DNA of 32,000 bases from positions 22,738 to 54,737 of the forward strand of contig SHMX01000011.1 of assembly GCA_008080745.1 (NCBI GenBank), in the 5' to 3' direction. Positions 1 to 32,000 of this stretch are shown here, one piece after another (positions within the stretch are counted from its first letter, which is position 1; each line of letters starts with the position of its first letter). A program made the translations under genes and the position numbers. The DNA is from Candidatus Thorarchaeota archaeon (lineage in GTDB: Archaea > Asgardarchaeota > Thorarchaeia > Thorarchaeales > Thorarchaeaceae). Under the pieces are notes generated by a model, which had not been told where the DNA came from, did not search any database, and was given only the letters and a program-made list of their open reading frames with translations.

Positions 1-7
1 ATACGTA

Positions 8-298
8 TTGCCCATTTTGCTACCAATATTCGGATTTACATTACTAATGCTTATCGTCATATTCGGATTCATCTTTGGAGCTATCAAATGGGCATCAGGG
101 AAAGCAGGTACTATGCAATACCAACATTCTCCACGCATTACAACCACAATGCATCATGCTCAAAGAAAGTTCTACTTGATTCCAGTAAACTGTCCACATT
201 GCCAAAGTGAAATCGAGTTAGGGAGAGCAGAATGGCGAGATGACCGGACCATCATTTGCTCCCGATGTTTTACCGACATTGAGATTCAGAAGACGTAA
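8..298 (+). CDS. Small membrane-anchored zinc-ribbon protein, probably 5'-truncated by the window edge
   Basis: Hydrophobic N-terminal helix (PIFGFTLLMLIVIFGFIFGAI), then CPHC...CSRC. The frame is open to the window start and the TTG at 8 is probably not the true start. Confidence 0.7.
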   Translation: MPILLPIFGFTLLMLIVIFGFIFGAIKWASGKAGTMQYQHSPRITTTMHHAQRKFYLIPVNCPHCQSEIELGRAEWRDDRTIICSRCFTDIEIQKT

Positions 299-367
299 CA
301 ATATGCGATATTGGGAAAAAGAAGAGAAGGTATCTGTATAGAACATACAGATACATACCAGTATTAA

Positions 368-1315
368 TCAGCCGACTCCAACAACTTCAAAGTCATCGAA
401 ATCTTCAGGACCTGAATTGCGCTTCGCCAACATCACTACAACGCCAATGATGACTATAGCACCAACTACACCGATACCAACAATCATGATTTGTGAAGCG
501 TCCATCACCAAGGGAGGTGGTGTGTCGCTTGTTGTGGTAGCAATTCCGCCAGATCCCTCGTTAATATCAATACCATAAGAAATAGTGACTGTGTCGTCTT
601 GGTCTAGAGCTGAAAATACACAATACCATGTTCCAGAGGTGGGGACCTCAAATGGACCGATGTCAGCCTGATGGTAATCATCCTTTATTGCAAAACCTGT
701 AGCACTGCCACCAGTCGTCCAAGCATTGTAGTTACTTTCATCACAGATGAAAAAATAGATTCCATCCGATGAGAACCAAGTTGAAAAATGACCGTCTATT
801 TCATCACCAGCATCGAGATTGAATGAGGTATACCACCATTCATCGGTCTCAAGAGTTTCTCCATACCTAGTATAATCCCAGTTTGATGGGTTATAATAAG
901 GAGAGTTGTCATCATCTAGATCCACACCAATATCCACAGTTACAGTGGTAGAACCTTCAGCATTACTGAATACGATATGCCAAGTATTAGTGGTCTGCAC
1001 AGTAAAGGAGATACCCATGGTGTGAATTCCTTCACTTAGCTCATATACGGAGGCACTTCTTCCGGCTTCCCACTCGCCCATATTGTAATCGTCAGCTATG
1101 AAGAAGTCAAGACCCTGCGTTTCAGAATGGGTTTCAAAAAAGCCAGAGATATCTGTACCAGATGAGAGGGATCCCGAAACATCGTACCATTCACCCGCAT
1201 TAAGAATAACATTTGTGTATTCGTTGTCCCAATCTGACGCAGCTACGTGCTGAGTCGAACTTGACGAAATGAGAATGAAAGAGAAAAACAACAAAATCAA
1301 GAATTTTTTATCCAC
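368..1315 (-). CDS. Type I membrane/surface protein with two tandem emp24/GOLD-like beta-sandwich repeats
   Basis: GTG start, signal peptide, two approx 100-aa internal repeats (L..[GD]EW...S..L..G..I.G.F.T.....G..FFI.D......W..G.SA.........H......F.V.T..TW..VFS), S/T/P linker, C-terminal TM helix and short acidic tail. Confidence 0.75.
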   Translation of the reverse strand: MDKKFLILLFFSFILISSSSTQHVAASDWDNEYTNVILNAGEWYDVSGSLSSGTDISGFFETHSETQGLDFFIADDYNMGEWEAGRSASVYELSEGIHTMGISFTVQTTNTWHIVFSNAEGSTTVTVDIGVDLDDDNSPYYNPSNWDYTRYGETLETDEWWYTSFNLDAGDEIDGHFSTWFSSDGIYFFICDESNYNAWTTGGSATGFAIKDDYHQADIGPFEVPTSGTWYCVFSALDQDDTVTISYGIDINEGSGGIATTTSDTPPPLVMDASQIMIVGIGVVGAIVIIGVVVMLAKRNSGPEDFDDFEVVGVG

Positions 1316-1463
1316 AGTAAATTCACCTTTGTAGGCTGTAAATAGGAAAGTAGATACAGAAATAGATTTTGGATACGTGGAAGAAAACCATAACTGAGAG
1401 GAGCTTTCTTTTTGAGGCTAATTCAAACACGTAAGAGGTATTAATGACAAAATCCATTGATTC

Positions 1464-3692
1464 ATGGTTGCAATGAGTGAAGTTCCACCTGTATGGCAGA
1501 TGATAAAGGAAGCAATTGATGCGCTCGATGGACGGGCTACTCATGCGGAGATACGTGAATACATTCAGACGAAATATGGCGATATTTCGGATGCGATGAT
1601 TAAGACCGAGATAAATTTCTGTTCCGTCAATAGTCCAACAAGAATATACGGTCCAGAGAATCAAGACCCACGAAGTACTAGGAATCCAGATGATAGATAC
1701 GACCTTTTGTATCGTGTAGAACGTGGAACTGTAATGAAATATGACCCATATATTCATGGATACTGGGAGATAGCCCAGGACTCACAGGGAAGAATGGTTG
1801 TCAGACAAGATGTGATGGACGATGCAGATGTATTCCTTGAAACTAAAGACCCAGAAGAATTACGCAGAATAGGAGACCGTCTTGAAGAGCGACGAAGATA
1901 TGTTGAGGCGGAGCTTGTCTATAGGATTGCCATCGATTTGGATGAAGAATACCATGCAGCATGGAACAATCTTGCTCTAGTTTTGGAAAAGCAAGGACGA
2001 TATGAGGAGGCAAAAGAAGCCTACGAAAAAGCAATTTCTTTGAATCCGAATGACCCTGCAACTTGGAGTAATCTTGCAGATGCTCTAATTGAAATGAAGG
2101 CATTCTCTGAAGCAGAGAAAGCCTACAAGAAGGCACTGGAACTAGACAAGGAGAACCCGGTAACATGGAATAACTACGGTCTTGCCCTTGAAGAACAGGG
2201 ATTTTATGAGGAGGCAGAACGGGCTTTTCGAACATCTGTAAGAATCAATCCAGAGGATGCAGTTGCTTGGGGAAACCTTGGTGACCTTTTAGAACGTGAT
2301 GACAGACTTGAAGAGGCCGAACATGCATATCGACGCTCCGTTGAATTAGATCCAGATAATGCAGACATCTGGTATATGTTAGGATGGACACTAGAACAGA
2401 TGGACCGTTATGATGAGGCAATTGAAGCATATCGCTGGTCATCAGACATCGACCCAAATGATATCGAGATTTGGAAGAAGTTAGGAGAGGTTCTGCAATA
2501 TGTAAATCAATACGCAGAGGCATCCGATGCATATAGGAGAGCAATTAGAATAGAACCGAATGATTCCAAATTGTGGAGGTCATTTGGTTGGGTGCAACTG
2601 ATGGTCAACGAATTGAATACTGCTGAAAAATCATTTCTCAAAGCTATCAGTTACGAGTCGAATGATGTGATGTCCCGAATCGGAATTGCAGTCATCCAAA
2701 CAGAGGGGGAACAGTATAGTAGAACTATAAAGACATGTGAACAAATACTATCAATTGAGCCCGATAATCCATATGGGTTGGTATTTCGTGCTATAGCCAA
2801 ATGGAAACAAGGAGATATGGACGAATCTGAAAGAATGCTACATCATGCAACCGACCTTCATCCCGATTTTTATCTTGGATGGAGACACTTGGGAATATTC
2901 TACCAAGAAAAAGAAAGCTACTCAGAAGCAGAAGATTCACTCAGAATGGCCCTGGATCTTGAACCTACCTATGCAGATTTGCACTATGAATTAGGAGTTA
3001 TTCTTCTGGAACTTGATCAAAAAGAGGAGGCACTCAAAGAATTTCAAAGAGCGGTTAAATTGGATGACGGATTCGTCCAGGCATGGGCAAGATTAGCCCT
3101 CATAGCAGACGAACTATCAAAATCAACCATAATGGAGTCAGCCAAACAGAAATACAACGAACTGTCGAAAGAGGGTAAAAAGACACGTTCACCAGTTCTA
3201 ATTCCACCAGAAATAGCTGACTACGATGATGCGGAAGAGGTAGAAGAAATAGAAACTAGAAAACGAACTCGACGAACTTCACTTCAAACAGAAATAGATG
3301 AATTGGATTCATCCCAGACATTCACGACCCAGCTAATGGAACTGTTTGTGGACTGGTTAAAAAGAAAGGGGGTCAGTTCTAGGCAAGAGCCCGATCATGT
3401 TGATGTAATATTCCAAACAGAGAATCATACTTATGCTGTAGAGGTGAAAGCACTACGAAATCCAATAGATGATATTCGGGATGCGGTGGGTCGGCTGCTT
3501 CAGTACAATTTACTACCGGAAAGACGTCCTGCGGATATCTGGATTATCCTAACAGATGAAAAACCTGCAGATGCAGGACTTGTATGGATTCATAATCTAA
3601 GACAGAGAATGGGTAAAGAAAGTTTTCCAGTGTATCTGGGATGGCAAGAAGGTTCCGAGTTTATTTTTGATGAGATAGAATTGAATCTTTAG
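1464..3692 (+). CDS. N-terminal helical (HTH-like) domain + 12-13 TPR repeats + C-terminal PD-(D/E)xK nuclease domain
   Basis: Regular 34-aa TPRs from about aa 130 to 570 (W..LG..L...GRY.EA..AY..A..L.P). C-terminal VDV(I)F...AVEVK followed by IRDAVGRLLQY. Confidence 0.85.
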   Translation: MVAMSEVPPVWQMIKEAIDALDGRATHAEIREYIQTKYGDISDAMIKTEINFCSVNSPTRIYGPENQDPRSTRNPDDRYDLLYRVERGTVMKYDPYIHGYWEIAQDSQGRMVVRQDVMDDADVFLETKDPEELRRIGDRLEERRRYVEAELVYRIAIDLDEEYHAAWNNLALVLEKQGRYEEAKEAYEKAISLNPNDPATWSNLADALIEMKAFSEAEKAYKKALELDKENPVTWNNYGLALEEQGFYEEAERAFRTSVRINPEDAVAWGNLGDLLERDDRLEEAEHAYRRSVELDPDNADIWYMLGWTLEQMDRYDEAIEAYRWSSDIDPNDIEIWKKLGEVLQYVNQYAEASDAYRRAIRIEPNDSKLWRSFGWVQLMVNELNTAEKSFLKAISYESNDVMSRIGIAVIQTEGEQYSRTIKTCEQILSIEPDNPYGLVFRAIAKWKQGDMDESERMLHHATDLHPDFYLGWRHLGIFYQEKESYSEAEDSLRMALDLEPTYADLHYELGVILLELDQKEEALKEFQRAVKLDDGFVQAWARLALIADELSKSTIMESAKQKYNELSKEGKKTRSPVLIPPEIADYDDAEEVEEIETRKRTRRTSLQTEIDELDSSQTFTTQLMELFVDWLKRKGVSSRQEPDHVDVIFQTENHTYAVEVKALRNPIDDIRDAVGRLLQYNLLPERRPADIWIILTDEKPADAGLVWIHNLRQRMGKESFPVYLGWQEGSEFIFDEIELNL

Positions 3693-4903
3693 TGTGTTCG
3701 AAGAGCAGCCAGAGGTACATCACGAACATAGCTTTGGTCTGTCTTCCATCCAATCTCATCATTGTGATTCTCATGATAGAAATAATAGGTAAAAGCTGAG
3801 TCAAACTGCATCTGGAGAACAGACACATTGTCGGCATGTTCCCATATAAACTCTGAAAATTCTGGAGCAAAGGAGGGAGACGAGGTAGTGAACAAAACAA
3901 AACTATCCTCGTCCGATACCAATTGACACTCGAAGGGAACAAGCTTGGATCGGACGAAATGATGTAATGTCGAATTGTTCAATTCTGAATTCGGTCGGAA
4001 ATAGCCAATAATCGCTTGTGGATATGTCAAATCGAATACAGACCGATCATAATAGAGTTGTTCATCAGGGGCAACAGACTTGCGGATTTTCTTTACTCTG
4101 CGTGAAATAGTGGTCGGGTCACGATTATGATGATCTCCAAGATCTTTCTTAGGAATCTTGGAATTGATGGTCAATTCTCGAAGAAGTAATTTGTCAAGAG
4201 AATCAAGGGAAACTTTCTTCTTCAATTCAAGAGCGGGAAGAGATGGAATCTCTTTTTCGTGTTCAATCATTTTGTCCCAGATAATATCAAGGGCACTCTG
4301 TTTTAATCCCGGTTCAGATTTCAGGGCAGATTCAATCTTCCATGTGTTTGACTTCTTATCCCATTGACTAAAGTCAGCGGGAATTTTCGACGTATACAGT
4401 GAATTCTGAGTCTGAAAACTCTCGAAAAGACCCTGTTTCTGAAGGTCTTCAAACAGAGATTTCATTTCATTTTCAGTTGCTGGAGGGATATCGAACTGAG
4501 CATAAAAAACAGCCCCACGCGAATATGCTACCGTGCGATAATGAGTGTATGGATGCTCATCACACAACAACTTCAATTTGTTCAAGCTTTTCCTATCAGG
4601 AACCTGATGGAAGAATACATGCTGACGCCTCAGACCGAGCTCATGTGGGAGGTAGACTACCTCTATCTCTGTCTGTATGCGTTTTCCAAGAATTGGATCT
4701 GTTATTTCCTTATCAACACGAAGGAAACCTTTCTCCTTCATCTGAAGCAGCCTAGTACGTACTGTTTCAATAGACACGGAAATCTCAGAGCTTGTATTCA
4801 CAGCTGATTTAATCTCGTGAAGTGTAGATGATGGGTTATTCTTTAACTGAAGAAAGATTTCATAATCCTTCATATCGAATTCATAACCCCTCCAAGCAAC
4901 CAT
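3689..4903 (-). CDS. Tandem (double) Lrp/AsnC-like winged-helix transcriptional regulator
   Basis: Two wHTH segments (DYEIFLQLKNNPSSTLHEI...ETVRTRLLQMKEKG; LDSLDKLLLRELTINSKIPKKDLG...PTTISRRVKKI), each followed by an alpha/beta domain. Overlaps the convergent TPR gene by 4 nt. Confidence 0.75.
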   Translation of the reverse strand: MVAWRGYEFDMKDYEIFLQLKNNPSSTLHEIKSAVNTSSEISVSIETVRTRLLQMKEKGFLRVDKEITDPILGKRIQTEIEVVYLPHELGLRRQHVFFHQVPDRKSLNKLKLLCDEHPYTHYRTVAYSRGAVFYAQFDIPPATENEMKSLFEDLQKQGLFESFQTQNSLYTSKIPADFSQWDKKSNTWKIESALKSEPGLKQSALDIIWDKMIEHEKEIPSLPALELKKKVSLDSLDKLLLRELTINSKIPKKDLGDHHNRDPTTISRRVKKIRKSVAPDEQLYYDRSVFDLTYPQAIIGYFRPNSELNNSTLHHFVRSKLVPFECQLVSDEDSFVLFTTSSPSFAPEFSEFIWEHADNVSVLQMQFDSAFTYYFYHENHNDEIGWKTDQSYVRDVPLAALRTH

Positions 4904-4957
4904 TTAGTTTCACCTTTTCATCAATGTTCTGTCGTTCTTCTGTTTCTTGAGTTGTTA

Positions 4958-5458
4958 CTAGTATACAACTAGTGTTGGTTCTCCACCAGGCGACCCTCCA
5001 GGAGGATCAAAGGTATGACTCACTGTGTCAGAGTCCCAGTATGGTGAGATAAGCAGTGCATCGACATGAATCGTATAATCACCACTCTCAGTAGCATAAT
5101 CAAAGAATACATTTCTGAGATAAATTGTGTCGGTCCATGCAAATACATGAACTTCATAACAATATGAAGCCCCAGAGGGCAATTCAAGAGTTATCCAGTA
5201 ATAGTATTCGTAAATCCAAGAACTTGATAACTCGAATTTAATTACCGAGAATACATCATTTTCCATACCATCTCCATCCAGACAAGTGTAGTATGCTGTT
5301 TCGATAGATACAGCAATACGAGGACTGGTAGGATAAGCAGGATATGCACTAACACCAGATACCGTGGACATAACAAAAAACAGTGAGAAGAGAACACCAA
5401 ATAGAACAACCCGAGGGCGAAGTGATCGGCCAGAGTTGGCTTTGTTGGTCTTTGTCAT
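4958..5458 (-). CDS. Secreted/exported hypothetical protein (beta-rich, Ig-like), 166 aa
   Basis: Start refined to ATG at 5458 (MTKTNK). Basic N-region plus hydrophobic signal peptide ending VSA, LDGDGMEND acidic loop, C-terminal FDPPGGSPGG. Confidence 0.7.
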   Translation of the reverse strand: MTKTNKANSGRSLRPRVVLFGVLFSLFFVMSTVSGVSAYPAYPTSPRIAVSIETAYYTCLDGDGMENDVFSVIKFELSSSWIYEYYYWITLELPSGASYCYEVHVFAWTDTIYLRNVFFDYATESGDYTIHVDALLISPYWDSDTVSHTFDPPGGSPGGEPTLVVY

Positions 5459-5479
5459 GTTTCCCAGCTCTATAGTGCA

Positions 5480-5556
5480 GGAATTACAAAAGGATATATA
5501 TATCAATTCCGAAAAATCCCGCATGCCATTTTTTCAACATGTTTATATATAATATT
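5480..5556. promoter_or_regulatory. Divergent promoter region with two TATA-like elements
   Basis: Palindromic GATATATATATC (5493-5504) flanked by inverted GGAATT/AATTCC, 35 nt upstream of the 5458 start. TTTATATATAATA at about 5542-5554, upstream of the protease. Confidence 0.45.
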
Positions 5557-5644
5557 TGACATTCGTGCAAGATAAGAAACTGACCTGATTGGGACCACCA
5601 AGACGGTCACGCTTCCGATTAACAATGATCGGGAGCATTCGGTG

Positions 5645-7495
5645 ATGAGAATGAAGAACAGACACAAAATGGTGTTGTTCGCAGCCGTATTGGCAGCAGT
5701 ACTTGTTTTTCCAAATCTATCTGCTATGCCCAATGCGACTGTTACAACAAGTTCGAATTATGTTGATGCTGTGATTATGTTTAATCCCGGTGTCGATGTG
5801 AATTTACAAGATTTTGACATTATTCACGAGTATAGCTCATTGAATGGTGTTACAGCAAGAATCCCCATGGTATTCTACAGAATACTGGAACAATCTTGGT
5901 TCGTATCAGCAATACAGATTGACCATGAAGTAACGATTTTCCAAGACACTCTAGATTGGGGTGTTGACGATGTCGAAGCAGAACGTGTATGGGGCGGTAG
6001 TGAGAACGCGATTGATGTCATCAGTGGTAATGTTGATGGTACCGGTATCAATGTAGCAATCTTAGATACTGGTATTGACTATACCCATCCTGATTTGGAT
6101 GACATCTATGCTGGCGGTTATGACTTTGTCGAGAATGACAATGACCCCAAAGACGAAAATGGCCACGGTACTCATTGTGCAGGAATAGTTGCTGCAGAAG
6201 ATAATGGACAAGGCGTCATTGGTGTCGCACCTCATGCCTCAATATATGCGGTACGAGTTCTTGATGCACAAGGTTCTGGCTCTATCAGCGATATTGTTGC
6301 TGGGATTGATTGGGCTGTAAACAACAACATGGATATAATTTCCATGAGTCTAGGAGCTAGTTCGGGAGATTCATCCTTGGAGTCTGCAGTTGATCAGGCC
6401 TACAATGCTGGGCTTGTAGTGGTTGCAGCTTCTGGTAATGACGGACATAATGGAATCTCATATCCGGCAGCATATTCAAGCGTAATTGCAGTTGGAGCTA
6501 CCGATTCTAATCATAATCTGGCTAGCTTTAGCAACTATGGAGCTGAACAAGAGGTAGTTGCACCAGGCGTGGACATCTATAGTACCATGCCAACATACAG
6601 AGTCACTCTGAACTCTTGGTGGTATGGTGGATTAAGCCAAGACTATTCCGAGATGGATGGTACATCAATGGCATGCCCGATGGTTGCTGGTGTTGCAGCA
6701 CTGATTCTTGATGCAGATGCAACACTAAGTCCTTCAGAGGTAAGGGATATACTACACACTACTTCAGTAGACCTTGGCTCATCGGGTTGGGATAGCACCT
6801 ATGGATATGGACTAGTCGATGCAGAGATGGCTGTTGAAGAGGCTGGCGGAGGAGGAACTCCAACAGATGAGAAACCAACGGTTTCAATTGTTGATCCAAA
6901 TAACGGTGAAACTGTTTCGGACACTCATAGAATCTACGTATCAGCCAGTGATGACAATGGTATTTCAAAAGTAGAAATCAATGTTGATTCTGGAAACTGG
7001 ATCGATATAACAAGCAATTTCGATGGAACATACTACTATTACGACTGGGACACCACTCAAGAGTCAGATGGTAGCCATACAATAAACGCTCGTGCCACAG
7101 ACACAGCAAGTCAGACCGATACTGATTCAATATCCGTAACCGTGAACAACGGAGGTACTACTACCGACACGATGCACGTTGCATCAATTGCAATGAGCTA
7201 TGAAGAGGTACGCTGGTGGTTCTGGGTTATCGGATATGATGTATACACCGAGGTAACAGTACATGATGGGAACGGAAACCCACTCGAAGGCGTAACTGTA
7301 TACCTTGAAATGACTCTCCCAGATGGTTCAAGCGCAACTGGTAATGCTGATACCGGGTCTGATGGAATTGTTACTTTTGTCTTAGAACAAGGTGATTCGG
7401 GAACCTACACTTCCACAGTGACAGACCTTCAGAAGACCGGATACAGCTACGTATCATCTGACAACGTAGAAACCTCAGAAACTCTAACTATCTAA
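5645..7495 (+). CDS. Secreted subtilisin-like S8 serine peptidase with C-terminal Ig-like domains
   Basis: Signal peptide and propeptide. Catalytic motifs ILDTGID, GHGTHCAG and GTSMACP, oxyanion ASGN. Two Thr/Asp-rich beta-sandwich domains at the C-terminus. Confidence 0.95.
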   Translation: MRMKNRHKMVLFAAVLAAVLVFPNLSAMPNATVTTSSNYVDAVIMFNPGVDVNLQDFDIIHEYSSLNGVTARIPMVFYRILEQSWFVSAIQIDHEVTIFQDTLDWGVDDVEAERVWGGSENAIDVISGNVDGTGINVAILDTGIDYTHPDLDDIYAGGYDFVENDNDPKDENGHGTHCAGIVAAEDNGQGVIGVAPHASIYAVRVLDAQGSGSISDIVAGIDWAVNNNMDIISMSLGASSGDSSLESAVDQAYNAGLVVVAASGNDGHNGISYPAAYSSVIAVGATDSNHNLASFSNYGAEQEVVAPGVDIYSTMPTYRVTLNSWWYGGLSQDYSEMDGTSMACPMVAGVAALILDADATLSPSEVRDILHTTSVDLGSSGWDSTYGYGLVDAEMAVEEAGGGGTPTDEKPTVSIVDPNNGETVSDTHRIYVSASDDNGISKVEINVDSGNWIDITSNFDGTYYYYDWDTTQESDGSHTINARATDTASQTDTDSISVTVNNGGTTTDTMHVASIAMSYEEVRWWFWVIGYDVYTEVTVHDGNGNPLEGVTVYLEMTLPDGSSATGNADTGSDGIVTFVLEQGDSGTYTSTVTDLQKTGYSYVSSDNVETSETLTI

Positions 7496-7510
7496 GAGTT
7501 GTCTTCCCCT

Positions 7511-7542
7511 AAGCCCGATTCTTTCGGGCTTCTTCTTTTTTT
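7511..7542 (+). terminator. Hairpin + U-tract terminator candidate
   Basis: AAGCCCGA-ttctt-TCGGGCTT (8-bp perfect stem) followed by CTTCTTTTTTT, 15 nt after the protease stop and between convergent genes. Confidence 0.7.
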
Positions 7543-9031
7543 ATTCGAATTGTGGCCTCTTCTTCTTTTTGAAAACGCCTCTTACACTTTCTAATGGAAG
7601 TTGGAGAGTATGCCGCAAGCCATCAACAGTAGAGAGGTTGCGTACATTTCTTCGAGTTTCAGCAATGATTGCATCGATTATTACCTTCTCCTCAACTTCA
7701 CCCTGTTCCTTAACCAGAGCTAATCGATGAATTGCATAAACACCAATCAATACGGAGAATAGAAAGAGGAAATCAATGCCGGAGAGATAGATTGTGTTGA
7801 ATATGATTTGGCCCATAGGATTGTTCCAAGTGAAGGTGAATATGAGTTCATGTTCTGCTAAGAGATCCGCCGAAATGCCACCTATGATTGGAGCCACTGA
7901 TGCCGCAGAAGATATGACAACACTTCTTGTTGCAATGTAACCAGGAGCCTGCCCTCTGGGTGCGAGTTTCAACCCGATATTAGTGGATGTCAGGTTAACA
8001 CCTGCAGCAGACAGGCCAGTAAGAAGATGAATAATAACAAGAAGGGGAATATCTAGAAAAGCTTCCTGAGCAACGGTGGTAAATGCCCAGAGAAGAGTGC
8101 CCACAAGAAACAGAGGTGCAGTTATTTGCAGAACCGATTTGTTGGTGAACCGATCAGACAGCGAACCCCAAAACCTGAAGAATACGATACTGACAATCTG
8201 GGTCAATGCAGAGAGGCCTGTTGCAATAGGTAATTCAAGTCCCAACCGAGTCAAGAGATATACAGTAAAGAATGGTGCTACTAAACTGGTGCTGAAACTC
8301 CATAGACCAGAAAAAATCATGAGATTTCTAAAATTATCGTTTTCAAAGGGGTGACGGATTTGGTCTAGGAAACCGAGCTGTTTCTCCGACACCTCCATTT
8401 TTGGCTCAGGTATAGATTGAGTAAGAATAAGAGAAACAATTCCAAAAGAGAAGGCCAGAAAGAAAAGAAAACTGTAACTGTAAACGGTTAATCCAAAACC
8501 CCAATTACTCCACTCACCTACAATAATGCCACCGAGGAAAGTTACTATTACCGCTATAATGGCATTATAGGCTAAACGCCGTGAGAAGAAACGTCCCAAC
8601 TTGTTTAACGGTACCAAATCACGCAACCAAGAATTCCAGCTAGGAGAACCAATTGCGATGAATGCAGATTGGATTGCCACAGTACCAATGAGAAAAATCA
8701 ATGATAAGTCGGGGGTACTGAGAAAGGGAATCAAAGCCATAAATAGGATGGCAAGCCGACTACCAATTGTGGTAATCGTGTTAATACGCTTACGTGTTCG
8801 GTATTTCTCCACAATATAGATCGAGGGGATTTGCAAGAACTGAGTGATAGAGGGAGTTGCAGCTAAAAGACCAATGACAGTATTAGGAGCCCCCAATAGA
8901 ATAGCAAATGCTACTAAGAAGACACCTTCTGTAAGAGTGATTTTTACTTGAGAAGCTAAACCTTGTTGAAGGACTCTTCTAAGTGCCTTATCATCCACTA
9001 TTGTAGAAGATTCTGTCACTTTATCACTCAT
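7541..9031 (-). CDS. MFS transporter
   Basis: About 12 hydrophobic helices, MFS motif FWGSLSDRFTNK, and WLRDLVP...GRFFSRR. Start refined to ATG 9031 (MSDKVT). Confidence 0.9.
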   Translation of the reverse strand: MSDKVTESSTIVDDKALRRVLQQGLASQVKITLTEGVFLVAFAILLGAPNTVIGLLAATPSITQFLQIPSIYIVEKYRTRKRINTITTIGSRLAILFMALIPFLSTPDLSLIFLIGTVAIQSAFIAIGSPSWNSWLRDLVPLNKLGRFFSRRLAYNAIIAVIVTFLGGIIVGEWSNWGFGLTVYSYSFLFFLAFSFGIVSLILTQSIPEPKMEVSEKQLGFLDQIRHPFENDNFRNLMIFSGLWSFSTSLVAPFFTVYLLTRLGLELPIATGLSALTQIVSIVFFRFWGSLSDRFTNKSVLQITAPLFLVGTLLWAFTTVAQEAFLDIPLLVIIHLLTGLSAAGVNLTSTNIGLKLAPRGQAPGYIATRSVVISSAASVAPIIGGISADLLAEHELIFTFTWNNPMGQIIFNTIYLSGIDFLFLFSVLIGVYAIHRLALVKEQGEVEEKVIIDAIIAETRRNVRNLSTVDGLRHTLQLPLESVRGVFKKKKRPQFE

Positions 9032-9132
9032 TTCAGTTTTCTCCAAGAAACGACAACCATTAGATGATACATTCAAACTAATGAACACTTGGTCTAAAAT
9101 AGGAGTATAAATTGTGTTAGCGATAATAAGTA

Positions 9133-9220
9133 GGTAGGCTTCCAGCAAGGCGCACTATTTGGGTGTGGTAACGAAGGAACATGTGTTACCATAATGTCCC
9201 CTGCCAGGGGGCCTACCCAC
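9133..9220 (+). ncRNA. Candidate structured ncRNA / leader RNA of unknown family
   Basis: 11-bp terminal stem GGTAGGCTTCC (9133-9143)/GGGGGCCTACC (9207-9217) with two G-U pairs valid only on the + strand. Internal hairpin TGGTAAC/GTTACCA. TATAAATT at 9106-9113, 27 nt upstream. 54% GC over 9131-9220. Confidence 0.5.
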
Positions 9221-9320
9221 CTCTTTATGGAATTTGTATGCACTAAAATTTTTTGACTAAACAAGAAATCAAGTAATACCACATGGTAATGTTTAGATGT
9301 GGCTTTAATACGCCAAACTC

Positions 9321-9611
9321 ATGACAAGGTGCAATACCATGGGTTGGTGTAATATGGTCAGAGGACCCTGCAAAGGGAATAAATGTGACTTTTGGGCAAG
9401 AGCCAAGCTCAAGAAAATGACAGTAGAGGATATAGTTCAGCGTATTCAGGACAGTGTAGCGGAATGTGACTCTAGTAATGGAAAAGAATTAGAAGATGCA
9501 ATAGAGGACTTCTGGACTGCATTTGGCATTAAAGATATGGACGTCTTGCGAGAAGAAGATATGAGCCTGTTCTCCAAAATCCAAGAGGCCGAAGAACAGG
9601 TCCGAGCATAA
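9321..9611 (+). CDS. Small hypothetical protein with N-terminal Cys cluster
   Basis: C-x5-C-x6-C-x4-C-x2-W followed by an acidic helical region. Coding-like composition. The true start may be ATG 9339. Confidence 0.65.
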   Translation: MTRCNTMGWCNMVRGPCKGNKCDFWARAKLKKMTVEDIVQRIQDSVAECDSSNGKELEDAIEDFWTAFGIKDMDVLREEDMSLFSKIQEAEEQVRA

Positions 9612-9619
9612 TTTGAATT

Positions 9620-11257
9620 CTAGGGCTCTGGAATCATATTACCAGGATTGATGATCCATTTCGGATCTAATGCCCGTTTCACGGCTTGCATCTCTTCTAT
9701 TCCTTCCTGTCCGTACATAACTGTTAGAAAATCACGTTTTAGCTTGCCTATCCCATGTTCAGCAGCAACAGTTCCACCCAGTTCAACAGCACGTTTTGCA
9801 AAAAGCATATAGTTATCCATTCCCTGTTTTACTTCTTCATTATTTCGAGGGATCATGTTCACATGAAGATGGTTGTCTCCGATATGGCCAAATACAACGT
9901 ACTCCATACCCTGCTCTTCCAGAGTTTCACGATAGAATTTCAAATAATCACGGAGTGCCTCATCAGGGACAGCCATATCAGTACCAATTTTGTGAACCTC
10001 GTGATACTTTTGCTTCCTTGAGGCAATAAGTCCATTTACTGTTTCAGGAACGAAATGGCGAACTGTTTTCATCTTCTCAAGTTCAGAACGGTCAAGGCCC
10101 GCCCAACTCGATTCAGATGATGAATTATGCGCATTCAACATCATCTCAAGACCCACTATTTTCTCTTCCATATTCTCCTCGGTATAAGCAAACTCAAAGA
10201 AAACAATTGCCTTGGTTTCATCAGTAAGAGCGGGTATACGAATTCCAGCAGAACTAGCTTTTTCACGGATCATTTTGAGTGCATTAGGACCAAAGTATTC
10301 CAAAAAGTCCATCTGAACAGGAGATTCTTCCGCACGGACATCATAAACAAACCCAACAGCATCATCCTCACTTGGAAAGAACGCCATCACCGTCATGATG
10401 TTCTCTGGAAGAGAAACAAGGCCCAGTTCAGCCATCGTAATTACACCGAGAATGCCTTCAGAACCTATGAACAAATCAATCAAGTCCATATCAGGTTTGG
10501 CAAAAAGACCAGCCGCATTCTTTGTTTCGGGCATAGTATAACTAGGAACCTGAACTTGAGTGACATTTCCTTCAGGATGTACAATTTCGAATTTGCCATC
10601 TTTAGCTTTGTATTTTCCTCGCTCAATATCTAGGATATCACCTGTTGCGAGTACAACGCGAAGTCGGAGAATCCAATCTCTAACTGCACCATAGTGGAAT
10701 GTTCGAGCGCCAGATGCATTACACGCAGTAATACCTCCAATCCAAGCACTCATCTCGGTGGGATCGACAGGGAAGGTCATATCATCGGATTCCGAGAGAA
10801 AGCGTTCAAGAGCAGACTGCTGGTCAGAAGTACCCTTTCCTTTGAGAATTTCTAGGTCCTTTTTTGTCACTGCTTTGACTAAATCCTCAAGTAGAACACC
10901 TGACTCTGCAGCTATTGAATACCGTTTGTGTTCTTCAGAATATTTCATATACAGCAAATTATCCATTCTTTCAAGATTAAGTGCAATCCCGCCTAGTGGA
11001 ACCGCTGCTCCCGTGAGACCAGTACGACCACCTTGGATTGTAACTGGTGTCCCTTTTTCGTGAGCTTGTCTAAGAATTAATGCAACGTGCTCTTCAGTCG
11101 AGGGGAAAAGCAGTTTGTCAGCATCCCCATCAAAGGAATGACTCTCGTCATCTAAATAAAGTGCATAAGTGTCCTTAATTTCAGCCTTATCGTCAATCAC
11201 TTTGACCTCAGAAAGGTCAACGGATTCAGGGGAAGTAGCTTGAATGCGATTTGTCAT
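9620..11257 (-). CDS. FAD-binding oxidoreductase (GlcD / D-lactate dehydrogenase-like, VAO/PCMH family)
   Basis: QGGRTGLTGAAVP FAD loop, FIGSEGILGVIT, FGHIGDNHLHVN, GGTVAAEHGIGKLK, LDPKWIINPG. Start refined to ATG 11257. Confidence 0.92.
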   Translation of the reverse strand: MTNRIQATSPESVDLSEVKVIDDKAEIKDTYALYLDDESHSFDGDADKLLFPSTEEHVALILRQAHEKGTPVTIQGGRTGLTGAAVPLGGIALNLERMDNLLYMKYSEEHKRYSIAAESGVLLEDLVKAVTKKDLEILKGKGTSDQQSALERFLSESDDMTFPVDPTEMSAWIGGITACNASGARTFHYGAVRDWILRLRVVLATGDILDIERGKYKAKDGKFEIVHPEGNVTQVQVPSYTMPETKNAAGLFAKPDMDLIDLFIGSEGILGVITMAELGLVSLPENIMTVMAFFPSEDDAVGFVYDVRAEESPVQMDFLEYFGPNALKMIREKASSAGIRIPALTDETKAIVFFEFAYTEENMEEKIVGLEMMLNAHNSSSESSWAGLDRSELEKMKTVRHFVPETVNGLIASRKQKYHEVHKIGTDMAVPDEALRDYLKFYRETLEEQGMEYVVFGHIGDNHLHVNMIPRNNEEVKQGMDNYMLFAKRAVELGGTVAAEHGIGKLKRDFLTVMYGQEGIEEMQAVKRALDPKWIINPGNMIPEP

Positions 11258-11421
11258 AGTCCAATTCTCCACAGAGTGACTTAGCATACACCGAACGATG
11301 AGAATATCAAAGTTCCCAAATAACACTAAAGGAAAACAAGGGAATGATTATCAAGGAAAAGAAAGTCTACGAAATATAATCTCTGGCAAACAGAAGACAC
11401 GAAGCAAGAGGGAAAGAATTC

Positions 11422-12324
11422 ATGAAGATAGCAGCAGTTTCCGATATTCATGTAGCACCAGATGGTAGTGATAAAGAACTAGTCAAAGAGATCCATGTAA
11501 TAGCCAGCGATTATGAACCGGATGTCTTTGTAATTGCAGGAGATATCAGCGATGATAGTAAGATTCTCTCTGAAACTCTTGCGACCTTACGACTGAAGAA
11601 CTGCGTGAATCTCTATGTGCCAGGAAACCACGACATCTGGTTCGAGAAGGAAACCGGACTTAGCTCGTTGGATAAATACAGCACTGTGATAGGTAAAATT
11701 TGTCAAAAGACAGGATTTGCATATCTTCCAGACGAGCCAGAGATTGTGTCAGACACCGCGTTTGTCGGAAGTATTGGTTGGTATGACTATTCATTCAGAA
11801 GTGAGGAGTTTGATATTCCTGAAGAGTGTTTTGAGAGTAAGGAATTCAAAGGAAGTATTTGGTATGATGTATTCAGCGTTGATTGGGAATTCTCAGATAG
11901 AGAGGCAACCGATCTATTCAATCGCAAACTACAATACGACCTCTCTGTACTCCCAGATGCTGTTGAAAAAGTAGTTTATGTTTCCCACCACCTTCCATTT
12001 CGGGAGATGACCCTGTACAAAAATATACTACCTTGGGACTTTTTCTCAGCTTTCATGGGAGCAACATCAACAGGACAGATTCTACAAGAAGAGGAGAGGG
12101 TTGTGCTAGCTATAGCAGGCCATAGTCATATCAGAAAAATCCAAAAGATTGAACAAATCACTGCAATGACAGTACCCATTGGATATGGTAGACCGGAAAA
12201 TGGAGAATATGAATCATTGGCAAAATCAGGGATAGCTCTTATTGATCTCAACAATGGGGTTGAGATTCTGGAGTTTGTGACAGGGGATATCTGTGAAGGG
12301 ATGCCATATCAAAGTACCAGATAA
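11422..12324 (+). CDS. Calcineurin-like metallophosphoesterase
   Basis: Motifs SDIH, AGDIS, PGNHD, SHHLP, AGHSH. Confidence 0.92.
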   Translation: MKIAAVSDIHVAPDGSDKELVKEIHVIASDYEPDVFVIAGDISDDSKILSETLATLRLKNCVNLYVPGNHDIWFEKETGLSSLDKYSTVIGKICQKTGFAYLPDEPEIVSDTAFVGSIGWYDYSFRSEEFDIPEECFESKEFKGSIWYDVFSVDWEFSDREATDLFNRKLQYDLSVLPDAVEKVVYVSHHLPFREMTLYKNILPWDFFSAFMGATSTGQILQEEERVVLAIAGHSHIRKIQKIEQITAMTVPIGYGRPENGEYESLAKSGIALIDLNNGVEILEFVTGDICEGMPYQSTR

Positions 12325-12434
12325 TACACCATTTCAAAGTCGAAGCATTAATGAGTAGGATAACTAGCCAAAAGTAACTTGCAATAGCATCATTCAAGTG
12401 ATAACCAAAATCGTAAACTGAGGAACACCTAAAG

Positions 12435-13742
12435 ATGAACGCCCTAGGAACAGCAATACTGATTGTCTTTATTGGGACGTACCTAGTCATCTCCACTGAG
12501 AAGGTAAATCGTACAGGTATGTCCTTGCTAGGTATGGCAATTGCAGGCATTGTATTGTGGATTGCTTCAACCATGGGCATCCCCGGTGGTACCGACTTCG
12601 CCCACTATGCCGAACAGATTGAGTGGAGCACTATTCTATTTGTGTTAAGTATGATGATAATTGTGGCTGTTGCTGGAGCCTCTGGTATGTTCCAGTATAT
12701 AGCATTGACATTATCCAGGCCTAGTGGAGGAGATCATAAACGACTTTTCATCACGTTTCTGGTATTTGTATTTGGTATATCCCTGTTCTTTGATACAGTG
12801 TCAACCATGTTGATAATGGCCCCTCTTACCATTGAGGTCTGTAAAGCTTTGGATATTGACTTCAAGCCCTTTTTGATATGCGAGTCCATCACCTGTAATT
12901 TCTCATCTATTCCATCAATTGTAGGAGCTGTACCAAACCTAGTTATTGCTCAGGCAACCAACCTCAATGCAGGCTTTCTATTCATTTGTTTCATGCCGCT
13001 TTCGATAATTCTGTTCCTAGTTACACTTCCACTCTTTTTGAGATGGTATAAAAGCTCCTTTGGAGTTACAGAACAGTACCGGGTCGAGGCGGTCTTTGAT
13101 ATAGACCCAACAGTGATGATAAAGTCACGTCGCGACTTTTATGCTGCTGTTATTGCGATTGCGGTATTGGTCATTGGATTTTCCTTAGGACCTACATTCG
13201 GGCTTGAGCCGCCTCTCATAGCTCTGGGAATTGCGGCATTCATGCTTCTATTGTCCCATGAAAGAGCTAACGAGTTTCTGACAAAGGTTGGGTGGGATAC
13301 CGTCTTCTTCCTTGTGGGCCTATTTGGATTGGTTGTGGCTCTTGAGATTACTGGACTCATTCATGAGTTGAGTTTAGCTATTGAGAACTTCATAGGAGAT
13401 GATGCTGTCGTAGCAACAGTATTCATGGTGTGGATACCTGCTATGCTCTCTGCCTTTCTTGATAATCTTCCCGTTTCTGCTGTACTCTCCCCCATTGCTC
13501 TGCAATTTGCATCGGTCAGTCCAGTAATTCCTCTGGCGTTAGTATTTGCAGTCAATATTGGAGGATACATCTTTACGCCTCTTGGCTCACCAGCAAATAT
13601 GATTGCCATCGCATACTCAGAGGGTGAACATGATCCAATATCATTTGCAGAATTCGTCAAACTGGGAACTACCGCGGGAATAATACACCTCACAATAGGA
13701 TCGCTCTGGTTGCTAGGGATCGGAGTACTACTTGGTGGGTAG
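12435..13742 (+). CDS. ArsB/NhaD (P-permease / SLC13-like) ion transporter
   Basis: 11-12 TM helices, IEWSTILF, GWDTVFFLVGLF, SAFLDNLP, PLGSPAN. Confidence 0.88.
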   Translation: MNALGTAILIVFIGTYLVISTEKVNRTGMSLLGMAIAGIVLWIASTMGIPGGTDFAHYAEQIEWSTILFVLSMMIIVAVAGASGMFQYIALTLSRPSGGDHKRLFITFLVFVFGISLFFDTVSTMLIMAPLTIEVCKALDIDFKPFLICESITCNFSSIPSIVGAVPNLVIAQATNLNAGFLFICFMPLSIILFLVTLPLFLRWYKSSFGVTEQYRVEAVFDIDPTVMIKSRRDFYAAVIAIAVLVIGFSLGPTFGLEPPLIALGIAAFMLLLSHERANEFLTKVGWDTVFFLVGLFGLVVALEITGLIHELSLAIENFIGDDAVVATVFMVWIPAMLSAFLDNLPVSAVLSPIALQFASVSPVIPLALVFAVNIGGYIFTPLGSPANMIAIAYSEGEHDPISFAEFVKLGTTAGIIHLTIGSLWLLGIGVLLGG

Positions 13743-13838
13743 CGGGCGGCGAATCCACTACGAAAAGACAGGTGGCGCCCTGTCCCGTGCATGCCGTTGC
13801 CGCCGGGAGGACGAACAACTACGGAGACTAGACGCCAC
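13739..13838 (-). ncRNA. Candidate GC-rich structured ncRNA of unknown family
   Basis: 63% GC over 13741-13840 versus 25% in the next 100 nt. Stems GGCGGC/GCCGCC and GACAGG/CCTGTC. TATA-like TTAAATAAA on the minus strand (13863-13855), about 25-30 nt upstream. Strand assignment is tentative. Confidence 0.55.
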
Positions 13839-14005
13839 TATTAAATACACATCCTTTATTTAATTATGTTACGTATTGTGACTTTATATTATTAATTTGT
13901 TAAACTAATAGCCCCCAATTTTGAGTAAATCAGAGTGACAGACGTTACCACGAAATTTTTCAATACGAGCTAGATAGACCATTCTATCCATGAGTGGTGT
14001 TCGTC

Positions 14006-14503
14006 ATGCCAAAACGCACAAGATGCCCGCATTGTGACCGTCTTTTTAGCAGAGATGTTATTGATGAACACATCAGGAAATGCAGATATAGAGAATATGA
14101 GATAAGAACGAGAAGAAGGGTGCCAAGAAGGAAAAATGTAGTTATTGACGGAAACAACTTGGCATATTATCTATCTCCTACTGGTACACCAAGATTGAGC
14201 AATATTATCAGAGCTCGAAATAGCCTGATCAATGCGGGATATCGACCAGTAGTTATTGTTTCTGCCGCTCTGAAGTATCGCATCGATGACCCAGACAAAC
14301 TAAGATCCATGATTCAGGAGAGAAAAGTGATTGAAACAAGGAGAGGTACAAACGACGATCTTGCAATCATAAATTATGCTCTAAAATATAACACGGATAT
14401 AGTAAGTAATGATCGATTCCTTGACTATCTTGATAGATATCCCTGGATTCCTGACAGACTAAAGAAATACCGAATGACTCCCTCTGGTTTAATCTTGATA
14501 TGA
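14006..14503 (+). CDS. C2HC zinc finger + NYN (PIN-like, Zc3h12a/Regnase-type) ribonuclease
   Basis: CPHC-x11-H-x3-C finger, then VVIDGNN, TNDD and VSNDRFLD acidic tetrad typical of NYN RNases. Start refined to ATG 14006. Confidence 0.85.
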   Translation: MPKRTRCPHCDRLFSRDVIDEHIRKCRYREYEIRTRRRVPRRKNVVIDGNNLAYYLSPTGTPRLSNIIRARNSLINAGYRPVVIVSAALKYRIDDPDKLRSMIQERKVIETRRGTNDDLAIINYALKYNTDIVSNDRFLDYLDRYPWIPDRLKKYRMTPSGLILI

Positions 14504-14581
14504 CCTCGTTGTGTACTCTTCGAAAGCATTAAAATTAGTACCGAAAATCAAACTTGAACGTCTTAGTGAGTAGTGAAGAAA

Positions 14582-16372
14582 ATGAAAATCGACGAGTTAC
14601 GCCAGAAGTATTTGGACTTTTTCAAAGAGAAGGATCACAAAGTCATAGGTTCGGCATCCCTGATGCCTGAGAATGATCCCACTGTTCTCTTCACTACTGC
14701 AGGTATGCATCCTCTGGTTCCATTCCTATTAGGACAGAAGCATCCACAGGGAAAGAGACTGGTGGATGTCCAGAAATGTATCCGTACTACCGATATTGAT
14801 GATGTTGGTGACACAACTCATCTTACATTCTTTGAGATGCTAGGAAACTGGAGTCTCGGCGATTACTGGAAAGAAGAAGCTATAACATGGAGTTATGAAT
14901 TCCTTACTTCCAAAAAATGGCTAGGACTGAATCCTGATACTTTATCAGTGACTGTATTTGAGGGTGATGACGATGCTCCTCGTGATGAAGAATCAGCAGA
15001 GATTTGGAAAAGGATAGGAATTCCTGAGGAACGAATATATTACTTACCAAAGAAAGATAATTGGTGGGGACCAGCGGGACAGACAGGACCATGTGGTCCT
15101 TGTACTGAGATGTTCATCGAAGTCAAAGAAATACCCAAATGCAGTCCAGATTGTAGACCCGGTTGTAGCTGTGGTCACTTTGTGGAAATCTGGAACGATG
15201 TGTTCATGCAATACAACAAGCAACAAGATGGTACATATGTCCAACTTAAGCAGAAGAATGTAGACACGGGAATGGGCGTTGAGAGGACAGCAGCAATGCT
15301 CCAAGGAGTGCCTACAGTATACGATACTGATGCATTCACGCCTTTGATAGCGAAGATCAGAGAGCATTTTGAAAAAGAAGAAGAGTCTGAAGAGGACCTC
15401 AAATACATTCGAATCATCGTAGACCACGTTAAATCTGCAGTTATGATAATGGCTGATGATCGAAAGATTGCACCCTCAAACGTTGAACATGGCTACATTG
15501 TACGCAGACTCATTAGAAAAGCGATTCTTGGATTTGATAGATTAGAGATAGAGAATGATCTAATGAAAGATCTCGCTGAAATTGTCATAGAGATGTACAA
15601 GGATGTCTATGACGAAGTTGAACGGAATCGCGATTTTGTTATGGAGAATTTAGATCGCGAAGCAAAGAAGTTTAGGAGAACCCTCCGAAAAGCGCTTAGA
15701 AAATTCAATCGTATCTACGATGATAAAGGAAAAATTACAGGAGAAGATGCCTTTCTGCTCTTTACAAGCTTTGGTCTACCAATAGAAATGACAAAAGACC
15801 TTGCTGAAGAAAGAGGGTTCAAAATTGATATGCAGACATTCCGGGAGGAATTCGAACAACATCGAGATGTTTCAAGAAGTGGAAGTGAGAAGAAATTCAG
15901 AGGTGGACTTGCGGATCATAGTGAAATCATAACCAAACTTCATACTGCAACACACCTCCTTCAAGCAGCCCTAAGGAAAGTATTAGGTGACGCTGTAAAA
16001 CAAAATGGGAGTAACATCACAAAAGATCGTCTCAGATTCGATTTCACCTTTCCCAGAAAACTTACCACTGAAGAACTGAAGGAAGTAGAAGAGTTGGTCA
16101 ACAAGGTCATTGATAGAGATTTGAAAGTGACCCAAAAATTCATGCCATTGGACGAAGCATTAGAGAAAGGAGCACTAGCGTTCTTCAAAGACACCTACGG
16201 AGAGGAGGTCTCAGTCTATTCGGTTGGAGATTTCAGTATGGAAGTCTGTGGGGGACCTCATGTCGAACATACATCGGTTTTAGGACATTTCAAAATCAAA
16301 AAGCAGGAAAACATTGGTGCAGGTCTAGTGAGAATCAGAGCAATTGTAGAGCCTGAAAAGGCATCGGCGTAA
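14582..16372 (+). CDS. alaS: Alanine--tRNA ligase, short bacterial-type form lacking C-Ala
   Basis: LFTTAGMHPL, QKCIRT, HLTFFEMLGNWS, VDTGMGVER. Editing HTATH and CGGPH motifs are present and the protein ends right after the editing domain (about 596 aa). Confidence 0.97.
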   Translation: MKIDELRQKYLDFFKEKDHKVIGSASLMPENDPTVLFTTAGMHPLVPFLLGQKHPQGKRLVDVQKCIRTTDIDDVGDTTHLTFFEMLGNWSLGDYWKEEAITWSYEFLTSKKWLGLNPDTLSVTVFEGDDDAPRDEESAEIWKRIGIPEERIYYLPKKDNWWGPAGQTGPCGPCTEMFIEVKEIPKCSPDCRPGCSCGHFVEIWNDVFMQYNKQQDGTYVQLKQKNVDTGMGVERTAAMLQGVPTVYDTDAFTPLIAKIREHFEKEEESEEDLKYIRIIVDHVKSAVMIMADDRKIAPSNVEHGYIVRRLIRKAILGFDRLEIENDLMKDLAEIVIEMYKDVYDEVERNRDFVMENLDREAKKFRRTLRKALRKFNRIYDDKGKITGEDAFLLFTSFGLPIEMTKDLAEERGFKIDMQTFREEFEQHRDVSRSGSEKKFRGGLADHSEIITKLHTATHLLQAALRKVLGDAVKQNGSNITKDRLRFDFTFPRKLTTEELKEVEELVNKVIDRDLKVTQKFMPLDEALEKGALAFFKDTYGEEVSVYSVGDFSMEVCGGPHVEHTSVLGHFKIKKQENIGAGLVRIRAIVEPEKASA

Positions 16373-16391
16373 GATAGATGAGATATATCGC

Positions 16392-17285
16392 TCACTTGAT
16401 TTCGCTATACGCTTGAAAGAAACTCTCTGGGCCATCAACAATGGTCTGAACCAGTTGATTACGTCCTAGTTTTTTATCAATGCTCTCAGCCATATGAGCG
16501 CCGGTGATGTACCACAGACGCTTATTGCGTCCACTCATTACCTCCAGGATTTCCATATCATCTGAAGTTAATTCACGAATAGGGGTGTCCTTCAGGTCAC
16601 GATATGTCTTGAAATATTCATTTACACGTTCTTTACGTACTTTCGAATCAATGAGAGCCTGATAATCCTCATGGCTAAGCCCCTTCTGTTCGAGGCGTAT
16701 TGCCATTGGAGCATATACTGCAAGTCCCTCTAAATGTGTTGCATATCGTACAGCTGATAACAAATCAGAGGTCTTTTTCAAATCTGCCAGTGTAAAAATA
16801 GGATTATAGTGGGTATAACCAGCATGGTGTAATTCATGCATTGACATGTACAGTAACTCACGATGATCCTCTTGGAAAAAGCTATGTCCTAAATTGATGA
16901 GCGCAGATCCCTCAGATACAATTCCTATATCATAGCCAAAATTTGCATAAAGTGTGCAACTGATAGATTTTGTTGAGGGAAGATATCTCTTCAATCGTCT
17001 GAATATCTCTTGGAGTTCATTATTGCTCTCTTCTAGAAAATTCACGCAATCACGAATAGCATGAACAATCGATTCATTTCCCAAATACCGATTTAGTATA
17101 TCAGTCCAAAATTTATGAATATCATAATTGGTGTTTCCAAAATTCTTAGCATGGGTATACGTATGTTTTGCTGCAGGATGACTCACAATTTTTTCTATCT
17201 GTGGTGAGCCAGAAAGATACTCTATCACAAACTCCGCAAATGAAAGGTCAACATCAATAACAATGCCCAATTGGATATACCCCAT
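16392..17285 (-). CDS. Putative Zn-dependent protease (DUF5700/DUF2268-like zincin)
   Basis: HELHH (HExxH) plus downstream HLEGLA third-ligand motif and C-terminal WYITGAHMA. Confidence 0.75.
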   Translation of the reverse strand: MGYIQLGIVIDVDLSFAEFVIEYLSGSPQIEKIVSHPAAKHTYTHAKNFGNTNYDIHKFWTDILNRYLGNESIVHAIRDCVNFLEESNNELQEIFRRLKRYLPSTKSISCTLYANFGYDIGIVSEGSALINLGHSFFQEDHRELLYMSMHELHHAGYTHYNPIFTLADLKKTSDLLSAVRYATHLEGLAVYAPMAIRLEQKGLSHEDYQALIDSKVRKERVNEYFKTYRDLKDTPIRELTSDDMEILEVMSGRNKRLWYITGAHMAESIDKKLGRNQLVQTIVDGPESFFQAYSEIK

Positions 17286-17287
17286 TG

Positions 17288-18025
17288 CTATTCATAATTA
17301 GGAATCCTATGAATAAGCATATACGCTTTTGCTAATTTTCCAACTTTTTCAGCTTCTTCAAGACAGAGATGGACCCGTCTTTTAGTTTCTGGCATTTCTA
17401 AGTGGGTCGCCTCTATTATTGCAATATCAGCACCCCGCACTCCAGCTTCCAGAGAATCACAATGACGTGTATCACCACTATAGGCAACAATGCTCTGACC
17501 AATTCGAATCCTATATCCTAAAGCGGGCATGAAAATGTCGTCCTCGGTTATATTTTCGAGACCATAGTGTTTGACTTCAAACGCACGAGTCTTGAAGAAA
17601 TCAGTATCAAAACCCGAACCATCGAACAACTCATGATACCAAATATCAAAAGGTAAACTCTCTCGATAGTTGGATCGGAAAAAAGTGACAATCTCCTCTA
17701 CTTCTTTACATCCCTTTGGAATTAGTATGTTAAGAGGTAGGGTACGGCCCATCATACGCATATATCCAAGTAATGTGTAGAGACCACCCATATGATCGAA
17801 ATGGCCGTGACTAAAGGCAATAACATCAATCTCATTCACAATTCTATTCCCATATATGTCTAGAAGATCACGAGTTGTTCCATCTCCTGCATCCAACAAC
17901 ATCATTTTTCCTGTGAATTTAGAGTATAGAACTATAGTACTGCTTATTCCAGCAGCACTAAATGGAACTGTTGCTTTTAGTTCATCATTTTCCCATTCCA
18001 TATCATTTTCTTTGTTTTCTGTCAT
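17288..18025 (-). CDS. MBL-fold metallo-hydrolase (RNase Z/ElaC-like subfamily)
   Basis: LLDAGDG, SHGHFDHMGG, YSGDT, IIEATH, LIH. Start refined to ATG 18025. Confidence 0.88.
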   Translation of the reverse strand: MTENKENDMEWENDELKATVPFSAAGISSTIVLYSKFTGKMMLLDAGDGTTRDLLDIYGNRIVNEIDVIAFSHGHFDHMGGLYTLLGYMRMMGRTLPLNILIPKGCKEVEEIVTFFRSNYRESLPFDIWYHELFDGSGFDTDFFKTRAFEVKHYGLENITEDDIFMPALGYRIRIGQSIVAYSGDTRHCDSLEAGVRGADIAIIEATHLEMPETKRRVHLCLEEAEKVGKLAKAYMLIHRIPNYE

Positions 18026-18153
18026 GAATATCACGTAGACCTTGCAATGTAACTCAAATGAATGAAATTACGATAGAGTCAAGAAAAAGAGGGAACATGA
18101 GGCAACAAAAACGTGTCGAATCACACGATGTTGCTACCTCATTTTGTAGAGAT

Positions 18154-19395
18154 TCATTCGTAGCCAAACTTTGGAATGCGTGCAAGCCAGTTCATGAAAT
18201 AACCAATCAACACGGACACAACAAGTCCAGCAGCGGTTGTGAGTAATATATCAACCCAAGATGGTGTGGCTGCATAGAAGATTTGCATCCAGCTCCAATA
18301 GGATGCTGCTATTGTAAGTCCAGAGAAAGCTACCTTCTTGAGAGGAACTTTAACAGTCTTGGTCTGAAATACACCCATTTCCGTAAGAGCGGCTGCCAAT
18401 GCTCCACCCTTGTCGGGTTTAAGCTTCAAAGCTTTTGAGAATTTGCCAACAGGAACCTTTGACTTTGGTTTTACTACTCTGAGAGCTTTTGGCGCATATT
18501 CAGAAATATCTTCTGAGAAATACTGAATGGCTTCCTGCTTGTCAATGTGACACTTAGAACATTCAGACGCATCAGATTTCCATTTACTTCCACATTTTGG
18601 ACATCGCTTCTCATTCCAAGCAGAGGAAGCTGCTTCACTTACTCTTGAAGCTAATTCATCTTTGCTGACTTTCTCAGCATCTTTCTTGGGTTTTCTCCTA
18701 AGAATAACAGCTTTTGGAAAAATACCAACTTCTGAAGCGCTTTCGGCGCCCCTCATTTTCCTAGCAGCCATAATTCCCTGTTGGAAGTCATCAAGGGCAA
18801 GTAGAAGAGAAAATACGGACATTACAGTAAATCCAACCGTAATCATACCAGCAACTGATGTGAGTGCACCAAGTCCCGTTTCACCAACATATAGAACAAC
18901 ATCATCTTGAATTGTCGTGTTGGTTCCGGTCACAGTTGACTCGGTGAAATTAGCGGTTGCATATGTGATTATCACAGTTCCAACAACAGTACCACTGATG
19001 AGGTTAACCCCACCTCCAAGAAGATCGGTGAGTGGGAAACTAAAGTTAAACAATTCAGCTGATGCAGCTGCAGGTAATATCTGAGATACATTCTCCTGTT
19101 GATTTACCAGGGGAATTGAGAGGTATTCAATTCTAAAGGCTAAAGAATAGAACATGACATCTTCTAATGGGTCTATAGTAAGACTAAGAGAGATATTCTC
19201 CGAGGGATTCACCTGAATAGGATTAGTGGTATTAGAGTCTGCTGCGGAAACTCCATTTGCTGTAAAGAGGAAAGCAAAATTTTCATCGCCGCTCCACCCA
19301 GCTGGGGGTTGTGCAATAACAGGAGTAAATGCAGCAGAACAGAGAACACACGTAATTGAGAATACTAATAGTAAATTAACGGTCTTCCATTGCAA
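18154..19395 (-). CDS. Membrane protein: exported beta domain, TM, cytoplasmic zinc ribbon and wHTH-like segment, two C-terminal TMs
   Basis: Probable TTG start at 19395, 8 nt after AGGAGGT. Signal peptide, TM AGMITVGFTVMSVFSLLLAL, CPKC...CSKC, terminal hydrophobic hairpin. Confidence 0.75.
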   Translation of the reverse strand: MQWKTVNLLLVFSITCVLCSAAFTPVIAQPPAGWSGDENFAFLFTANGVSAADSNTTNPIQVNPSENISLSLTIDPLEDVMFYSLAFRIEYLSIPLVNQQENVSQILPAAASAELFNFSFPLTDLLGGGVNLISGTVVGTVIITYATANFTESTVTGTNTTIQDDVVLYVGETGLGALTSVAGMITVGFTVMSVFSLLLALDDFQQGIMAARKMRGAESASEVGIFPKAVILRRKPKKDAEKVSKDELASRVSEAASSAWNEKRCPKCGSKWKSDASECSKCHIDKQEAIQYFSEDISEYAPKALRVVKPKSKVPVGKFSKALKLKPDKGGALAAALTEMGVFQTKTVKVPLKKVAFSGLTIAASYWSWMQIFYAATPSWVDILLTTAAGLVVSVLIGYFMNWLARIPKFGYE

Positions 19396-19572
19396 ATTAT
19401 CTGACCTCCTCAATAGGATTAGTTACCTACAACATTGAATGATTTAATACTTTGGAGCATTAGTTGTCGGCGCCAAGTATCCTCTGAATCGGTCTATCAA
19501 ACATCTCATCTTCACCTTTTGGATCAAATACAGCATGTCTACGAGACCCCTTTTGTGTGGTTGGAGTCCAAT

Positions 19573-19761
19573 TTAGCATAAGTCCAAGTGAAGACCACTC
19601 GCAACCGTTGATTGTTTCATGGTCAGAATAAAGAGATACATCATACGGTCAAATAAACGTATATCACAACGACTGCCTAGCAAATAACCTACAAATACTC
19701 CAAAGCCCAACCCCGGAAATGCTACCAATTCACTCAGTTCCATGATAGTATGCTGAAACAT
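19573..19761 (-). CDS. Possible small membrane protein or 5' fragment of a frameshifted gene
   Basis: Only ORF filling a 440-bp gap. TM-like LVAFPGLGFGVFVGYLLG. Its stop overlaps the ATG of a 39-aa ORF (19579-19460). Confidence 0.3.
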   Translation of the reverse strand: MFQHTIMELSELVAFPGLGFGVFVGYLLGSRCDIRLFDRMMYLFILTMKQSTVASGLHLDLC

Positions 19762-19779
19762 AATATCACCGATTTTATG

Positions 19780-19803
19780 AAATCAGGATTTACTGATTTT
19801 TTT
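19780..19803. promoter_or_regulatory. Inverted repeat (operator or terminator) upstream of the nitroreductase
   Basis: AAATCAG-gattta-CTGATTT (19780-19799), with its terminal Ts extending into a T-run (19797-19803). Confidence 0.35.
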
Positions 19804-19853
19804 ATCAAAAAGAACAAGTAGTAAGAGTTTTACTTAACCAAGATAACCATTGA

Positions 19854-20423
19854 ATGGTGTCTAAGATGGCAGAGGGAAATCTAATACTAGACGAGATAAT
19901 GAGAAGACGAAGTGGAAAGGCATTTTCTTCACGTCCGATTGAAAAAGACAAAATACAGTCAATCCTTGAAGCAGGTAGATGGGCTCCCTCCTGTTCAAAT
20001 ACACAAGCATGGCAATTTGTGGTTCTGGAAGATAAGGACATCCTTTCAGAAGCTCACGAAGCACTTAGTAGAGGAAATGCATGGGGGAAGCGAGCACCTC
20101 TTATGGTCTTAGTTACTGCAAAAGAAGATGGCGGCTGCCCATCACATGGACTCCCTTACTTTATGATGGATGTTGGTCTATCTGTGCAAAATATGTTACT
20201 TCAAGCAGTACATGTAGGGCTTATGGGGCATCCAACTGCTGGATGGGACGAAAAACAACTGAAGAAGATAACGGGTGTACCAGAAGACTATCGAATTGTC
20301 ACAGTAGTGTTCTTCGGATATGAGGGAAATATGGACAGTTTAGATGAGAGAACAAGAACGAAAGAAATGAAAAAATCTACTCGGAGACCCTTGGACGAAA
20401 CAGTACACTGGAATAAATGGTGA
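19854..20423 (+). CDS. Nitroreductase family protein
   Basis: RRRSGKAF, WAPSCSNTQAWQFVV, DVGLSVQNMLLQAVHVGL. Confidence 0.95.
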   Translation: MVSKMAEGNLILDEIMRRRSGKAFSSRPIEKDKIQSILEAGRWAPSCSNTQAWQFVVLEDKDILSEAHEALSRGNAWGKRAPLMVLVTAKEDGGCPSHGLPYFMMDVGLSVQNMLLQAVHVGLMGHPTAGWDEKQLKKITGVPEDYRIVTVVFFGYEGNMDSLDERTRTKEMKKSTRRPLDETVHWNKW

Positions 20424-20426
20424 TGG

Positions 20427-20449
20427 TGATTCACCAGGCTGGTGAATCA
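20427..20449. terminator. Perfect inverted repeat between convergent genes
   Basis: TGATTCACCAG-g-CTGGTGAATCA (11-bp arms), 3 nt after the nitroreductase stop and 13 nt before the convergent stop. Confidence 0.55.
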
Positions 20450-20462
20450 ACCCAATTTTAGA

Positions 20463-20630
20463 TTATGATTTGACTTCCATATGAGCTCCACAGTGTTGTG
20501 GGACATCTTGATGCCCACAGGCGCGTCCCATCCAACATACGAGTTGGTCACCCTCCTGATGCATCTCTTTTCCACAGTGTACAGGAACGTCAACTTCTTC
20601 TCCACATTTCACACAGACTAACTTTGCCAT
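20463..20630 (-). CDS. Small Cys/His metal-binding protein (desulfoferrodoxin-N-like motif, duplicated), 55 aa
   Basis: Start refined to ATG 20630. CVKCG...VPVHCGKEM and CWMGRACG...VPQHCGAHM. Confidence 0.8.
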   Translation of the reverse strand: MAKLVCVKCGEEVDVPVHCGKEMHQEGDQLVCWMGRACGHQDVPQHCGAHMEVKS

Positions 20631-20724
20631 TGTATTCACACAATCCCGATAAGATATTCTATAATAACTATTGTTAATCGCATTCATATTAACTTATCTT
20701 TATGATTGTTATCTGCGAGGAGTT

Positions 20725-21984
20725 TTACTTTGGAAGATATTTGTCAGATTCCTCACGATAGACCTTTTCTTCAGTCTTATGCGCACCAGGAGTGTCGAGT
20801 TCAACATCTCTTTGATTTGATCGATCTTGAGAGAGAATATCCCTAAACACCTCATGTTGAATTATCATGCGTTGGACCTCGTTGCTACCAGTCCAGATAG
20901 TAGCTAGTCTTGCATCCCGATACAATCGCTCAATGGGATATACATCAGTATACCCAATACCTCCTAGTATCTGCATTGCCTCGTGAACCGCTCTAAAACC
21001 AGCTTCGGTTGCATATACTTTAGCCTGGGAGACTTCTTTTCTGCACCAAGCACCGGTGTCAGCTACTTTAGCCGCCCGATATACAAGGCCACGAGCAGCA
21101 TCTAATTCGGTGGCACAATCAGCAATTTTGAAGCTGATTCCTTCATATCGCCTTATAGAATGCCCAAATGCTTCACGTTTGTCAGCATAACGAGCCGCAA
21201 TTTCCATGGCAGCCTGTCCCATACCAATTGGACCAGCTGCAGAGGTAAGACGCTCTGGAACCATCATAGCATTAAACACATCTGCCCCCTCATTCAATTT
21301 ACCCACAATCCTGGACTCGGGAACCACAAGATTGGTCATCACAATTCGTGCAGCACCCATTCCACGGCAGCCCATCAACTCATATTCTTCCTCGACTTCA
21401 ACACCATCATCACGTTCTACTATGAAAGCTGTCAGTGATTGGTGTGGTTTATTCTCAAAATCTGTACGAGCATAAATCAGAAAATAATCTGCACCAATGC
21501 CACCAGCTACAAACCGTTTCTGACCATTGATAATGAAAGAATCGTCATCCTTGATTGCAGTTGTGTTGGTGCCAAAGAAATCAGACCCACTTCGAGGCTC
21601 TGTGAGCCCCTCACCACATATCATTTCGCCTCTTATAGTGGGTGCCAGATAAGCCTTCTTTTGTTCTTCAGTGCCAAACTTATTGATTCCTTCTCCGATT
21701 ATACTTGGGAGAGAATATGCACAACCAAGAGCAATCCCTAATACGCCAATCTCTTCGATAGCTAGCATCTCAGAGACCCAACCAAGTCCACGTCCCCCAT
21801 ATTCTTTGGGAAATCTAAGGCCAAGAATATTAGCTGATCCTGCAGCCCGAATAAACTCGTAAGGATATTCTTTCTCCTTAGAATCCATCTTCAATAGAAG
21901 AGACCGTTCTACTTTATCTCTAACAAAGAGTCGAATTTCGTTCCGAATTTCTCTCTCATCATCAGAAAGCAATACATCAAACAT
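20725..21984 (-). CDS. Acyl-CoA dehydrogenase family protein
   Basis: GLTEPRSGSD, INGQKRFV, QILGGIGY, ERLYRDAR, IWTGSNEVQR. Start at ATG 21984 (TTG 21999 possible). Confidence 0.95.
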   Translation of the reverse strand: MFDVLLSDDEREIRNEIRLFVRDKVERSLLLKMDSKEKEYPYEFIRAAGSANILGLRFPKEYGGRGLGWVSEMLAIEEIGVLGIALGCAYSLPSIIGEGINKFGTEEQKKAYLAPTIRGEMICGEGLTEPRSGSDFFGTNTTAIKDDDSFIINGQKRFVAGGIGADYFLIYARTDFENKPHQSLTAFIVERDDGVEVEEEYELMGCRGMGAARIVMTNLVVPESRIVGKLNEGADVFNAMMVPERLTSAAGPIGMGQAAMEIAARYADKREAFGHSIRRYEGISFKIADCATELDAARGLVYRAAKVADTGAWCRKEVSQAKVYATEAGFRAVHEAMQILGGIGYTDVYPIERLYRDARLATIWTGSNEVQRMIIQHEVFRDILSQDRSNQRDVELDTPGAHKTEEKVYREESDKYLPK

Positions 21985-22008
21985 TGTATCATCCCACAAG
22001 ACCTAAGA

Positions 22009-22350
22009 TTATGCACCACGTAGTAATGAGTCTAGTGTATCATTGGAACCGGATGAACGTTTTATATGAATAGCGTTAGTTGGACAAACAACCTCACAGA
22101 CAAGACAAAGAATGCATTGGTCTTCACGAACAGGGTCTGCAAGACGCTCTCCAGCTGAAGAAAGCCAAACAGAAAACACCTTTGTAGGACAAGCAGGGAT
22201 ACATTTCATACAACCAGTACATGATTGAAGATGAACCCCAACTATCATGCCGTGAATGATTTCTAGACCATCAGGACTGGTCCAAATGGGATGGCCTACA
22301 TGGTTGCCGGAGCGCTTCCAATGATCACGAAAGGTCTTATCAATTGGCAC
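22009..22350 (-). CDS. zfx: Zinc-containing dicluster ferredoxin (Sulfolobus Zfx-like)
   Basis: CTGCMKCIPACP and CILCLVCEVVCP. N-terminal extension ID..FR...G.H.GH...IHG.IVGV and LADPV match the Zfx His/His/His/Asp zinc site. Confidence 0.85.
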   Translation of the reverse strand: MPIDKTFRDHWKRSGNHVGHPIWTSPDGLEIIHGMIVGVHLQSCTGCMKCIPACPTKVFSVWLSSAGERLADPVREDQCILCLVCEVVCPTNAIHIKRSSGSNDTLDSLLRGA

Positions 22351-22401
22351 ATTACGATAGATAGAGGTCTCATCTTATAGCATATACGGATGGAGAACCA
22401 G

Positions 22402-22827
22402 TTAGAAGTCTCCAAGACGATTTTCACCAGAAATTTTCTGGAGAGGTGTCAGATTGATAGTGACCTCTAGAGTTCCAAGGTAATTTCCCTCTTCATCTCG
22501 TATAGCTAGATATCTAATCAAAAGTTTTCGAGGCGTATCATCTTCTGGGAGGTCGAGCCAAAAATCAATCTGATCTCGTTCACCACTTTTGAGTTGCTTT
22601 AGGACTTTTTCTACCTTGTCGATACTTTCTGAAGGATGGCACATTCGAACATTGCGGCCAATTACACCAGGGCCTCTTTTGAAAATCCTTACTCCGTGTT
22701 TGTTCCAGAATAGCACATTATCATCAGCATCAATTACAGAGAATTCTACAGGAAGTGTATCTAACATGTGTGCAAGAAAATCTGTTTTCATCTCATCTAA
22801 CGCCTTGAGAAGCGGTTCAATTGTCAT
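22402..22827 (-). CDS. Stand-alone PAS domain protein (PAS_10-like)
   Basis: MLDTLPVEFSVIDADDNVLFWN...RIFKR...VIGRNVRMCHP...LIRYLAIRDEEGNYLGTLEV. Start refined to ATG 22827. Confidence 0.85.
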   Translation of the reverse strand: MTIEPLLKALDEMKTDFLAHMLDTLPVEFSVIDADDNVLFWNKHGVRIFKRGPGVIGRNVRMCHPSESIDKVEKVLKQLKSGERDQIDFWLDLPEDDTPRKLLIRYLAIRDEEGNYLGTLEVTINLTPLQKISGENRLGDF

Positions 22828-23000
22828 ACTATTAACGATGATTATGGCTATTATTGTATCTTCGTATTTGAAAGATATTGAGTTTATGAGGAAAGATATG
22901 AGAATGGTAAATATTAGCACTCTAGAAGATTAGATTAGCAAAGTCTAGCACTCGAAATCATAATACGAAACAAGTGATATTCTCTCTGATAATATTGCTG

Positions 23001-23258
23001 ATGAAGACCGAGCCAAATCCTGACAATCTAACTCATGAAGAGATCTTGTCTTTTGTGACCTTTTGTCCAATATGTGGTACGAAATGGCCAAGAAACCAAT
23101 ATATATGCGCCAATAGAGAGTGTGGAGTAAAAGTACGAATCGAGCCGAAAGCATACAATTGGTTCCTTTTCTATCCAAAACATAATGGTTGGGCATATCT
23201 TGAAAGGCGCCTACCTATTAAGCGAGAAAAAATGTTTACCCTTCAGAGAGAAGACTAA
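23001..23258 (+). CDS. Small zinc-ribbon hypothetical protein
   Basis: CPICG...CANREC. Start refined to ATG 23001. Confidence 0.6.
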   Translation: MKTEPNPDNLTHEEILSFVTFCPICGTKWPRNQYICANRECGVKVRIEPKAYNWFLFYPKHNGWAYLERRLPIKREKMFTLQRED

Positions 23259-23317
23259 TTACATGGATTACTTACACATATTATAACTTGAACGCGGAAT
23301 ATGCAAGGTGAGTACAC

Positions 23318-23806
23318 ATGGCTGATATTTTCATCCGGTATGAAACTACAACAGGAATGGAAAAAACAGCAAAATTTGATACTGATGAAACCAAAATCAA
23401 CTTGGATCTGAGAGATATCTCCTCAATTGACCTTTTGCCCCTTGTATGGTGTGATAAGTTGGAACACCTAAGTCTGAGGAATAATCGTTTAACGCATATT
23501 AGTTTGACACCACTTTCAAAATGTAGAAACTTGACATGTCTTGCATTGAGTAATAATAAGTTAGAGGAGATTGATTTTTCACCCTTAACAAGTTGCAAGA
23601 AGCTTGAGGAGTTATTTCTCAAGGGAAATAATCTCACCCGAGTGGATATCTCACCTCTTTTTCAATGTAGCAATCTTCAAGTCTTCGAGATTGATGAATC
23701 TGTATCCATGACCGCAAACATGCTTCTAAGAACAATTGGAAATTGGCCATCAGTGTTGGTACAACAATATGGCAAGATTCTCTGGAAGGTTCCTCGAAGA
23801 AGTTGA
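23318..23806 (+). CDS. Leucine-rich repeat protein
   Basis: 22-aa repeats L..L.L..N.L..I.L.PL..C (LEHLSLRNNRLTHISLTPLSKC; LTCLALSNNKLEEIDFSPLTSC; LEELFLKGNNLTRVDISPLFQC). Confidence 0.92.
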   Translation: MADIFIRYETTTGMEKTAKFDTDETKINLDLRDISSIDLLPLVWCDKLEHLSLRNNRLTHISLTPLSKCRNLTCLALSNNKLEEIDFSPLTSCKKLEELFLKGNNLTRVDISPLFQCSNLQVFEIDESVSMTANMLLRTIGNWPSVLVQQYGKILWKVPRRS

Positions 23807-23812
23807 CTTTAG

Positions 23813-24862
23813 TCAGAAGAATGGAAGAAAGACAAGACCTGTGAAGACCATCAATCCAAATAATGCTGATATTGGTACTGTTATAATCCATGAAATGATT
23901 ATAGAACGGACCTGTTCCTTTTTGACAGGAGTCTGTCCAATCCACCCTACAGCAATTAGCGCCGCAACAAGAACATGAGTGCCGCTAAGGGGTAAACCGA
24001 GATACGTCCCAACAAACATGACCATTGAAACCGAAACACTGGCTGAAAGAGCCGATGAGGGGGACAGTGTGACCACTTCTGTTGAAAGAGTCTTGATGAC
24101 TTTTCGTCCGACAACAATCAATCCAAAGGCCATACCAACTCCACCAACTAACAACGGAATTACAATTCCAGGGAGAATCAATCCGCCAAGGACAAATGGC
24201 TCCTGAAATTCAGGTAGTGTGGTTAGAGGTGCGACTGCGTTTGCAACATCATTTCCACCTCTACTTAGTGATGTGATAATCAAGAAGATAGCCAGCCCAT
24301 AAGCAGCTAGTTCTTCTTGTCGCTCTCGTTGGGATAGACCTTGAGCACGAAATTGTATTCTTCGTACTCCCTTAAATACCAGAGCCGCAATGATGAAACC
24401 AACCACAGGAGACAGAACCCATCCAGCAAGGATTTGGAGTATCACATCCCATGATACTACATCCATTCCCCATCCGGTCATACCAAATAAAGGAGCAGAG
24501 GCGGCAACACCAATTACAGATCCCACGATACATTGGGTTGTACTAATGGGAAGCCCCTTGGTTATAGAAGCAAGAAGAAGCCAGATTGCCATAGAAATGA
24601 GGACTGCAAAAGTCATGGTTGTTGTCAATTGCTGACCACTAATCAGGTCAGAACCGACCTTTTCTGAAACTCCACCACCGAGTGATAGAGCCCCAATAAT
24701 GTTAATGATCCCTCCAATGATTACTGCCGTTGTAACAGAAAATACATGTGCTCCAACTGCAGGGCTCATTGTTTCATCATTACTACCAATAGCAAAGGCT
24801 ACAATGAAGCCTATGACTAATAGAAGAACAAGTGTAAGAAATTCCACGTGGATGCCACCCAT
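23813..24862 (-). CDS. PiT family inorganic phosphate transporter
   Basis: GGNDVANA, GLPISTTQ, GLPLSGTH and multiple TMs. Located 1 nt downstream of the DUF47 gene. Confidence 0.9.
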   Translation of the reverse strand: MGGIHVEFLTLVLLLVIGFIVAFAIGSNDETMSPAVGAHVFSVTTAVIIGGIINIIGALSLGGGVSEKVGSDLISGQQLTTTMTFAVLISMAIWLLLASITKGLPISTTQCIVGSVIGVAASAPLFGMTGWGMDVVSWDVILQILAGWVLSPVVGFIIAALVFKGVRRIQFRAQGLSQRERQEELAAYGLAIFLIITSLSRGGNDVANAVAPLTTLPEFQEPFVLGGLILPGIVIPLLVGGVGMAFGLIVVGRKVIKTLSTEVVTLSPSSALSASVSVSMVMFVGTYLGLPLSGTHVLVAALIAVGWIGQTPVKKEQVRSIIISWIITVPISALFGLMVFTGLVFLPFF

Positions 24863-24863
24863 A

Positions 24864-25523
24864 CTAAGAGTACTTCGTAGCTAGAGCACGAATATAATCA
24901 GCTGTTGCTTCAGTGCGTTCAGCAACAAGTAAAATTCGGTGTGACATTCCATGGAACAATAGAAGTTCGGATGGAGGGTATTCCTTCTCCGTCAGGAGTT
25001 GCCCCATCAGATCGAATTGAATATCACGTGCTTCCTCTCTTACATCTTCAACCCGGTGACAGAACTCTACTGATTTTGAAAAGTCCTTAAACAAGAATTT
25101 GACAGCGTCTTGGAGTAAATCAGTGCTGTTCCAACACTTTTCCGTGATTTGGACTAGCTCTTCCGGAGGTTTAGATTTCCGACCAATGGCCATCATTCGA
25201 ACAGCCTCCTCAGCAGCATCAACGATATCATCCATCATCTCAACTAGTTTGTGTCGCTCCTGAGTCTGTTGGGGAAGATAAGCATGCTGTGAGAATATTG
25301 ATTCTACCAGCTCATCTTTCATTTCATCCGCACTTCGTTCGATTGTGATTATTTCTTCTTCACGTGCGAGAAGGAGATCTAAATCGCCTTCAAACCAAGC
25401 TTGGGCACTTTGATGCAATTTTGCACTAGCTGCCTGCAGAGCTTTGCTAATCTTCAACATGAGATCATCTGCTTGTTTCCGTAGTTCTTTATCACCACCA
25501 CGGAAAATCCTTGAAAATGCCAT
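24864..25523 (-). CDS. DUF47 family (PhoU-like) phosphate transport regulator
   Basis: IITIERSADEMK, ILLVAERTEATAD. All-helical and coupled to PiT. Start refined to ATG 25523. Confidence 0.88.
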   Translation of the reverse strand: MAFSRIFRGGDKELRKQADDLMLKISKALQAASAKLHQSAQAWFEGDLDLLLAREEEIITIERSADEMKDELVESIFSQHAYLPQQTQERHKLVEMMDDIVDAAEEAVRMMAIGRKSKPPEELVQITEKCWNSTDLLQDAVKFLFKDFSKSVEFCHRVEDVREEARDIQFDLMGQLLTEKEYPPSELLLFHGMSHRILLVAERTEATADYIRALATKYS

Positions 25524-25585
25524 GATAATCACAACGTAACAGAATCCTTGCATTAATCACTTATAATCTTCATCCAATCAACACA

Positions 25586-26584
25586 CTATATCTCAACTGC
25601 ACCAAGAGAGGTCATATCCCCAACCACCTCAAGACCCGCGTTGGTGCCAGTTCCTTCAAAAAGTAGTCGACGTCCACTGCTAGTGAGTTCGTAAAAACGA
25701 ATTCCAATCTCCGCAGTAAGGCTCTCAATAATACGTCCAGACATGGATCCACGTACTGGAGAACGTAATGTCGCACCATCGGCTCGTGACGCATTAACTA
25801 CAATGGCATGGTTCTTATCATGTACTTGGAAAAGTATGTTCTTCTCGGAGACCTGAATCTTTGATAACCGAGCACCCGTGTAGGTTGTAAAACGGTATAC
25901 CTTACCACCATACAGGAGACCAATCAGAAAACCTGCAAACTCAGTTCCAAACCAAGGGATTGTTGCAATTGAAGACGTAAACGAAATACCTTCTTCCCGG
26001 AAGTGATTTGATTGCATCCAAATCCATGATGTTGGAAATCCCTGTCCCCAGTCCTTTTCAAGATAGCCACGACCCCCTGTGAAATCAATCTCGGAGCCAT
26101 CAATAATCATCTTACCTTCTATCTGGTGGTCAAAGCTAAGGATTCCATGAAGGCATTGCATTCCAGGAATAAATCGGAATAGACCCATTGCCCCAGGAGA
26201 TAGGAGATTTACCGGCCAGGGTATTATTCCTGAAAAGTGTAATTCACCCTCAACCTGCTGTTCATCATTATTTACTGAGAGTGTGATTTTATCTAACGAA
26301 AATGTATTTTCATCAATTCGAACATGAAACGAATGTTTTGCACTTTCAAATGATGAGATTGGAAAACGATGATATGTAGCAGAAGCTGTATTGCCTGTTA
26401 AGACCTGGATAAAGGAATGCCGAGAGTTATCAAGCCCACCGAAACTCACCCCAGGAATTATTGCATACGAATTAGTACGGTCTTTATCAACCAATTTGAA
26501 ATACCATCCCTCAAAATAGTCATTCATTTCAGGCCTTCCTTGATACATCTCAGGCTTCCAGTAGGTACGCAATGCATGAAACAT
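25586..26584 (-). CDS. Tocopherol cyclase family (VTE1-like) protein
   Basis: YFEGWYFK, MGLFRFIPGMQCLHGILS, GRGYLEKDWGQGFPTSWIWMQSNHF. Confidence 0.85.
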   Translation of the reverse strand: MFHALRTYWKPEMYQGRPEMNDYFEGWYFKLVDKDRTNSYAIIPGVSFGGLDNSRHSFIQVLTGNTASATYHRFPISSFESAKHSFHVRIDENTFSLDKITLSVNNDEQQVEGELHFSGIIPWPVNLLSPGAMGLFRFIPGMQCLHGILSFDHQIEGKMIIDGSEIDFTGGRGYLEKDWGQGFPTSWIWMQSNHFREEGISFTSSIATIPWFGTEFAGFLIGLLYGGKVYRFTTYTGARLSKIQVSEKNILFQVHDKNHAIVVNASRADGATLRSPVRGSMSGRIIESLTAEIGIRFYELTSSGRRLLFEGTGTNAGLEVVGDMTSLGAVEI

Positions 26585-26692
26585 TCTAACACCGTTCTTT
26601 TGAAATGGAACACGGTCTAATATCTACTATTTGGAAGGTACGCCGAACTCTTCATAGGTCAGTACTTGCAATATAAAGAATGAGGATTTACG

Positions 26693-27508
26693 GTGGAAAC
26701 TGGTCTGAAAGACAAACATGTTGTTATAACCGGGGCAGCTAGTGGAATTGGCCTAGAAACGACGAAACGATTTCTTGCAGAAGGTTCTAGAGTGACAGCA
26801 ACCTATCACAGTGATAAGAAGGGATTGGGAGATATTGTGGGGAACTGGACAAAACAACTTCAAATTGTCAAAACAGATGTGACAGAGGAGGAGTCGGTAC
26901 AGAACCTCTTCAACAGAGCAAATGATATCTTTGGCAGAGTAGATGTTACAGTTGCAAATGCCGGAATTGCCAATCATAAAGGTGTAGCAGTACAAGATAT
27001 GGAACTTGCGCAATGGAAAGAGATTCTTGCCGTTAATCTAACTGGAGTCTTTCTTACAGCGAAACATTTCTTCAAGAATCTAGAGAAGTATCCAAAAGAA
27101 CATGGCACTCTCATCATGGTTGGATCCACTGCAGGGGTCTTTGGAGAAGCATGGTATTGTGATTATGCATCAACAAAAGCTGGTCTTAGAGGACTTTTGC
27201 TAAGCCTCAAAAACGAGATACCCTATATCGCCCGAAAAGGAAGAGTCAATATCGTCAACCCAGGTTGGACAGTGACACCTATGGCGGAAGATGCACTTGA
27301 TGAGGAGGAGAGTGTCATCAGAATACTTCAAACACTGCCTATGCGAAAAGTGGCTTTGCCGGAGGATATTTCAAATGCTATTTTGTACCTCTCCTCAGAC
27401 CAACTAGCAGGACATATCAGTGGCCAATCCATCACAGTTGCAGGAGGAATGGAGGGGCGCGTGTTATTCAGTCCATCAGAAATAGATTCTTCCCGTGTAA
27501 GAGGTTAG
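26693..27508 (+). CDS. SDR family NAD(P)-dependent oxidoreductase
   Basis: TGAASGIG, VANAG, YASTK catalytic motif, VNIVNPG. GTG start after GAGG. Confidence 0.95.
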   Translation: METGLKDKHVVITGAASGIGLETTKRFLAEGSRVTATYHSDKKGLGDIVGNWTKQLQIVKTDVTEEESVQNLFNRANDIFGRVDVTVANAGIANHKGVAVQDMELAQWKEILAVNLTGVFLTAKHFFKNLEKYPKEHGTLIMVGSTAGVFGEAWYCDYASTKAGLRGLLLSLKNEIPYIARKGRVNIVNPGWTVTPMAEDALDEEESVIRILQTLPMRKVALPEDISNAILYLSSDQLAGHISGQSITVAGGMEGRVLFSPSEIDSSRVRG

Positions 27509-27512
27509 AAAT

Positions 27513-28271
27513 GTGAGTTTCGATGAAGTTTCTATAGCATATGATAATTCGATAGATTGGAAAAAGAGACTTGATAGAGAGATACCATTCATCGTTAATA
27601 CGCTACACGCTCCGGAGGAGAGCGAAATATTAGATATGGCATGTGGTACGGGACGTCATGCAGTAGAACTTGCTTCAAAAGGCGCAAATGTAACAGCATT
27701 CGATAACAGCATCTCTATGATTCATAGGGCAAAACACTTTGCTGAATTGCACAATGCACAGATACATTTTTTCGTTGCAGACATGATGAATATGAGTGAA
27801 CATATTTCCAAATCCTTTGATTTGGTAATCTGCTTGGGAAATTCTTTAGCTCTCCTGAAAACGTGGAAAGAGGTAGAATATGTCATTCGTGTTGTTCATG
27901 ATATCTTAGTGCAGGAAGGATCATTCATTTTTCAGTCTCTAAACTTTGAAGAGATTCTTCTTAGTGGGTTCAGATTGTTTCCTATGAAGAGTGGTGAAAC
28001 ACCCAGAGGAAATGAGGTAGTATTTGGACGATTCTTTGATCATATTCCCGGGTCTGATTATTCGCAATTGATTCTCTCATCATTCTTGAAGATGAGCAAA
28101 GACTGGGAAGTGAGAGTTGAAAATCGAAGAGTTCTTCAATTCAAAAGAGATCTTATTGAACCCATACTAACCCGGACAGGGTTCAGAGAAATAGAGTTCT
28201 TTTCGGACTATTCAAAGTCCACATTTCATTCATCAAGCAGTCGTAATATGATTGTACAAGCAAAGAAATAG
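27513..28271 (+). CDS. Class I SAM-dependent methyltransferase
   Basis: ILDMACGTGRHA, TAFDNS, FDLVICLGNS. Located 4 nt after the SDR stop. Confidence 0.92.
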   Translation: MSFDEVSIAYDNSIDWKKRLDREIPFIVNTLHAPEESEILDMACGTGRHAVELASKGANVTAFDNSISMIHRAKHFAELHNAQIHFFVADMMNMSEHISKSFDLVICLGNSLALLKTWKEVEYVIRVVHDILVQEGSFIFQSLNFEEILLSGFRLFPMKSGETPRGNEVVFGRFFDHIPGSDYSQLILSSFLKMSKDWEVRVENRRVLQFKRDLIEPILTRTGFREIEFFSDYSKSTFHSSSSRNMIVQAKK

Positions 28272-28275
28272 TCAT

Positions 28276-29208
28276 TCAATGATGATCAGATTGAAACTTT
28301 ACTGCGATAACAATTACAACGGTAACTCCAATCCCGATAACTGCTATACGGGGGATATCAAAAAGAGGTGGTTGTCCCGGTGGAGTACTAGGCTGAGTTG
28401 TAGTTACAGAAGAGATATCAAATAAACCAATAGTGGGATCGTATTCTAAGGTATCTGAAAAGTAGGGAAAGCAGAAATATACCTGTTCACCATTATTCTG
28501 AGGGTTTGCACCATTGACACTAACATTTACTCCAACGTTTTTCGAATCGACTTGTGCTACTGAAGGATAGAGGAGATAGCCATTTCCAAAGGAAACATTT
28601 CCACTGCCCGGGTGAACTGTGGGTCGATTCATCTGACCAGTAGAATGTTGGCCCATACTGAGAACAATTCCAAGGGCGAGACTATTGTTGGAATTATGCC
28701 ATTCCCACCCAGATAGAATGATATCAAATTTCAAAGAGGCATTATTTGAAACATTAAGATGATTAACCAAAGTTAGCTGAAGTTCAGGCTGCTGAGGGTA
28801 AAAAGTCCCGGATAAGCTAGTAAGTTGAAAATCTAACTTTACAACATCACCAGATTCCTCCTGTGTTACGAAATTGCTGAAAACCCATATTCCCGACTGT
28901 AGTGAAATGACAGGTCCAATCGGGGTATCAGCTGATTGAGTGTATACACCATCGTGGTTCGAGTCAGTATATTCAAACATTCGAACAAATAATACATGAT
29001 AATCTGTATTATTTTCAACAATATCATAATAGGTGTAATGTGGAGAGTGAGAGCCCCTTAGAAAAAGTCCAAAAGCACCAAGTCGTGCATCAAGCCCCGA
29101 TGAGTCTAATGTATACTGGATGGTAGTGGATGATGCAGCTACCAAAGGGAGCATCATCAAAAGAGTGAAAATGGTGACAGTATAGATCAACCTAGGTCTG
29201 GGGGACAT
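28276..29208 (-). CDS. Cell-surface protein with signal peptide and C-terminal TM anchor (paralog A)
   Basis: Start refined to ATG 29208. Motifs TDYHVLF, TDSNHDGVY, KFDIILSGWEW and YDPTIG are shared with 30270-31214. Thr/Pro linker and TM. Confidence 0.8.
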   Translation of the reverse strand: MSPRPRLIYTVTIFTLLMMLPLVAASSTTIQYTLDSSGLDARLGAFGLFLRGSHSPHYTYYDIVENNTDYHVLFVRMFEYTDSNHDGVYTQSADTPIGPVISLQSGIWVFSNFVTQEESGDVVKLDFQLTSLSGTFYPQQPELQLTLVNHLNVSNNASLKFDIILSGWEWHNSNNSLALGIVLSMGQHSTGQMNRPTVHPGSGNVSFGNGYLLYPSVAQVDSKNVGVNVSVNGANPQNNGEQVYFCFPYFSDTLEYDPTIGLFDISSVTTTQPSTPPGQPPLFDIPRIAVIGIGVTVVIVIAVKFQSDHH

Positions 29209-29303
29209 AGTAACACACATTACTACCTTACTCAAATGCATATAATAAGAGTGCTTCCTGCGAGTTACAAGAGGAGTGGAACCAACTGGATAAAGATGCC
29301 ATA

Positions 29304-30125
29304 ATGGACAAGATGTTTAGTGCTCTTGCCCATAAGGTTAGGCGAAAAATTATCGTCATGGTTGGAAATCAAGGTTCCGTGACATACACTGACCTTACCC
29401 AGTTAGGACTAGAACCAGGCACTCTTTATCATCACCTTGACATTCTTGTGAAATCTGAAGCAGCAATTCTCACCCAAGATAAGAATAAACAATACAGTCT
29501 CACCGACTTGGGGGAAGCTGCGCTAAATGTTATTATCCAGGGAGAGGATCAGACCTCATGGTCCATTAAGGAGAATAGCAGTTCCGATTCGATTCCTAGA
29601 ATTGCAGCAGATATTATTGGAATGAAACCATTGGTGACAAGGGTGCAGAAGGACCCATGGAGATTTCTAATCGAGATTCTTCTCTTCTTGAGCGTCTATG
29701 GTTACCTAGCATCGGAGGTAGAACTTCTACCATTTCTCTTGTTCTTTTTAGAAGGAAGCTATGTGTTGGGTCTAACGATTCTTGCATCTATTTCATCATG
29801 GATAATGACATATCTTCTGGTTGAATTCCTCTCCATTCTACTTCTAAAAAAGCGGGAACTGTCTCGCGGCCTATTCATGTCTGTACCGCTCGTATTTGTC
29901 CCCCATGTTGTAATCGAACTTATGTGGTTTATTGCTCCTACAAGTACTGCATTCACAGGATGGCCCCTTACAATCATATTGACAGGGATAATATCATGGA
30001 GTACCTACATACTTACTGTATCCGTTGCAAGAGCTAAAAAAGTGAGATTGTCAAGAGCAGCGATGGTCACCTTGCTGGTCACTAATCTTAACCTGTTTAT
30101 TCTGGCATTTATAGCAGGTTTCTGA
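29304..30125 (+). CDS. ArsR-like wHTH regulator fused to a multi-pass (Yip1-like) membrane domain
   Basis: FSALAHKVRRKII...TYTDLTQLGLEPGTLYHHLDIL...YSLTDLG followed by about 5-6 hydrophobic helices. Confidence 0.8.
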   Translation: MDKMFSALAHKVRRKIIVMVGNQGSVTYTDLTQLGLEPGTLYHHLDILVKSEAAILTQDKNKQYSLTDLGEAALNVIIQGEDQTSWSIKENSSSDSIPRIAADIIGMKPLVTRVQKDPWRFLIEILLFLSVYGYLASEVELLPFLLFFLEGSYVLGLTILASISSWIMTYLLVEFLSILLLKKRELSRGLFMSVPLVFVPHVVIELMWFIAPTSTAFTGWPLTIILTGIISWSTYILTVSVARAKKVRLSRAAMVTLLVTNLNLFILAFIAGF

Positions 30126-30269
30126 ATTTGTACGAGTAGAAATACAAAAAATCATGTTATTTTACGGGTTTCGAGTCAACCTCGGGAAATCCCGAAGCGA
30201 TGATTCAACAAATGCGGAATGGAACGATTATATACTTATTTTAGTAAATATTATGTGGTGAACCACCAC

Positions 30270-31214
30270 ATGAAACACTCAAAAATTATGATTGCACTAG
30301 CAGCTCTTCTGCTATTAGCGACTGTCCCATTTGTTGCAGCACAGCAGAATGGCCCACAGTATAATCACAGCAATGGTGTTGCCACCGTGACAACAGACAA
30401 TCTTGGTCTAAAAGTCACTGCGGCAAATCAAGTACCACATTTCCACTTCTGGGATGCTAACGATAGTACTCCTGGAACCGACTATCATGTTATGTTTAGC
30501 AAGTTTTTCGAGGCTAACGATACTGATGATGATGGTACATATACACCAGGGACTGACTCTAGAGTCTATGATCCACTAGTACTTCCATCATTAGGTTGGG
30601 AATTTAGTGGTTTTGAAACTGAAGGCGATCCAATTGATATGATACATTTCAATTTCACTTCAACTGAAACCTTTACTCCCGGAGGACCTCCAACCTTAGC
30701 TGATAATGGACCTCCAGCGAGCATGGACATCACCATTAAGATTCTCGTACACATCGACCTAGCAAATGACAATGAAATGAAATTTGACATCATGCTAGAT
30801 GGATGGGATTGGACCTACGATGATTCGATTCTGGTATTCCAATTCATAGTATCAGAGAGTCAACATGGAGAGGAAAATGGTACTGCAGAGCCAACCAGCT
30901 TCCAACAAGAAGGAGCAACTTTCAACTTTGGCGAGGCGTACATGGAAGTAGCTCAAACAGCAGTTGCAGGTAATGAATCTTCCCCACAGACTGTTCAAGT
31001 TAGAGCTAGTCATGGAAGCTCAGCTGCAGAGGAAACAGGCGAATCTGTCTACATCTCCTTTGAAAACTTTGGTAATGAGTCATTATACTACGATCCAACT
31101 CTGGGCATAGGTTCAGATGGATTGGGTATTATTGATTACAATCAACTCTTACTCATTGGCGTTGGCGTGACAGTTGTTGTACTGATAGCCATTGCATTCA
31201 AGATGAGGAAATAG
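30270..31214 (+). CDS. Acidic cell-surface protein with signal peptide and C-terminal TM anchor (paralog B)
   Basis: Start refined to ATG 30270 (GTGGTGA SD, TTATATAC at 30228). Motifs TDYHVMF, NDTDDDGTY, KFDIMLDGWDW, YDPTLG. Ends in TM + KMRK. Confidence 0.82.
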   Translation: MKHSKIMIALAALLLLATVPFVAAQQNGPQYNHSNGVATVTTDNLGLKVTAANQVPHFHFWDANDSTPGTDYHVMFSKFFEANDTDDDGTYTPGTDSRVYDPLVLPSLGWEFSGFETEGDPIDMIHFNFTSTETFTPGGPPTLADNGPPASMDITIKILVHIDLANDNEMKFDIMLDGWDWTYDDSILVFQFIVSESQHGEENGTAEPTSFQQEGATFNFGEAYMEVAQTAVAGNESSPQTVQVRASHGSSAAEETGESVYISFENFGNESLYYDPTLGIGSDGLGIIDYNQLLLIGVGVTVVVLIAIAFKMRK

Positions 31215-31245
31215 TCTAATAAGACAAGATAGAACAATGTGATAA

Positions 31246-31290
31246 GACGGTCGAGGATTTCTTCGACTGTCATCACTAACTAATTTTTTT
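31246..31290 (+). terminator. Hairpin followed by T-tract
   Basis: GACGGTCGAGGA/TCTTCGACTGTC stem (two G-U pairs) at 31246-31271, then TTTTTTT at 31284-31290. Lies between convergent genes. Confidence 0.55.
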
Positions 31291-31352
31291 AATTTATAAC
31301 AAAAAATATTACGAGAGTAAAAACTCTCATAATATCTAGAGTAAGAATTTTA

Positions 31353-31637
31353 TCAGCGAAAGAGTACACTAAGTTGAATTCCAATCATAGATTCAGCTCC
31401 GTGCCTCTCGATAATGGTATGAGCAGCTTGAGATTCAACATTATAAAGCGTCTTTCTCATATCCATTAGATTAGGTATCCTGCAAACCAGACCCGTCTTG
31501 AGTAATCTTTTCAAAGCAAAAGCAACAGTTCTTGCAGGAATTCTAACCAATTCACGAATCTGTTTAGGATTCAATGGTCCTTTTCTAGCTAGTACATGAA
31601 GCACTTGGAAAGAACTATGAGGGAGGCTTTCAGACAT
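31353..31637 (-). CDS. Small winged-helix (MarR-like) transcriptional regulator
   Basis: VLHVLARKGPLNPKQIRELVRIPARTVAFALKRLLKTGLV...NLMDMRKTLY. GGAGG SD upstream. Confidence 0.85.
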   Translation of the reverse strand: MSESLPHSSFQVLHVLARKGPLNPKQIRELVRIPARTVAFALKRLLKTGLVCRIPNLMDMRKTLYNVESQAAHTIIERHGAESMIGIQLSVLFR

Positions 31638-31649
31638 CCGTGATTCCTC

Positions 31650-31946
31650 CTATACAGCGGGTTTCGATAAAGACCTCACCCCCAGCCATAGAAAGGATAT
31701 ACCAGCAATGACAGTAATTACTGGCCCCCAAAGTGCAAATAGTAATTCAAAGCCAGTGGATCCAAGAATCAGTTCCAAGACCATGTCAAGATCTAAGATG
31801 GTGATAACTACGAGTACCATAATAGAGGACATCATTGCAAACATAGGTACCATGATAGATGTCATAATATTTGCTTGATGTGCTGGAGATTTAGTGTCTT
31901 CATAATCGGGATTGTTCGCAGTAACCGTTGATTGTTTTATGGACAA
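31650..31946 (-). CDS. Small two-TM membrane protein
   Basis: TTG start and two hydrophobic helices. Ends 12 nt before the wHTH start, so probably an operon. Confidence 0.6.
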   Translation of the reverse strand: MSIKQSTVTANNPDYEDTKSPAHQANIMTSIMVPMFAMMSSIMVLVVITILDLDMVLELILGSTGFELLFALWGPVITVIAGISFLWLGVRSLSKPAV

Positions 31947-32000
31947 ACTTGGACATGCCTAAGTAGTCCGTCCAGCAACGGTACTGGACTGATAGACGTC

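Follow-up and report, generated by a model that had tools for sequence, protein, structure and literature searches.

The 32,000-nt stretch of DNA analysed here (the window) carries, on its forward strand, an open reading frame (ORF) spanning positions 1464 to 3692. It starts with ATG, has no internal stops and specifies a protein of 742 amino acids. The gene is monocistronic. The gene upstream (368-1315, reverse strand) is divergently oriented, leaving a 148-bp intergenic region (1316-1463) that presumably contains the promoter; the downstream gene (3689-4903, reverse strand) is convergent and overlaps the end of the ORF by 4 nt. Neighbouring genes encode a secreted protein, HTH proteins, a subtilase, an MFS transporter and metabolic functions. 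No methylase, integrase or defence gene was found near the ORF among the neighbouring genes of the window, nor is an SMC-like neighbour present; the sole methyltransferase of the window is a generic, small-molecule-type Methyltransf_25 protein (27513-28271). The G+C content of the ORF is like that of its surroundings and its synteny is kept in another genome of the same genus (G001), where the gene has been vertically conserved. The neighbours have a housekeeping character, and base composition and synteny are more in keeping with a resident gene of the cell than with a defence cassette. The association with a defence island envisaged in a preliminary description of this DNA was not borne out: the window copy belongs to the resident genes of the genome and is inherited vertically. 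PADLOC produced only generic TPR matches with the full protein, and none of its models is matched by the N-terminal or the C-terminal domain.

Four parts cover the whole protein: a DUF7669 domain (residues 9-89), an array of tetratricopeptide repeats (TPRs; residues 129-570), a linker and a nuclease-type domain (residues 614-742). The array (1848-3173, forward strand) comprises 13 units of 34 residues in a single unbroken register, without indels, 12 of them canonical and the last one a capping unit. Pfam recognises it with E values of 1.1e-68 (TPR_1) and 7.7e-66 (TPR_2). The preliminary description had placed 12-13 consecutive repeats at about 1851-3176, correct within 3 nt, and had noted an acidic/basic linker behind them. 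This is readily identified as a charged, low-complexity stretch beginning with KKTRSPVLIPPEIADYDDAEEVEEIETRKRTRR (residues 571-613; 3174-3302, forward strand). A STAND/AAA NTPase module is absent according to both Pfam and unit cutting, and no stretch of the protein remains to accommodate one. Elsewhere in the organism's genome, the TPR protein closest to the array is only 36% identical over 160 residues, so that no recent source of the repeats is apparent there.

The globular N-terminal domain occupies approximately residues 1-120 (1464-1823). Within it, residues 9-89 (1488-1730, forward strand) match DUF7669 (PF24706) in Pfam with an E value of 3.1e-14 and a score of 53.4 bits, the cut-off being 23, and entries named DUF7669 in an atlas of structures match the domain at TM scores of 0.84-0.87. 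The motifs originally quoted for this region are all there. The suggestion that such a domain usually partners NucS-like endonucleases also found support, DUF7669 being directly fused to NucS_C in other proteins. More generally, DUF7669 clusters elsewhere bear HNH, HNH_2, NucS_C or BglII-type nuclease domains, an association suggesting that DUF7669 may function as a nucleic-acid reader. For the HTH-like character first ascribed to the domain, the only sign in Pfam is a sub-threshold Linker_histone match of residues 8-50 (E 0.0014; 19.3 bits versus 22.4). Comparison of the domain with PDB chains returned only viral capsid entries at chance level, and a literature search under the name DUF7669 found no paper.

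The C-terminal domain (approximately residues 614-742; 3303-3689, forward strand) was modelled with AlphaFold2 using an alignment of 63 sequences (A1). The resulting model (pLDDT 94.4, pTM 0.89) shows an alpha-beta-beta-beta-alpha-beta-alpha-beta-beta order, with core elements H3-21, E26-28, E35-38, E43-49, H54-70 and E79-84. It replaced a single-sequence model of residues 600-742 (pLDDT 68.6) that retrieved only unrelated, low-scoring entries in fold searches. The best VIA-align matches are AF1548 (1y88; Z 10.3, rmsd 2.3, 100 residues aligned), XisH (2okf; 9.1) and the NucS C-domain (2vld; 8.7), followed by PaqCI (8.4) and McrC (8.3), and then by Cdn1, Card1 and Can2; type II/IIS restriction enzymes (PaqCI, FokI, BsoBI) are included among the matches. 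In Foldseek the best entries are MspJI (E 1.2e-3), XisH, YaeQ, AF1548 and Hjc, with a probability of 1.00 for MspJI, XisH and AF1548. The top structural matches thus being nucleases with the PD-(D/E)xK fold, the model confirms the fold proposed in the preliminary description and leads us to predict that the domain is a nuclease. Searches of PDB chains with the domain sequence and with profile A1 gave nothing at E<=10.

The positions of D647, E660-V-K662 and the helix I671-RDAVGRLLQ-Y681 are exactly those read initially from the sequence. The catalytic-type residues are strongly conserved among homologs: E642 (3387-3389) in 128/132, D647 (3402-3404) in 132/134, E660 (3441-3443) in 136/137 and K662 (3447-3449) in all 137. 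They are retained, together with R672 and Y681, in the ortholog from the same genus. Four other sites are altered in both the window protein and this ortholog. In the helix spanning residues 671-681 (3474-3506), for which the family consensus is IREALGQLLEY, position 677 is R in the two proteins versus Q in 137 of 138 family members and in nine out of nine NucS_C sequences. The remaining changes are Q680 (E in 123/139 members), L684 (Y in 126/140) and G705 (D in 127/139). The altered Q-x3-Y helix suggests that catalysis may be modified or weakened.

The nearest named family is NucS_C (PF01939), though the relationship is weak: hhalign aligns 75 columns with E 4.8e-4 and a probability of 32%. 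The two appear to share the minimal PD-(D/E)xK fold (the Z of 8.7 refers to residues 126-233 of 2vld), with E, D, ExK and Q-x3-Y in register; they differ in that R677 stands in the place of the NucS_C glutamine. The window protein also lacks the N-terminal mismatch-binding domain of NucS. The NucS_C HMM gives nothing at E<=10 with residues 570-742 and, searched genome-wide, it matches another locus on contig C2 of the same genome (G000), not the ORF at 1464-3692. The active site of NucS is described as bearing RecB-like motifs (PMC8228993). The likeness of the 671-681 helix to an IREAIGQLLEY element with R replacing Q, pointed out at the outset, stands with respect to the consensus of the protein's own family (AIREALGQLLEYN); it does not extend to membership in the Mrr or DUF3883 families, with which the domain shares the PD-(D/E)xK fold. 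The Mrr_cat HMM (PF04471) matches only other loci genome-wide, the protein has no Mrr_cat match in Pfam at E<=10 and the hhalign probability is 0.4%. The NOV_C/DUF3883 HMM (PF13020) finds no match in the protein at E<=10 and none in 79 homologs at E<=0.01. AF1548, which heads the structural matches, counts among the Mrr-like restriction-fold proteins.

Two described groups of defence nucleases offer parallels in organisation. Shedu (SduA, DUF4263) is reported to combine a conserved C-terminal NucS-like PD-(D/E)xK nuclease with variable N-terminal regions that regulate or restrain it (bioRxiv 10.1101/2023.08.10.552762). The present family is similar in consisting of single genes with a C-terminal nuclease and diverse N-terminal regions; a TPR spacer, in contrast, goes unmentioned in the portion of the Shedu account available to us. 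Membership was rejected: SduA_C (PF14082) has no Pfam match in the protein or in 79 homologs, its hhalign probability is 0.5%, no PADLOC Shedu model is matched, and a genome-wide search with PF14082 gave no matches in the organism's own genome and in 43 genomes sampled from its taxonomic family (f1). Modification-dependent (type IV) restriction endonucleases, such as VcaM4I and MspJI, have an EVE, PUA, SRA or winged-helix reader fused to an HNH or PD-(D/E)xK nuclease (PMC7897488, PMC6765204, PMC7641849). Here too a putative reader is followed, in the same polypeptide, by a nuclease-type domain; MspJI heads the Foldseek list, and EVE domains are found in the C-terminal domain family, including the sister group of the window protein. 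The window protein itself, however, has no EVE domain, and the architectures described in the parts of these papers at our disposal do not include an extended run of TPRs separating the reader from the nuclease.

The family of the C-terminal domain came to light in an exhaustive search of 1.84 billion representative sequences, 142 of which match at E<=1e-3, whereas homolog searches through a word index had been empty. Its members occur in bacteria and Asgard archaea and all carry the nuclease domain at their C-terminal end, with E642, D647, E660-x-K662, R672 and the GQxxEY helix near-invariant. What precedes the domain is highly variable. The N-terminal regions of the 111 representatives in which this region measures at least 80 amino acids fall into 34 BLAST clusters; in a Pfam scan, EVE was present in five and DUF7669 in two of 79 representatives, and the commonest type of N-domain in the family is also paired with HNH_2 and NOV_C. 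The data show a rare family, without a Pfam name, that has a PD-(D/E)xK fold and a NucS_C-like set of motifs. The combination of a sharp signature (E, D, ExK, R, GQxxEYN) with many exchangeable N-domains makes it a candidate reader-plus-nuclease defence family.

The surroundings of family members are in line with such a role. DNA methyltransferase genes lie within four ORFs on either side in five out of 16 family loci, and five more have further hallmarks of mobile elements or defence nearby, both being raw counts uncorrected for a background rate. Members are patchily distributed: in the phylum sample of 400 genomes they occur in 11, all within f1. Among 50 representatives analysed with PADLOC, the nuclease part of four gives a weak match to the LmuA model, while one N-domain matches UzuA and one PDC-S02. 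For the window protein, identity with the Lamassu effector LmuA was discarded, the model missing it and the SMC-like neighbour being absent. A scan of viral contigs with profile A1 confirmed no relative, and neither did two scans of metagenome contigs, in which the search patterns were narrow. By analogy, the family as a whole would seem to behave like restriction-type or Shedu-type defence nucleases.

The initial impression of an unfamiliar architecture needed correction, since sequence comparisons indicate that it is not unique. The order DUF7669-TPR-nuclease recurs in three relatives. The ortholog in G001 has 13 TPRs and shows 79.6% identity to the window protein across an alignment of 741 residues, which argues that the features of the ORF are not due to chance. 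P0007 is colinear with the window protein and has about three TPRs; P0075, from genome G033, has just one. A group with the order EVE-TPR-nuclease (P0006/L016) is sister to that of the window protein. All TPR-bearing sequences fall in a single clade of 14 (SH-like support 95). Genomes from the same family as the window (Asgard, Thorarchaeota-type) are represented in this clade, where a spacer of one to 13 repeats has come to lie between reader and nuclease. A long branch leads to the window protein and its ortholog. Identity between these two is highest in the N-domain (92.5%), followed by the TPRs (80%) and the nuclease (70%), and lowest in the linker (65%, residues 573-619). The corresponding pN values are 0.035, 0.12 and 0.18 for N-domain, TPRs and nuclease, with a pS of about 0.75. 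The nuclease is therefore the fastest-evolving folded part, and the TPR array (80% identity; pN 0.12 versus pS 0.75) is under purifying selection, so that its function must have been maintained. We regard the protein as a curious, unusually long member of a modular nuclease family and not as a new kind of system. A literature search on Asgard defence systems, restriction and TPRs found nothing relevant.

The reading we favour, and to which we give an even chance, is that the gene product is a single-chain, stand-alone protein organised as reader, spacer and nuclease. DUF7669 would recognise a nucleic-acid target, and the nuclease domain, tethered through the flexible charged linker, would cut nearby DNA using E642, D647, E660 and K662. 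The TPR solenoid would act as a rigid spacer and also offer a surface through which the protein could self-associate or bind a partner, and might in this way set, or control the timing of, the access of the nuclease to DNA. A homodimer prediction of the nuclease domain gave a median score of 0.40, against a mark of 0.42, and is given no weight for or against self-association.

A different view, which we consider rather unlikely, sees a domesticated protein with an impaired nuclease, whose fold would be kept for DNA binding or scaffolding while the TPRs recruit cellular partners to what would be a chromatin, repair or regulatory adaptor. Consistent with this view are the loss of the invariant glutamine of the Q-x3-Y helix and the change of three more near-invariant sites in both orthologs, the long stem branch, the nuclease evolving faster than the N-domain and the TPRs, and the stable synteny in a housekeeping context. 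Yet E642, D647, E660, K662, R672 and Y681 are all retained in both proteins, which is not expected from a long neutral decay of the active site. Furthermore, the pN of the nuclease domain lies far under pS, and R677 could still contact a phosphate.

The preliminary description had proposed a sensor-gated defence nuclease. In an immune nuclease of this kind, foreign proteins or peptides, viral ones for instance, would dock on the 13-TPR solenoid and thereby release or assemble the nuclease. This would resemble the STAND/Avs-type NTP-dependent conflict systems, where TPR arrays and restriction-endonuclease-fold effectors both occur (PMC7159879), except that the window protein has no NTPase and no nearby partner gene. 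The family is defence-like in its exchangeable N-terminal regions, its patchy distribution, the restriction-modification or mobile genes adjoining members in 10 of 16 loci, and the weak LmuA, UzuA and PDC-S02 matches. The maintained TPR array, the flexible linker that sets the nuclease apart from it and the restraint exerted by Shedu N-terminal regions on a NucS-like nuclease (bioRxiv 10.1101/2023.08.10.552762) also speak in its favour. On the other hand, the ORF lies outside any defence island, in conserved synteny. Related proteins have only 1-5 TPRs, suggesting that the array started out as a spacer or as a means of oligomerisation and not as a tuned sensor. An immune sensor should diversify at its surface; here the TPRs have changed less than the nuclease, and the viral-contig scan, with no family member found, gave no sign of an arms race. 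On balance, we deem an immune sensor unlikely.

A more elaborate version is, in our judgement, decidedly improbable. Here the ligand of the TPR superhelix would be a protein, either viral or cellular, or else a nucleic-acid end such as IFIT proteins bind. Its binding would license the tethered NucS-like nuclease, with DUF7669 holding the protein on DNA. The Q677R and neighbouring changes would keep the nuclease off until licensed, making the protein an NTPase-free, single-chain Asgard immune sensor. Finally, a classical type II-like or other sequence-specific restriction nuclease with its methyltransferase encoded elsewhere in the genome is hardly credible: methyltransferase genes do adjoin family members in five of 16 loci and PaqCI, FokI and BsoBI are among the structural matches, but the window has none besides the Methyltransf_25 gene, and the exchange of EVE and DUF7669 N-domains speaks for a reader-plus-nuclease logic and not for a cognate restriction-modification pair.

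Whichever reading applies, a rare PD-(D/E)xK nuclease family is now defined. Should the TPR array of the reader-spacer-nuclease protein indeed control the nuclease, the protein would provide a simple, NTPase-free model of effector gating by repeat sensors. Otherwise it would exemplify an accessory nuclease that has turned into a resident gene and whose active site is altered.

We also considered whether pseudogenes are frequent in the family and rejected this, the apparent internal stops being mostly the genes' own stop codons. Damaged-looking copies are seen only in genomes G033 and G008.

The open reading frame at 1464-3692 (+) encodes a protein of 742 residues and is monocistronic, the upstream gene being divergent and the downstream gene convergent with a 4-nt overlap. 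The N-terminal region (residues 9-89) matches DUF7669 (PF24706; Pfam E 3.1e-14, 53.4 bits against a cut-off of 23). It is followed by thirteen 34-residue TPR units in one unbroken register (residues 129-570, nt 1848-3173; Pfam TPR_1 E 1.1e-68), a charged, low-complexity linker (residues 571-613) and a C-terminal domain carrying a catalytic-type motif (D647, E660-V-K662) and the helix I671-RDAVGRLLQ-Y681. All of the elements listed for this frame in a preliminary description are present, and the catalytic residues and the helix lie exactly where it placed them.

Sequence searches of the C-terminal domain against Pfam, NCBIfam and PDB came up empty, even with the threshold relaxed to E<=10. When 1.84 billion cluster representatives were searched exhaustively with HMMER, a family of 142 proteins emerged at E<=1e-3 (33 at E<=1e-10), whose representatives are 63-584 aa long and carry the domain at their C-terminal end. 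Aligning the homologs to the profile, with the numbering of the 742-residue protein, identified eight conserved residues that this protein shares: E642 (128/132 homologs), D647 (132/134), E660 (136/137), K662 (137/137), R672 (137/137), G676 (136/138), Y681 (138/139) and N682 (128/140). The helix named for comparison in the preliminary description is the consensus of this very family, AIREALGQLLEYN. Folding the domain as a single sequence gave a poor model (pLDDT 68.6) with which fold searches were uninformative; AlphaFold2 supplied with an alignment of 63 family sequences gave pLDDT 94.4 and pTM 0.89, and a predicted order of alpha, three strands, alpha, strand, alpha, two strands. Compared with 48,161 chains by VIA-align, this model best matched AF1548 (Z 10.3, rmsd 2.3, 100 residues), followed by XisH (Z 9.1), the NucS C-terminal domain (Z 8.7), PaqCI (Z 8.4) and McrC (Z 8.3), with Cdn1, Card1, Can2, NucC, FokI and other restriction enzymes in lower rows. 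The best Foldseek rows were MspJI, XisH, YaeQ, AF1548 and Hjc. We take all these top entries to be PD-(D/E)xK-fold proteins. The domain thus models as that fold, and its earlier reading as a PD-(D/E)xK domain is not refuted on this count.

In six-frame searches of the whole genome, the Mrr_cat and NucS_C HMMs each matched other loci and not this gene, and the SduA_C (Shedu) HMM had zero matches. In profile-profile comparison, the 63-sequence alignment and NucS_C align over 75 columns (E 4.8e-4, probability 32%), and their E, D, ExK and Q..Y motifs fall at matching positions; the Q and Y of the motif helix are invariant in 9/9 NucS_C sequences from related genomes. The corresponding probabilities were 0.4% for Mrr_cat and 0.5% for SduA_C, and membership in either was rejected. 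On the basis of the HMM searches and profile comparisons, the domain is filed as an unnamed family of the PD-(D/E)xK superfamily, nearest to NucS_C and separate from Mrr_cat, NOV_C and SduA_C, which corrects the Mrr/DUF3883 resemblance first proposed. Sub-threshold PDDEXK_9 matches occur in 7/79 homologs, and the nuclease part of the PADLOC LmuA model weakly matches 4/50 representatives.

No literature was found under the name DUF7669. The protein is present in the ESM Atlas. There it neighbours, by structure, DUF7669 clusters in which other nuclease domains are found as well: one has HNH in 94% of its members, a second HNH_2 in 100%, a third NucS_C in 89% (and DUF7669 in 96%) and a fourth Endonuc-BglII in 96% (and DUF7669 in 13%). 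This bears out the earlier proposal that the N-terminus resembles a domain usually joined to NucS-like endonucleases. Because so small a domain recurs before nucleases of three unrelated folds, it is best read as a putative targeting or reader module; the sole support for its former "HTH-like" label is a sub-threshold linker-histone match (E 0.0014). Exchange of the N-terminal region extends to the whole family. BLAST clustering of 111 representatives, restricted to those with at least 80 residues ahead of the nuclease, gave 34 N-terminal types, the largest with 43 and 19 members. The 43-member type, which is unnamed, is also found alongside HNH_2 and NOV_C nucleases and, among Bacillota, TPR proteins. 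EVE matches were found in 5/79 scanned proteins, the clearest (P0064, E 6.7e-8) within the 19-member type, and single N-domains matched PADLOC models UzuA (E 6.7e-25, one domain) and PDC-S02 (E 6e-16, another). The same modular pattern is that of modification-dependent restriction enzymes (PMC7897488, PMC6765204, PMC7641849) and of Shedu, where a conserved nuclease, NucS-like, is restrained by highly diverse N-terminal regions (bioRxiv 10.1101/2023.08.10.552762).

The order DUF7669-TPR-nuclease is not a one-off fusion. It recurs in G001, the sole other genome of the genus, whose ortholog (741 aa, 79.6% identical) has 13 TPR units and conserved neighbours on both sides; in representative P0007 (409 aa), colinear with ~3 TPRs and a linker; and in P0075, the copy of genome G033, with one TPR and a decayed look at both ends. 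This last copy (G033:C10, L007/L022; ORF 1447-2391 (-) of L007) lacks the first DUF7669 helix, departs from the family consensus past the EKP motif, and is probably a decaying gene. Elsewhere, EVE, ~5 TPRs and the nuclease are joined in P0006 and L016, and a different N-domain, a TPR and the nuclease in P0004. In a FastTree phylogeny of 181 nuclease domains, built on few columns and with many unresolved forks, 7/7 TPR-bearing rows fall inside one 14-row clade (SH-like support 95), where the 742-residue protein and its ortholog are sister, on a long stem, to the EVE-TPR group. As the representatives reach only ~5 TPRs, the 13-repeat form is, as far as the sequences go, known only from this genus; the genome of the 742-residue protein holds no close TPR paralog as a possible donor of the array. 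Two further copies may be mentioned. That of genome G008 (G008:C9, L005/L017) has 182 aa and the nuclease domain only, with many stops ahead of it and its C-terminal third off consensus, and appears to be a remnant or minimal form. On a contig recorded as Thorarchaeota (L069), a TPR-less member (5920-6840) adjoins a separate 788-aa TPR protein (6873-9236, -), an SF1 helicase (AAA_11/AAA_12) and a PLD-type protein, possibly a split version of the TPR and nuclease theme.

Synonymous sites between the protein and its G001 ortholog are saturated (pS ~0.75); therefore, pN per region was used and dN/dS is not given. The N-domain has pN 0.035 (92.5% identity), the TPRs 0.12 (80%), the linker 0.22 (65%) and the nuclease domain 0.18 (70%). 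Purifying selection acts on every part, the nuclease domain being the least constrained folded one. E642, D647, E660, K662, R672 and Y681 are kept in both orthologs; both have R for the family-invariant Q at 677 (137/138 homologs), Q for E at 680 (123/139), L for Y at 684 (126/140) and G for D at 705 (127/139). The Q-x3-Y helix is presumably the active-site-lining motif of the RecB family, and its alteration suggests that this copy may cut with altered properties or have lost activity. NucS conserves RecB-like motifs (review PMC8228993). A domesticated protein or inactive nuclease is a rather unlikely, if serious, reading. The ligand-gated sensor of the preliminary description seems improbable. 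The importance of the protein would hinge solely on the TPR array proving to control the nuclease.

What the data show directly are the order of domains, the predicted fold, conservation, modularity, recurrence and selection; on mechanism, the reading that we favor, and hold to be an even call, is one of targeting followed by nearby cutting. DUF7669 would bring the protein to a nucleic-acid target and the tethered nuclease would cut near the bound site, the TPR solenoid serving as spacer and as interaction surface for self-association or for a partner protein. Self-association would serve a double-strand break, for which two catalytic domains are needed. The protein belongs with known single-chain reader-plus-nuclease enzymes; new in it are the unusual TPR insertion and a nuclease family unnamed in the libraries searched.

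The nuclease domain was found in 11/400 genomes of the phylum sample, all of the same taxonomic family (this genome and 10 of 85 others). Across 185,579 species genomes, a search whose pattern demanded the GQ motif confirmed 56 loci, mostly in Acidobacteriota and Proteobacteria, with a few in archaea. Within +/-4 ORFs, DNA methyltransferases occur in 5/16 family loci (a raw count), one of which, on a plasmid, has a complete type I R-M system. Five further loci have other hallmarks of mobility or defence (conjugation genes; antitoxin and transposase; HNH protein; HSDR_N protein; helicase and PLD nuclease) and six have none, again as raw counts. In plasmid record L038 (398-8357), a 154-aa member preceded by a 161-aa ORF lies directly downstream of a complete type I R-M operon (HsdR, HsdS, HsdM); an integrase and a PIN gene adjoin. 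The setting of the 742-residue protein differs from that of the other loci: its gene has the G+C of its surroundings and is neighboured by a secreted protein, HTH proteins, a subtilase, an MFS transporter and metabolic genes.

The convergent gene (3689-4903, -) encodes a 404-aa protein with two AsnC-type/winged HTH matches and a weak PADLOC Csa3 match (E 1.1e-4), conserved in position in G001. The subtilase (5642-7495, +) has Big_7 and Big_1 domains and is also conserved in G001. It scores E 9.6e-33 with PADLOC's generic "subtilase" model and is probably a secreted protease of the ordinary kind. Farther along, a small NYN/Zc3h12a-type RNase gene (13994-14503, +) immediately precedes an alanyl-tRNA synthetase frame (14573-16372, +) of only 599 aa, comprising catalytic core and SAD domain. 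A leucine-rich-repeat protein of 162 aa is encoded at 23318-23806 (+) in this archaeal genome, and the frame at 25586-26584 (-), adjoining the phosphate-transporter genes PHO4 and PhoU_div, matches the C-terminal half of tocopherol cyclase (PF14249, E 3.9e-23).
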